DNA of 64,000 nucleotides from a bacterium. Lineage in GTDB: Bacteria > CG2-30-53-67. The notes beneath the pieces are model-generated. The model was given only the letters and a program-made list of their open reading frames with translations, was not told the DNA's origin and searched no databases. Location of the stretch: positions 7,091 through 71,090 of the forward strand of contig CAKKPE010000107.1 in NCBI GenBank assembly GCA_919901565.1, written 5' to 3'. Positions 1 to 64,000 of the stretch are shown piece by piece (the first letter of the stretch is position 1; each line of letters opens with the position of its first letter). Position numbers and translations under genes: made by a program.

Positions 1-1139
1 ACTGATGCGATCTCTCTCATGGGTCTGATGTCGGAAGAGACAATCATCTCACGGCCTTTAATTTCGATCCCTATGAAACCGTTTTCGGTACTTAGAAGCA
101 GATCCAGTTCAAGACCTGAGCGGGTTCTATAGAAAAATATCTCTACGTTCTTTTGCGCAGTCTTTATCCACTTGAAGATCTCATTGACAACCATTGTTTC
201 ATAAATTTCTCCTGAAAATTCTTCCCTCTGGCCGCTCAGCCGTCTTAAAAGTCCGACATCAAGCCAGTAGAGCTTCGGTGTCTTGATTACTGAACTGGTA
301 ATATTCTGATAATAAGGCTGAAGGAGCATGACCTGATATGAAAGACGGAGATATTCCAGATATCTGCGGGCAGTATCGACACTCACCGATGCATCCCGGG
401 CAAGCTCTGAATAATTTAAAAGCTTGCCGGAGCGCAATGCAGAGAGCCTCTGGAATTTCGTAAAAGGTTCAAGATCTTCCAGCCTTGCCAGATCGGACAG
501 ATCTCTTTCAAGATAGGTATATTCATAATCCTTCAACCACTTCCATTTCTCGTCATCAGATAAAGGAAGCAGCGCCGGCATACCACCCCATTTAAACATA
601 TAGTTTTCTGCAGTACGGGCCTTGCTGTCTTCCATGTCAAGGAGTACCGGCGGAACGTTTTCAAAGACCTCATCAAATGTTTTTTTGGAAAATAAGCTGT
701 CAAGAAGTGGGGGCTTTACCTCTGTCGCATTATCCTCTCCGTGAATCTCGCTCATAAGCAAAGGCCACAATTCAAATATGGCCACGCGTCCGGCCAGCGA
801 TTCCCGTATCTTTTTTAAAAGCAATATCTGGCTGGAACCCAGTATGAGACAGAAGGATATCCCCTTCTCATCGTAGGCATATTTTATTTTCTCGAAGATG
901 ACAGGCTCTTTCTGTGCCTCGTCAAGAACAGCATTGCCTACGGTTTTTGCCCAGACCGGCGTTGTTATTTTTCTGAGCATCTCTCGGTTTTCGGGCGCAT
1001 CCAGGTTGATATAACGCAACTCAGGATATTTTGCCCGTGCAAGGGTTGTCTTTCCTGTCTGCCTTGCTCCTGTCAGCAAAACCAGACTTCTCCTGTTTGA
1101 GGAGGGGATGTAAGCTGACAGGAATCTATATTTCTGCAT
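1..1139 (-). CDS. AAA+ ATPase of the DUF4143/COG1373 family; partial, C-terminus lies beyond the window start
   Basis: Minus-strand ATG at 1139 and an open frame to position 1. The translation starts MQKYRFLSAYIPSSNRRSLVLLTGARQTGKTTLAR, which is a Walker A motif, and the downstream DUF4143-type sequence follows. The six-frame track omits it because it is truncated at the window edge. Confidence 0.8.
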   Translation of the reverse strand, partial: MQKYRFLSAYIPSSNRRSLVLLTGARQTGKTTLARAKYPELRYINLDAPENREMLRKITTPVWAKTVGNAVLDEAQKEPVIFEKIKYAYDEKGISFCLILGSSQILLLKKIRESLAGRVAIFELWPLLMSEIHGEDNATEVKPPLLDSLFSKKTFDEVFENVPPVLLDMEDSKARTAENYMFKWGGMPALLPLSDDEKWKWLKDYEYTYLERDLSDLARLEDLEPFTKFQRLSALRSGKLLNYSELARDASVSVDTARRYLEYLRLSYQVMLLQPYYQNITSSVIKTPKLYWLDVGLLRRLSGQREEFSGEIYETMVVNEIFKWIKTAQKNVEIFFYRTRSGLELDLLLSTENGFIGIEIKGREMIVSSDIRPMREIAS

Positions 1140-1227
1140 ATTTAAGCTCCATGTCGTATAATATACAGTTAAATTTACGACCAAGCAAGTAATTTTATAT
1201 TTTAGGGTTTTTGAGAAAGAGAACGCT

Positions 1228-1865
1228 TCTTGGGACGTTGTTTCTAACAATGCTTTTTCTTGACAGGCCCTTGGAGCGGACACCGAGCCATTATCGGGAA
1301 TATCGGGAAGGCATCGTACTCTTGGATGGACACCGAGCACCTCCTCAGTGAGTTCGGTAGTACCAGGCACCAGGCCATAGCGGAATACCGGAAGTTCATC
1401 CAGGAAGGGATAGGGATAGGTCAAGGTGCAGAATTCACCGGCGGAGGCCTCCTGCGGAGCCAAGGCTGGTCTCAGGTTCTTGCGATGCGCCGGAGAGGAC
1501 AGAAAGAACAATACGACGAGCGCATATTGGGAGGCGCCGACTTTGTCAACAAGATACTCAAGGACGCCGAAGAGCGGCAGCTCCGGCAGACCAAGCTCAG
1601 GCGAAGCGGCAGAACTATAGAGAAAATTATTGATGAAGAATGCAATGGCCGTCAGATCAGCGTTAAGGAACTCAAGGCCGGCTGCAAGCGATGAGGTGTA
1701 AGCGATATGCGGGCCACGATAGCCTATCGATGTCGAGAGGAATGGGGCTATGTGCAGCGGAGATCGCAAGGCACTTGGGTGTTAACACATCCTGCATTGT
1801 CCGGGCGATAGAACGGGCAATGCAGGGGAGATAGTAAAAGCATGATTAGAAACAACGTCCCATGG
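1228..1865. mobile_element. Decayed IS200/RAYT-like (COG1943-family) element bounded by imperfect inverted repeats of about 20 bp
   Basis: gggacgttgtttctaa at 1232-1247 is the reverse complement of ttagaaacaacgtccc at 1846-1861, and the flanking bases extend the match. The interior encodes only a transposase C-terminal fragment. gtcccatggga is duplicated directly at 1857-1882. Confidence 0.5.
1260..1850 (+). pseudogene. Transposase-family fragment (Y1-transposase-associated C-terminal region with a DnaA-C-like HTH); no catalytic N-terminus and a disrupted 3' end
   Basis: ORF 1260..1694 (…SGHRAIIGN…EYRKFIQEG…ILGGADFVNKIL…) resembles the post-catalytic region of IS200-like or RAYT proteins that carry a DnaA-type HTH. 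The HTH-like sequence (RATIAYRCREEWGYVQRRSQGTWVLTHPALSG) continues after a stop or frameshift. Confidence 0.4.
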
Positions 1866-1895
1866 GAAGGTGTCCCATGGGAAAGTGCGTCCCTC

Positions 1896-2620
1896 CTATA
1901 GTCCCGATCCTCTCTGTATCTTGTCGAATACCCAGTCCCAGAACTCGATGCGTCCTATTCCTATGGGATCCAGTCTGAGTTGGTCCTTGATGCGTGGCCA
2001 GGCTTCAAGGAAAGCCTTAGGGCTGATGAACCGCGTGAATACGTCCCAGAAAGAAGCCCGCGACAAAAGCCTGGCAACAGACCAGGCAAACCTCTCATCC
2101 GATGGATCTCTCAGGATTTCTCTGAACTCGTCGTCCGAAATTGTTACATCCCAGGTCAGGTATCCCACGATTTCAGCCCTTCTTCAAATATCTCCGATGC
2201 TATTTCCTTGAGCCTGCCGTAAATGACATCCTCAGAATCGCTTACTTTTAGAATGGTCCCGCCTTCCGCGATCTGTTTCCTGGCAGAATCCCACATGCCG
2301 GAGAAAGGATCCTCGAGAAAATCGAGCTTAATCTCCTGGTCCATAACGCATACGTAAGACACCGCTCTCAGCAACCCCGGCTTGTCCGTTGTTCCGATCT
2401 GACGGCATTTCAGGTTCTTGCTCCTCAGCGCGTTGATGACTTTCTCGACAGCCGGAAAATCAAATTCAAAGCCGGTAAAATAGAAGTCCAGGTCTTCCGA
2501 GACTCGGTGGTACAGATAGAACCTGGACAAACCCGTCCCTCCGGAAAGCACAAACGGGAAGAATGCCATAGTTGAAACTTCTTTGAGTATCTTGTCCTGG
2601 TCCTGGTAAACTGGGATCAT
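1896..2620 (-). pseudogene. AbiEii-type nucleotidyltransferase toxin (type IV TA / abortive infection), frameshifted into two ORFs
   Basis: ORF 2156..2620 carries FPFVLSGGTGLSRFYLYHRVSEDLDFYF, the AbiEii GGTAL…SEDLDF signature. ORF 1896..2168 continues the same gene after a frameshift near 2156-2168. A short antitoxin-like remnant lies upstream at 2623-2770. Confidence 0.55.
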
Positions 2621-2932
2621 TATTGTTAATAACCTATGTGGAGTCGTGGTATTACCGAAAATGTTTCATGACCTCCTTGTATGCCTTTTCATCCAGTTGG
2701 AAGCCTGGCTTGACGACATGGACCGGAATTTCCCGTTTCTTTGAATAGTATGGTTGATTCTATATTCTAACTGTCATATTGTCAACACGAACTGCAGCGA
2801 GGTTTTTCTTCAGGCAAAAAAATAACTGCAGGAGATGATGTGGGTGAGCCAGGCCCGCACGCTCTCCTGCAGTCAAGTGGTAAAACCACTCACTTGTGGG
2901 GTACCCTTGCGATACCCCTGGGGGAATGGGGG

Positions 2933-3157
2933 TTATGCAACGTTTATGTTTTCGCGCTCTACCAGTTCATCCAGTCCGAGGAAGACCACCTTGGAGCAGA
3001 TGGGGCATTTATAGTAGACATCAAAAAAGATGGCCCCGCCTTCATCACGATTTAAAGGAAGAAACCGGGTATCATCTCTGAACATCCTGGAACCGCATTT
3101 GCCGCAGTGCATGAGGTAACCTCCCTTTCTCTGAACCAGATCCATGGTTTTTGTCAA
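2933..3157 (-). CDS. Small zinc-ribbon protein (two CxxC pairs)
   Basis: 74 aa with CGKCGS…CPICS. No upstream gene in the same orientation. Coding status is uncertain. Confidence 0.3.
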   Translation of the reverse strand: MTKTMDLVQRKGGYLMHCGKCGSRMFRDDTRFLPLNRDEGGAIFFDVYYKCPICSKVVFLGLDELVERENINVA

Positions 3158-3622
3158 GACCCAAATACAATCTACAGGGTGTTATAGCAAATCGTATGCC
3201 AGTTTTTGTCTCTGGCCTGTTCCGCTCGAGTCATAAGGAGAGGCAGCTTCCTTCAAGTTACAATATATTGAGTAATTGAAATCGGTTAGTACAACCTGTA
3301 CAGATTTGTCCGGTGCAAATAATTTTATTTTTTTCACCGGTATGCATAAAAAGTCAGGCGGGTTACCTAAAAAAGACCCCAAAACGCGGTCTATATGGAT
3401 CGATTCGGTCAATAAAGACCGTTACTTTTTTGTCAATGACAAAATTTTGAGCCCGGTCTTCTGACAGAGCCCCGGCCCCGGTTCCCATTCCGGGGTGTAA
3501 CGGGGCGCACAGGATGCGGCATAAGAAAATTGTGAAGAACGGTAAGATTCATGTATAATTAAAATGTCTGCTTAACATTCTTAATCAGTTGATATGTAAA
3601 ACTGTATTCTGAAGCGGGTCAT

Positions 3623-5068
3623 ATGCCTGACGTAATCATCATAGGAGCCGGACCTGCAGGGATTTTCGCTGCAATGACCCTGCTTGACCGGGGCATCAGC
3701 GACATCCTCCTGCTCGAACGGGGAAGTGATATTGAAAAAAGGCGTTGCCCTGCCCGGGAAAACAATGGACATTGCCTCCATTGTACGCCCTGTTCCATCC
3801 TCACGGGGTGGGGCGGTGCCGGAGCGTTCAGCGACGGGAAGCTGACCCTGACGACCGAGGTAGGCGGGTTCCTTGGCGAACTGGTCCCAAAGTCTGAACT
3901 TGAAAAGCTGATCCGGATGGCCGATCAGCGGTTCATGGACTATGGGGCTCCTGCGGAAATCTACGGCGGGTCAACCCGGGAGACCCGAAGGATCAAGGCC
4001 CTGGCCAAAAGGGCGGAGATGGCGCTGGTCGAGATGGAGGTCCGGCACCTGGGGACTGAGAATTGCTACCAGGTTTTAAAGCGGATCCGCAAGGATCTGG
4101 AGGGTCGTCTTGAGATCAGGACTGAAACCCAGGTCAAAAGCATCCGGGTGAAAGATGGCACGGTGAAAGGTGTGGAGACCGAGGACGGGGAATTCATTTC
4201 CGCTAAATTTGTGGTTTCCGCTCCGGGCCGGGTCGGGGCAGACTGGATGAGAGGGGAGTCCAGGCGCCTGGGCCTTGCGGCCATTCCGAGTCCTGTGGAC
4301 ATCGGCCTCCGGGTGGAACTCCCGGCCGCGGTTCTGGAGGAACTCACGTCCGCAACCTATGAATCCAAGCTGATTTACTATTCAAAGACCTTTGATGACA
4401 AGGTCCGGACCTTCTGCATGAACCCTTATGGAGAGGTGGTCACCGAATATACTGGTGACATCATGACCGTGAACGGTCACTCCTATGCTGAAAAGAAGAC
4501 CGATAATACCAACTTCGCCCTGCTGGTCTCCACCATATTCACCGAGCCTTTTGATGATCCCATTGCCTATGGAAGGTATATCAGCCGTCTTGCAAACCTT
4601 CTGGGGAAAGGGGTGATCGTCCAGAGGCTGGGGGACCTGCTCAACGGCCGCCGGTCCACACCTGATCGTATTGCCCACTCATCGGTCCGCCCCACGCTGG
4701 AAAGCGCCACGCCGGGCGACCTCAGTTTTGTCCTGCCTTACCGGTACCTCAAGGATATCACGGAGATGCTTGAGGCCATGAACCAGATCGCTCCTGGGGT
4801 GAACTCTCGGCACACGCTCCTCTACGGTGTGGAGGTCAAGTTCTACTCCCACCGGATCGAGGTGGATCGGAACATGGAGACGAGGATCAAAAATCTCTTT
4901 GTGGTGGGGGACGGCGCCGGCATTACCCGAGGGCTGATCCAGGCCTCGGCCAGCGGCATCCTCGCCGGAGAGGCCATCTCAGAGGGGCTCTCTGGAAAAA
5001 CCAAAGGTAAAAAGTCCGGCAGCGGACGGCTGGTCAGGGAATATCGTTGTCCATTACCGACGGATTAG
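3623..5068 (+). CDS. FAD-dependent dehydrogenase (NAD(FAD)-utilising, COG2509-like)
   Basis: N-terminal IIIGAGPAGIFAA dinucleotide-binding motif, 481 aa, and a C-terminal GDGAGITRG motif. A GGAG-type ribosome-binding site precedes the ATG. Confidence 0.85.
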   Translation: MPDVIIIGAGPAGIFAAMTLLDRGISDILLLERGSDIEKRRCPARENNGHCLHCTPCSILTGWGGAGAFSDGKLTLTTEVGGFLGELVPKSELEKLIRMADQRFMDYGAPAEIYGGSTRETRRIKALAKRAEMALVEMEVRHLGTENCYQVLKRIRKDLEGRLEIRTETQVKSIRVKDGTVKGVETEDGEFISAKFVVSAPGRVGADWMRGESRRLGLAAIPSPVDIGLRVELPAAVLEELTSATYESKLIYYSKTFDDKVRTFCMNPYGEVVTEYTGDIMTVNGHSYAEKKTDNTNFALLVSTIFTEPFDDPIAYGRYISRLANLLGKGVIVQRLGDLLNGRRSTPDRIAHSSVRPTLESATPGDLSFVLPYRYLKDITEMLEAMNQIAPGVNSRHTLLYGVEVKFYSHRIEVDRNMETRIKNLFVVGDGAGITRGLIQASASGILAGEAISEGLSGKTKGKKSGSGRLVREYRCPLPTD

Positions 5069-5108
5069 AGTATTATGAATGAAAATGTGAAGGGAGGGGA
5101 ATGCCGCC

Positions 5109-5825
5109 ATGCTGGGCAGAGAGATCAGGGGCAGGGTATCCGGGTTGCTGCTGTTTGCTTTTTTTCTTTTGTTCCACCTTCGGTATCTCGTCCAGAGATG
5201 GCATCTATTCGATCGGGTGGCCAGGCTGAACAGCCTGCTGATCACATTGACCATTATATTATTCCTGTCCGCGTATCTGATCCGGAAAAGGGCGGTTGAG
5301 TTTCCCCATGGATTTATGGAAACGGGATATCCCCTTGTGTGCGCGGCCCTTCCGCTCATCATTTATCACAATGTGGAGATATTGCATTACATCTCCACGG
5401 ACAGCCGGATTTACAGTCCTCTGAGCAGGTTTCTGGGTTTATACAGGCACCACCTGCTGGGATGGAATCTCTGCTCGATGACGCTGATCATCGCCGGCAA
5501 TCTGATCACGCTATCGGGCATGGTCTTTCTGAAGCGGTCTTTCAGTATCATGGTCGAGGCCAGGGCGCCTGTGTATCGCGGGATATACGCCTATATACGG
5601 CATCCCCTCTACCTCGGCGAAATTGTTGCGACGGTGGGGGTCCTCATATTCAGGTTCTCAATCATCAATATCATTCTGACCCTGCTTTTTGTTTTAGGCC
5701 AGAGAATCAGGGCAGGCATTGAAGAGAAAAAGCTTATTCATGCTTTTCCTGAGTATCTTGAATACAGAAGAAAGACAGGCGGGTTTTCCCCTAAGTGGCC
5801 CTATTACGATAATAGGGCCACTTAG
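5109..5825 (+). CDS. Isoprenylcysteine carboxyl methyltransferase / phospholipid methyltransferase family membrane protein
   Basis: Multi-pass hydrophobic profile with the RHPLYLGEIVATVGVLIFRFS motif typical of ICMT/PEMT. The last 12 codons are supplied by the palindrome at 5797-5829. Confidence 0.7.
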   Translation: MLGREIRGRVSGLLLFAFFLLFHLRYLVQRWHLFDRVARLNSLLITLTIILFLSAYLIRKRAVEFPHGFMETGYPLVCAALPLIIYHNVEILHYISTDSRIYSPLSRFLGLYRHHLLGWNLCSMTLIIAGNLITLSGMVFLKRSFSIMVEARAPVYRGIYAYIRHPLYLGEIVATVGVLIFRFSIINIILTLLFVLGQRIRAGIEEKKLIHAFPEYLEYRRKTGGFSPKWPYYDNRAT

Positions 5826-5829
5826 TTTG
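5797..5829. repeat. Perfect 13-bp-stem palindrome AAGTGGCCCTATT-acgat-AATAGGGCCACTT; short member of a palindromic element family
   Basis: Read directly. The same AAGTGGCCCTATT…CCACTTAG termini bound the long palindrome at 27864-28027. Confidence 0.7.
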
Positions 5830-5830
5830 G

Positions 5831-8083
5831 TTAATTGTCTGTAATGCTTACCTTGTTCATGATCACATCAGACAAAGGTTTATCGTTGGTGTCGGTATCC
5901 ACGAGGCCGATGGCCTGTACCACGTCCATGCCTTCCACTTCCACCACACGTCCGAAGACCGTATGGACGCCGTCCAGCCAGGGTGTTGCAGCCAGTGTGA
6001 TAAAGAACTGGCTGCCGCCCGTATTGGGCCCGGAGTTGGCCATGGAGAGAATGCCGGGCCCATCGTGTTTCAAAAGAAGATTGCCTGAATCGTCTTTTGG
6101 GAACTCGTCAATGATCTTGTATCCGGGGCCTCCGGTCCCGTTCCCATTGGGGTCGCCTCCCTGAATCATGAAATTTTCGATCACACGATGGAAAATCAAC
6201 TCATCGTAGTACCCGGTTTGCGCCAAATGGATGAAGTTCCTTGTGGTCAGAGGGACGAGGTCTTCAAAGAGCTCAAGCTTGACCGTGCCGTAGTTTGTTT
6301 CGATAACGGCAAACCGGTTGGGCGGAAGGCTGTCCGGCACGAAGTCGCCATCTGTATCTATGGCCGTACGTTCATCCAGCGGGAAAGGATCATCCGCATC
6401 CATGACCCCATCACCATCATCGTCAGGATCAACGTCGTTATTCTTCCCGTCGTTATCGGTATCCAGAGAGCGAGAAACACCATCATCCGTCTTGTCCGTG
6501 TCATCCGTGATCCCATCATAGTCGTCGTCGAGATCGGCATTGTTCCCGATCCCGTCCCCGTCGGTATCAAGACTTTCAGCCGGGTCGAGCGGGAAGGCAT
6601 CGTCCGCATCCAATACGCCGTCATTGTCGTCATCCGTATCGGCGTTGTTTCCGATGCCGTCCCCGTCGGTATCCAGACTTTCAGTCGGGTCCAGGGGGAA
6701 GGCATCGTCCGCATCCAATACGCCGTCATTGTCGTCATCAGGGTCCAAGATATTATCTATACCGTCATTGTCCGTATCGAGCGGGTAAATGTCAGTTATG
6801 TCCGGTATTCCATCTCCGTCGTCATCGAGGTCGGCGTTGTTCCCGATGCCGTCGCTGTCGGTATCCAGACTTTCAGCCGGGTCCAGCGGGAAGGCATCGG
6901 CTGCATCCAATACGCCGTCATTGTCGTCATCCGTATCGGCGTTGTTTCCGATGCCGTCTTTATCCGTATCCAAGCTCTCAGACGGATCCTGGGGGAAGGC
7001 ATCTTTGCTGTCCATAATTCCGTCTCCGTCGCTGTCAGGCCCTGTCTCAATCTTTACAAGATGAACGCCCTTGTCAGAGTCTGCCGTAACCAATCTGTCT
7101 CCGTCAACCAGCAGATCTATACAAGACCCTGGCGTATCCAGGCGGGCAGCAAAGGATGGCGCTGTGATATCTTTTATGTTTACGGCCTGAATGCCATTGC
7201 TGCCGTTGGCAATATACGCGTAATCGCCCTGAATTTTTATCTTGTAGGAATACTGGCTATTGGGATTAGAAGCATTATCCGTAAACGCGAGTGAAGATAC
7301 AAACGATGGATAAGTGCTTTTGATATTGTATATGGAAAGCCCGCTCCCTTGCCCTGCCATAAGGAGGTAGTCTCCATATTTTTCCAAAGTTGATATATTG
7401 TACCCGATATCGATTTGCTGAATGATTTGCGTGTAGGCCGGTTCGGAGATCGATATCATATCCAGGCCATTATCATTGGCTGCGACATAAGCCCCGTTGT
7501 TTGATAGAGCCGACTGCAAGAAAGCACTGTTTCCCTGAATCTGTCCCAGAAGGACCGGCGCCGTTGGAGCACTGATGTCGAGTATACTGAAAGAGTTCAT
7601 TCCGCTTATATATAGAGTATTCCCCTCGATGGAGAGATAATTTATGCTATCCGTGTTGAAAGAGGATACCATGATAGGGGAGCTTGGATTGGATATATCA
7701 ATGACCAGCAATCCATCAGAAGCTGTACCCAAATACAGATAGTTCCCTGATTTGGCTAAAGCAACGGCTTCACCGGTATTGATTTTAAGGGATCCGATCT
7801 CTTCTAATTTTGAGTTATTTGAAATTTTCAGGACAAGCAGTCCGGCGGAACCATCAGCCACGTAGATGTAGTTCCCGTCCTTCAGCAGGGAATAACTTGC
7901 ACCGGATGTATCGTAGGTGTCCAGAATTGAAAGGGCCATGACTTGGTTCGGCTCCGATGCTTCGGCAACGGTTGTAGGGGCATTGGATGAGCCTCCACCG
8001 CCACCGGAACAGCCGAGCATGAAAAGGGCGATAGATGTTAAAAGCCATGCGCTGAGGCTGAGTTTCGTTAAATAATTGCGCAT
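5831..8083 (-). CDS. Lipoprotein with LVIVD beta-propeller repeats, thrombospondin type-3 calcium-binding repeats and a C-terminal cyclophilin-type peptidyl-prolyl isomerase domain
   Basis: Lipobox [11 protein letters not shown]. Repeated GxYxY/LVxD blades. More than 12 DxDxDGxxDxxD TSP3 units. The C-terminus has [15 protein letters not shown]…[15 protein letters not shown]…VFGRVVEGMDVV, a cyclophilin motif. Confidence 0.8.
6330..7060. repeat. Tandem, near-identical DNA repeats encoding the TSP3 units
   Basis: Blocks such as ccgtcggtatccagactttcag…gggtccag recur every 90-130 bp. The antisense ORFs are correspondingly repetitive. Confidence 0.65.
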
Positions 8084-8441
8084 GAGAGATCTCCTTATTT
8101 TTTGTTTATTTCCTGTTTATAAAAATCACTTGGATTTTATGCAAGAACTATACCATCACGCCCGCATTGCCCAATCCGGCTGAAATAATTTTAATTAGGA
8201 TGTATCTATCTGTTTTTATTCGGGTATCATATTTTGCCAGTCGTTTGATCATATAGGGTATGAATAGCCTTGTGTGAAAAAGTTTTCCATTAATCGGAAA
8301 AAAAATTCCATTTATAGGAAAACTTTTTCCTATTCTTGTCTTTTCTTTAAATAGTCAAAATACAGATTGGGCAGTAGGAGGCAGCCAACATCATGGGGTC
8401 TCTGGGTCTGGTTTCATTTCCAAGCTGGTTTATATATAAGG

Positions 8442-9671
8442 TTATATCTCCCCGAACCTCTTCTTGAACGCATCGGGACTCATCTTTGCGGTTTGGGCGA
8501 GACGCGATAAGCGGTCTCCCCGGAAGTCCTCGGGATCCAGCCGGATCATGTAGCGCCGGGCCGTCTGGTAGATTTCGGAGTGCACGTCCACGGTCCGGAT
8601 CCGGGTCTTCCCGGTCTTGGGGTCCATGAGTTCAGTAAAGGGGATGGGGGTGGTCTTGCCGTCCTTGAACAGGACCATGGCGCCGGAGCCTCCCTCCAGG
8701 AGAAAACGCACCGCGCTGTATCCAAGGTTCCTCGTGTATTGCCGGTCAAATGCGGTCGGCGGGCTGCAGCGGAGCTCATAGCCGATGTCCTTGGCCACGA
8801 TGGTGGTTTTGATCCCCATCTCCTTGAGCTCCTTGGCAACTTCATTCTTGAGGATGGTCCCGAAGGGGATCTCGGCCAGGCGAATGTTGCCGTGTTCATC
8901 CCTGGGGGCATCCTTTACCAAGGAGAACGATTTAGGGTCAAGACGCGCAGCAACCCCTTCCGCAATCACGGCCACGCCATGGTCCTTGCCCATGGAGAGC
9001 CGCTTGATGATCGCGCCTTCCAGAATGTTCAAGACCTTGCGCAGGGAATAGGTCTTGCCCAGTTCCTCGGGGATCAGGGTCATGGTCGCTCCGGCGCCGG
9101 TCCCCATGCCCAGGGCCAGGAATCCTGCGGACCTTCCCATGGCGATCACAAAGTACCATCGTGCGGCGGTCCTGGCATCCTCCATGAGGTTTTCGACCAG
9201 TTTTGTCCCCAGTTCCCGGGCCGTTTCATATCCGAAGGTCGGTACGCCAGGCGGGAGGGGGAGGTCGTTGTCAATAGTCTTGGGCACATGGCAGACCGAG
9301 ATCCTTCCTTTGGCTTCCTTTTCCACCTGACTCGAGGTATAGGCCGTATCATCCCCGCCGATGGTCACCAGGTATCGGACCTTGAGGTCACTGAGCGCCC
9401 GGATCACGTTGGCCATTTTTTCAGGGCTCTTGGTCGGGTTTTCCCTGGATGTCCGGATGATGGATCCGCCTTTGAGATGGATCCTCGAGATATGGCCCAG
9501 ATTCAGGGGAAGGACGTGGGAGGTATCGCCTTGGGAGAGCCACTTGAAACCGTCCAGGATACCGAGCACGGTTTTGCCCTGGTTGATCGCCTCGATGCCG
9601 GCCGCGCTGATGACGCCGTTGATCCCGGGCGCCGGGCCGCCGCCTACGACAATGGCTAATGTCTCACTCAT
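8442..9671 (-). CDS. 6-phosphofructokinase, probably pyrophosphate-dependent (GGDD and PKTIDND signature)
   Basis: MSETLAIVVGGGPAPGINGV N-terminus with IGGDDTA. GGAG ribosome-binding site before the ATG at 9671. The MQVQVQV extension shown in the ORF track is an artefact of the upstream hexanucleotide repeat. Confidence 0.85.
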   Translation of the reverse strand: MSETLAIVVGGGPAPGINGVISAAGIEAINQGKTVLGILDGFKWLSQGDTSHVLPLNLGHISRIHLKGGSIIRTSRENPTKSPEKMANVIRALSDLKVRYLVTIGGDDTAYTSSQVEKEAKGRISVCHVPKTIDNDLPLPPGVPTFGYETARELGTKLVENLMEDARTAARWYFVIAMGRSAGFLALGMGTGAGATMTLIPEELGKTYSLRKVLNILEGAIIKRLSMGKDHGVAVIAEGVAARLDPKSFSLVKDAPRDEHGNIRLAEIPFGTILKNEVAKELKEMGIKTTIVAKDIGYELRCSPPTAFDRQYTRNLGYSAVRFLLEGGSGAMVLFKDGKTTPIPFTELMDPKTGKTRIRTVDVHSEIYQTARRYMIRLDPEDFRGDRLSRLAQTAKMSPDAFKKRFGEI

Positions 9672-9687
9672 GTTTTTCTCCCATTGT

Positions 9688-10140
9688 CTAAAAGGGGATG
9701 TCATCTTCAATTGTGGAGGCTCCGTCGGGCGCCTCATGTTCCGCTGCTGTATGATCAGAACCAGGACCTGAACCTGCACCTGCACCTGCACCTGCACCTG
9801 AACCGGGACCTCCCAGCATGATCATGTTCTCTGCCCGGATCTCGGTGGTATACCGCTTGTTCCCGTCCTTGTCTTCCCAGGACCGGGTGTTCAGCCTCCC
9901 TTCGATGTAGATCTGTTTCCCTTTGGTCAGATATTCTCCACAGATTTCACCGAGTTTGCCCCAAGCCACGAGATTGTGCCATTCTGTCCGTTCGTTTTTT
10001 TGTCCGTCCTTCCCGGTCCAGGTCTCATTGGTGGCCAGCGAAAAATTGGCCACGGCCGACCCATTCGCCGTATATCTGACCTCGGGGTTTTTCCCCAGTC
10101 TCCCTATCAGCTGCACCCTGTTTAAACTTTTCATGAACAA
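9688..10140 (-). CDS. ssb: Single-stranded DNA-binding protein
   Basis: OB-fold sequence [18 protein letters not shown]…[10 protein letters not shown], a Gly/Ala linker and the acidic DDIPF tail. Confidence 0.85.
9763..9812. repeat. Hexanucleotide microsatellite (ACCTGN)n of about 7 units, encoding the GAGAGAG linker of SSB
   Basis: gacctgaacctgcacctgcacctgcacctgcacctgaaccgggacc, read directly. Confidence 0.8.
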
Positions 10141-10266
10141 CCCCTTTTTATTTTAAACCATAAAAGCAGGACAGAACATATGACTGTGAAGGACCATGTC
10201 GGGAATCAGGTTATCTTATAGCAGAAATTCTGAAAGGAAATCAAGGGGATTTTTTACTTAGTGTCT

Positions 10267-12114
10267 TCAGCTAAGACTGCTTTGAAGGACGACGAGCGCC
10301 TTGTCGTCCATTTTATTCTTTTCATAGTATTCCCGTTCCAGTTCCTCAAGGGTAAACCGGTCCAGGCCGCTATTTTCGAAGAAATCCTGCCTGAGCCGGG
10401 TATTCTGCTCGGCGATGATCTGCGGCAGGAGCTTTTCTGTATAATAGATCTCCTTGTTGAGGTTCAGTATGGCCTGGTTGAGGAGATAATCCAGAAGATT
10501 CTTGTTTACTTCCAGATAGACCGATAGTTCGGTGAAGAGTTGTCTTCGGATCGCTTCACGCTGTTGTTTAGAGTGGATCTTCGTGTAGACGTCCCGGATT
10601 CTTTCTTTTATGCTCTCATAGACCTTGAAATAAAGTTTCTGCTGCTCCTGGATCCCGGAAATGGCCTCAACCACATCTGCAAGGGTTTTGTCCCCGTTCT
10701 CGATGCACTGAACCCCTTCAGAGACGGCAAGGATCTTCTTCCTGCCGAAATGGGAGAGGTATTTGTTCTGTAACACGGAGAGGATAAAAAGTTCATGAAA
10801 GAGACTCGGATGGGTTTCATCAAATACCTTTTTATGCCCCAGGAGGCTTCTGAGCTTGTCCGTGGTCAGTTCGATCTCTTCGTTGAAGGCGAGCTGGTTG
10901 ATGATCATGTAGGTGGCGTCGTACCGGTCGAAATGTGTCACGATATATCCGAAGTTTTCCAAAGACCAGTCGTTCCCCTGTTTTTCTGAAAGTTCATCGC
11001 AGAGCCGGACGGTATCCATGAGGATGCCGTCGAATGTCGGATCCTGGAATTCCGTGGCTTTCTTTTTGGCCCAGAGAAGCTTTACAAGATCGTCTTTTGT
11101 AATCAGGCTCTCAATGCTCCCTTCCTTGATGAAAAGTCCCTCGAAGATCTCCCTGGTTTCCTGGATGTACTCGGGTTCGTCCACCTTCATCAGCTTTTTG
11201 TTTTTCAAGAGCAGGTCGTCCAGGATATTGGGAAGGACGATAGGGATATTTTTACGCACACAGAGGGTTCTCAGCCGGATTAGCCGGGCCTGCTGGGAAT
11301 GGCTGATTTCCTGTCTGCTCTCTCCTTCGATCAGTACATCCTTGTATTCATCGATCACCCGTTTGTTCTCAGGGTGTTTATAGATTACGTCGATCTTCAT
11401 CCGCTCCTGATCGTACTGATTGATCCGGTAATGAGATGCCAGGGCCTGGATTCTCTCCGCGTCCTTCGCGGAGAAGGACTTGTCCTTGTAGTAGATCTCT
11501 TTATACAGATTGTAGAAAGCCTCGTGGTGTTTGTTGACGATCCGGACCAGGAAGAAGAGATAACGGGAACGGTTCATCTCGGTAAGGATTTCCTGAATGA
11601 GACCCAGGTCGTCGCTCCGGCTCACAAAAGCAGAGCGTTTAAGGCGTTTTCCCATGCTTCGCAGGATATATTCCTGCTGCCGGCGGAACTCTTTGATCTC
11701 TTCGAAATAGACAAAGAAAAAATAATTGGTTATGGTGTTCCCTTCAAAGAAGATCTTTGCATAGTCTTCAAACCCGTTGCTTCGAGAAATAAAGTCAATA
11801 CCTTTATCCTCATCCGAGGCTACGGCGCCATACATGATCAGGCGGTTCAGGACCTCTTTTCGCATCAGATCTTCAATGGGCAGCTCCCCTCCGAACATGT
11901 ACTCACAAAAGCTCCCGCCGTTCCCTTTGTGTTGAAATCCATCGCGCGTAAGAATCAGTTCGTTGCCGAGAGAGAAGAACCGGGTATACGGTCCCCGCTG
12001 CGGATCCTTTCCCTCCTCGAAGAAATAGCGATGGCTGATATCATGACCGGCAATGGTCGTGAAGAACTCAATCTTATCAGATAGGGTGCCGTGTAGACGG
12101 ATGTCCTGGATCAT
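10267..12114 (-). CDS. Large conserved hypothetical protein (615 aa), no assignable domain
   Basis: Long uninterrupted ORF, consistent codon usage, sits between ssb and the PLD-like gene. Confidence 0.55.
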   Translation of the reverse strand: MIQDIRLHGTLSDKIEFFTTIAGHDISHRYFFEEGKDPQRGPYTRFFSLGNELILTRDGFQHKGNGGSFCEYMFGGELPIEDLMRKEVLNRLIMYGAVASDEDKGIDFISRSNGFEDYAKIFFEGNTITNYFFFVYFEEIKEFRRQQEYILRSMGKRLKRSAFVSRSDDLGLIQEILTEMNRSRYLFFLVRIVNKHHEAFYNLYKEIYYKDKSFSAKDAERIQALASHYRINQYDQERMKIDVIYKHPENKRVIDEYKDVLIEGESRQEISHSQQARLIRLRTLCVRKNIPIVLPNILDDLLLKNKKLMKVDEPEYIQETREIFEGLFIKEGSIESLITKDDLVKLLWAKKKATEFQDPTFDGILMDTVRLCDELSEKQGNDWSLENFGYIVTHFDRYDATYMIINQLAFNEEIELTTDKLRSLLGHKKVFDETHPSLFHELFILSVLQNKYLSHFGRKKILAVSEGVQCIENGDKTLADVVEAISGIQEQQKLYFKVYESIKERIRDVYTKIHSKQQREAIRRQLFTELSVYLEVNKNLLDYLLNQAILNLNKEIYYTEKLLPQIIAEQNTRLRQDFFENSGLDRFTLEELEREYYEKNKMDDKALVVLQSSLS

Positions 12115-12327
12115 GTGATTGAAGAAATTTCCCCGAATTTACAATAAGTTCCGTATGGTTTTATTTTATACAATCCGGCGCTTTCTGTAAAGAGGGAAAT
12201 TGAAAATGCAAAATATGTGCATTCCTCGTGGTTTGCAGCAAGCGGAGCGGGCTCAACGGGCATTCGTTGCACGTTCATGTCTCCCGAACTCCGCTGAATG
12301 ACTATCAAGGCTTGGGTTGTGCAATCC

Positions 12328-12873
12328 TTATTCTTTAAAAGCTCCAGGGTAGATGGCTTTCAGGTAGTTCAGGAGATATAAAGCCAGGGGTTGGGACCGG
12401 ATCAGGACCGAGGCCTCATTGTTGTACCGAAGAGCACTTTCCGTGAGATTGTGGCTCCCCATGATGACAACGGATCGGTCAATAATTACCAGTTTGATAT
12501 GCGTGGTTTTGTTCGGGTCATCATAAAAGACCTCAATGCCCGCATCTTTCAGGAGCAGGGCGGTTTTTTCATTGCTGCGATTAATCTCGTCTCTGTCCGA
12601 CCTTTCCAGAAGGACCCTGATTCGGACTCCGCGGTGTGCTGCGTTCCGGAGGGATGCGTGGATACGATGGGTATAACTTGTGGGGGACGATGATGTTTTA
12701 AACAAAAAACTTGAAATGATGATTTCCTGCCGGGCCTTGTCGATCTGTTCCTGGAGGACCCGGATGTATTCCTGGTTTACAAGAGGCTGAATCTCATCCC
12801 CTTTTGAAGACGCGGCCTCACTGCATCCCAGGCAAAACAGGATCATCAGGCAGATGGAAAAGGCTCTTCTCAT
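12328..12873 (-). CDS. Phospholipase D-like (HKD-motif) lipoprotein
   Basis: Signal peptide with a cysteine lipobox (LFCLGCSEA). HKD motif HIKLVIIDRSVVIMGSHNLTESA. Confidence 0.75.
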   Translation of the reverse strand: MRRAFSICLMILFCLGCSEAASSKGDEIQPLVNQEYIRVLQEQIDKARQEIIISSFLFKTSSSPTSYTHRIHASLRNAAHRGVRIRVLLERSDRDEINRSNEKTALLLKDAGIEVFYDDPNKTTHIKLVIIDRSVVIMGSHNLTESALRYNNEASVLIRSQPLALYLLNYLKAIYPGAFKE

Positions 12874-12953
12874 GGATTGACCTCGTAGTTGACCCCGTTA
12901 CAACCCGGCCTCGCGTAGTTCCGTGATACCGGCGGGACAGGGAGCAACGGGAT

Positions 12954-14228
12954 TTATTGAACGGTCTCGCTCTGTATGGGTTTTATCTTCACCTTGAGAA
13001 TGCGGTGCCTCTCCAGTTTATGCGCTGAAATCAGGTATTGTCCGAAGGAGATAGCTTCGGCCTCCTTGGGAATCTTTCCAAAGATGTCCAGGAGAAATCC
13101 TGCAATGGTCTCATATTCTCCTTCCGGGAGCTTGATCCCCGTCTCTTCAACGACTTCGTCGAGGGTCAGACTTCCGTCCAGGATCATGGCCCCGCCTGGG
13201 AAACGTTCTATCTTTTTGGTTTCCTCGTCGTATTCGTCATGGATCTCTCCGGTGATCTCTTCGAGAAGGTCTTCCATGGTGACCAGTCCGGCTACCCCCC
13301 CGTATTCATCGGCAACGATGCTGATCTGTCGTTTTTCCTTTCGAAACTCATCGAGCAGATAGTCCACCCGCTTGGTCTCCGGTACATACGCTGGTTTTCG
13401 AAGGACTTTCTGAAGTTCAAATCCCCCGGGGGCAGACCAGTAAGGGATCAGATCTCTGACAAAAAGAAATCCGAGGATATTATCAATATGCCCCTGATAG
13501 ACGGGATAACGGGAATGGCCGGACTCTATAATGGTTTCCAGGATGGTTTCGTTTGAGTCATGGATATCGATAGCAACAATATCAGTTCTGGGAACCATGA
13601 CCTCCTTGACAATGGTCTTGCCGATTTCAAAGATTCCGTGGAGCATCTCCCCTTTTTCTTTTTGCAAAATTCCTTCTTCCTCCCCATAGGTGATGATAGA
13701 CCGGATTTCCTCCATGGAGATCCGGAAACCCATGGGTTTCCCCCGGAAGACCCCCTTCAGCAGGAAGTTGGAGATGAGGGTAGTCACGCTCACCAGGGGG
13801 GAGAGGATCACGGTCAGCCATTGGATAGGACGGGCGACCAGAAAAGAAACTTCCTCGGCATGGTGAGCGGACAGAATCTTGGGGGTGATCTCGGAAAAGA
13901 TCAGGAGGAGGAAGGTAATGATCAGTGTGGCGGACAGCATGGCGGCTTCTTTCCCGAAAGCTGGTTCGAGGAGATGGGAGGCTAGTGCACCGGCCAAAAC
14001 CGAGGCGGCAGAGTTTGCCAGGTTGTTCCCTACAAGGAGGGTCCCCAGAAGCCGGTCGGTCTTCTTCAAAAGATGCTCGACCAGAATGGCCTTCTTGTCT
14101 CCCCCCTGCACAAGGTGCCTCAGCCGGGTTTTTCGGAAGGAAGTCAGGGCCGTTTCAGAACCCGAGAAAAAGGCGGAAACGACGAGCAAAATCAGGATGA
14201 GGACTATAGAAAGTTGTGTTTCATTCAC
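12954..14228 (-). CDS. CNNM/CorC/TlyC-family transporter-associated protein (DUF21 + tandem CBS + CorC_HlyC domains)
   Basis: N-terminal DUF21 membrane domain (LVVSAFFSGSETALTS), CBS pair, and a C-terminal transporter-associated domain. Confidence 0.85.
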   Translation of the reverse strand: MNETQLSIVLILILLVVSAFFSGSETALTSFRKTRLRHLVQGGDKKAILVEHLLKKTDRLLGTLLVGNNLANSAASVLAGALASHLLEPAFGKEAAMLSATLIITFLLLIFSEITPKILSAHHAEEVSFLVARPIQWLTVILSPLVSVTTLISNFLLKGVFRGKPMGFRISMEEIRSIITYGEEEGILQKEKGEMLHGIFEIGKTIVKEVMVPRTDIVAIDIHDSNETILETIIESGHSRYPVYQGHIDNILGFLFVRDLIPYWSAPGGFELQKVLRKPAYVPETKRVDYLLDEFRKEKRQISIVADEYGGVAGLVTMEDLLEEITGEIHDEYDEETKKIERFPGGAMILDGSLTLDEVVEETGIKLPEGEYETIAGFLLDIFGKIPKEAEAISFGQYLISAHKLERHRILKVKIKPIQSETVQ

Positions 14229-14252
14229 GCCGTGGAGTCTCCTGTTCCCGCT

Positions 14253-15689
14253 TTATCTTTCGAGGGGCCATTTATATGTGAAGAGCAAGGCGACCACGTC
14301 CCGTTCGGTCCGGGGGGGCGTCACAGCACCCTGCAGATCTCTCTTCTGTACGGTATGATTCCATGAAAGGGAACTTGAGAGGTTGCGGGTCATGGAGTAG
14401 CTGAAGCCGGTGCCGATTCGAAGGGTATGATAATTATCTTGTAAAGAGTCCGATTCATTTTTATTCTGGCTATAACGGCCGTTCAAAAAGGCGCTTAACC
14501 GGGCTGAGAGGCGGTGGTTATATTTGGCGCCGTAAGACCGGATGACCGATGTCCCCCCATAGGCGGCTCGTTGATTGGTACTCTGGTCGAATGACAGGGA
14601 GAGATCTGAACCCTGAAATGTCTTATCAACGGTGAGATTGTAAATCAATCCGGAACTTTTCTGCGAATCCTCGCTGACGGGTTTTATTGCTGCGCCGGGG
14701 ATGTTAATCAGTTTGCCGGTCAAGGCCACTGCAGGGAAGGGTTGAGGAATTGAATCTATGGTATAGTAGACAAGACTTCCGTCCGGAAGATCATGAGGGA
14801 CCTCCACTCCTCCTCCGGCTACAAGGGAGAGATTTTTTGTGATATCTTCTGTCTTTCTTGTGCCGATGTATAGGGAGGCATTCAGGGTGGATGAGAAGTG
14901 GTGCGTCCATCCGATATAGGCGGACTTGTTTTCAGACCGGTCAAACTCGGAGTTGAAAAAGAGTCCAAAAGATAAACTCCCGCTAAATGGATTATATCCT
15001 AAAGGGCTGTACAGTGCGTTTTGTTTTAACTCCAGATCGCTTCTTTCATAGTTAGAGGTGTTTGCGGAAATCGAGGTGAAGATGGTATTCAGGGGATCTA
15101 AAATATAGTTGAACGTGAAAGCCCCTTGTTTGCCGGAGGAGTCATATAGAGTAGGAATGGAATAACGGGACAAGGAGTCGGTAGCGCTCAGGCTGATGGA
15201 GGCCTTGGGTGAAAGGGAGTATTCCATGGATCCGGTCAGCGAATTGGAATCATTTCTGACTTTTTCCACGATGATGTCCGACGCTATATTGCTGTCCTCG
15301 CTTCTCAGGAGTCTATCCGAATCCTTCATACTGGCGAAACTGTCTGACAGAGATAAACGAAGGCGTTGTGTCAGGTTGTGCGAGGCATTCAGGGTGATGT
15401 AATGGTTGCCATAGTTATTCTCCGGGAGCGAAAAATATTCAAATCGGGTGGTCCGGTAGCTGAGATTCAGATCCGTGGCCGGTGATGTAGCATGAACGGG
15501 GAGTGTAATCGTGCCCTGATAGTTGAAGTCGCTTTGTTCATTGGATTGACTCCAATAGACATTATTATCGTATTCCAGGCCGAGCGAGGCAGTGGGGATG
15601 AAGGTGTAATTCCATTCAGCATGGGACTGAAAGGCCGTGGCCGTCTGGATCATGCAAAACAGGAATGACCAGAGAATTGTTTTTTTCAT
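14253..15689 (-). CDS. Putative outer-membrane beta-barrel protein
   Basis: Signal peptide starting MKKTILWSFLFCMIQTATA from the ATG at 15689 (GGGG ribosome-binding site). Long alternating-hydrophobicity, Ser/Asn-rich sequence typical of beta-barrel proteins. Confidence 0.5.
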   Translation of the reverse strand: MKKTILWSFLFCMIQTATAFQSHAEWNYTFIPTASLGLEYDNNVYWSQSNEQSDFNYQGTITLPVHATSPATDLNLSYRTTRFEYFSLPENNYGNHYITLNASHNLTQRLRLSLSDSFASMKDSDRLLRSEDSNIASDIIVEKVRNDSNSLTGSMEYSLSPKASISLSATDSLSRYSIPTLYDSSGKQGAFTFNYILDPLNTIFTSISANTSNYERSDLELKQNALYSPLGYNPFSGSLSFGLFFNSEFDRSENKSAYIGWTHHFSSTLNASLYIGTRKTEDITKNLSLVAGGGVEVPHDLPDGSLVYYTIDSIPQPFPAVALTGKLINIPGAAIKPVSEDSQKSSGLIYNLTVDKTFQGSDLSLSFDQSTNQRAAYGGTSVIRSYGAKYNHRLSARLSAFLNGRYSQNKNESDSLQDNYHTLRIGTGFSYSMTRNLSSSLSWNHTVQKRDLQGAVTPPRTERDVVALLFTYKWPLER

Positions 15690-15711
15690 CGTTACCCCTT
15701 TTTGAGAATTT

Positions 15712-15962
15712 GGTTCATTCGTGTTTAAATTGAACCAGTCAGAAATCAGAATCAAAGATCAAAAACGGGCAAGACATAGTAGCACCCGATTACGAATGAC
15801 TCGGTAGATCTTCCCGTTCAATCGAAAGTCAATAAACTTGAGCCATAAAAAAGCCCGTCTCAGAACCCGTATTGGTATTCATTTTTAATTTTTACTTTGC
15901 CATTTTGATTTTTGATTCTTTATTTAATCTCTATCGCTGTTCAACTTTCTTGCGAAAGAACC
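15712..15962 (-). repeat. Foldback intergenic element, copy A (short variant with internal deletion)
   Basis: Shares termini ggttcattcgtgtttaaattgaacc…gttcaactttcttgcgaaagaacc and the AT-rich arms aatcaaagatcaaaaa / attttgatttttgattcttt with copies B-E. Confidence 0.8.
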
Positions 15963-15991
15963 CAAAATTTATCAGCAAAGCAGCTCTCTTA

Positions 15992-17068
15992 TTACTTTTG
16001 ACATGGGTCTTTCGCCGAGGCTTTCAGCCACCGTTCTGCCGGGAGATAAACCGCCCGCCTGGACATCGAGGACTGGTAGAGCCGGTTCATGAACCGCCAG
16101 GGGTCTCCTCTTGTGGTCCCCCGGATCACAAACCGGTGGGCCAGTGTGCCGAGCCACTGGAACAGGTATCGGTTCGAGAGCGATGTATAGAGTTGCTTTG
16201 CAAAGGCCTCTTTCCAGAGGGAATTATAGTCCGCTCCATATATGATGCTTCGGGCGGCCAGATATCCGGAGGTCAGTGCATACCGGATCCCGAAACCAAA
16301 GAGAAAATCCTGGAATCCTGCAGCCTCTCCCACGTAGAGCCGATGATGACGGGCAGCGTTACGGGCCGGAAAGTAGCTGCCGTAACCGGTAAACCGCCGC
16401 CCCCCCTCCATGGAAAATGGGCGGATCTTCTGGAAAACCTCGATGCTCCGGTCAAGGTAGTCAGGCCCGTTTTTAAAGTCTTTGAAATAAACGCTCGCCA
16501 GCGTCGCCTGCCCCTGCCGGACAAGAAGGTAGGCATATCCCCAGGGCGCTATCCGGTTGTCCAGGTAAGCCATGATGGTATCATCAAGATCGGTCTGGAA
16601 CAACACGCCGCTGGCCATGGTATTGGGCTTTCCGGGGCCGGTCGCGATGATGTCCCCCTGGTCCGGGTTCATCCGCTGGTTGAATAGAAGAGAGACCCCT
16701 GCCTCCCGGGCCTGTTTTTCCAATGAACGGTCCAGGCTCCCTTCCATGGGGCCCCGAAGGGTAAGGTAGAAGAGAGGCCTTTGTGAATTCACGGTCCCTC
16801 CGATACCTCCCCGCATAAAGAACTCTCCCCGCGTATAGGGCTGACAGAGGAAGTCGGTACGGATCGACATCCCCTGAAGCGCAGAAAGGAAGTCCTCGCC
16901 GGTGCTCCAGTTTTCAATTCCCTGGAAATCCCCGCGGAAACGCATTCCCACGTCCGGGTTCCTCTCGAATACCGTAACGCCATACCCCGCATGGGCCAGA
17001 TGCACGGCCGCGCACAGCCCTGCCGGGCCGGCCCCGATGATCCGGATCATTTTATTCGTTTTTTTCAT
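15992..17068 (-). CDS. FAD-dependent oxidoreductase, geranylgeranyl-reductase-like family
   Basis: IRIIGAGPAGLCAAVHLA Rossmann motif. About 360 aa. The ATG at 17068 is preferred over the track's alternative TTG at 17074. Confidence 0.75.
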   Translation of the reverse strand: MKKTNKMIRIIGAGPAGLCAAVHLAHAGYGVTVFERNPDVGMRFRGDFQGIENWSTGEDFLSALQGMSIRTDFLCQPYTRGEFFMRGGIGGTVNSQRPLFYLTLRGPMEGSLDRSLEKQAREAGVSLLFNQRMNPDQGDIIATGPGKPNTMASGVLFQTDLDDTIMAYLDNRIAPWGYAYLLVRQGQATLASVYFKDFKNGPDYLDRSIEVFQKIRPFSMEGGRRFTGYGSYFPARNAARHHRLYVGEAAGFQDFLFGFGIRYALTSGYLAARSIIYGADYNSLWKEAFAKQLYTSLSNRYLFQWLGTLAHRFVIRGTTRGDPWRFMNRLYQSSMSRRAVYLPAERWLKASAKDPCQK

Positions 17069-17385
17069 GTCCAATTTGAACCACGCAGAGATTGGGAATC
17101 AAAGTATTTCCTGCACGCATTAAGAATCAAAGATCAAAAATAAAAAATCAAAATGACAAATCAAAATATAAAAATTGTGCATCCCCTCTTGGAAAGCCTG
17201 CCCTGGATTCAAGACACAGGATCCCAAACAGGCAAGATGCCGAAACACCCCCTTGTATCGCACGGCATTAAACTCGAGTCATAAAAGTGTCCATCTCAGA
17301 ACCCGTCTTGATATTTTTTTTATTTTTACTCCGTTATTTTGATTTTTGATTCTTTATATTTAATTTTTTATAGCCGTCGCTGTAT
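17063..17385 (-). repeat. Foldback intergenic element, copy B
   Basis: Left terminus ttttcatgtccaatttgaaccacgcag, the conserved core cctcttggaaagcctgccctggattcaagaca, and the AT-rich inverted arms. Its right arm supplies the last ~17 codons of nadE. Confidence 0.8.
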
Positions 17386-19142
17386 TTGTTCGTAATCGGC
17401 AGCCTGCGTCCTGAGCCGAAGGCCCTGGGTGTAATACGGATGCCCGGGGCCGCCTGTTGGCGTTTGTACTCGTTTTTATCGATCATCCGTATGATCTTAT
17501 GAACGGTTTTCCTGTCATAACCGAGATCCACGATCTCTGAGGCGGATTCATCCAGTTCCACATAGGCGTGCAGGATTCCGTCCAGGATCTCATAGTCCGG
17601 AAGGGTATCCGAGTCCTTCTGTCCGGGAGAAAGCTCCGCCGAAGGAGGTTTGGTCAGGATTCGTTCCGGGATCACCGGTTTTTTGGCAAGGCTGTTTCTG
17701 TAGCGGGCGAGTTGATAGACCATGGTTTTGGGCACATCGGAAATCAGGGCCAGACCCCCGGCCATGTCTCCGTAGAGGGTGGCATAGCCCACTCCCACTT
17801 CGGATTTGTTCCCCGTGCTGATGACCAGGTAGCCGAACTTGTTGGACAGGGCCATGAGGATCATCCCTCGGATCCGTGCCTGGATGTTTTCTTCGGTGAC
17901 GTCTTTTTTCCTGCCCTTGAAGACACTGGAAAGTGTCGCCATAAAGGCGTCATGGATATCGTGGATCGGGATGAGCTTCAACGGGATGCCCAGGTTCCCG
18001 GCCAGAATTTTTGCATCCTCCACGCTTTCCATGGAGGAGATCCTGCTCGGCATGGAGACCCCGACCACATGATCGGCTCCAATGGCGTCCACGGCCAGGG
18101 TTGCCGTCAGGGCTGAGTCGATCCCACCGGAGATCCCGATGACGACTTTCTTGAAGTCGTTTTTCCGCGCATAATCCGATAGACCGAGCTTGAGCGCCGC
18201 ATAGACCTCTTCGTAGGGATGATAGTCTTCATGGGCCTCATGCAGCTGGAAGGGGTTCTCTCTGGTGCCGAGTTTCTTTTTGCATGCGCCTTTATCGGCG
18301 CAGCGGGTGATCCCCTTGGAAGATATGACCGTCAAAACCTTGCCGCTCATTTTGGCTTCTAACGCCCTCCGGCGGTTCCGGGGGTTTTTCAGCCGGTCGT
18401 GGCGGACATCCTCCAGGGCCAGGCCGGATACAATCAGGTCTTCCTCAAAGGCCTTGCCGAGGGATATCAGGTGTCCCTGCTGGTCGGCAACCATGCTCCT
18501 GCCGTCAAAGACCAGGTCGTCCTGGCCGCCGACCATGTTGTTGAACATCAGGATGACGAGGCTATCCTTGGCCCTCGCGGCGATCATCTCGCGTCTTATG
18601 CCCGCCTTGCCGGCATGAAAGGGCGATGCCGAGATGTTGACCACGAGTTCGGCTCCGTTCCGGGCCAGTTCCACGGCCGGTCCGTCCGGGAACCAGATGT
18701 CCTCACAGATTGTGACCCCGAAAAGGGCGCAGTCCAGATCAAACAGAAAACTTTGGGTCCCTTGCTGAAAATAGCGGTGCTCATCGAATACATCATAGTT
18801 CGGAAGAAAGATCTTGTGCTGGGTGCCGATCCATTTCCCGTCATGCAGGACAGCGGCGGCGTTGTAGAGATCATCCGTGTAGTCCACAAATCCCACAATC
18901 ACACAGATCCCTTTTGTCTCCGGAAGGAGCTTCAGCAGGCATTCCCGGTTCTGCCGGATAAAGCTCGGTTTCAACAAAAGATCCTTGGGCGGGTACCCGG
19001 TTACGGCCAGTTCCGGGAACGAGAGGATCTGAACTCCCTTTTTACGGGCAGCCCGAATCCACTGGATAATTTTTTTACAGTTTCCCTCCAGGTCCCCAAC
19101 CACCGGGTTGATCTGCGCCATTCCCACGCGGAGGCATCTCAT
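17334..19142 (-). CDS. nadE: Glutamine-dependent NAD+ synthetase (N-terminal CN-hydrolase domain + NAD synthase domain)
   Basis: MAQINPVVGDLEGN… nitrilase-like N-terminus and the SGGIDSALTATLAV PP-loop. The C-terminus KKLNIKNQKSK is read out of repeat copy B. Confidence 0.85.
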   Translation of the reverse strand: MRCLRVGMAQINPVVGDLEGNCKKIIQWIRAARKKGVQILSFPELAVTGYPPKDLLLKPSFIRQNRECLLKLLPETKGICVIVGFVDYTDDLYNAAAVLHDGKWIGTQHKIFLPNYDVFDEHRYFQQGTQSFLFDLDCALFGVTICEDIWFPDGPAVELARNGAELVVNISASPFHAGKAGIRREMIAARAKDSLVILMFNNMVGGQDDLVFDGRSMVADQQGHLISLGKAFEEDLIVSGLALEDVRHDRLKNPRNRRRALEAKMSGKVLTVISSKGITRCADKGACKKKLGTRENPFQLHEAHEDYHPYEEVYAALKLGLSDYARKNDFKKVVIGISGGIDSALTATLAVDAIGADHVVGVSMPSRISSMESVEDAKILAGNLGIPLKLIPIHDIHDAFMATLSSVFKGRKKDVTEENIQARIRGMILMALSNKFGYLVISTGNKSEVGVGYATLYGDMAGGLALISDVPKTMVYQLARYRNSLAKKPVIPERILTKPPSAELSPGQKDSDTLPDYEILDGILHAYVELDESASEIVDLGYDRKTVHKIIRMIDKNEYKRQQAAPGIRITPRAFGSGRRLPITNKYSDGYKKLNIKNQKSK

Positions 19143-19358
19143 GGACCCGCTCCTTCCCTGAAAAAGATTATTTTGTTATATGGAGTCAGGCGTATCATAA
19201 AAAATAGAGTGAGAAAATTCAAGCGAATTCATACATCTCTGTCAAAACTCCTGCTGCGCAGCGTTTACTCACAAAAAACCTGATTGTTTTCCGCCCAGGG
19301 TTATACTATTATATCTGAAATTTGCCAAATATTATGCAACGGTCATCGAGGAGAAAGC

Positions 19359-21326
19359 TTGACTTCCGGTCAGAGTAAAGAACCCAAAAAGGTGATCCTT
19401 GTAGGAAGCCCGAATGTGGGGAAAAGTGTGATCTTCGGTCTCCTCACCGGCAGGTATGTCACGGTTTCCAATTATCCCGGGACCACGGTTGAGGTCTCGG
19501 AAGGGATTATCCAATCCTCGTCCGGGGGGAGGGGAAACATCAGAGTCATTGACAGCCCGGGCGTAAACAGCCTGATCCCCAAGTCCGAGGATGAACAGGT
19601 AACCCGGAATATCCTGCTGCGTTCCGAGGATGCCGGTGTGCTGCAGGTGGCCGATGCCAAGAACCTGAAGCGGGCCCTCCTGATCAACTCCCAGCTTTCG
19701 GATATGGGCCTTCCCATGGCCCTTGTATTGAATATGTACGATGAGGCCGAGGAACGGGGGATCCGTATCGACAAGGACCGGCTCTCAAAGCTTCTGGGGA
19801 TCTGTGTGATCCCCACGGTCGCCACCGAGCGGAGAGGTCTGAAAGAGATCCGTAAATCCCTTGCCGATTTTCGGAAGGCCGAGCGCCATTTCAATTTTGC
19901 GCCATCCATAGAAAAGGCCGTCGAGGAGCTTTCATCGCTTCTTCCGGAAATCCATCTGTCCAAGCGGTTTCTCTCCCTGACCCTTCTTGCCGGGGACAAA
20001 CATCTTCTGAAGTTCCTGGAAGAGATCAAGCCGGACCTCGCAATCCAGAGAGTCCATCAGATTCTTGAGGAGACGCAGAAGGTATTCAAAGATCCCCTGG
20101 GGTATGTGATCCAGAGACAGCGGCAGGCATTCGTTGACGGGATCTTCAGCCAGTGTGTCAGCATCAAAGAGAGGCGGGCATCCGGCTGGAGGGAAAAAGC
20201 CGGGAATTTGTCCATGCACCCGGTTTACGGCGTCCCGATCCTTCTGGTCCTGCTCTATATTATGTACATCTTTGTGGGGAAACTGGGCGCAGGCTACGGG
20301 GTTAACTTTCTGGAATCCGTGGTGTTCGGCAAATATGCCACGCCTTTTATGACCCGGGTCATTGACCTTGTGATCCCCATCCCGCTTGTGCATGATCTTC
20401 TGGTCGGGGAATACGGCGTTCTCTCTGTGGGCTTGACCTATTCTGTGGCCATTGTCATGCCGGTGGTGAGCTTCTTTTTCATCTTTTTCGGGGTCCTCGA
20501 GGATTCCGGTTATCTCCCCAGGCTCACGGTCATGTCCAACAAGATCTTTAAAAAGATCGGGCTGAACGGCAGGGCGGTCCTTCCCATGGTCCTCGGCCTG
20601 GGCTGCGCCACCATGGCCACCCTGACCACGCGTATCCTGGAGACAAAAAAGGAAAGGATCATCGCCACCCTTCTGCTTGCCCTGGGGGTCCCCTGTTCCG
20701 CACAACTGGGTGTGATCATGGGCCTTCTGGGAGGACTCTCCTTGAAGGCTCTGATGGTGGTCGCCGTCACGGTCCTGATGCAGCTCATGATCGTAGGGTA
20801 TCTCGCGGCAAAGGTCCTTCCGGGGAACACCTCGGATTTTCTGATCGAGATCCCGCCCCTCAGGGTCCCGCAGATTTCCAATCTGGTGATAAAGACCTAT
20901 CACCGGGTCAAATGGTTCCTCAAGGAGGCGGTCCCTCTCTTCATGATAGGGACCTTCATTCTCTTCCTGCTCCACCGGATGGGCCTGATCCGTGGTATTG
21001 AGCGGGTGATTGAGCCGATTGTGGTGGGGCTTCTCAACCTGCCGGCCAAGAGCGCCGAGGCCTTCATCCTCGGTTTCCTCCGACGGGATTACGGCGCGGC
21101 CGGGCTGTTCCGGATGGCCCAGGGCGGGGAGATGGACCTCATACAGCTCACCGTCGGTGTCACGGTTATGGTCCTCTTTGTCCCGTGTCTCGCCAACTAC
21201 CTGGTCATGATCAAAGAGCACGGCAAGACAAAGGCGTTCTACATGGTGACGTTCATTTTCGTCTATGCGGTGCTGGTGGGGTTTGTTTTGAATCTGCTAT
21301 TGCGGCATTTCCCTGTTTTATCATAG
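19359..21326 (+). CDS. feoB: Ferrous iron transport protein B
   Basis: G-domain VGSPNVGKS…DSPG, followed by a polytopic membrane domain. Probable TTG start at 19359, 7 nt after GGAGGA. The track's start at 19284 is also TTG. Confidence 0.85.
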   Translation: MTSGQSKEPKKVILVGSPNVGKSVIFGLLTGRYVTVSNYPGTTVEVSEGIIQSSSGGRGNIRVIDSPGVNSLIPKSEDEQVTRNILLRSEDAGVLQVADAKNLKRALLINSQLSDMGLPMALVLNMYDEAEERGIRIDKDRLSKLLGICVIPTVATERRGLKEIRKSLADFRKAERHFNFAPSIEKAVEELSSLLPEIHLSKRFLSLTLLAGDKHLLKFLEEIKPDLAIQRVHQILEETQKVFKDPLGYVIQRQRQAFVDGIFSQCVSIKERRASGWREKAGNLSMHPVYGVPILLVLLYIMYIFVGKLGAGYGVNFLESVVFGKYATPFMTRVIDLVIPIPLVHDLLVGEYGVLSVGLTYSVAIVMPVVSFFFIFFGVLEDSGYLPRLTVMSNKIFKKIGLNGRAVLPMVLGLGCATMATLTTRILETKKERIIATLLLALGVPCSAQLGVIMGLLGGLSLKALMVVAVTVLMQLMIVGYLAAKVLPGNTSDFLIEIPPLRVPQISNLVIKTYHRVKWFLKEAVPLFMIGTFILFLLHRMGLIRGIERVIEPIVVGLLNLPAKSAEAFILGFLRRDYGAAGLFRMAQGGEMDLIQLTVGVTVMVLFVPCLANYLVMIKEHGKTKAFYMVTFIFVYAVLVGFVLNLLLRHFPVLS

Positions 21327-21337
21327 GAGGGGAAGAC

Positions 21338-21997
21338 ATGAACAAGGAGGAACGGGAAGAGGCCCTGGAACTGGTCGGCACCCTGGCGGAGAAGGGTGAG
21401 GTTCTTCTGAACGACCTGCAGGAGAAGCATCTGCATCATCCCCTGACCCTGGAACAGATCGACCTGCTCCAGAAGGAGCAGATGATCATTCTGGATAAAG
21501 ACGGCCGGGTCCGGACCACGCCCCAAGGAGATAGATTGGCCCGGGAGATTATCCGGCGGCACCGTCTGGCTGAACGGCTGATTGTGGATGTGCTGGTCCT
21601 CAAGGACCCGGATAGATTTGAAGCATCGGCCTGCGACCTTGAGCATGTGCTCTCCCAGGAGCTCACGGACAGCATCTGTACCCTGCTGGGGCACCCGACG
21701 GTTTGCCCGCATGGAAAACCGATCCCGCCGGGCCTGTGTTGTTCAGAAAGGAGGACCCGGGTCAAAAGCCTGATCGGCTCTCTGGAAGAACTCGATGCCG
21801 GAGAGGAAGGGATCATCGCCTATATCTCAACAAGAGACCATGCCCGGCTGGACCGGCTGACCGCCATGGGCCTGTTCCCCGGGACCCTGATCAAGGTGCA
21901 TCAGAAACAGCCCGCCCTGGTCATCCTCTATGAGGAGACCACCCTGGCCATTGATCTGGAGATCGGCCAGGAGATCCATGTCTGGAGAAAGAAATAA
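21338..21997 (+). CDS. DtxR/MntR-family metal-dependent regulator with a C-terminal FeoA (SH3-like) domain
   Basis: AGGAGG ribosome-binding site before the ATG at 21338. DtxR metal-binding/dimerisation region (RRHRLAERLI…HPTVCPHGKPIP). The C-terminal GIIAYISTRDHARLDRLTAMGLFPGTLIKV resembles FeoA. Confidence 0.7.
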   Translation: MNKEEREEALELVGTLAEKGEVLLNDLQEKHLHHPLTLEQIDLLQKEQMIILDKDGRVRTTPQGDRLAREIIRRHRLAERLIVDVLVLKDPDRFEASACDLEHVLSQELTDSICTLLGHPTVCPHGKPIPPGLCCSERRTRVKSLIGSLEELDAGEEGIIAYISTRDHARLDRLTAMGLFPGTLIKVHQKQPALVILYEETTLAIDLEIGQEIHVWRKK

Positions 21998-22018
21998 CAG
22001 GGGCCAAGCCGAGCCGTT

Positions 22019-23440
22019 TTATTTCTGTAGGAATCGGATAACCCGGTCCGCCACTTTTTCCGAACTCTGCACGCAGTCATTGATTCCAACACCGTAGAAA
22101 GCATTGCCTGTCAGGAAGATCCCGGGATGGTTTTTGGCGAAGATCTGCTCCAGTTCTGAAATCCGTTTGCTGTGTCCGACCGTATACTGGGGGATGGCCT
22201 TTTCATGCCGGAAGAGTTTGATGAATTCCGGGGGAGTTTGGATCCCCATGATTTCTTTCAGGGTCTCACGGGTATTGGCGACCACGGTATCCGCATTCAG
22301 AAGTCCATATGCAGGGCGGCGCGCTCCTCCGGCCATGCTCCGAAGAGAGACATACCCATCTGGCGCCCTGCCGGGGAAGATGCTGGAATCCCAGAGCGTG
22401 CCCAGGATCTTTTTCTCTTCCTTGCCCGGGATCAGGAATCCGAACCCGTCCACAGACATGGGGATGGCCTCTTTTCTGTAACCCAGGCAGATCACGGAGA
22501 GCGGCGCATAAGGGATCTGTTCCAGAAGTTCCGAGGATCGGGGCTCCATGCCTGCAAACAGACTGGATGCCACATAGGCGGGAACTGCGGAGACCACGAT
22601 CTCAGCCGGGACAGGGTTCACATCTTTCTCGAGGTGGACCAGAAAAGGGGCCTCTCCATGCAGCCCTCTGTCGACTCGGGAGACCCTGCGGGATACACGG
22701 ACTGCATGGGAAAGGGCGTGGTGCAGGGAATTGATCAGGTCCTCCAGACCTCCCTGAAAGGAGGTGAGGATGCCTCCCGGTCCAGCGGGGCCGGCCTGAG
22801 GTGTTTTTGCTTCCCCTGCCGCCTTCTTTTTCTTTTGGAGCTTGATCATGGCCCGGACCAGGCTTCCATACTCGGATTCCAACTCTGCAATCCTCGGGAA
22901 ACAGCTTTTCAGGCTCATCTGTTCCGGGTCCCCGGCAAAGATCCCCGAGACCATGGGTCCGATCAGTTTGTCCAGGGCCTCCTGACCCAGTCGCCGCCGC
23001 GCGAAATCCGCGAGGGTTTCGTCCCGGTCCTTTGGCCCTCTTCGGGCCCAGAGCTCACCGATGATTCTCAGACGTCCCCGTATAGACAGGAGGTTGGATC
23101 TGAAAAATGCAGGAGGACTTTCCGGAAGGGCATGGAGTTTGCCTTCGGAGTATATAAAACGTTTTCGTGCCTCATCCCTGCTTCTGAGCAGGCGGCCGGA
23201 AACGTTCAGGCGGTCACACAGGTCCAGGGTAATGGGTTTGTTGTCGAGGAAACCGTTGGGGCCGTACTCGCAAAGAAAGCCCTGGTCCCGGACACTCCAG
23301 ATCTTCCCTCCGAGCCGGTCCTCGCCTTCCAGGACTGTGAGTTCTATCTCCTGTCCGGCCCTTGCAGCTGCTTCCCGGATGCAAAAGGCGGCGGAGAGTC
23401 CGGAGATGCCGCCGCCCATGACCACAATGCGTGTCCCCAT
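22019..23440 (-). CDS. Protoporphyrinogen/coproporphyrinogen oxidase (HemY/CgoX family, FAD amine-oxidase fold)
   Basis: VVMGGGISGLSAAF…LEGEDRLGGKI N-terminus and overall length match the HemY family. Confidence 0.7.
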   Translation of the reverse strand: MGTRIVVMGGGISGLSAAFCIREAAARAGQEIELTVLEGEDRLGGKIWSVRDQGFLCEYGPNGFLDNKPITLDLCDRLNVSGRLLRSRDEARKRFIYSEGKLHALPESPPAFFRSNLLSIRGRLRIIGELWARRGPKDRDETLADFARRRLGQEALDKLIGPMVSGIFAGDPEQMSLKSCFPRIAELESEYGSLVRAMIKLQKKKKAAGEAKTPQAGPAGPGGILTSFQGGLEDLINSLHHALSHAVRVSRRVSRVDRGLHGEAPFLVHLEKDVNPVPAEIVVSAVPAYVASSLFAGMEPRSSELLEQIPYAPLSVICLGYRKEAIPMSVDGFGFLIPGKEEKKILGTLWDSSIFPGRAPDGYVSLRSMAGGARRPAYGLLNADTVVANTRETLKEIMGIQTPPEFIKLFRHEKAIPQYTVGHSKRISELEQIFAKNHPGIFLTGNAFYGVGINDCVQSSEKVADRVIRFLQK

Positions 23441-23576
23441 AGCGAATCCTGTATGCGGGTATTAAAAAGCGGACAATATTTTTTGCATACTTATATAGGA
23501 GAGCGGTGAAATGTCAATGTTTTTATGAAATAAATCTATACCCAGGCTCCTTTTTGTTGTATAAGAAGAAGGCAAT

Positions 23577-23632
23577 CCTCTCCCCAAGGGGAGAGGAAGT
23601 TCAAACATCCCTTCTCCCCATAGGGGAGAAGG
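23577..23632 (+). promoter_or_regulatory. Two adjacent near-identical perfect stem-loops (CCTCTCCCCaaGGGGAGAGG and CCTTCTCCCCataGGGGAGAAGG) in the hemY / MBL-RNase divergent region
   Basis: Read directly. 10-bp GC-rich stems 12 nt apart, about 110 nt upstream of the ATG at 23743. Confidence 0.4.
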
Positions 23633-23742
23633 TTAGGATGAGGGGGGACACCAAAAGACACGACAAGGTTGACACGACACTAGAAAAAATTAAGGAATCT
23701 GGCAAACATGCGTTAACTTTTTTTGTGAGGGGGTTATTTCAT

Positions 23743-25134
23743 ATGACCATTCAGCTCTCTTTTCATGGGGCGGCCGACACCGTGACCGGCTCCTGTCACC
23801 TCCTTCAGGCTGAAGGGCTGAAAATTCTTGTGGACTGCGGCCTGTTCCAGGGGGACCGGCAGTGGGAGGAGAGGAATGATCAGGACTTTGGCTTTGATCC
23901 TTCCTCGATTGATTATCTTCTTCTGACCCACGGGCACCTCGACCACTGCGGCAGGATTCCCGTGCTGGTCAGGAAAGGGTTCAAAGGAAAGATCATCTGT
24001 ACTCCAGCTACCTATGATATTGCAAAGATTGTCTTTATGGATTCCGCCCATATTCAGGAGGAAGATGCCGGGCAGTGGAAGAAAATCCACGCCCGTAGAG
24101 GTCTCCCGCACAAAGAGCCTCTTTATACTACCCTGGACGCCCTCGACGCCTTGCAGCACTTCGGCACCTTTGCCCAATATGGGCAGTCCATCCCATTAAA
24201 CGGCAAGGTTCAGGTCACCTTCAAGGATTCCGGACATATACTTGGCGCAGCGTTCCTGGAAATCGTGATCAAAGGCTTTGGCAAGGTCATCTTTTCCGGT
24301 GATTTGGGCAACAGGGGAAAGCCCATCATCAAGGATCCATCATTTCCTGACGGGGGGGATGTGGTGGTTGTTGAGGGGACCTACGCGGACCGGAATCACA
24401 AAAATATAGAAGCGTCGGTCGAGGAGTTCCGAAAGGCCGTCCTGGAGAGCTGCCGGCTGGGAGGCAATGTGCTCATTCCTTCCTTTGCCATAGAGAGGGC
24501 ACAGGACCTGCTGTTTTTTATCAGGGAATTTTATGATCAGGGACGGCTCCCTTCCTGTAGGGTTTTTCTGGACTCCCCTATGGCCATCAAGATCACGGAT
24601 GTTATGCGCAAGCACCCGGAATGTTTTGATCCAGAAACCCAGGGGTTCTTCCAGAGTCATGAAGATCCCTTTGACTTCCCAGGGCTTCAGCTCACGAGGA
24701 CCGCTGAGGCATCCAGGCAGATCAATTCCATGAAAAGCCATGCGATTATAATCGCCGGGTCCGGCATGTGTACCGGAGGAAGAATCAAGCATCATCTCAA
24801 GCATAATATCTGGCGCGAGGAGTCTTCAATTATTTTCGTCGGGTACCAGGCCGAGGGAACGCTCGGGAGAAAGATCGTGGACAGAGAAAAGGAGGTAACG
24901 ATCTTCGGTGAAACCTATCGCGTAAACGCCAGGGTCCATACGATCGGGGGGTTTTCATCCCATGCGGACAAAGAGATCCTTATGGATTGGCTCCAGCACA
25001 ACAAGGAAATCCGTCATCTCTTTCTGGTCCACGGCGAAAGAAACACCCTGGCTTCTTTCCAGGAAGAAGTCGGGAATAAGGGTATGGCAAAAGAGATCCA
25101 TATCCCGCATCTGAACGAAAAGTTTTTACTTTAA
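23743..25134 (+). CDS. MBL-fold beta-CASP RNA-metabolising hydrolase (RNase J / CPSF73-like, COG1236)
   Basis: HGAADTVTGSCHLL, the LLTHGHLDHCG metallo-beta-lactamase motif, and beta-CASP region. GAGGGGG ribosome-binding site. Confidence 0.8.
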   Translation: MTIQLSFHGAADTVTGSCHLLQAEGLKILVDCGLFQGDRQWEERNDQDFGFDPSSIDYLLLTHGHLDHCGRIPVLVRKGFKGKIICTPATYDIAKIVFMDSAHIQEEDAGQWKKIHARRGLPHKEPLYTTLDALDALQHFGTFAQYGQSIPLNGKVQVTFKDSGHILGAAFLEIVIKGFGKVIFSGDLGNRGKPIIKDPSFPDGGDVVVVEGTYADRNHKNIEASVEEFRKAVLESCRLGGNVLIPSFAIERAQDLLFFIREFYDQGRLPSCRVFLDSPMAIKITDVMRKHPECFDPETQGFFQSHEDPFDFPGLQLTRTAEASRQINSMKSHAIIIAGSGMCTGGRIKHHLKHNIWREESSIIFVGYQAEGTLGRKIVDREKEVTIFGETYRVNARVHTIGGFSSHADKEILMDWLQHNKEIRHLFLVHGERNTLASFQEEVGNKGMAKEIHIPHLNEKFLL

Positions 25135-25398
25135 GCCACGCTCTCCCCTTGTCGGATATGCAACAAACCTTGCCATCGCAGCCATATCCAGGCCCGCGGC
25201 CAATGGCCGCTTGATTTCATAACCGCATGTTTCTAAAAGGCTTTTAGCGCAGTACCTTGAAGATGGGAAGTCCAGCTTGACATAATGAGTAACAGGTGTT
25301 ACATTACAATCAACTGTTACATTGGCGCTCAGCATGGAGTCCAATCAGGCGGACGGGATGAGCATGATCAAAGAGTTAAATGAGGCAAACAGGAAGAC

Positions 25399-26403
25399 AT
25401 GATGAAGAGCCTCAGCCATAAGACAGAAAAAGGAAAAGGATGGCTTCTCTTTTTTTACAGTGTTCCTTCGAAGCCCGTCAGCAGCCGGATGAAGATCTGG
25501 AGAAAGCTGGCCAAGGCCGGAGCCGTGCAGCTCAAAGGCGCTGTTTACATTCTGCCTCACAGCGAGGAACATTACGAGTTTTTCGGATGGCTGGTCTCTG
25601 AGGTGACTTTGATGCGTGGTGATGCGGTTTTTGTGAAAGTGGATTCTGTGGAGACTATGAAGACAAGCGAAATCATCGACATTTTTAATCAACAGCGGGA
25701 AAAGGATTACCACAGGGTTACAGAAGTGGTGGAGGATCTGGAGAGGAAGGTCAGCAGTATCCGTAAAGGAAACGGCATCCAGAGCACCAAAAGATTGAGC
25801 GAGGCGGTTGAGAGATATCTGAAGGAATATGAAGAGATCAGAAAAACGGATTTCTTCTCCTCGAAAGAGGGGAATGAATTGAAAAAGAGGATTAAAGTTC
25901 TTGAGGCCGGGATCCGCGGGATCTCCGGCACTGCCGGCAAGGAGAAAGAGGTCGTATCTGTTGTTACAAGAAACATTCAAGACTATCAGGGGAAGAGATG
26001 GGTCACCCGGGAAAAACCGTTTGTGGATCGAATCGCCTCGGCATGGCTGATTAAACGTTTTATTGACAGGGATGCGGTATTTCAGTTCATGGAAGAAAAG
26101 GAGATAGAAAACCTGGACAAGTCAGTGGTGACGTTTGATGTGAGAGGCGGGGAATTCACGCATGTCGGGGATCTGTGCACCTTTGAGGTTCTGCTGCGGA
26201 CGTTTCGTCTTCAGGACAAGGCCTTGAAAAAGATGGCCGAGATTGTGCATGATCTGGATATTAAGGATGGGAAATATCAGAGTGAGGAATCAAAAGGGAT
26301 AGAAGGTATTCTGAGAGGGTTAAGAAAAACCGAGAAGGATGATCGTGAAGCCCTCGAAAAAGGGATGGCTGTCATTGAGCTTTTTTATGTGTCCAGGATT
26401 TAA
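25399..26403 (+). CDS. ChrB-like (chromate-resistance regulator family) protein
   Basis: N-terminal GWLLFFYSVPSKP…RMKIWRKLAKAGAVQLKGAVYILP matches the ChrB N-terminal domain. The C-terminus has WVTREKPFVDRIASAWLIKRFID. Confidence 0.6.
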   Translation: MMKSLSHKTEKGKGWLLFFYSVPSKPVSSRMKIWRKLAKAGAVQLKGAVYILPHSEEHYEFFGWLVSEVTLMRGDAVFVKVDSVETMKTSEIIDIFNQQREKDYHRVTEVVEDLERKVSSIRKGNGIQSTKRLSEAVERYLKEYEEIRKTDFFSSKEGNELKKRIKVLEAGIRGISGTAGKEKEVVSVVTRNIQDYQGKRWVTREKPFVDRIASAWLIKRFIDRDAVFQFMEEKEIENLDKSVVTFDVRGGEFTHVGDLCTFEVLLRTFRLQDKALKKMAEIVHDLDIKDGKYQSEESKGIEGILRGLRKTEKDDREALEKGMAVIELFYVSRI

Positions 26404-26428
26404 ATTTAATTTTATGGAGGAAATCATT

Positions 26429-26713
26429 ATGCCGCCCGTTGAAAAACATTTTAAAACCAGTTTGGAAAAGACCGGAAAGGAGTACAAGGAGGTCCATGAG
26501 TGGATGGACGGGGACCCGGAAAAAAAGGCCGAACGACATAACCTCACCCGGATGTACGAGTACGGAAGGATGATCGAAGACCAGTATGGCAAGGAGGCCC
26601 TTCAGGAATACATCCAGCACTTGCACGATGATGTCAAGGCCAAGTTTACACACATTCAGCACGACCTGGAAAAGGCCATCGCCGATACCCTGGCCTATTT
26701 CGGTGTCAAGTAG
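26429..26713 (+). CDS. Small hypothetical protein (94 aa)
   Basis: GGAGG ribosome-binding site 8 nt before the ATG at 26429. The track's upstream extension lacks an RBS. Confidence 0.45.
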   Translation: MPPVEKHFKTSLEKTGKEYKEVHEWMDGDPEKKAERHNLTRMYEYGRMIEDQYGKEALQEYIQHLHDDVKAKFTHIQHDLEKAIADTLAYFGVK

Positions 26714-26843
26714 TATGGATTATGCACTTTATGAACTACCAGATCCAAGAATCAGACATTGCATTGTTCCGGAACACAGGGGTTCCGGAAGAAGATATCA
26801 GGCACTGTAGCTCATCCATAAACAAGAGACATAGGAGGTTATC

Positions 26844-27686
26844 ATGAATGCGACACCATCCTGCCCGGTATCCGGACTTGACAAGATATTGCTGGTCACA
26901 GACGGTTTTGAATTTAGCGAGGGGGCCATCCGGGAGGCCATTAACTTCGCCGGAAAATGCGGGAGCAGGCTTTATGCCGTGATGGTGGTGGAGACCAATC
27001 CGGAGTATGAGAGCATGGCTCCGCAGCTTGTGGAACGGGCTATTGAAGAAGGGGCAAGACGGCATCTGGACTCGGTCAAGGCGCGCTCCAGGGAACAAGG
27101 TTTGGCCTGTGAAACCATTATTGTCCAGGGAGATGAGCCCTATCAACTGATTGTGGATGAGGCCGCCAGAAGGGGAGTGGATATGATCATCATCGGCCGC
27201 CGCGGCCGCAAAGGGCTTACAAAACTCCTGGTGGGTGAAGTGGCTGAAAAGGTTATTGGGCATGCCCCCTGCAAGGTTCTTGTGGTCCCGAGAGCCGCCA
27301 GGATCGAATATAAAAACCTATTGGTCGCCACTGACGGTTCGATTCACAGCAACGCTGCGCTCACAGAAGCCATTGCTATTGCTAAACGCTGCGGAAGCCA
27401 TCTCATTGCACTTTCGGCAATGCGTGATGAAAGCGAGCGGGAAGAGGCAGAAAACTTTGCCAACAAAGCCGTTGAACTGGCACAGAAGGAAGGTGTGTCG
27501 GCAGAAGCGGTAACCCCAATAGGAAGATCATTCAATGCGATAGTTGAAACGGCAGGCGGCAGGGGGGTCGATCTGATCGTTATGGGGACCTACGGCAAGA
27601 CGGGGGTTAAGAAACTTTTAATGGGAAGCTCGACAGAGAAGGTCATCGGAAATGCAGGCTGCGCGGTCCTGGTCGTCAAGGCTTAG
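26844..27686 (+). CDS. Universal stress protein, tandem UspA domains
   Basis: Two copies of the Usp fold, with the GSRG/GKTG ATP-binding motif in each half. Confidence 0.85.
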   Translation: MNATPSCPVSGLDKILLVTDGFEFSEGAIREAINFAGKCGSRLYAVMVVETNPEYESMAPQLVERAIEEGARRHLDSVKARSREQGLACETIIVQGDEPYQLIVDEAARRGVDMIIIGRRGRKGLTKLLVGEVAEKVIGHAPCKVLVVPRAARIEYKNLLVATDGSIHSNAALTEAIAIAKRCGSHLIALSAMRDESEREEAENFANKAVELAQKEGVSAEAVTPIGRSFNAIVETAGGRGVDLIVMGTYGKTGVKKLLMGSSTEKVIGNAGCAVLVVKA

Positions 27687-27863
27687 TGCGTTGAATTGAG
27701 GCGTCGCATCGGATTTTCACGAACAAGCAATGAAATATGGGTGGCATGCAAGACGGTCATATCCAATAAAGGAATACTTGTTCTCCTTGATTTTAATCCG
27801 GATTTGTAATACGATTAACAGATATGTGACGGCCAAAAGAGCATTGCTCTTCTCGTGCTGTTG

Positions 27864-28027
27864 CTAAGTGGCCCTATTCGTAAATACGGTGGCATTCGAA
27901 TGCCGTAGGGCGTTCTCCTCGGCGTTGCGCTCCTTGCGGTGAGGGGTACGCCTCAGTCACGCTCCTTGATGAGGCCGCCCTACGACCCTCTCGGTACGTC
28001 ACCATATTTACGAACAGGACCACTAAG
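27864..28027. repeat. Long imperfect palindrome (about 165 bp) with CTAAGTGGCCCTATTCGTAAATACGGTG…CACCATATTTACGAACAGGACCACTAAG termini; long member of the family seen at 5797-5829
   Basis: The reverse complement of the right half aligns with the left half over about 45 bp. Sits between uspA and the HMGL-like gene. Confidence 0.7.
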
Positions 28028-28088
28028 ATATAGATATCATGTTGTTTTAGAAAGGGGTTTCCCGAATTATCCGACAAGGAGAGGAAAA

Positions 28089-29033
28089 ATGTTCAGACCA
28101 GAAATCAAGGTGATTGACTGCACGGTCCGTGACGGCGGTTTGATGAACAAATGGCAGTTTGACGATGCCTTTGTCTGCAAGGTTTATCACGCGCTCAGCG
28201 AGGCGGGCATTGATTATATGGAGATCGGATATCTCAGCTCCGAGAGTTCTTTTTCCAGGGACGAATTCGGGCCATGGAAGTTTTGCGCCGAGGATGATCT
28301 CTGCCGGGTGACCGGCGGTAAAGAAAAAAAGGTCAAACTGTCCGCTATGGCGGATATAGGCCGGATCGAGTATGACGATATCCCGCCGCAGGCCCAGAGT
28401 TCCCTGGATATGGTGCGGGTCGCCTGTTATGTTCATCAGATCGATGCGGCGATCGGCCTGGCACACCATTGCATGGACAAAGGATACGAGGTCACCATCA
28501 ACCTGATGGCTGTCTCCACCGTGGGGCCGCGGGATCTGGAAGAAGGCCTTGAAGATCTTTCCCGGAGCAGGGTCCCGGTCATCTATCTGGTGGACAGCTT
28601 CGGGGCCTTTTATTCAGAGGATATAGATATGCTCGCGAAAAAATATCTGGAGAGGCTGCCGGGCAAAACCATCGGCTTTCACGGCCACAATAACCAGCAA
28701 TTGGCCTTTGCCAACACGATTTCAGCAATCATCTCCGGCGTCAATTACCTCGATGGCACGCTGTATGGCATCGGCCGCGGGGCCGGCAACTGCCCTCTTG
28801 AACTTCTTATTTCGTTCCTGAAGAACCCAAAGTTCAAGGTGCGCCCGCTGATCGAGGCCATAGAAACCCAGATTTTCCCCTGGCAGAAAAAGATCGATTG
28901 GGGTTACTTTATCCCTTACATGATCACAGGTGTCCTGAATCAGCACCCTCGAACCGCCATGGCACATATGGAGTCGGACAGAAAGGAGAAGGTAACGGAT
29001 TTCTACGATCAGGTGAGCAGCGCCATCGAGTAG
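28089..29033 (+). CDS. HMGL-like / DmpG-type aldolase, pyruvate carboxyltransferase TIM-barrel family protein
   Basis: IKVIDCTVRDGG motif, about 314 aa. AAGGAGAGG ribosome-binding site before the ATG at 28089. The upstream part of the track ORF overlaps the palindrome and is not coding. Confidence 0.65.
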   Translation: MFRPEIKVIDCTVRDGGLMNKWQFDDAFVCKVYHALSEAGIDYMEIGYLSSESSFSRDEFGPWKFCAEDDLCRVTGGKEKKVKLSAMADIGRIEYDDIPPQAQSSLDMVRVACYVHQIDAAIGLAHHCMDKGYEVTINLMAVSTVGPRDLEEGLEDLSRSRVPVIYLVDSFGAFYSEDIDMLAKKYLERLPGKTIGFHGHNNQQLAFANTISAIISGVNYLDGTLYGIGRGAGNCPLELLISFLKNPKFKVRPLIEAIETQIFPWQKKIDWGYFIPYMITGVLNQHPRTAMAHMESDRKEKVTDFYDQVSSAIE

Positions 29034-29066
29034 AAAAGAGTGAAGCGTAAAAAAGGAAGATGATCC

Positions 29067-29558
29067 ATGCCCTCTTTCGATATTGTCAACAGGATTGATA
29101 TGCAGGAGGTTGATAACGCCGTCAATCTTACAAAGAAAGTCATCGCCACGCGATACGACTTCCGGAAGTCGCAGACAGAGATCAACCTGAACCGGAAGGA
29201 ACAGGGCATCCACCTGATTACGGAGGATACCATGAAGATGAAAGCCGTACAGGATGAATTGATCGGCAACATGGTCAAACGCAAGGTCGATCCAAAGGTC
29301 CTGGATCTCAAGGAGGTTGAACCGGCCTCCAAAGGAATGCTCAAATGTGAAGTCCGGCTGGTGGATGGTATTGATATGGATACGGCCAGGCTTATCGTAA
29401 AAATGATCAAAGACCTCAAACTCAAGGTCCAGGCCCAGATTCAGGATAACCAGGTGCGTGTGAGCGGCAAGAAGATCGATGACCTTCAGACGGTTATAGC
29501 GATGCTCAAGAAAAGCAAGCTGAAAGTGCCGCTTCAGTTTATGAATATGAAGGAGTGA
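29067..29558 (+). CDS. yajQ: YajQ-family nucleotide-binding protein (UPF0234)
   Basis: [20 protein letters not shown]…TRYDFR is the canonical YajQ N-terminus. 163 aa. Confidence 0.85.
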
Positions 29559-29629
29559 TACAAAACTTTTTCTCCTGAACGAGAATGAACCTTGGCAATG
29601 CCTTTAATGAGAGATAGGATGGAAGCCCG

Positions 29630-30229
29630 ATGAAGGAGAGGGCCGGTTTTGACCGGAAAATGAGTCGGGAAGAGATCAATATGCTTCCGATTAGGAAGTG
29701 TGAATTCCCTGTCCATCTTGTCCGGACCCGTGAAGAACTGATCGCTGCCATTGAAGTGCTGAGCAATGACACGGTTTTTGGGTTTGATACGGAAACCAAA
29801 CCCGCATTCAAAAAGGGGCAGATGCACCCGACGGCGCTTATACAGCTTGCAGGGAGTAAGGCCGTCTATCTTTTTCAGCTCAGGGAGTTGAACCTGCCGA
29901 AAATGCTTCGGGATATTTTTTCGAACCCCCATGTGGTTAAAGCAGGGGTTGCGCTGGACGATGATATCAAGAAACTCCAGCAGCTGGCTTTTTTCAGGAA
30001 GTCAGGCTTTGTCGAACTGGGAGATGTTGCCAGGGAAGCCGGGATCAAGAATTACGGTCTGCGCGGTCTGGCTGCTGTGCTGCTGGGGTTCCGCATAACC
30101 AAGAATGCGCAGCTTTCAAACTGGTCAAGAGAGACACTCTCAAAAGCCCAGGTCAAATATGCGGCTACGGACGCATGGGTTAGCCGGGAACTATACTTGC
30201 AATTAAAAAAACATACCAAGGCAATCTAA
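29630..30229 (+). CDS. 3'-5' exonuclease domain protein (DEDDy, RNase D/WRN-exo-like)
   Basis: FGFDTETKP (Exo I), VKAGVALDDDIKKL (Exo II) and YAATDAWVSRELY (Exo III). Confidence 0.75.
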   Translation: MKERAGFDRKMSREEINMLPIRKCEFPVHLVRTREELIAAIEVLSNDTVFGFDTETKPAFKKGQMHPTALIQLAGSKAVYLFQLRELNLPKMLRDIFSNPHVVKAGVALDDDIKKLQQLAFFRKSGFVELGDVAREAGIKNYGLRGLAAVLLGFRITKNAQLSNWSRETLSKAQVKYAATDAWVSRELYLQLKKHTKAI

Positions 30230-30290
30230 AAGAAAGCACCGTGATTTTTTAAGAATAGATCAGTTCATCAACCTTTAGAAGGAGAGACTT

Positions 30291-30641
30291 ATGAACATGG
30301 TTAATTTCAAGTGCGGTGAGAGAGAGAAAAGCGGTTCCTGCATGTTCAAAAGCCTGGTGTTTGCATTTTTATTCATGGGGATATTTTTCTTATTTAACTT
30401 ATCGATGCCAGCTCTTGTCTGTGCGGAAGATGACGGCATTCTTCAGGACGATGTCGTCGTCCAGGATCCGGGGGCGATGCAGGACCAAGGTGTAATCCAG
30501 GATGAGGTTCCCTCAGAAGACCAGGAAGGTGTGGAGAATGAAACACCCCCGGCAGGCGATGGCGACGTTCAGGACGGGGACAACATGCAGAATCAGGAGA
30601 ATGTGCAAACCGATGAAGAAGCGCCTCCTGAGCTTCCTTAG
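30291..30641 (+). CDS. Secreted acidic low-complexity (Q/D/E-rich) protein
   Basis: Signal-like segment MFKSLVFAFLFMGIFFLFNLSMPALVCA, then a D/E/Q-rich repetitive tail. The start is more likely the internal Met near 30342. Confidence 0.4.
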   Translation: MNMVNFKCGEREKSGSCMFKSLVFAFLFMGIFFLFNLSMPALVCAEDDGILQDDVVVQDPGAMQDQGVIQDEVPSEDQEGVENETPPAGDGDVQDGDNMQNQENVQTDEEAPPELP

Positions 30642-30674
30642 AGCGTGTAACTGCCACCATCTGGAAGGATCATT

Positions 30675-31151
30675 ATGAACGATCAAAGCCTGAGAGTCGT
30701 CAAGATCCGAGTGCGCATGAACGTTTCCGGCAAACGCGTCATCGGTTATGTGGATCTTCCACAGAGCTATGACCGGACCTCGGATCTGTTGAATGGCCCG
30801 GATATGTTTATTCTCGTCCGGCCGGAAAAGCAGTCGTCAGAGAATAAGGGAGAAAGTTCACAGATTATCCAGAAGGGGGCCATCAGTTATCTTGAGGCCC
30901 TGGAAGAGCCGAAACATGCTGAGACAGCCCTCCAGCAGGGCCGTTTTCAGCCCGTTGCAGCCGAGTTCAAAGAACCGACTGTCCTTATCAAGGCGGAAAT
31001 CTTCGTTCCCCAGGGATCCAGTGTCCTGAGCGTGCTGAACGATGAGCGGGGTTTTATCAACCTGTGCAAGGTCCGTTTTGAAAGCTCAGTCGAGCAATAT
31101 AGCTATATTGCCGTCGGGAAAAAGCAGATTATTCTGATGAAGACGCAGTAG
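30675..31151 (+). CDS. Hypothetical protein (158 aa)
   Basis: Clean ORF with an AGGA ribosome-binding site. No recognisable domain. Confidence 0.45.
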   Translation: MNDQSLRVVKIRVRMNVSGKRVIGYVDLPQSYDRTSDLLNGPDMFILVRPEKQSSENKGESSQIIQKGAISYLEALEEPKHAETALQQGRFQPVAAEFKEPTVLIKAEIFVPQGSSVLSVLNDERGFINLCKVRFESSVEQYSYIAVGKKQIILMKTQ

Positions 31152-31191
31152 GGAGGGCGGTTCAGGGCAAAGCCTCGCCATATCCGGGTTC

Positions 31192-33063
31192 TTATACTCT
31201 GCCCGATTGGATCGGGTCGCTTAACCGTTCTTCAAATGATCGGGCTTTGTTTTCGTACTCCACGGTCAGCTCTTCAAGTTCGCCGAAAAGAAGATCCATC
31301 TTTTTCCTGGATTCAGAGATGGACTTGGAGCTTTTTTTTATGGACTCACCATTCTGATTCTGTGAGGCCTCAAGAAGAAGCTGGGTCTCATGGTCAATGC
31401 GCTCTTCCAGTTCCTCGATGGTGTTTTCAACTTCGCGGATTCTTTTTTCAAGCGCAGCCAAAGTCTTTGACCTTTCTGCAAGAATTTCGGCGCGGATGCG
31501 CCTCATATCTTTTTTGTTCACGGGTTTATTTTTCTGTGCCTTGCTCCCGGTGCAAGGGGCAGGGGCGATCTCATCCTTCCATCCGACCCTGTCCAGAAAG
31601 TCCTGATAGGTGCCTTCGAACATTTTTACCTGATTGTCGTCGAAAACGATCAACCTTGTCGCCACGGAGCGGAGGATCATTTCACTGTGTGTGACGATCA
31701 TGACGGCGCCATTGAATGCGTCGATGGCCTCGAGCAGGGAATCAACGGATTCCATGTCAAGATGATTGGTCGGCTCGTCGAGCAGCAGGAGGTTGGCCGG
31801 GCAGGCGAGCAGCTTCCCGAGAAGAACCCTGCTCCTTTCGCCGCCCGAGAGTACCGCTATTCTTTTTAACGCCTTGTCCCCGTCAAACATCATCGCTCCG
31901 CAGATGCTGCGGGCCGCTTTTCTGTTTTGATCAGGATGGGCACCAAGGATTTCCTGTTCAACGGTATTATCCAGATTCAGACGGTTGATATTGGTCTGAC
32001 CGAAATAGGCAATCTTCAAGTCCTGATGCAGTCCTATAATTCCGGCTGTGGGTGAAAGTTCGCCTGCAAGAAGGTTCAATAAGGTGGTTTTGCCCTGCCC
32101 GTTCTTCCCGATAATGCCGATCCTGTCGTTTTTGCTCACAGAAAAACTCAAGCGGTCAATCAGAAGAGGATCTTCGGGATTAAACGAGAAGGAGAGGTCC
32201 TCGGCCCTTAAGAGCCATTTGCCCGAAAGGGGGGAGGCATTGAATTCGAAGTCCAGGGTCTTGATCTCCGAGAGTTTCTCAAGCTTTTCCTTCTTGAGAA
32301 GAGCCTTGACCCTGGATTGGACTGCACTGGCCTTGGTTGCCTGGGCCCTGAATCGGTTTATGAACTGCTCGGTTTCCTTGCGCTTTTTATCATCGTTCAC
32401 ACGGGTCTTCTCAAAGATCTCTTCTTCCTGGAGGACCTGCTGGGAGAATTTGAGGGTTGAACCGGATATTTTCCTGATCCTGCAGCGGTGAATCCCCATG
32501 GTGTGCGTGGTCACGCTGTCCATGAAGGCCCGGTCATGCGTGATCAGCATCAGCTCGTTCTTCCATGAAAGCAAAAAACGGTTCAGCCATCGGGCTGAGA
32601 CGATATCCAGGTAGTTTGTGGGTTCGTCGAGAAGGAGAAGGTTGGGTTCAGAGATCAGCACCTTGGCAAGATTCAATCGGACCTGGAAGCCGCCGGAGAG
32701 TTCATCCGGATGACGGTCAAAGTCCTTGCTGGAGAAACCAAGTCCCTGGAGGACATTCTTCACCCTGTACGTCTCATCTCTGCCGTCCTCGGTTGTCTTG
32801 AGGCTCGAGCACCCCTCTTTTAGGATGGTCTCCTCTGTAAAATGGATGTGCTGGGAAAGATGGGCGATGGAATAATGATTCGGGATACGGATTGCCCCTG
32901 CATCCGGGTGTTCTTCCCCGAGGATCATTCTGAACAGCGTGGTTTTCCCATGACCGTTCCTGCCGATCAGTCCGATGCGCTCGCCTGCATTGATCGAGAA
33001 ACTGATCTTGTTGAAAATAATCTGTTGTCCATACGATTTGTCTATCTCGCTGACTTGAATCAT
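31192..33063 (-). CDS. ABC-F family ATPase (Uup/YheS/EttA-like, two ABC cassettes and a C-terminal coiled coil)
   Basis: Two Walker A sites (GRNGHGKTT and GKNGQGKTT), LSGG signatures, and a charged helical C-terminus. Start at the ATG at 33063 (MIQVSEIDKSYG…). The track's longer N-terminus runs into repeat copy C. Confidence 0.85.
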   Translation of the reverse strand: MIQVSEIDKSYGQQIIFNKISFSINAGERIGLIGRNGHGKTTLFRMILGEEHPDAGAIRIPNHYSIAHLSQHIHFTEETILKEGCSSLKTTEDGRDETYRVKNVLQGLGFSSKDFDRHPDELSGGFQVRLNLAKVLISEPNLLLLDEPTNYLDIVSARWLNRFLLSWKNELMLITHDRAFMDSVTTHTMGIHRCRIRKISGSTLKFSQQVLQEEEIFEKTRVNDDKKRKETEQFINRFRAQATKASAVQSRVKALLKKEKLEKLSEIKTLDFEFNASPLSGKWLLRAEDLSFSFNPEDPLLIDRLSFSVSKNDRIGIIGKNGQGKTTLLNLLAGELSPTAGIIGLHQDLKIAYFGQTNINRLNLDNTVEQEILGAHPDQNRKAARSICGAMMFDGDKALKRIAVLSGGERSRVLLGKLLACPANLLLLDEPTNHLDMESVDSLLEAIDAFNGAVMIVTHSEMILRSVATRLIVFDDNQVKMFEGTYQDFLDRVGWKDEIAPAPCTGSKAQKNKPVNKKDMRRIRAEILAERSKTLAALEKRIREVENTIEELEERIDHETQLLLEASQNQNGESIKKSSKSISESRKKMDLLFGELEELTVEYENKARSFEERLSDPIQSGRV

Positions 33064-33111
33064 CTCTTCCCTAATGACGGGCCATGCTGTCTTGAGGCCT
33101 GATTTAATGTC

Positions 33112-33467
33112 TTTTTCATGTTTAAGTTGAACCACGCAAAAATTGGAAATTAAAATTTTTTTTGCAAGCTTAAGAATCAAAGATCAAAAATCAAAATTAC
33201 AAATCAAAATATAAAAATGGCTCAGCCTCTTTTGGAAAGCCTGGCTTGGATTCAAGACATGAACTCCCAAACGGGCATAACGCCCAAGCACCCGATTACA
33301 AATGACTCTATCTCCCCCTTCTATCGCACTTCAATAAACTCGCGTTACAAAAAAGTTAATCTCAGAACCATCCTTTAATATTCATTTCTGATTTTTACTT
33401 TGTCATTTTGATTGTTGATTCTTTATCTTTAATTTCTATAACCGTTAAACTTTCTTATGAAAGAACC
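33112..33467 (-). repeat. Foldback intergenic element, copy C (full length)
   Basis: Termini ttttcatgtttaagttgaacc…ccgttaaactttcttatgaaagaacc, core cctcttttggaaagcctggcttggattcaagacatgaactcccaaacgggca, and 70-bp AT-rich inverted arms. Confidence 0.85.
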
Positions 33468-33531
33468 GTTTAAATTTCAAATGGGCTATGGGCAAAAACC
33501 CGGCAGTTTGCTCTATGAGGTTTCTTGGCAT

Positions 33532-33565
33532 AAAAAAGCTCCATGGTTGACCATGGAGCTTTTTT
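33532..33565. terminator. Bidirectional rho-independent terminator (AAAAAAGCTCCATGG-ttga-CCATGGAGCTTTTTT) downstream of cspA
   Basis: Perfect 10-bp GC-containing stem flanked by an A-run and a T-run. Confidence 0.75.
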
Positions 33566-33589
33566 ATGACCGTACAGGCATGTTTTTTA

Positions 33590-33790
33590 TTACACTTTTA
33601 CAACATTGGCGGCCTGGGGACCCTTGGGTCCTTCAACCACATCAAAGCTGACTCTGTCCCCTTCGTTCAGGGTTTTAAAGCCATCTCCCTGTATTGCCGA
33701 AAAATGAACAAACACATCCGGACCGCTGTCCTGCTCGATAAAGCCAAAACCCTTCCCTCCATTGAACCACTTAACCGTCCCTTCTGCCAT
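33590..33790 (-). CDS. cspA: Cold-shock protein
   Basis: [21 protein letters not shown]…, RNP motifs, 66 aa. Confidence 0.9.
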
Positions 33791-34071
33791 TTTTATTCTC
33801 CTTTTCTCCTCGGTAAAACCGATATTTTTTAAATGCGCATTGTCTAACCATCGCCGGAAGACAACTGCACAGGCATAGCTTACAACATAATTATACTCAA
33901 AAACAAGAAATAATTTAGGAATTCAATAATAATGTGTTATGATACTCGAAATTGTAAGTTGAGGTTCAAAGATGGTTTTTTGACCCCGTTGCCGTGACTT
34001 CACTGCTGAGGTATAACCCCTCTACACATCCCCTATGGCCGGTTTGTGATAAAAAAGGGAAAGAGGATAGA

Positions 34072-35880
34072 ATGACAAAACGTAAGGATTTGAGAAACAT
34101 TGCGATTATTGCCCATGTGGACCACGGCAAGACAACACTGGTGGACTGGATGTTAAGGCAGGCCGGGACCTTCCGGGCCAATGAAAAAGTCCAGGAACGC
34201 GTGATGGACAATATCGACCTGGAGCGGGAACGCGGGATTACGATCATGGCAAAAAATGCGGCGGTTGAATACAAAGGGGTAAAGGTCAATATCGTCGATA
34301 CGCCTGGCCATGCGGATTTTGGAGGAGAGGTGGAAAGGACCCTGAAGATGGTGGACGGGGTGCTCCTTCTGGTGGACGCCTCGGAAGGCCCCCTCCCCCA
34401 GACAAGGTTTGTGCTCAAGAAAGCCCTGGAGCTCAAATTGCCGCCCATTCTGGTCATCAACAAGATTGACCGGCCTGATGCGAGGATTAAAGAAGTATTG
34501 AATGAGGTCTATGACCTGTTTATCGACCTGGACGCTACAGAAGAACAGCTTGAGTTTCCCGTGATTTACACAAATGCCAAAAAAGGGATTGCAAAATACC
34601 ACATGGAAGACGAATCCGAAGACTTAAGGCCTCTTCTTGATCTGATACTCAAGACTATCCCGGAGCCTGAAGGCGACCTTGACGGGATCTTGCAGCTCCT
34701 TGTCACCAATATCGGCTACAACGACTACGTGGGACGACTGGCCATCGGAAGGATCTTTTCAGGGACCTTGAAGGTCGGGGACCCGGCCACCGTGGTGAAT
34801 CATGATGGCGATGAAATCAAAACAAAGATCACATCGATTCATACATTCCAGGGACTCGAACGCCAGGAGGTGCAAGAGGCCTCGGTTGGCGACATTGTCG
34901 CCCTTTCAGGGATAGAAGGAATCAACATCGGCGATACCATTACAGACGCTGAAAGGCCGAAGCCTCTTCCAAGGATTATTGTGGACGAGCCGACCATATC
35001 CATGGTCTTTTCTGTGAACACATCCCCTCTTGCCGGCAAGGAGGGGAAATATGTCACGTCAAGGCACATCAGGGAGAGGCTCGAGAAGGAACTGCTCTAC
35101 AATGTTTCCATAAGGGTGGACTTCGAAAATACAGACGCGTTCAAGGTCATGGGGCGCGGCGAATTACAGCTCGCCATTCTGATCGAGATGATGAGGCGGG
35201 AGGGGTATGAGCTTTCCGTATCCATGCCCGAAACCATCACCAGGGAGATCAACGGCGTCCTGCAGGAGCCCATGGAACTCCTGGTCGTGGATGTGCCTGA
35301 AGAATACGTCGGGGTCATCACCCAGCAGGTCGGGATGAGAAAAGGCAGGATGTTGAAGATGCAGAATAACGGGCACGGCAGGGTCAGGGTCGAATTCAGG
35401 ATCCCGTCACGGGGACTGATCGGTTTCCGCTCCCAGTTCCTGACAGACACGAGGGGGACCGGCCTTTTAAATCACCTTTTTGACGGATATGAACCGTGGC
35501 ACGGGCCCATCACCAAAAGAAAGACCGGCGCCCTCGTTGCAGACAGGGCCGGACGGACGACCACCTATGCCCTCTTTCACCTGCAGCCGAGGGGGACGCT
35601 TTTCATAAAGGAGAACACGCAGGTTTATGAAGGGATGATCATTGGTGAAAATTCCAGGGAAAAAGATATTGATGTCAATGCCACGAAAGAAAAGAAGCTG
35701 ACCAACATGCGTGCATCGGGTGCGGATGATGCGCTTCAGCTGATCCCTCCGAGGATTTTAAGCCTTGAGCAAGCCATCGAATTTATCAAGGAAGATGAGC
35801 TTGTGGATATCACGCCACTATCCTTGAGGCTGAGGAAGAAGATCCTGGATGTCCATAAGCGGCCGAAAGCCAGGGAATGA
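34072..35880 (+). CDS. typA: Translational GTPase TypA/BipA
   Basis: [29 protein letters not shown]. About 600 aa. ATG at 34072 after GGGAAAGAGGA. Confidence 0.9.
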
Positions 35881-35894
35881 GACGGATTTTGCTT

Positions 35895-35980
35895 TATAGA
35901 AATGAAAGATAAAGAATCAAAATTTTATTTTTTGATTTGTCATTTTGATTTTTAATCTTTGATTCTTGATTCTCAATGTG
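35895..35980. repeat. Foldback element copy E: minimal form, AT-rich inverted arms only, sited between the convergent typA and PPIase genes where it can act as a bidirectional terminator
   Basis: aagaatcaaaattttattttttgatttgtcattttgatttttaatctttgattctt carries the family arm motifs gtcattttgattttt and aagaatcaaa. Confidence 0.65.
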
Positions 35981-36120
35981 TGCAAGAACTGCTCTGTTTT
36001 CCAAAACATCGCTAAGCAAAATCAGATAAATGCCGGATCGACCCCTGGAAAGACGTCTATGAAGAGGTCCTTTGGTGCCGGAACCGGCGTTTATGGCAGC
36101 CTGTGGTTAATCGGGAGCCC

Positions 36121-37170
36121 TTATTTCAACAAGACCTCGATCTTGGCCGACTTCTTCAAAGAATCGACATACTCTAAAAGTTTTGATTGAATGACCGAGT
36201 TTTCCAGAAATTTAGAGATCTTGTCCTTGACCTCGTCATAGGGGGCCATTTGAGCAGGCTTTTTATCTTCACTTTTAATGATATGGTACCCAAAGGATGT
36301 TTTTACCACATCGCTGATTTCACCGGGCTTCATGGCAAACGCGGCCTTGGCAAATTCCGGGACCATATCTTCTGTGCTGAAGTATCCCAGTTCTCCGCTG
36401 TTCTGTGCGGCCGATGGGTCTTCGGAATTCTCCTTGGCCAGCTTTGCAAAATCCTCGCCTTTTTTCGCACGCTTTAACAGGTCTTTGATTTTTTTCTGGG
36501 CTTTTGCATCATCCTCTTTTGTGGCATCCTTGCCGACCTTGATCAGGATATGGCTGGCTTTGACCGACTCCTTCTGCATGAACTTGTCCTTGTTGGCCGG
36601 ATCATTATAAAAGGATTGGATCTCCTGTTCGGAGGTCGAAACATTCTTCTTTATCTCCCCGATCTGGTCATTAACCACTTTCTGGATGCGGACCTCCTTT
36701 TCGATGTCTTTGCGAAGGTCTTTTTCGGTTATGTTGTGTTCTTTGAGAGCGGCCTGAAAGTCTTCTTCCTTGGGTAGGCTGGCCCTGAGTTTTTTGTATG
36801 TCTCATCCACCTGCTGGTCCAAGTCCTTGATCTTCTGCTTCTTTCCTTCCTGAAAAAGAACTTCTGTGGTGATCAGGTCCTGCAACACCTTGATCCGGAG
36901 ATCCTTCATTTGGTCTTCTGATGAAACCGTGGCGGCCATCTGAGGGTTTTGTGTGAAAATCTGTTTGATGTTTTTCGTCAGTTCAGATTCCTTGATGGGG
37001 GTGCCATTGATTTTGGCGACAACGGCGTCCTCGGTTTTTGCTTTTTCCTGCTGTTGAGCGCTATCGGCTTTTTTAACCGGGTCATCAGCCCACAGAGATT
37101 GTGGGGCAAGGTAGATGCCGATCACAAGGAACAAATAAACGACGATTCTCATTGGATGCTGGGTTTTCAA
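36121..37170 (-). CDS. SurA/PrsA-like periplasmic parvulin-type peptidyl-prolyl isomerase
   Basis: Signal peptide, chaperone-like N-region, and a PpiC domain (ASHILIKV…GELGYFSTEDMVPEFAKAAF…SFGYHIIK). Confidence 0.75.
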   Translation of the reverse strand: MKTQHPMRIVVYLFLVIGIYLAPQSLWADDPVKKADSAQQQEKAKTEDAVVAKINGTPIKESELTKNIKQIFTQNPQMAATVSSEDQMKDLRIKVLQDLITTEVLFQEGKKQKIKDLDQQVDETYKKLRASLPKEEDFQAALKEHNITEKDLRKDIEKEVRIQKVVNDQIGEIKKNVSTSEQEIQSFYNDPANKDKFMQKESVKASHILIKVGKDATKEDDAKAQKKIKDLLKRAKKGEDFAKLAKENSEDPSAAQNSGELGYFSTEDMVPEFAKAAFAMKPGEISDVVKTSFGYHIIKSEDKKPAQMAPYDEVKDKISKFLENSVIQSKLLEYVDSLKKSAKIEVLLK

Positions 37171-37360
37171 GGGGGTTCTCCTTATGGAAAAATGTGTATA
37201 AAAAAAACAGAATAATAGCCAATGATAGATTCATAAAACCTGATCATAACAGGGGGAATGAGAGACGTCAATAAAATTTACATAAAATTTATTTCATAAA
37301 AAACTATACACTCCATAAAAAAAAGGAGATAACCAGTGTTGGCTAACTCCTTGATAGTTC

Positions 37361-37436
<76 letters not shown>

Positions 37437-37717
37437 ATTATTTTATATTCTTCAAACTTGAATACTAACTAACTCCTCACAATGATCAGCCCTGAAGGCC
37501 GACCTTCCCGATGCAATCGGGACGCGCTCCTCCCGACCCTTGTCGGGAAGCTACAGCCCCGAATTAAATGTAAAATCAATATAGCATTGAGAAAATTCCA
37601 TTGTCAAGGCTAAATCCTATTGACTTTTATGAAGATTATTGTAAACTGAAAAAAAATTTTCAGCGTTATCATTTCTTAAGCAAGATATCCTAAGAATTAA
37701 GAATAGGAGGTTTCGTT

Positions 37718-38722
37718 ATGGCAATCCGGGTGGCAATTAACGGGTTCGGGAGGATCGGCAGGAATATTCTCAGGGCGTCTCTCGACAACAAGAAGCTTGA
37801 TTTCGTGGCGGTCAATGACCTGACCACGCCAGAGACTCTGGCCCATCTGCTGAAATATGATTCGATCCTCGGCACGTTGGAGACAAAGGTCAAGGCCAAA
37901 AAGAATGCCATTGTGGTCGGAGACCGGGAGATCCGGATCCTTTCGGTAAGGGATCCGGCAGCCCTTCCCTGGAAGGAATTGAAAATCGATGTGGTCGTGG
38001 AGTCCACGGGGCTCTTTCTGGACCGCGCCGGTGCATCCAAGCATCTTGCAGCCGGAGCCAGGAAGGTGATTATCACGGCCCCGGCCAAAGAGCCAGATGT
38101 CACCATGGTCCTGGGGGTGAACGACGGGATGTACAATCCCAAGGAACACCATATCATCTCCAATGCCTCCTGTACCACCAACTGCCTGGCCCCTGTGGCC
38201 AAGGTCCTTCTGGATAACTTCGGCATTGTCAAGGGGCTCATGACCACGGTCCATGCCTATACCAACGATCAGAGGATTCTCGATTTCCCGCACAAGGACC
38301 TGCGCCGCGCGCGGGCTGCCGCGGTATCCATTATCCCGACGACAACGGGAGCTGCCCGGGCCGTCTCCCTGGTCCTTCCCCAATTGAAGGGGAAACTGGA
38401 CGGGATGGCCATGCGTGTTCCCACGCCCAATGTCTCGGTCGTGGATCTGGTGGCCCTGACCGAAAAAGAAACGACCAAAGAGCAGGTCAATGAAGCCATG
38501 AAGGCCGCGTCCAGAGGGGCACTCAAAGGGATTCTGCAATACGTGGATGAGCCGCTGGTGTCCAAGGATTTCAATGGGAGCCCCTTTTCTTCCTCTTTTG
38601 ATTCAGCCCTGACCTCGGTGATCGGCGGGAATCTGGTCAAGGTCATTTCATGGTACGACAATGAGTGGGGATACTCCTGCAGGGTCCGGGATCTGATCCT
38701 TTTTATTTCCAAGAAGAGATGA
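37718..38722 (+). CDS. gap: Glyceraldehyde-3-phosphate dehydrogenase, type I
   Basis: [15 protein letters not shown]…, catalytic [12 protein letters not shown]. Confidence 0.9.
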
Positions 38723-39153
38723 CCGCAGGGAAAGGATCTCTTGAAAGAGAAAGGGCTGGATCGCTATCTGTGAGTCAGATCATCGGCATCGGAATCGATA
38801 TCATAGAAATTAAACGGATCGAGAAGGCCATGCAAAAGGGTTCTGACCGTTTCCGTATCCGGATCTTTACGGACCGTGAGGTGGAGTACTGCGAGAAAAA
38901 GAGGAAAAAGTATCAGCATTATGCTGCACGTTTTGCCGCCAAGGAGGCGGCCATGAAGGCACTGGGCACCGGGTTGCGCAAAGGGATCGGTTTCCCTGAG
39001 ATTGAACTGATCAACAAGGTGTCCGGGAAACCGGAATTGTTCTTTTATGGCAAGGCCCGGGAGATTTTAGACGCCTCTGGAGGGAGGGAGGTGTCTGTTT
39101 CGGTTTCTCATTCCAACGATTACGCCGTAGCCACGGTGGTACTCAGTGGGTAA
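38719..39153 (+). CDS. acpS: Holo-[acyl-carrier-protein] synthase
   Basis: [15 protein letters not shown]… is the AcpS fold. The ATG at 38719 overlaps the gap stop as ATGA. A GTG at 38770 is a possible alternative start. Confidence 0.75.
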
Positions 39154-40501
39154 TCTTGTTCCTGATTGCTTTTCCCAGGTCTGATGATCTGCGCCGAGAT
39201 GGCTGATCCACAAAGACGACGCTCTTTTCTTCCGACATAACCGCCAGCATTCTTTTATGTAACGAAGCCTGCTCCCTGAGGATTCTTTCAGTCAGCGGTA
39301 TTTCGATGAACTTTTTTATGTTACGCTTCAGAGGTCTTGCTCCATAACGCGGATCGGCCCCTTCGCTGATCACAAAATTGATGACAGCTTTGCTGAACCG
39401 GAGATGTATTTTCATTTCGTTGAGTTTCAACTGCAGCTTTGCAAGCTGTAGTTGAACAATCCTTCGGGTTTCTTTGGGTCCGAGCGGATTGAAACAGATG
39501 ATCTCGTCGATGCGGTTCAGAAATTCAGGGCGGAAGATCTTCTCAAGGGATTTCAGGGTCTCACGTCTTACCATTTCATGGTTCATGACGTCCTGTCTCG
39601 TGAATCCTACGGCGCTTTTCATCTTCTCGATTCCTTTAACACCTGCGTTGCTCGTGAGAATGATCACGGCATCATGGAAGGGAATTCTTCTCCCTTTATT
39701 GTCGGTCAGGGTTCCCTCGTCCATGACTTGAAGAAGCAGGTTGTGGACCATGGGGTTTGCCTTTTCAATCTCATCGAAGAGCACCACATTTCCCGGCCGC
39801 TTCAGCATCTGTTCGGTAAAACTCCCTCCATCATCGTATCCCACATACCCTGGCGGAGCGCCGATCAGTTTGGCATATTCATGGGGCTGTGAGAATTCCG
39901 AGCAGTCCACCCGGACCATATTTTTCTCATCACCGGTCAAGAACTCGGCCAGGGCCTTGGCCAGTTCGGTCTTGCCTACGCCGGTCTGCCCGATGAAAAG
40001 GAAACATCCCACAGGTCTGTTCGAATCCCTGATTCCGACTTTTGCGCTTTTTATGCACTGGGCAATCTGGTCGATGGCCTCATCCTGTCCTACGACCCTC
40101 TTTTTTAATGCGGCATCGATCCCATCTATTTCCCGGATGCGAGTCCAAAGGTCTTTCTTTTCTGTGGAGAGCAGCAAAGATGGCCGCTCTTTTTCCTGTA
40201 CCGGGATATTGACATTGTATATATTCAAAGACGGGTTGACCTTTATGCACATCCGATAGAGTTCTTCGATGGCGCTTTCCACGTCGACTTCTCGATCATA
40301 TTCACTATGGATCAGGGATCGGACCTTTTCATCGTACTCAGGGATAGACGCCTTTACAACAAGCTCCTGGTATGATCGCTTATCCCTCATGTCAGCGTCC
40401 TGAAAAAACACGTCCATTTCTTCCTGAGCGAGTTCCCTGACATTGATGAAGCAGTCGATCATCGGGCAGTATCTCATTTTGAGACTTGATTTGGACTGCA
40501 T
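39143..40501 (-). CDS. Stand-alone Clp/Hsp100 D2-type AAA+ ATPase (ClpB_D2-small C-terminal domain) with a unique N-terminal region of about 170 aa
   Basis: VVGQDEAIDQIAQCI…FLFIGQTGVGKTELAKALA…VLFDEIEKA…sensor-2 region. AGGGAG ribosome-binding site before the ATG at 40501. The 3' end overlaps acpS convergently by 11 nt. Confidence 0.7.
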   Translation of the reverse strand: MQSKSSLKMRYCPMIDCFINVRELAQEEMDVFFQDADMRDKRSYQELVVKASIPEYDEKVRSLIHSEYDREVDVESAIEELYRMCIKVNPSLNIYNVNIPVQEKERPSLLLSTEKKDLWTRIREIDGIDAALKKRVVGQDEAIDQIAQCIKSAKVGIRDSNRPVGCFLFIGQTGVGKTELAKALAEFLTGDEKNMVRVDCSEFSQPHEYAKLIGAPPGYVGYDDGGSFTEQMLKRPGNVVLFDEIEKANPMVHNLLLQVMDEGTLTDNKGRRIPFHDAVIILTSNAGVKGIEKMKSAVGFTRQDVMNHEMVRRETLKSLEKIFRPEFLNRIDEIICFNPLGPKETRRIVQLQLAKLQLKLNEMKIHLRFSKAVINFVISEGADPRYGARPLKRNIKKFIEIPLTERILREQASLHKRMLAVMSEEKSVVFVDQPSRRRSSDLGKAIRNKITH

Positions 40502-40798
40502 GGATGGATTCTCCCTAAGTAATAACCTCAAACAGGCACTATCCTGTTCCAACTATATTATCGGGTATTCTTGCCTGAAACTTGAGAGGATAAACGGCAG
40601 AGGCCGAAAAGCAAAGATATGGCCTAAACTTAATTGGTCAGAAGGGCGGATAACCGGAAGGAATAATGATAAAGAGATGAACTGTCCATAACATGGCTAT
40701 GAAACCTCAAAAATTCACACAGGCCGTTGCTTTCCATGAAAAATAATCCCAAAGGGGGGTTGCTATTTTAATTAACCGTGACTATATTTGCAAGTTCA

Positions 40799-40825
40799 TT
40801 AGCACTCATCCTTGTAGAGTGCTAA
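40799..40825 (+). promoter_or_regulatory. CIRCE operator (HrcA binding site) upstream of groES-groEL
   Basis: TTAGCACTC-atccttgta-GAGTGCTAA, a perfect match to the CIRCE consensus, about 80 nt upstream of groES. Confidence 0.9.
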
Positions 40826-40907
40826 CAATCCCGTAAATCTGACAGGTTATAAAAAAGGGGAAAGTTCATCATTTTTAGTAACTCATTGAAAGGAAAGGAG
40901 AATCAGA

Positions 40908-41165
40908 ATGCTAAAACCATTGAAGGATCGACTTTTGGTCAGCTACCTGGAAAAGGAAGAGAAGACGGCCGGAGGGATCATCATTCCGGACACCGCCAAG
41001 GAACGCCCTCAGAAAGGGAAGGTGGAGGCCATCGGTAAAGAAGTGGAGGATATCAAGGTTGGAAATGTGATTATGTTCAAGACCTATTCTCCGGACAACA
41101 TCAAGATGGATGGCAAGGAGTATGGTATTTTAAAAATGGAAGACGTCATGGGAATTATTGAATAA
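40908..41165 (+). CDS. groES: Co-chaperonin GroES
   Basis: [11 protein letters not shown]…[15 protein letters not shown]…. Confidence 0.9.
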
Positions 41166-41173
41166 CATCTTGA

Positions 41174-42844
<1,671 letters not shown>

Positions 42845-42877
42845 TTTAAATCTTTTTTTCAAAAGCACTGATATGAT

Positions 42878-42909
42878 CCCTCTGTGATTCTCACAGAGGG
42901 ATTTTTTTT
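42878..42909 (+). terminator. Rho-independent terminator of groESL (CCCTCTGTGA-ttc-TCACAGAGGG followed by ATTTTTTTT)
   Basis: Read directly, 34 nt after the groEL stop. Confidence 0.8.
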
Positions 42910-42943
42910 AAGAAGGTTTATGTGAGAGTTCTCAAAAATCTAT

Positions 42944-43510
42944 TTAGGAGAGAAAGGCCTCACGCTCATCCGGGGTGATCTCCACCTCTTCAGAGGCCTT
43001 GCCTTTTCGGAAAGGGTGCAGGCCCGCCATCTCATTCACATTCGAGTCCTGTTTTTTCAGTTCCGTGTGGAACCTTTCCATATAGAGAAATTTCTGGCCA
43101 AGAACTTCAAAACAGCGATATTGATAGAGAAGATGGATGTGGAGAGGGGCTGCCCTGAGAAATCTTTTCATAAGCAAAGGGAATTCCGGGTAGATCAGGG
43201 CAGCCCCGGGGGGGACGGTTTTTCTTAAATCAAGGCTCGGAAACAACTGCCGAAGTACGGAGAGGTTTTTTGTAAACCAGTCCAACTGGGCATCGGCATT
43301 CAACAGGGCGTTTTCATCGGGCTTGATGTCTGCAAAGATGAGCAGGGGCCTCTCCTCGTTATCCTTCGCCACCAGATCGATCAAGGGGAACTCTTCATCC
43401 CCGATTGGACCGCCAAGGATTTCAACCCCCTCTTCAATCATGGATGCAGTGTTTTTGATGAGTTCTATCAGGTCCTTTTTTTTATTCAGTTGGATGTGTT
43501 TAAAGGACAT
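42944..43510 (-). CDS. Hypothetical protein (188 aa), third gene of the ParA-CBM48 cluster
   Basis: Start overlaps the upstream gene's stop by 11 nt. No recognisable domain. Confidence 0.5.
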   Translation of the reverse strand: MSFKHIQLNKKKDLIELIKNTASMIEEGVEILGGPIGDEEFPLIDLVAKDNEERPLLIFADIKPDENALLNADAQLDWFTKNLSVLRQLFPSLDLRKTVPPGAALIYPEFPLLMKRFLRAAPLHIHLLYQYRCFEVLGQKFLYMERFHTELKKQDSNVNEMAGLHPFRKGKASEEVEITPDEREAFLS

Positions 43511-44390
43511 GAGCCTTCTCTATGGAACGTAGTCTCTGGTCATGATCATCTATGATCAATCTGCTGATATTATAAATATGCCTTCGCATTTCAGAGGTGG
43601 ACCATTTCAAGACCAATGGAACCCCTTCAGCCATGGACTTTCCTATTTCTTCACATTTCTGAATGAAGGCGTAGCTGAGCAGATCCTTTTGAAGGAACCG
43701 TTTTGTATTTCCGGCCATTCGGGAAAATGCATCGGATGCATCCTGCTCGCCTTTTTCTGATAAAACAATCAGGCCGATCTGAATCTGCCGGGCTTTTTGA
43801 TGGAGAGCCTTGATCACAGAGTAGGATTCAAGCATGCCTGTCCGGTCTGTCGGGGCAATGACCATGAAGAGGGATATCTGGCGGAGCATGGCCCCCAGTT
43901 CTTCCAAGCGATTGTATGGGATGTGAAAAATAATAAAATCAAATTTCTGGTACTCTTCAGGCCAGGGATAACGATTGCCATTCTGATGGATATCCCTGTA
44001 AGACAGGAGATGACTGAGAAAGGGGGTGCGGTAGGTCGTCCTGACGCCCATGGGGGCATGGATCAGGATGGGTTCGGCAGCGTTTTCAATGTCCATCAGC
44101 CCCATCAGCCGGGTTACATTCAAATTTCCCGGATCATCGTCCACCACCAGTACCCGATACCCTTGCCTGGCCAACTCGATGGAAATGTTGCAGATGGCGA
44201 ATATCCCCATGGTGTCCATAGGCCCGCCCGTGATGCCGATGGTTTGGATCTCAGGCATGGCCTGACGCTTTGCATCAAACTCAGGCACGCTGCGATCAAG
44301 AGGAATGTCGGTCACAGTTTTTGAGGATTCAGCAGAGAAGAATACATCGGATATTTCCTCGAGCCCTCTTCCCAACCTCCTCCCTTTCAT
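43500..44390 (-). CDS. Degenerate ParA/MinD-fold protein (Walker A lysines lost: ITGGPMDTMG) with an N-terminal ParB-like GRGL peptide (MKGRRLGRGLEEI); putative partner/adaptor of the upstream ParA-CBM48 ATPase
   Basis: AAGGAG ribosome-binding site. The N-terminus resembles the ParA-stimulating N-peptide of ParB/Spo0J (GLGRGLxAL). The body aligns with MinD/ParA topology (…YRVLVVDDDP…) but lacks the KGGxGKT P-loop. Confidence 0.55.
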   Translation of the reverse strand: MKGRRLGRGLEEISDVFFSAESSKTVTDIPLDRSVPEFDAKRQAMPEIQTIGITGGPMDTMGIFAICNISIELARQGYRVLVVDDDPGNLNVTRLMGLMDIENAAEPILIHAPMGVRTTYRTPFLSHLLSYRDIHQNGNRYPWPEEYQKFDFIIFHIPYNRLEELGAMLRQISLFMVIAPTDRTGMLESYSVIKALHQKARQIQIGLIVLSEKGEQDASDAFSRMAGNTKRFLQKDLLSYAFIQKCEEIGKSMAEGVPLVLKWSTSEMRRHIYNISRLIIDDHDQRLRSIEKAHVL

Positions 44391-44465
44391 GGGATCTCCT
44401 TATCATGCTCAGATGGACATGAATGTGTGTCCTGAAAAATATTGTGTATCTAACGGCCTTTATGG

Positions 44466-45611
44466 TTATTGGGACGGGCGCTCTGTCTTTATATCCAATG
44501 CGGGACCACTTTCTTCTTGATGAGATCGTTCCCAGTAAGGTACTTCCACAACGGAGTCCACTCCGCCGAACTCGTTGACGATGTAGTTAGGGTTGTGCTG
44601 ATCCTCCTTCCACTCGCCATCCGCGATGAATTTATAATGGTATTTTCCAGGCGGCAGGTGGATCACTTTTTTCCAGGTCCCATCCGGTTGTTTATGGAGT
44701 TCATAAGACGGATCCGGCGTCCAGTTATTAAAGTCTCCGACCAGTTTCAGGGATTGCACATTGGAGGCCTTGTAGGAGAAGAGAATACCGTTTGTCACCG
44801 GGCAAGGGCCCAGTATTTGGGCTGTCTGCTTCTGCACCTCTTTTTCTGGAATTTGAATCACCTCTTGCGTAAGGGCAAGAAAGTCTTTATATCCGACACA
44901 ATTTTTATCAAACTCGGTAATGGGAGAGCCGAAACTGGCCGCTTCTTTGAGGCGGATATTGAAATGGATAACCGTCTGAAAAGTATTTTCCTTGAAGTGT
45001 TTCTTGACCTCCTCAAAGATCTCGCTGGAAAGTCTTGTCCTTTTATCGAACATGGTGAGCAGGATATGGATCTGGATGTCGTGACCCAGCTTTTCTGAAA
45101 ACATCTGAATGGTTTCAGTCAGCTTTCCAAGACCGTGTAGTGAAAAAAAGCTCGGTTCAACGGGGATGATGACGTCCTGGGATGCCGTCAATGCATTGAA
45201 AGACAATAGTCCCACAGAAGGAGGACAGTCGATCAGGATATAGTCATATTCCCTCTTCAGGCCCTGGATGGCCTGCAGAAGCCTGGTTTCTCTCCCGGGG
45301 GTATTGGCCAGTTTTTGTTCAAAGGCGGACAGAACAATATTGGAAGGAATCAGGTCAAAATTTTCCCCGGCTGGGATGATAATATCTTCCAGTATGGGTC
45401 TATCCACCTCATCAATTGAGAGGAGGACATCATAAAGACAGATTTCAAGCTCTTTTGGCTTGATATTGAGACCTAAAGAAGCGTGTGACTGGGGGTCCAT
45501 ATCAATCAGTAAGACCCTTTTTCCCAGGGAAGCAAGAGATGCTGAAAGATTGATGGCCGTTGTTGTCTTGCCGCAGCCCCCTTTTTGATTTACAATCGAT
45601 ATTGTTTTCAT
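44466..45611 (-). CDS. ParA/MinD-family ATPase fused to a C-terminal CBM48 / AMPK-beta glycogen-binding domain
   Basis: Deviant Walker A NQKGGCGKTTTAINL, DMDPQ, and the rest of the ParA fold to about residue 250. The C-terminus LKLVGDFNNWTPDPSYELHKQPDGTWKKVIHLPPGKYHYKFIADGEWKEDQHNP matches the CBM48/AMPKbeta-GBD pattern (FNNW…LPxGxHxYKFxxDGxW). Confidence 0.75.
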   Translation of the reverse strand: MKTISIVNQKGGCGKTTTAINLSASLASLGKRVLLIDMDPQSHASLGLNIKPKELEICLYDVLLSIDEVDRPILEDIIIPAGENFDLIPSNIVLSAFEQKLANTPGRETRLLQAIQGLKREYDYILIDCPPSVGLLSFNALTASQDVIIPVEPSFFSLHGLGKLTETIQMFSEKLGHDIQIHILLTMFDKRTRLSSEIFEEVKKHFKENTFQTVIHFNIRLKEAASFGSPITEFDKNCVGYKDFLALTQEVIQIPEKEVQKQTAQILGPCPVTNGILFSYKASNVQSLKLVGDFNNWTPDPSYELHKQPDGTWKKVIHLPPGKYHYKFIADGEWKEDQHNPNYIVNEFGGVDSVVEVPYWERSHQEESGPALDIKTERPSQ

Positions 45612-45919
45612 AGTGCGCTCCTTTCAGGATGGCCTTCGCTCTGATATGGGAATACGATCTTCTTATTGAAGCTCGTTAGCAGTTCAGAACCTGTCATGGC
45701 CTTTTTCCGCGTCACCTCCTCATTAATCAATCTTATGCAGGAAAAGTTTCACACGGTGTCCTATTTTGTATTCATAGAGAGCATGTACACTATATATAGT
45801 ATAGAAAGATAGACAAGATTATAAAGAATGTCAAGAAAAATTATCAATTTTTTGACAAAAAAAGATTAGCCCTTCTTGGATTCTCAGAAAGGCGGCGTAT
45901 GGCCGGAAGGGGATGATGC

Positions 45920-47284
45920 TTAAATCCCGTACTTTTCCATCTTGTACCTGAGGATCTTCCTGGTAATATGGAGGAGTTCTGCAGTATGGATCTGGACACC
46001 TTCCGCCTGGATCAGTGCCTTTTTGATGTAAGATTTCTCCATCTCTTCCACCAAATCGGATAGAGAGACCCCTTGTTCCGGAATGGTGATATCATTTAGG
46101 GATGTGGCGGGTTTTTGGGGACTGTTGGGGAATGTAAACGATCTTGGGGTTAATATATCAGCACGGGTCAACACAACGGAGCGCTCGATCATATTCTGAA
46201 GTTCCCGTACGTTTCCAGGCCAATCATAATGGATCAACATCTCCATGGCCTCAGGCAGGATGGTTTTTTTAGCCTGATGGGTTTCCGCCGAGTATTTATC
46301 TATGCAATGATGTACCAGAAGGGGGATATCCTCCCGGCGTTCCCGAAGAGGGGGAATGTCGATAGGAACCACATTAATCCGGTAATAGAGGTCCTCACGG
46401 AATCGGCCCTCCCGGACCCTCTGTTCCAGGTTGGTGTTTGTTGCAGCGATCATTCTCACATCCACCCGAAGCGTTTGTGTGCCGCCAAGACGTTCGAATT
46501 CCCCGTTCTGAAGGACCCTTAAGATTTTCACCTGGAGAAGCATGTCCATATCCCCGATTTCATCCAGAAAAAGGGTTCCGCCGTCCGCCAGCTCGAAACG
46601 CCCCGGTTTCTGACGTTCCGCCCCGGTGAAGGCCCCTCTTTCATATCCAAACAGCTCGGATTCCAGGAGGGTGCCGGGAATGGCCCCGCAGTTGAGCTTG
46701 ATGAAAGGCATGGACGATCGGTTGCTATGGTAATGAACGGCCCCGGCAACCAACTCCTTGCCGGTCCCGCTCTCCCCCCGGATCAGAACTGTGCTCTTGG
46801 TAGGGGCGATCTGTGTAATCATCTGGAAAATCCGCTGCATGGAATTGCTTCTGCCGATGATGTTGTCGAAGCGGTATTTTGACTGGAGTTCGGTTCGTAG
46901 CTGTTCGTTCTCTCTTGAAAGCCTTCGATAGCGGATGGCCTTTTCTACAACGACTTCCATTTCTGAAATGTCAAAGGGTTTTAAGATGTAATCAAAGGCC
47001 CCGGCCTTCATGGCTTCCACGGCGGTCTCCACCGTGCCATAGGCGGTCATGATGATGACAGGAATCTCTTCGCCTATGTTTTTGATTTCGTGGAGGACTT
47101 CCATTCCGGACATCCCCGGCATCTTCATGTCCGTGATTACCAGCGAAGGGGGCCTGGTTTTGGCCAGTTCTATCCCTTCAAGGCCTGTGCTGGCTGAGCT
47201 GACATGAAATCCGAGCCCTTCCAGGGAGATCTGAAGGATCCGATGCATCTTTTTCTCATCATCAATTACCAGGATCTCTTCCAT
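45920..47284 (-). CDS. Sigma54-dependent response regulator (REC + AAA+ sigma54-activator + Fis-type HTH; NtrC family)
   Basis: VIDDE…D-M-MPGMSG receiver, GESGTGKE Walker A, GAFTGA motif, C-terminal HTH. Confidence 0.85.
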   Translation of the reverse strand: MEEILVIDDEKKMHRILQISLEGLGFHVSSASTGLEGIELAKTRPPSLVITDMKMPGMSGMEVLHEIKNIGEEIPVIIMTAYGTVETAVEAMKAGAFDYILKPFDISEMEVVVEKAIRYRRLSRENEQLRTELQSKYRFDNIIGRSNSMQRIFQMITQIAPTKSTVLIRGESGTGKELVAGAVHYHSNRSSMPFIKLNCGAIPGTLLESELFGYERGAFTGAERQKPGRFELADGGTLFLDEIGDMDMLLQVKILRVLQNGEFERLGGTQTLRVDVRMIAATNTNLEQRVREGRFREDLYYRINVVPIDIPPLRERREDIPLLVHHCIDKYSAETHQAKKTILPEAMEMLIHYDWPGNVRELQNMIERSVVLTRADILTPRSFTFPNSPQKPATSLNDITIPEQGVSLSDLVEEMEKSYIKKALIQAEGVQIHTAELLHITRKILRYKMEKYGI

Positions 47285-47304
47285 GTGTGCACCTTTAAAA
47301 AATT

Positions 47305-47607
47305 ACTCTCTTTCGTGTTTAAGTTGAAACGCTCAGAAATTGGAAGTTAAAGTATTTTTTGCACGCCTTAAGAATCAAAGATCAAAGATAAAAAATCAAA
47401 ATGGCAAATCAAAATATAAAAATGGCGCGGCCTCTTTTGAAAAGCCTGCCCTGGATTCAAGACATGAGTTCCCAATCGGGCAAGAAGCCGAAGCACCCGA
47501 ACCCGTCTTGATATTCATTTTTTATTTTTACTCTGTCATTTTGATTTTTGATTATTAATTTTTTATCTTTAACTTCTATACCCGTTCAACTTTCTTACGA
47601 AAGAACC
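47305..47607 (-). repeat. Foldback intergenic element, copy D, inserted between the histidine kinase and its response regulator
   Basis: Termini tctctttcgtgtttaagttgaaacg…cccgttcaactttcttacgaaagaacc, core cctcttttgaaaagcctgccctggattcaagacatgagttcccaatcgggcaag, and AT-rich inverted arms. Confidence 0.85.
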
Positions 47608-47612
47608 AAAAA

Positions 47613-49757
47613 TTATATAGCGGATCTTGTCCTGTGAATATCTTCCTGATAATCGCTATCAAACTTATCTGCCACGGGCAAATGAATGGTAAACCGTGTC
47701 CCCTTCCCGGCTTCACTGGACAGGAATATTTTTCCCTGATGGTTTTCGATGATTTTGCTGACTACGGAAAGCCCAAGTCCGGTTCCCTGTTCCTTTGTGG
47801 TAAAGAAGGGGTTGAACACCTTATTCAGGTCTCCCTCTGGAATTCCGATTCCAGTATCTTCGAAGATGATTTCGATCTGATTCACTTCCGGCAGATAACG
47901 CGTGGCGATCTCCAGGGAATCCCCCTGGTCCATGGCCTGGATGGCGTTCAGGATCAGGTTCAGAAACATCTGGTGCATCTGGTGCTCGTCCGCCATGACC
48001 AGAGGGAGGTCCGGTGCAAGGTTTTCATGGATGCAGATTCTATTCTTTTCTATCTGCAAGGCGGCCATCTGGATGGTTCCGCTAATCAGTTTGTTGATCG
48101 TCTGCGGTTTGAACTGCGGAGGTCTCGGCCGGGCGAATTCCAGAAAATCACTGATCACATCGTTCAAACGGTCGACCTCTTCCAGAATGACCGAACAAAG
48201 TTCGTCAAATCTCGGGGCCTGGGAGAGCGAATCCCTCTTGAGGATACCGGCCGCTCCCTTGATGATTCCCAGCGGGTTGCGGATCTCGTGGGCAATTCCT
48301 GCAGAAAGCTCCCCCATGGCTGCAAGGCGGTCCTGCCTCCGGATATGTTCCTTGAGCGCCTGGATTTCGGTGAGGTCCCGGATCAGGACAACCAGTCCGG
48401 TTTTAGAACCTGCGGATTTGCCGGGGTCATCCAGCGGGGAGAGGCTCAGTTCGATCGGGATGATAGCCCCGTCTTTTCTATGAAGCACGGTTTCCAGCCC
48501 CTCCTTGATCCGGCGGTTCTCGAGGCCATTCTGTATCAATTCGAGGATCAACGGGTCCTGATCAAAAACCACGGATATCTTTTCGCCTACAATTTTGTCC
48601 CCAGGCAAGTGCAGAATATTTTCGGTCGAGTGGTTTATTCTAATAATGCGCGCATCCGGATCAATGGTCATCACACCATTTAGGAGACTGCGAAGAATGT
48701 TCTCGGTATAGCTCTGGTTCTCCACAAGCTTGGCGATGGTCTCCTTGAGACGGTCAGTCATGAGGTTGAAGGATTCGGCAAGCTCTCCGATCTCGTCCCG
48801 GCTGTGGACCTGTATCTTCTGGTTGTAATCGCCGGCGCTGATGGCCCTGACCCCGTTTGATAACCGAACGATGGGCCAGGAGATCCCCGTGCCCAAAGCG
48901 GATCCGGCAATGACGGAGAGGAGAACGCCGATAAGGATCAGGATATAGTAGAAGCGGGTTGAGGCGAGTTTCCGGCTCAGGGTTTCAGAAGCGGATATCC
49001 CGTTGAATAAAATATATGATACGCGGCCATCCGCATCGGGCAGGGGTGTTAAAAGCGCATGATACTCTTCTTCCTTACCCTCAAGTCTGATTCTGGAATA
49101 CTTGGTGAATGCCTGGTGGCCGTTGATCGCCACCTTTTCCAGGATGTCCTCGGGAATATCCAGCTTTGCTTTTGTCTCTATGGAGAAGTAACCTCCGGAA
49201 GGGTCCTGTTTGAAAAACATGGACTCCACGCCGGTCACGCTCTTTAGGTCATTAAGAAACTCATTGTCCAGGGGGTAGCCGGTCATGATGGTTCCGATGG
49301 AACGCCCCTGGTCAGATACAGGAAGCAGAAAGACCAGGAGGGGCCATTTTTCATTGCCCGATTGTGTACGCAGAAGGGTCATCCCTTCCGCCGGATTTTT
49401 AGGGCGTGCGAACTTCTCCCCCGTGCTGGCGAAGATCATGGTGTTTTCATGGTTAAAAAGGTAAACCTGCAGAGGCGTATCAAACCAGAGGAATTTTATG
49501 TTCACTCCGCCCTGGATGACTTTTCTGAGCCTCGGGTCCCCGGAAAGGGAACGGGCCACTCCCTCGAGCTCGGTCTTCTTTCGGGCAATCAGATAAACGG
49601 CTGATTTCCCCGCATAGTTGATACGTTCCTCAATCCCTTTCTCAAGCCTGCCTGAAGCGATCTTGACCCCGATATATGTGGCGACAAGCATGGGGAAGAC
49701 GCCGATGATAATGAAGGCTGCGATCAATTTAATTCGTATGGAGAAACGCGTCATCAT
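47613..49757 (-). CDS. Sensor histidine kinase (periplasmic sensor, HAMP, PAS, HisKA, HATPase_c)
   Basis: Two TM segments flanking a periplasmic domain of about 250 aa, the H-box LSAGIAHEIRNPL, and N/G1/G2 boxes. Confidence 0.8.
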   Translation of the reverse strand: MMTRFSIRIKLIAAFIIIGVFPMLVATYIGVKIASGRLEKGIEERINYAGKSAVYLIARKKTELEGVARSLSGDPRLRKVIQGGVNIKFLWFDTPLQVYLFNHENTMIFASTGEKFARPKNPAEGMTLLRTQSGNEKWPLLVFLLPVSDQGRSIGTIMTGYPLDNEFLNDLKSVTGVESMFFKQDPSGGYFSIETKAKLDIPEDILEKVAINGHQAFTKYSRIRLEGKEEEYHALLTPLPDADGRVSYILFNGISASETLSRKLASTRFYYILILIGVLLSVIAGSALGTGISWPIVRLSNGVRAISAGDYNQKIQVHSRDEIGELAESFNLMTDRLKETIAKLVENQSYTENILRSLLNGVMTIDPDARIIRINHSTENILHLPGDKIVGEKISVVFDQDPLILELIQNGLENRRIKEGLETVLHRKDGAIIPIELSLSPLDDPGKSAGSKTGLVVLIRDLTEIQALKEHIRRQDRLAAMGELSAGIAHEIRNPLGIIKGAAGILKRDSLSQAPRFDELCSVILEEVDRLNDVISDFLEFARPRPPQFKPQTINKLISGTIQMAALQIEKNRICIHENLAPDLPLVMADEHQMHQMFLNLILNAIQAMDQGDSLEIATRYLPEVNQIEIIFEDTGIGIPEGDLNKVFNPFFTTKEQGTGLGLSVVSKIIENHQGKIFLSSEAGKGTRFTIHLPVADKFDSDYQEDIHRTRSAI

Positions 49758-49790
49758 ACGATCTATCCATCTGCATGCCGGGTTACGAGA

Positions 49791-51329
49791 TCAGCTGGTC
49801 AACATGACTTCAAACTGCTCTTGATGAAACTCAGGTTCTCCCTTAATGACGATTCTTTTTTTGAATTTGTTCTCCAATTCTTCGACCTCTCTTCGTTGCT
49901 CATCATAGAGCATATCAGCCACATCGTTCTGGGCAACGACCAGGATCTTCTTTTCCTTGGTCAGCGTGGCCATCCTGCTGATCTCCCTGAAGATATCATA
50001 GCAGACCGTGATCTTGGATTTAATGTATCCCTCCCCTTCGCAGTAACTGCATGGCTCCATGATAATCCTTCCGAGGTTCTCCCGTACCCTTTTACGGGTC
50101 ATCTGGATGATGCCGAGTTCAGAAATCTCGTAGATCGTTGTCCTGGCCTTGTCGTTCATGAGGGCCTTTTGAAGGGCATTGAAGACCGTCATCCGGTTTT
50201 TCCTGTCCTCCATGTCGATAAAATCAAGGATGATGATCCCTCCGATATTCCGGAGCCTGAGCTGATAGGCGATTTCCCGGGCGGCCTCCATATTGGTTTT
50301 AAAGATGGTCTCCTCCAGGTTTCTCTTGCCCACATAACGCCCGGTATTTACATCAATGGCTACGAGGGCCTCGGTTTGATCAATGACGATATACCCTCCG
50401 GATTTCAGCCAGACCCTCCTTTTCAGGGCGCGTGAAATCTCCACTTCCACACCCTGTGTATCGAAGATCGGCTCGGTCCCGTCATACAGTTCGATCTTGC
50501 TCAACAGGTTAGGGAGAAACGTACCCACGAACTCCTTGACCCGGTAGTACTCGGAAGGCGAATCAATGACCATCCGATCCACTTCAGAGGTAAAGAGGTC
50601 TCGAATCACCCGGAATACCAGGTCCAGGTCGCTGTGGAGAAGGCAGGGGGCCGAGGCTTTCTCCGATTTTTTTTGTATATCGACCCATAGACGTTTTAAA
50701 AACTGCTTGTCCGCCATGAACTCCTCGTCGTTTTTCCCTTCACTGACCGTCCGTACGATGTACCCTTCTTCAGGGCCTTTGAGGCCTTTGATGATCCCCC
50801 TGAGCCTCTCCCGCTCTTTCTCATCGCTGATCTTTCTTGAGATCCCCACGTGATCCACGGAGGGCATATAGACCAGATTCCGACCGGGCAGGGATATGTA
50901 GGATGTGACGCGGGCCCCTTTGGTGCCGATCGGTTCCTTGGCGACCTGTACGACGATCTCCTGGCCTTCCTTGAGCAGATCCTCTATGGGCGTGGTGTAG
51001 GAAATCTGTGTATATTCCTCTTTGATCTCTTCATCGTTCTCCTCGTCGATCTCTTCGTCCTCGAATTCATTCTCAGGGATCATCTGGGGATAATGTTCCA
51101 CTTTGCTGTAGATGTCAGAGACATAGAGAAAAGCGGATTTTTCCAGGCCGATGTCGACAAACGCGGCCTGCATGCCGGGAAGGACCTTGATGACGCGTCC
51201 CCTGTAGATATTTCCCACCACGCCGCGGCCCTTTTTGCGGTCGATGTAAATCTCGACCACATTGTTGTTCTCCAACAAGGCAACCCGGGTCTCATAGGAG
51301 GTGGCGTTCACAATCAGTTCCGTGGTCAT
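49791..51329 (-). CDS. rng: Ribonuclease G/E family endoribonuclease (S1 + RNase E/G catalytic domain)
   Basis: N-terminal S1 region (GNIYRGRVIKVLPGMQAAFVDIG) and catalytic-domain motifs. About 510 aa, which is Rng-sized. Confidence 0.8.
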   Translation of the reverse strand: MTTELIVNATSYETRVALLENNNVVEIYIDRKKGRGVVGNIYRGRVIKVLPGMQAAFVDIGLEKSAFLYVSDIYSKVEHYPQMIPENEFEDEEIDEENDEEIKEEYTQISYTTPIEDLLKEGQEIVVQVAKEPIGTKGARVTSYISLPGRNLVYMPSVDHVGISRKISDEKERERLRGIIKGLKGPEEGYIVRTVSEGKNDEEFMADKQFLKRLWVDIQKKSEKASAPCLLHSDLDLVFRVIRDLFTSEVDRMVIDSPSEYYRVKEFVGTFLPNLLSKIELYDGTEPIFDTQGVEVEISRALKRRVWLKSGGYIVIDQTEALVAIDVNTGRYVGKRNLEETIFKTNMEAAREIAYQLRLRNIGGIIILDFIDMEDRKNRMTVFNALQKALMNDKARTTIYEISELGIIQMTRKRVRENLGRIIMEPCSYCEGEGYIKSKITVCYDIFREISRMATLTKEKKILVVAQNDVADMLYDEQRREVEELENKFKKRIVIKGEPEFHQEQFEVMLTS

Positions 51330-51370
51330 GGTATTATCCTATGGCTGTTCACGGTCATGGCCCATCGGGA

Positions 51371-53944
51371 TTATCTTTCATGGGCCATCTCAAGCGTTCT
51401 TTCCTGGAAGGGGACGGCGCGATATCTGTTTGTATAGAGCCCTATTCGAGTGATCCGGGCATCCTGATCGTTTGAGTCCGGGCGATTTAACAGCTTCTGC
51501 AGAACCTCATCGACACGGGCGCCCCCCTGGTCTCCTGTCTGAACCATGAGTCTCACCATCACATGTTCCTGGTCCACGGAATGGATCTCCATCTCCTCGA
51601 TCATGGGCCGGATGTCCAGGGTTTTGATCCGGTCCTTCTGGTTCCTGGTGATGAGGATCTCATCCTGGCCCATAAGCTCCTGCACCGCATGATAAGGATC
51701 TTTCTGGAAGGCGGAACGGGGAAGATCAAGGAGATATTCCCCGAAACGGATCACCGAAGAGATCGCCGGGGCCTGTGCGGGGATCCAGTTGACGCCCGTG
51801 ACCCGGATTCCCTCCGGGAGGACCTGATTCAATCTTACCGCGACGGCCTCCTCAAATACGGATCCTATCACGTTGACGTCCAGGTATTCAGCCGCTGCAG
51901 AAATCCCTACGGGCAGAGCCGGCCCCATGGCCATCTTCGGATGCGGGTGGAATCCATGGGAGTACTCCAGGTGGATCCCGGCGCGGGCAAATGACCGTAC
52001 CATCATGCTGATCATCTCAAGGTGAGATAGGAATTTAAGGCGGCCCTCTTTGGTGTATCGGATACGGAACCGTTTCACGATCGGAGAACCCAATCGAACA
52101 GAAGGGGGCTTCGCGTCGGTACCCCCGTCGGACCGGGCAAGGACCAGTTCGGGTCCCTGCTCGCAGGCGCCGCAGAGTGTGCAGGCATCATGGCGGCAGT
52201 CGGGGGTGATCTCCCCTTTAAGGGATTGCATATATTCTTCGGTCAGGAACGTTTTGGAAATACCGCTGTCGATATGGTCCCATGGTAGGATCTCGGTCAG
52301 GTCCCTCTGCCGATAGAGATAGAAATCAGGTTCGATCCCTGTATTCTGAAAAGCCAGGTTCCATTTAGAACGGTCACATTCGTCGGTCCAGCCGTCGAAA
52401 CGGCAGCCCAGCTTCCAGGCCTCATGGAGAAGCAGGCCGAGCCGGCGGTCTCCGCGGGATAAAACCCCTTCGAGCATGCTGATCCCGGGTTCATGCCATT
52501 TAAAAGAGAGCTTCTTGTGCCTCAAGCCGCTCTTCAGGAATCGGTATTTGTCTGCAATCTCTTCGGGACGGTTTTGCAGGGACCATTGGAACGGGGTATG
52601 GGCCTTGGGGACGAAGGGCGACACGCTGACATTGATCTGCTTGAATCTCGGGTTGGATTGTTTAGCGACCTTCAATGCCTTGAATGTGAGATCAATGATC
52701 CCCTGGAGGTCTTCCTCGGTTTCAGTGGGAAGCCCGATCATGAAGTAAAGCTTGAGGACCTCCCAGCCGGCGGAAAAAACCTTCTGCACCGTGGCAAGAA
52801 GATCCTCTTCGGTTACCCCCTTGTTAATGACATCCCTGAGCCGCTGCGTCCCTGCTTCCGGTGCAATGGTGAATCCGGTCTTGCGGATCTTCTGTATTTC
52901 GGCGATGATTTCTGAAGAGAGGGTCCCGGGCCTGAGGGACGGAAGGGATACGCTGATATGTCTCTTCTCTGCAAACCCGACCACTTCCTTGACGAGCCTG
53001 GACAACGCAGTATAGTCGCCGCTGGAGAGCGAGGTCAGAGAGATTTCCTCATATCCCGAGTTCAGGACGGAATTCTTGAGATGACCGAGGATGGTATCCA
53101 CCTCTCTTTCCCTGACGGGCCTGTAAATCATGCCCGCCTGACAAAAACGGCACCCTCGTGTACAGCCCCGGGAGATCTCCAGTGCCACACGGTCATGAAC
53201 GATCTTCATGTAGGGAAGCACGGGAGAGACCGGATAAGGGGCTTTGTTCAGGTCCTTGACAATGCGTTTGCGGATACGGTCCGGTCCCGGCATGGTCCTT
53301 CGGATTTCCCGGATTTGCCCGTCCGGGGCATACAGTACCTCGAAGTCGGAAGGGACGTAGACCCCGTCCAGTTCCGCTAAATGGCCCAGAAGGATCTTGC
53401 GACTGGAGGACCGGTATTTTTTGAAAAGGTCCAGCATTTCTGTAATAACCTCTTCTCCGTCCCCGATCACGAAGAGATCGAAAAAGCCGGCAAGGGGTTC
53501 AGGGTTGAAGGCGCAGGGTCCCCCGCCGATGATCAGAGGAAAAGAGTCGTCCCGTTCAGCGGAGAGCAGAGGGATACCGGCAAGGTCGAGCATATTCAGG
53601 ATGTTGGTGTAGCTCATTTCGTACTGGAGCGTGAACCCGAGGATATCAAAATCCCGGAGGGGGAGGCCGGACTCCAGAGAGCAGAGCGGCATCCCTTGGG
53701 AACGGAGGATCTCCTCCATATCCTTCCATGGGGCAAAGACGCGTTCAGCCGCTGTATCCTCCCGGTTATTAAGGATTTCGTAGAGGATCTTAAGGCCGGT
53801 ATGGGACATCCCGATCTCATAGGTGTCAGGGAAGGCCAGGGCCACCCTGACATCCACCAGGCCGTGGTCTTTTTTGATTGCATTGATCTCCGACCCGATA
53901 TAACGGGACGGTTTTGACACACGTCCGAGGTTTTTTTCTGTCAT
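51371..53944 (-). CDS. Radical SAM protein, TIGR03960-type N-terminal domain fused to a TIGR03936/DUF2344 C-terminal domain
   Basis: CxxxCxxC cluster (CTRGCRFCQAGM), B12-binding-like N-region, and a long DUF2344-like C-terminus. Conserved adjacency to rng. ATG at 53944. Confidence 0.7.
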   Translation of the reverse strand: MTEKNLGRVSKPSRYIGSEINAIKKDHGLVDVRVALAFPDTYEIGMSHTGLKILYEILNNREDTAAERVFAPWKDMEEILRSQGMPLCSLESGLPLRDFDILGFTLQYEMSYTNILNMLDLAGIPLLSAERDDSFPLIIGGGPCAFNPEPLAGFFDLFVIGDGEEVITEMLDLFKKYRSSSRKILLGHLAELDGVYVPSDFEVLYAPDGQIREIRRTMPGPDRIRKRIVKDLNKAPYPVSPVLPYMKIVHDRVALEISRGCTRGCRFCQAGMIYRPVREREVDTILGHLKNSVLNSGYEEISLTSLSSGDYTALSRLVKEVVGFAEKRHISVSLPSLRPGTLSSEIIAEIQKIRKTGFTIAPEAGTQRLRDVINKGVTEEDLLATVQKVFSAGWEVLKLYFMIGLPTETEEDLQGIIDLTFKALKVAKQSNPRFKQINVSVSPFVPKAHTPFQWSLQNRPEEIADKYRFLKSGLRHKKLSFKWHEPGISMLEGVLSRGDRRLGLLLHEAWKLGCRFDGWTDECDRSKWNLAFQNTGIEPDFYLYRQRDLTEILPWDHIDSGISKTFLTEEYMQSLKGEITPDCRHDACTLCGACEQGPELVLARSDGGTDAKPPSVRLGSPIVKRFRIRYTKEGRLKFLSHLEMISMMVRSFARAGIHLEYSHGFHPHPKMAMGPALPVGISAAAEYLDVNVIGSVFEEAVAVRLNQVLPEGIRVTGVNWIPAQAPAISSVIRFGEYLLDLPRSAFQKDPYHAVQELMGQDEILITRNQKDRIKTLDIRPMIEEMEIHSVDQEHVMVRLMVQTGDQGGARVDEVLQKLLNRPDSNDQDARITRIGLYTNRYRAVPFQERTLEMAHER

Positions 53945-54032
53945 ATGGAATACCGCCTTATTTCTTAAAAAGGTGAATGATAAAAATAACATTTTAATGA
54001 AAATTGTTCAATAATTTTTTTGCAGATTGAAC

Positions 54033-55595
54033 TTATTTCGGATGAGATTCCTTATTGGGTCCCATGATGGCGTTGGAGGGGCCGTCCAGGGCGAACAAGA
54101 GGAGCCCGGTGAGAAGGTAAGCGGCAAAGAATTTATAAGGGGTTGTGGTTTGGATCTGCCAGGGAAGGAAGATCTCGCCGCTCGCAAAGGGGGAGTGGAT
54201 AATGCCGAAAAGCGAGAAAACCCCAGCCGTCAAGAGAAAGGCCGCGGCGATCTTGAGCCGTCTATCAATAATAAAAGCGGTGATGGAGCCCCAGAGGAGC
54301 GATGAGAGGATAAAACCATTTCCCAGCATCATGATGGTCTGAAAGGTGACGGCCACCTCGCCGGTCAGATCCGAGGCTTCTTTCCCGAGATTGGCGATAT
54401 GGCTTCCGATCTCGATGAACAGAAGATTGGCGATCACCGGAATGAAGGCCATGGCCACGGCCTTGGCATGGCGGGCCGGGCTGGCCTCAAAGGCCTGGGC
54501 CGTAATCTCGAGTCCGATGAAGACCAGGATCGGGGCCACGGCCGCTTCCGGGAGGAGATTGACGAAAAAGGATAGGTAGCCGAGGATACCGCCCAGGCCG
54601 ATAAAGACAGCGGTCGCCAGGGTGTACGCGGACCTCCCTCCCATATCCTTGTAGGCCGGATGGCCGATGTAAGGGGTGCTCTGAAGGATTCCGCCGCAGA
54701 GGCCCGCAAGGATGGTCCCGATCCCGTCGGCCAGGATGATGGTCCTGCTGTTGTATTCATCCCCGGCCGCGGCCGCGGACTCCGTCACGTCAATCCCTCC
54801 CACCACAATGGCCAGCGCAAAGGGCACGGCAATGGGGAGATATTTCAGGGCCTCAGTCATTCCTTCCCAGAAGCCGAGAGTGGGCAGAGGAAGGCCCACG
54901 CTCAGTTGGAGTCTCGGCAGATGCTCTTCCGGGATCACCGAAATACCGGTCAGGTGAAGAAGATAATAGATGACCGTTCCGATCAGGACGGCAGCCAGGG
55001 CCCCGGGCATCCTGAATGGGAACTTGATCTTGGCAATCAGGGTCATCAGGATGATCCCCAGAGAGACAAAACCGACTATGGGATTGGAAAAAATCTTGAG
55101 TGAAGGGAAGAAGGCGATCAGCATCATGGCCACGGCGGCAATGGAACCGAGGAGCCCTGCCCGCGGCACGAACCTTCGTATCGCAGGGCCGGCCCAGGCC
55201 CCGATGATCTTAATGATCCCCATCAGGATGATAACCGCCGTGGTGATGTGCCAGACCAGGATCGGGTCCTTGAACTTCAGATAGGCCGGGCCGATGATGC
55301 CGAAGGCCAGCCCGAACGTGGACGGCGTGTCCAGCCCCAGGGGCATGGCCGTGACATCGTCGCGGCCCGTTTTTTTGGCCAGGCGAAAGGCGAGAAAGGT
55401 ATAGACCAGGTCCCCGAACAGCACGCCGACCGCCGTGCCAGGAAGCATCCGGTAGAGCACGATTTCTTTGGGGAAGCCGAAGACGCCGATCAATATTCCG
55501 GCCATGATCACCAGGTCGGACATGTTGTCCAGCATCAGCCCGAAAAAGGCGTTGATATCCCCTATCCGGGCCCAGCGGTATCTGAACTCTGCCAT
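54033..55595 (-). CDS. Polytopic membrane permease (12+ TM segments), family uncertain (NCS2/SulP-like)
   Basis: 520 aa, strongly hydrophobic throughout, Gly-rich TM helices. Confidence 0.55.
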   Translation of the reverse strand: MAEFRYRWARIGDINAFFGLMLDNMSDLVIMAGILIGVFGFPKEIVLYRMLPGTAVGVLFGDLVYTFLAFRLAKKTGRDDVTAMPLGLDTPSTFGLAFGIIGPAYLKFKDPILVWHITTAVIILMGIIKIIGAWAGPAIRRFVPRAGLLGSIAAVAMMLIAFFPSLKIFSNPIVGFVSLGIILMTLIAKIKFPFRMPGALAAVLIGTVIYYLLHLTGISVIPEEHLPRLQLSVGLPLPTLGFWEGMTEALKYLPIAVPFALAIVVGGIDVTESAAAAGDEYNSRTIILADGIGTILAGLCGGILQSTPYIGHPAYKDMGGRSAYTLATAVFIGLGGILGYLSFFVNLLPEAAVAPILVFIGLEITAQAFEASPARHAKAVAMAFIPVIANLLFIEIGSHIANLGKEASDLTGEVAVTFQTIMMLGNGFILSSLLWGSITAFIIDRRLKIAAAFLLTAGVFSLFGIIHSPFASGEIFLPWQIQTTTPYKFFAAYLLTGLLLFALDGPSNAIMGPNKESHPK

Positions 55596-55715
55596 GAGGT
55601 CCCCTTTTCCCCTGACCAGGAATCATGCCGAAAAGACTGCCGGGATCACCGAAGGCGGTGAGGCCAAAGTTTTTGGTTCTTCTCCTATTTAGTGGGTAAA
55701 AAGGGTTCGAGGATT

Positions 55716-55802
55716 CCAGGGTTCAAGGGGTCAAGTGAAATACTGAAACGCAAGCAAAATCTCCAAAGAAAAACACTGGAACCCTTGACCCCTTGAACCC
55801 TG
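55716..55802. promoter_or_regulatory. Long stem-loop (19-bp perfect stem CCAGGGTTCAAGGGGTCAAG / CTTGACCCCTTGAACCCTG, 48-nt loop) in the permease leader/promoter region
   Basis: Read directly, 120-200 nt upstream of the permease start. Confidence 0.5.
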
Positions 55803-56153
55803 ATGTTTTCACCCACTCTTTTGGATATGATCCAAACTTTTATATCAAGGTTTTAGAAAAACTTCAAGGAAAAACAGGCAGAGGGCATTTGGGGTACTGT
55901 GGGCCAATTCACATTGATGCTCAGCATTTGGGGTTCACCGAGGATGGTTCTGATAGCCCCCATCTCCCAGCTTCAGAAAAATATTGTAACTCTGGGATTC
56001 TAACAGCAATACCGTTCAGTTAAGATGGAGTTATCCCCGAATGCCTCTATCGGGGATATGGTTTTTCAGGCAGTTTAAACCAGATTCCCGCTCAGAATCG
56101 TTGCGGGAATGACAAAATTCGTGACCGATTATCCTTAAATGAACAGTCAGCAC

Positions 56154-56171
56154 TTCTCAGAACCGTCCCGC
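56154..56171 (+). repeat. 18-bp direct repeat TTCTCAGAACCGTCCCGC, copy 1 (copy 2 at 57158-57175)
   Basis: Perfect 18/18 match 1004 bp apart. The two copies bracket the nucleotidyltransferase gene pair. Confidence 0.75.
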
Positions 56172-56202
56172 TGCTCTCGTATTCACTCCACTTGTCGGCC
56201 GG

Positions 56203-56706
56203 CTATTGCCCCAGCTTCCTCTTCTCCTCCAGGGTGCGGCGGAGAATAGGCAGGGCCGCCTTGTCCTTGTCACGTCCAAGAAGTCCCTTCATCTCAATCA
56301 GTGTCTCAAGATTCAGGATCTTCACACTGAACCCTTCACCTATCTGAAGTTCGGATGTATATTTTAGGAGATCGTCGAAACCCTGGCCTTGTCCTATCTC
56401 ACCAAGGAGATCCAAAGGCCCTGCTCGGGTCATAAGAAGGTGGTGCCCGGGTGATGCCAATGGGTCCCGTTGAGGTTTGAGCCTTCGTTCGGGCTTTTCC
56501 CGATAATAAGTTTCCAGTGAATCGAGAGCAGTAATAAGCCGGGAAAAATTATCGGCATGGCGGGAATGCACGATGTCAAGGTCAAACGTGGTTACGGGGG
56601 CTCCATGCAGAACGGCGCACACCCCGCCCACCACGATGAACTCCACCTCGTGCCTGAGAAGAACCTCAAGGATGATCCGGAAATCAGGCGCTTGTTTCTT
56701 CACCAC
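56203..56706 (-). CDS. Nucleotidyltransferase-fold protein (MNT/DUF6036-like), likely a TA or defence component
   Basis: EVEFIVVGGVCAVLHGAPVTTFDLDIV is a minimal nucleotidyltransferase motif (GG…DxD). 167 aa. Confidence 0.55.
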   Translation of the reverse strand: MVKKQAPDFRIILEVLLRHEVEFIVVGGVCAVLHGAPVTTFDLDIVHSRHADNFSRLITALDSLETYYREKPERRLKPQRDPLASPGHHLLMTRAGPLDLLGEIGQGQGFDDLLKYTSELQIGEGFSVKILNLETLIEMKGLLGRDKDKAALPILRRTLEEKRKLGQ

Positions 56707-56887
56707 GAATTCTCATGACAGATCTGATGTGATTCTGAAGAGTTTCCAGCCGTTCCTCAGGCGTCATGGAGAGCATCCAACGGATAACCGTAAGATCAAC
56801 GCCATCCTCGCTGTAGGCCGTCTCGCTCCCGGGATATGAATGTCCCTCCTCATCCACGCCGTGATCGGCCCGCTTGTTAGGATTCAT
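56684..56887 (-). CDS. Small partner protein (67 aa), translationally coupled to the nucleotidyltransferase
   Basis: 23-nt overlap with the downstream nucleotidyltransferase gene. No domain recognised. Confidence 0.35.
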   Translation of the reverse strand: MNPNKRADHGVDEEGHSYPGSETAYSEDGVDLTVIRWMLSMTPEERLETLQNHIRSVMRIRGEETSA

Positions 56888-57147
56888 ACTTCCTCAAGAT
56901 AGACGGCTTCGTAAGAAGTCCGTGCCGTTTGTTTTTCGACTCCTTGAGAGACCATCAAAATTGTGATTTTCTCCCATATAACGACCCTTCACAGACTACC
57001 AGTCGGCCTAATGCTCCGCAAGTCCTTTTTGTATGCCCCATAAGAAACCGGGGGGCTATCCCCTGTCAGCGCAGGAAGGTTACGAGATAAGGGTTCTGAT
57101 AGCCACGGCCTTCCTTCTTCAGAAAAATATTCTGCAACTTCGGGATT

Positions 57148-57534
57148 TTACAATCGTTTCTCAGAACCGTCCCGCGGACTCGCGGACTCCCACGAACTCG
57201 ACAGGGAAGGAAGAAGCTTTTTCAATTGTGGGGACAGCGTCCCCGATATTCGGGGGTAAAACCGGTAAAAACGGAGATATCTGTATAATTGTCGCTGGTT
57301 GCAGTTGCTGATCTTCAGGCGGGTCAGAGTATCGGCCAGTTCTGAAAGCAGCTTGTCCCCATAGGTTGCCCTATCGGTGCCTTGCAACTCAAATTCCGCA
57401 ATATAAAGACCGATCATCCAGTTTTTCAGAGAGAGGCTAATGTTGACGGCCTTGCCGGCCTGAGCAGCCAGATGATTATGAACCTGCCGGATGGATTCGA
57501 CAAGACGATTGAAGGTCATGGTGGTATTTTTCAT
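57148..57534 (-). pseudogene. DUF1016/YhcG-family (PD-(D/E)xK nuclease-like) gene, truncated after the N-terminal domain
   Basis: YIAEFELQGTDRATYGDKLLSELADTL…LYRYLRFYRFYP matches the DUF1016 N-domain. The expected LSWSHY continuation is replaced by unrelated sequence and an early stop. Confidence 0.55.
57158..57175 (+). repeat. 18-bp direct repeat TTCTCAGAACCGTCCCGC, copy 2
   Basis: Identical to 56154-56171. Lies inside the 3' end of the truncated DUF1016 ORF. Confidence 0.75.
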
Positions 57535-57768
57535 TTCAGCAGCGCCTCCTTCAGAATGGCCTTCAGTTTGTCGCGGAGCTTGGCGGTCTCGGCCTCGCTC
57601 TGCTCAAGTTTGGCAAGCAGCTCAGCCGGGTCGCCGCGGTCTTCATCGACAACGTGCGGATTCTTGAAATCGAGATTGTAGTTTAGCGCCTTGATCTCGT
57701 CTATCGTAACCTTCCAGGCAACTTCATTCTCCCGCTTGATATTTCGCTCTAAAAATCCTTTGACTTCC
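57531..57768 (-). pseudogene. hsdM: C-terminal remnant (about 75 codons) of a type I restriction-modification methyltransferase HsdM
   Basis: The minus-frame translation …NEVAWKVTIDEIKALNYNLDFKNPHVVDEDRGDPAELLAKLEQSEAETAKLRDKLKAILKEALLK* matches the HsdM C-terminal domain (isleeIaendYNL…). An in-frame stop lies immediately upstream. Its stop overlaps the DUF1016 start as ATGA. Confidence 0.5.
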
Positions 57769-57826
57769 GGCAGGTCATTTCAAATGTCTTTCGATAGACG
57801 GGGAATAACACCTGCGGCCCCTGCGT

Positions 57827-61026
<3,200 letters not shown>

Positions 61027-61030
<4 letters not shown>

Positions 61031-64000
61031 CCTTCACCTTCAATGATTGACCAGACGCGGTGATAGCTCTCGCCTCGGTCGCCAAGCGCGGTTCTCCACG
61101 TGTTCACGTTCGCCGCCCGAAGCTTGGCTCGCACCTCGTTCAGGGGTTCAGACGCGCCCACCCCCAACGACTTGGCCAACGGCGCGGCAGCGGTGCGCGG
61201 TACGCCCAGAAGTCGCAGAGCAACGGCCTCATCCGAGTTCACGCCGTAGTACACACGCGCAGGCAGATTTCGAAGAACGCGCTGGTCCTCCGCGGACATC
61301 GCGTCGAAGGAGTCGCCGAGGGTGAGCGACTGCAGGGCGGCCAAGCCCCACGAGGCCGTCTGCGTGAGCCGACCGAAGACGCTTCTGCAGCAGCGGGTCA
61401 TCGCCGCAACCGGATCCCCGGCGCCCGTGCTCTCCTCGTCGTCACCCGACTTCTTCGAGAAGTATTCCGTCGCCATTTCGGTGAGAGGGCGTCCCTGCAC
61501 CCAGTCGCAGATGATCCGTGCGAGCATGTCGCCGTTAGGTTGCAAGCCGCCTGTAACCTCCTTGAGTGGCTCCCGCAGCTCTGGCACCTGGAGCAAGACG
61601 CCCATCATGCGCTGAAGATCGTCTCGGCGGGTGCCGAACAGCTCAGATGACCATACCCCGCTTGTCAGGTTTGCCGCGTTCACGCGGACCAGAGTGTTGC
61701 TAACGGATTCCCATGAGAAGCCGGTGGCGTCGACGAGCTTCAGCGGCTTGCCCTTTATGCGCTCGGCGTAGTTGTAGACGCCCTGCACCAAGCTATCGGC
61801 CCAGCCCTTGTGGCTCTTCCGCAGCGCCTGAAAGCCAAGCGTTCCGCGAAGGATCTGCTCGACCTCTGCGGCGAAGCGCTCGTGGTTGCCTAACTGCCGA
61901 TAGGTATGCGCGAGGTACTGCACAAACGACGACCAACCTGGCTGCCACGCGAGCGTCTCGAGTTGGAGCAGCTTTCCTTCAGCATCGGCGCGCTGCACCA
62001 TGTCGATCAGCGTCGAGTTCAAGGCACCGACGGACCGTCCGATGAACTCCTTTAGCCTCTCCGCTTTTGCGTCATTGTGACCGGCGAGCGCGACGATGCC
62101 GAGGTCGCCTTGATCCACGCGACCCGCACGACCTGCGATGTTCCAGAAATCCTCGGGCGGCATGTCTTGCCCATACGGATACTGGTGACTCGCGAAGACG
62201 ACGCCGGAGACCGGAAAGTTCACGCCCTGCGCGATGGTCGTCGTCGCGACGAGCACGCTCAGCTTCGATTGCTCCGTCAGCCACTCGACAAGCGTTCTAG
62301 TGTCCTCGGAGAGCCCGGAGTGATGAACTCCAACGCCGTACTCGAGCAGGGCTATCAACGGAAAGTCCTGCCCCATTTCGTCGGCAAGGAACCGTCGAAT
62401 GTGGACTAGGTCATCGTTGCCCACAGACCGGCGGTTCTCATCAACCTTGAGCGTCCCAGCAACTCCCCAGCTACTTCCCGGCGTGTCAACCAGAACAATG
62501 ACCGTTCCCCGCTGATGGAGGACCTGCGCTACCGCTGCTGCGAGCTTTCCGGGCGATCCAGAAACCGCGGACCATGAGAGCCCCAGCGGACGCCGCTCTC
62601 CAACGTCCAGCGCCTCTGGCACCTCAATGGTGTTCCGCGTCGTGTGCTGGGTGACAAGCCGCACCCCGAAGTCACCGCGCTTCTGGCCCTTCTGGGGCCG
62701 TGCGATAGCGATAACGCGATCGTTGGGACTCCAGTCAACACCGAGTTCGATGTTCTTGTTGCTGTCAGGCGACAGCCACCGCGCGATCTCAGCGGCGTTG
62801 TGAATGAACGGCGTGAGCAGCAGGAACTGCGCGTATCGACATTCCCGGTTGATCGTGGCAAGCAGCAGCTCCAACTTCAGGCCGCGCGCTTGGGATGCGA
62901 GCCCGTGTGCCTCGTCGACGACCACAAGGGTCAACGGTCGACCGATCTTTTCCTCCCAGCCGCCACGAAGCATGAGATCTAGCTTCTCTGGTGTCGTGAC
63001 GAGGATGAGAAACTGTCGTCCGGCATCCGTGTCGGTCAGCATGCCGGCTTCGAGCCCATCGATATCGAGAGCGGGGCTTACCTTTTCGACGATGCTGCCG
63101 AGGACGGCCAAGTCCCGTCGAAGGCGAAGCGTGAGCTGGTTAACGAGTGCACGGGTCGGCGCGAGGTACGCGACCCAACCGCGCTCTTGGTCGAACTGGT
63201 TGAGCGCCTGGAGAATGCGGAATTCCGCGATGAACGTCTTTCCGCTCGACGTCGGAAGGCTCACGACGACGGAGCGATGACCCGAGCCAAGCAGTCCCTT
63301 CTCGCGCAGGGTCCGTCGCTGGGGGGGGAGCATCTCGAAGATCGGCTGCTGCCGGTCGCGCGAAACCAACGACTCCACGAACCGCGTTACGCGACTATTC
63401 ACTGCCCGGGTCACAGTCCAGATGCTGTTATCGACGAGGACCCGAGCGGTTCGAGCGAGCAGACGAGCTAGAGATTCGCGCTCCATGTGTTGACCACGCC
63501 CGGCAGCGCCGATAGCGCGGTCAAATTGCGCCTCAAGCTGTTCCCGCACGTCGTAGTGACCGTCCACCGAGCCTTGAGTGAGATAAACGCCGAGAATCTC
63601 GGCAGCCTTCGCGAGGTGGTACTCGGTGATGAGCTCCCACGCGGGCCGCGCGTCCCTTCGCGCTTCAGCCTGGGCGATGAATTCTGGTTCGTGTTCGCGC
63701 TGGTCGGTACGTAGTGCTGCCACGCGCTGCTGTACCAGGTCCAGATCCCCCCAACCCTGCTTTCGGAAGAGGCGCAACCAGATGTCGAGGATGCAGGACC
63801 AGACGCGGATACCCCAGTCTTCCGAATCCAGAGGGAGTTGAGGCAGATCCTTTTCGATGAGAAGACGACGAACATCGGCCCCACGGTCACCCAGTACGCC
63901 GAGGGCACCGAGGCGCACGAGCCATTCCGCTGCCTCAATGGGCGCTTCGGGACACGTCAGCGAGCGTGCAACTTGGAATGCATCCGTGGCAGTGGCTTGA
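61027..64000 (-). CDS. Large SF2 DEAH-box helicase (over 990 aa), partial with its N-terminus beyond the window end; stop overlaps the hsdR start as ATGA
   Basis: Motif I LPTSSGKT, motif II VVVDEAH, motif [12 protein letters not shown]. The frame stays open from 63918 through 64000. The track's first Met is a GTG and is not the true start. Confidence 0.8.

Follow-up and report, generated by a model that had tools for sequence, protein, structure and literature searches.

The window analysed here, a stretch of 64,000 nucleotides, ends within what we judge, with good though not complete confidence, to be a divergent Hachiman-like gene pair (PDC-M23A and PDC-M23B) nested in a type I restriction-modification (R-M) operon, on an acquired GC-rich island whose arrival probably truncated a resident hsdM-DUF1016 locus. 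This reading draws on direct observation of the gene identities, their order and overlaps, the predicted folds, the conserved catalytic residues, the break in composition and the variable contexts of the pair in other genomes.

Gene order of the operon

Minus-strand positions 61027-63999 form a single open frame of 990 codons that reaches the window end without a stop, in keeping with the original prediction of a superfamily 2 (SF2) helicase of more than 990 residues that runs off the window. Contig L001, which is identical to the window over their overlap and reaches 1.7 kb past it, placed the gene start 203 nt past position 64000. The full protein is therefore 1058 residues long, of which the window (61027..64000, minus strand) encodes residues 69-1058 and the stop, the first 68 codons lying beyond its end. 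Pfam searches returned the domains DEAD, ResIII and Helicase_C, and motifs I (PTSSGKT), II (DEAH) and VI (AGRAGR) are intact and invariant among homologues; K322 and D430/E431 are its candidate catalytic residues. In PADLOC searches, the best model for the window fragment was PDC-M23B (1327.6 bits), followed by HamB1 (177 bits); the full-length protein reached 1356.2 bits on PDC-M23B, over profile positions 4-1060 of 1060. The HamB1 alignments extended past the helicase core (helicase residues 175-914), whilst the BrxHI model reached only 70.9 bits. Together with the motifs, Pfam domains and the PDB and Foldseek matches described below, these searches identify the gene as a HamB-like, Ski2/Hel308-type SF2 helicase, and it is the PDC-M23B half of a two-gene nuclease-helicase module.

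The other half lies directly upstream, just outside the window. Extension of the contig, a check that had been suggested along with a PADLOC search, revealed a 265-residue PDC-M23A gene (L001:749-1546; PADLOC 303.3 bits, E 3e-91, profile positions 8-261 of 263), preceded in turn by hsdS (L001:3-752). The latter is represented by 249 residues of its C-terminal half, cut by the contig end, and was identified by PADLOC Specificity_I (178 bits) and Pfam Methylase_S. It lies approximately 1 kb past the window end and, as originally observed, no hsdS is present inside the window. Exact-match scans found no overlapping metagenome contig extending past the hsdS end, and the contig stops inside this gene.

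Downstream of the helicase is an intact hsdR of 1067 residues (57827..61030, minus strand), identified from its translation, the Pfam domains HSDR_N, SWI2_SNF2, T1R_D3-like and T1RH-like_C, PADLOC REase_I (1092.6 bits) and TIGR00348 (582.7 bits against a cut-off of 284.55), which upholds the earlier description of this gene as intact. The order is thus hsdS, M23A, helicase and hsdR, all on one strand and with a 4-nt start/stop overlap at each junction. That between M23A and the helicase is GTGA, and the predicted ATGA overlap between the helicase stop and the hsdR start was read directly in the sequence as ...GAAGGATGAGCGGC.... The pair is hence nested in a type I R-M operon, with hsdS on one side and hsdR on the other. 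In the closest relatives (L079, L081, L002 and L007) hsdM lies upstream of hsdS, and the operon of the closest long contig runs hsdM-hsdS-A-B-hsdR; from the operons of these relatives we infer that the R-M system of the present genome is complete, hsdM included. The alternative originally held in reserve, that hsdM and hsdS lie upstream of the helicase, is thereby borne out for hsdS in this genome, and for hsdM in a relative. In essence the idea of a non-canonical module gives way, as an hsd gene lies upstream and the helicase belongs to a known accessory, PDC-M23, itself defined by embedding in type I operons. The suggestion of a BREX- or DISARM-like system was not supported either, as no signature genes of these systems (PglX/PglZ/BrxC, DrmA/DrmB) were found among the genes scanned in 47.6-64 kb and the four upstream genes of L001.

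Predicted folds and relation to known systems

Sequence searches with the helicase against the PDB retrieved Ski2-like helicases (Ski2, Brr2 and Hel308) along with HamB (8vx9_B, E 1.2e-20). An AF2 model was made on P0121, a full-length homologue with 93% identity. Its three best Foldseek matches were all HamB structures (8vxa, 8vx9 and 8vxy; E 2e-17, TM 0.54-0.58), with alignments spanning about 1160-1215 columns at approximately 15-16% identity and a TMq of 0.55-0.58, whilst Hel308, which is without the N-terminal bundle, gave a TMq of 0.32-0.34. Residues 1-280 of the model are predicted to be all-helical (pLDDT mostly 73-92) and were compared with HamB by whole-length TM only. The model as a whole has a pLDDT of 64.8 and a poorly predicted RecA1 region, and was built from a shallow alignment; the alignments behind both this and the M23A model comprised only sequences at least 67-72% identical.

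The M23A model (pLDDT 74.6, likewise from a shallow alignment) returned one match below E 1e-3 when searched with Foldseek against the PDB, namely HamA (8vxy_A, E 8.4e-6, TM 0.53-0.56). Residues E83/E86/E90, D122, E139 and K141 were found to be invariant in 24 aligned M23A homologues, with D122, E139 and K141 placed on predicted strands 123-129 and 132-143. The catalytic residues of HamA are E138 and K140 (PMC12278908), and E139/K141 are the candidate catalytic residues of M23A. Sequence-based searches with M23A found no match in Pfam, including HamA/DUF1837 (PF08878), at E <= 0.1, none among the PADLOC HamA models at E <= 0.01, and nothing usable, HamA included, in NCBIfam, the PDB sequences or a PDB profile search. 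A hhalign comparison of the M23A alignment with a single Bacillus cereus HamA sequence gave a probability of 0.1%, and that with an Ensifer-type A family a probability of 11.9% (E 0.0025), which was colinear and weak. Because these sequence and profile comparisons were weak or empty, homology between M23A and HamA is argued here from predicted structure, by which M23A is a PD-(D/E)xK nuclease with a HamA fold. The guess of a Hachiman-like system in the original prediction agrees with this arrangement of a gene for a predicted HamA-fold protein upstream of one for a HamB-like helicase.

PDC-M23 has previously been catalogued as cassette CAS_00096 (FAM_02460>>FAM_00699) by Payne et al. 2024 (bioRxiv 10.1101/2024.01.29.577857), who screened the operons of BREX, DISARM and type I R-M systems by guilt-by-embedding. 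The present locus agrees with it in both full-length model matches, in gene order and in embedding within type I R-M, with no substantive difference; hence the arrangement is already on record, and the locus is a good example of PDC-M23 rather than a new kind of system. In the library covered by a literature search no paper mentions PDC-M23, and the word 'Hachiman' does not occur in the text of Payne et al. 2024 (bioRxiv 10.1101/2024.01.29.577857), so that the link between the two is drawn here. On the strength of the models, the pair appears to be a sequence-divergent relative of Hachiman (HamAB).

In comparison with type I Hachiman, the HamAB of Escherichia coli ECOR31 (8VX9, 8VXA, 8VXY; PMC12278908), M23A falls outside the HamA/DUF1837 sequence family, yet is predicted to have a HamA-type fold, with a PD-(D/E)xK core and the insertions through which HamA binds HamB, and possesses an intact D-E(X)K motif, whilst M23B, a Ski2-like SF2 helicase whose motifs are intact, shows only about 15-16% identity when aligned structurally with HamB. 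HamAB is a defence complex established by experiment, whereas PDC-M23 is a candidate whose likeness to it appears in the sequence of M23B and in the predicted folds of both proteins. A bridge to type II Hachiman (HamC/DUF3223 with HamAB; PMC8565338) was found on an Ensifer plasmid, which encodes the plasmid-borne helicase nearest to M23B (30% identity across 86% of the query; PDC-M23B was its best model, at 595 bits). This helicase gene lies between an upstream gene for a 286-residue protein and a downstream, genuine HamC2/DUF3223 gene (282 bits). The 286-residue protein does not match the HamA models and is colinear with M23A through the E/D/(E/Q)xK core, though with QxK where M23A has ExK. 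Neither the window locus nor its 75 relatives have the HamC of type II systems. The AbpA protein of E. coli AbpAB (8ZUE) differs further, being 531 residues in length with an extra Cap4-type nuclease domain and an inactive HamA-like site, whereas M23A is a single domain with ExK intact. PrrC in EcoprrI (hsdMSR) likewise represents a second, co-oriented defence function inside a type I operon; however, PrrC is an anticodon nuclease, subject to physical regulation by the R-M complex, and is found almost only embedded, whereas the M23 pair is a predicted DNA nuclease-helicase that often stands alone.

The GC-rich island and the truncated neighbouring locus

The GC content of hsdR and the helicase gene (0.633 and 0.623, respectively) stands against 0.507 for positions 1-55600 of the window, confirming the jump in composition noted earlier, and the step was located at the hsdR stop. 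By composition, the junction between the GC-rich island (0.62-0.645) and host-like sequence (about 0.50-0.52) falls within 57780..57826. A search for tRNA genes as island-boundary markers found none in 40-64 kb, and no terminator-like site was found after hsdR in 56.8-58.2 kb. The operon of hsdR and the A-B pair is carried by a horizontally acquired island of approximately 63% GC.

Immediately beyond the junction is an hsdM pseudogene remnant of the EcoAI family (57531..57779, minus strand), comprising the last 82 codons, which follow an in-frame stop, and its own stop codon. The C-terminal hsdM fragment of the original prediction is therefore real. It was found by reading the three minus-strand frames and then confirmed by tblastn, in which it matched plasmid HsdM genes (42-57% identity, E 1e-10 to 3e-11) at the hsdM 3' end within hsdR-hsdM-hsdS loci. 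It also corresponds to residues 411-483 of an EcoAI-family HsdM of 489 residues (alignment E 1.2e-14), and weakly matches Pfam N6_Mtase (profile positions 275-304 of 311, E 0.018). Searches with an HMM from the related loci, and by tblastn with 11 HsdM proteins of those loci, missed the remnant because it belongs to another family.

The remnant had been regarded as what was left of the partner of hsdR, which proved not to be the case. Its GC content is host-like (0.522), it lies downstream of hsdR, and it is of the EcoAI family, whilst the window hsdR scores 43 bits on the EcoAI model against a cut-off of 550; it was therefore never the partner of the intact hsdR and belongs to a separate, resident, low-GC EcoAI-type system. 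The stop of the remnant is overlapped by the ATG (AAATGA) of a truncated DUF1016/PDC-S02 gene (57148..57534, minus strand), which encodes 128 residues with the N-terminal domain only (Pfam DUF1016_N, E 4.5e-11; PADLOC PDC-S02, 74 bits). When full-length PDC-S02 (401 residues) was used as a tblastn query, residues 33-122 alone were covered in the window. The island abuts this resident EcoAI-type hsdM-DUF1016 locus, and probably truncated it.

Genomic contexts, rival explanations and proposed mode of action

A survey of 75 genomes or loci with PDC-M23 relatives found A and B to be adjacent and co-oriented in every one of the 73 that hold both. The relatives are distributed patchily across phyla at 60-90% identity. 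Genes of hsd type occur nearby in 30 of the 75 loci, with the pair embedded in 19; about 40% of loci fall within or next to type I R-M operons, and in the remainder the pair is alone or near BREX or type IV genes, as at one locus where it lies beside PglX (L048) and another where it lies beside a type IV enzyme. No hsd gene was detectable in the fetched flanks of 24 of the 39 loci flanked on either side by at least 6 kb, and extra type I seeds added only two further hsd-associated loci. At least four gene orders were observed, including M-S-A-B-R, M-A-B-S-R, M-S-R-A-B and A-B-M-S-R. Identity of the partner HsdR to that of the window ranged from 24-81%, as against 65-90% for M23B in the same comparison, and at some loci HsdR was 24-32% identical whilst M23B was still 65-77%. 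A conserved, HamC-like third gene beside the pair was considered and rejected, as the only recurrent neighbours are HsdR, HsdM and HsdS; no third gene, whether HamC-like or of mobility type, recurs. Amongst individual loci, the pair adjoins Mom and terminase genes at L079, and its neighbours at L083 are an integrase and an IS21 element. The pair is taken to be an autonomous cassette, and not a co-factor of HsdR, because of the hsd-free loci, its varying positions and the differing HsdR families alongside a conserved M23B. The same observations tell against the earlier proposals of hsdR reuse or a helicase-augmented R-M system.

It is nonetheless conceivable that the pair functions as an accessory of the type I enzyme, either as a guard of the PrrC/EcoprrI kind or as an amplifier acting on HsdR-made ends. 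Such a role would suit the four co-oriented genes with their 4-nt overlaps, the 30 loci with hsd nearby (19 of them embedded), the status of hsd genes as sole recurrent neighbours, the PrrC-EcoprrI precedent and the triggering of Hachiman by DNA damage or ends, which a type I enzyme makes; the high association with type I systems (approximately 40% of loci) leaves room for a functional link. However, with 24 of the 39 well-flanked loci lacking a detectable hsd gene and only two more hsd loci gained from extra seeds, with the operon position of the pair varying and its HsdR partners falling into differing families (24-32% versus 65-81%) whilst M23B is conserved, and with the pair found also beside BREX PglX, a type IV enzyme and, on a plasmid, HamC, we regard an accessory role as unlikely. 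Some functional wiring of the Hachiman-like pair to the type I enzyme, beyond mere nesting, is a little easier to entertain, though we still lean well against it. In that event, the helicase would load on HsdR-made ends of unmodified phage DNA and the nuclease would complete its destruction, or alternatively the pair would serve as a guard, set off when the R-M complex is disabled by anti-restriction proteins, comparable to PrrC/EcoprrI. If true, this wiring would explain both the translational coupling and why roughly 40% of PDC-M23 loci lie in or next to type I operons.

The remaining explanations fare considerably worse. That the pair works for a mobile element (in replication, maintenance or exclusion, for instance) rather than in the phage defence of the host, could be read into its rampant horizontal transfer (60-90% identity between phyla) and the Mom/terminase and integrase/IS21 neighbours at two loci, but no mobility gene recurs, the contexts that do recur are those of restriction or BREX loci, and the folds match a defence complex that experiments have proven, which makes this very unlikely. 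An orphan hsdR with a decayed hsdM, taken over as effector by a system that the helicase leads, would fit a window whose only hsdM sequence is the 82-codon remnant and which holds no hsdS; it is rendered highly improbable by the hsdS upstream in the same operon, by the full hsdM-hsdS-A-B-hsdR of the closest relatives and by the family, composition and downstream position of the remnant. Scarcely credible is an ordinary repair helicase (Lhr, Hel308 or HrpB-like) that by chance lies beside a restriction gene. Partial NCBIfam matches to Hel308-type and ligase-associated DEXH models, and the PDB matches to Ski2, Brr2 and Hel308, point in that direction, but the best NCBIfam scores (114.9, 92.3 and 77.4 bits) are far below the respective cut-offs (887, 1200 and 850), and an Lhr/Hel308-type repair helicase is not indicated. 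The full-length match is instead to PDC-M23B and the best structural matches are to HamB, whilst an M23A gene always precedes the helicase gene, which is patchy across phyla at 60-90% identity and here lies on an island of foreign composition; neither conserved synteny with repair genes nor vertical inheritance across a clade was seen.

For the favoured reading, that of a nested Hachiman-like pair, a mode of action may be proposed by analogy with E. coli HamAB (PMC12278908). M23A and M23B would form a complex in which the N-terminal helical bundle of M23B would hold the nuclease inactive whilst the helicase surveys intact double-stranded DNA. DNA ends or damage arising in infection would lead to helicase loading and ATP-dependent unwinding, whereupon the nuclease would become active and degrade DNA indiscriminately, resulting in abortive infection. 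The type I enzyme would act independently as a sequence-specific first line, and the embedding would provide for co-transfer and co-expression of both systems.

The locus thus represents a natural 'defence within defence', in which translational coupling joins a predicted damage-sensing nuclease-helicase to a sequence-specific restriction enzyme, and module and enzyme move jointly between phyla. What is new is that the candidate PDC-M23 appears, from its modelled folds, to be a branch of Hachiman that is structurally recognisable yet invisible to sequence searches. This likeness would give PDC-M23 a concrete mechanism with candidate residues in both the nuclease and the helicase, and points to a distribution of Hachiman wider than that seen in HMM-based counts.

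Organization of the type I restriction-modification operon

The helicase gene occupies positions 61027-63999 (minus strand) of the window as one open frame of 990 codons, stop-free up to the window end, with SF2 motifs including AGRAGR; Pfam assigns it DEAD, ResIII and Helicase_C domains. Its TGA stop shares 4 nt (ATGA) with the ATG of hsdR (57827-61030, minus strand), an intact gene encoding a 1067-aa protein with HSDR_N, SWI2_SNF2, T1R_D3-like and T1RH-like_C domains and scoring 583 bits on TIGR00348 (cut-off 285). The GC content is 0.62-0.63 over these two genes, as opposed to 0.507 in window positions 1-55600, with the step located at the hsdR stop. An hsdM remnant of 82 codons, following an in-frame stop, lies at 57531-57779 (minus strand); neither hsdS nor further hsdM sequence was found in the window. 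The original prediction had described the helicase, the ATGA overlap, the intact hsdR, the GC jump, a C-terminal hsdM fragment and the lack of a visible hsdS, and as each element was found in the sequence, this observation was confirmed in full.

One public contig (ENA ERZ1292631, 73,117 nt; L001) was found to encode the HsdR protein. It is identical to the window, with window position 64000 corresponding to L001 position 1746. This contig encodes the full-length helicase (1058 aa) in the order hsdS (3' half, at the contig end), a gene for a 265-aa protein, helicase and hsdR, with 4-nt overlaps at the three successive junctions (ATGA, GTGA and ATGA). PADLOC assigned the helicase to PDC-M23B (1327.6 bits with the window fragment alone, 1356.2 bits at full length; second-best family HamB1, 177 bits) and the 265-aa protein to PDC-M23A (303 bits), hereafter M23B and M23A. 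Using genes found embedded in BREX, DISARM and type I R-M operons, Payne et al. (2024, bioRxiv 10.1101/2024.01.29.577857) compiled a set of 145 'phage defence candidates'. This set includes PDC-M23 as cassette CAS_00096 (161 records, marked 'assign as candidate'). No paper naming PDC-M23 was found in the literature library searched.

Scans of metagenome contigs found no overlapping contig to extend L001, and L001 stops within hsdS, leaving the hsdM of this genome out of view. Among long contigs the closest is L079, whose M23A is 90% identical to that of the window and whose genes run in the order hsdM (535 aa), hsdS (464 aa), M23A (265 aa), M23B (1058 aa) and hsdR, with starts and stops overlapping from hsdM through the M23B gene. 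The locus is a type I R-M operon carrying an embedded, already catalogued candidate system, an identity and architecture that we regard as likely. The fallback expectation of an hsdS upstream of the helicase was upheld by the hsdS 3' half in L001, whilst the suggested non-canonical hsdR arrangement was not.

In L079, hsdR was called as a 44-aa ORF overlapping the end of the M23B gene and, 16 nt further on, a 1023-aa ORF; the two sum to 1067 aa, the length of HsdR in the window. A 44-aa ORF was called 3' of the pair in two independent samples (L079 13968-17190 and L081 7269-7599), and these split calls may reflect a frameshift or inactivating change near codon 44.

A decayed resident locus beside the GC-rich island

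The hsdM remnant is approximately 50% identical to plasmid HsdM proteins, the matching plasmid region being the hsdM 3' end in hsdR-hsdM-hsdS loci, and aligns to residues 411-483 of the 489 of an EcoAI-family HsdM (E 1e-14). The intact HsdR scores 43 bits on the EcoAI model (cut-off 550 bits) and shares 23% identity with an EcoAI-family HsdR. The remnant is set apart from the intact hsdR by its host-like GC content (0.522), its position downstream and its EcoAI family. Its stop overlaps the ATG (AAATGA) of a truncated DUF1016/PDC-S02 gene, which retains only the N-terminal domain (128 aa). The two gene fragments are what is left of a second type I R-M locus, a resident one (57148-57779, minus strand), which, given this coupling, had also contained an embedded defence candidate until it decayed. 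The simplest reading places the truncation of this resident locus at its present border with the GC-rich hsd(M)S-M23A-M23B-hsdR island. Neither a tRNA gene nor a terminator was found at the junction, and the opposite island boundary falls off the contig.

The adjoining host-GC stretch holds two overlapping small ORFs (67 aa and 167 aa; 56203-56887, minus strand), which may form a toxin-antitoxin-like pair, the larger having a sub-threshold match to DUF2204 nucleotidyltransferases (E 0.0077). Further along, a 520-aa ORF (54033-55595, minus strand) in a locally GC-richer stretch (0.57-0.60) matched nothing in Pfam, NCBIfam or PADLOC.

Distribution of the M23 pair and its restriction partners

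Scanning an M23A alignment against 185,579 species genomes retrieved 75 loci, with M23A identities to the window's protein typically of 50-90%, from a very wide range of phyla, namely the Chloroflexota, Spirochaetota, Planctomycetota, Myxococcota, Acidobacteriota, Cyanobacteria, Bacillota (Moorella), Actinomycetota and several proteobacterial classes. When HsdM, HsdS, HsdR, M23A and M23B were mapped with HMMs built from these loci, M23A (A) was always directly upstream of M23B (B), and the sole recurrent neighbours of the pair were HsdR, HsdM and HsdS. Same-strand hsd genes were present in 30 of the 75 loci, flanking the pair on both sides in 19, in orders including M-S-A-B-R, M-A-B-S-R, M-S-R-A-B, A-B-M-S-R and A-B-R. 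By the same mapping, no hsd gene was present in 24 of the 39 loci whose flanks extended 6 kb or more each way; adding EcoAI-type seeds gave matches in only two more loci, one of them to BREX PglX and the other to a type IV enzyme. The partner HsdR proteins are 65-81% identical to that of the window in some loci and 24-32% in others, representing unrelated families, whereas M23B identity is 65-90% across the same loci.

The varied gene orders, the many loci without hsd genes and the unrelated HsdR partners of a conserved M23B fit an autonomous cassette that has entered restriction operons again and again and then moved along with them, and not a co-evolving subunit. As the association with type I R-M is nonetheless frequent, functional coupling of a Hachiman-like pair to the type I enzyme is retained as a minority possibility, albeit an improbable one.

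Several individual loci were also of note. In two loci without type I genes, either BREX PglX (1615 bits; L048 1523-5467, plus strand) or a methyl-directed restriction enzyme of type IV (390 bits; L054 2267-6169, plus strand) is encoded upstream of the pair. Moorella thermoacetica DSM 21394 (L012 5827-20496, plus strand) harbours three embedded systems within one type I operon, ordered hsdM, a GmrSD-like HEC-05, M23A-M23B, Ppl (split, 374 + 561 aa), hsdS and hsdR. A Gammaproteobacteria MAG (L014 3536-18259, plus strand; L015 and L019 are similar) has extra genes between hsdM, hsdS and hsdR around the pair, encoding a PDC-S23/S05 protein (363 aa, 398 bits) and two proteins of 645 aa and 457 aa with weak pAgo or Aga-SIR2-like matches. 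The 1203-aa HsdR 3' of the pair in a Candidatus Schekmanbacteria MAG (L005 13965-17576, plus strand) contains a Peptidase_S24 (LexA-like) match (residues 322-453, E 6e-9) flanked by the HSDR_N nuclease on one side and the SF2 motor on the other, which is an unusual insertion for a restriction subunit.

Proposed relationship of PDC-M23 to Hachiman

M23A had no sequence match in Pfam, NCBIfam or PDB. Across 24 homologues, D122 and E139-x-K141 are invariant and preceded by an acidic helix; the catalytic residues of HamA, the Hachiman nuclease, are E138 and K140 (PMC12278908). In a Foldseek search of PDB with the AF2 model of M23A (pLDDT 74.6), the single match below E 1e-3 was E. coli HamA (8vxy_A; E 8.4e-6, TM 0.53-0.56). 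By sequence, M23B matched Ski2-like, Brr2 and Hel308 helicases in PDB, and HamB at E 1e-20, with the PADLOC HamB alignments reaching outside the helicase core. A model (pLDDT 64.8, RecA1 region poor) built on P0121, a full-length homologue 93% identical to M23B, had HamB as its top three matches (E 2e-17 to 2e-16, TMq 0.55-0.58, ~1160-1215 columns), followed by Hel308 and Pol-theta (TMq 0.32-0.41). Residues 1-280 are all-helical in this model, as is the HamA-binding bundle of HamB.

A possible bridge was identified on the Ensifer canadensis plasmid pT173a (L083 3743-8502, plus strand), where the gene for a 286-aa protein is followed first by that of a helicase whose best-scoring family is PDC-M23B (595 bits) and then by a genuine HamC2/DUF3223 gene (282 bits). 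The 286-aa protein matched no HamA HMM and has QxK where M23A has ExK, and one UniRef record labels a member of its family DUF1837. Its family profile is colinear with M23A across the E / D / (E/Q)xK core, though the hhalign match is weak (probability 11.9%, E 0.0025). This three-gene locus has the appearance of an intermediate linking PDC-M23 with Hachiman type II. Its neighbours are an integrase, VapBC and an IS21 element.

These analyses show which genes are present and how they are coupled, together with the folds, the conserved catalytic residues and the mobility. By analogy with HamAB (PMC12278908), M23B would bind M23A and hold it in check as long as the DNA that it scans is intact. Once infection produced DNA ends or damage, these would trigger ATP-dependent unwinding and nuclease activation, and DNA would be degraded generally. 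Sequence-specific restriction by the type I enzyme would run in parallel. Such a Hachiman-type mechanism is, on this analogy, modestly favoured. M23A lies outside the HamA/DUF1837 sequence family, yet the pair shares the fold, motif, partner and operon architecture of Hachiman, and we read PDC-M23 as a sequence-divergent branch of that system. Whilst PDC-M23 was already catalogued as a candidate, its structural link to Hachiman is new here.
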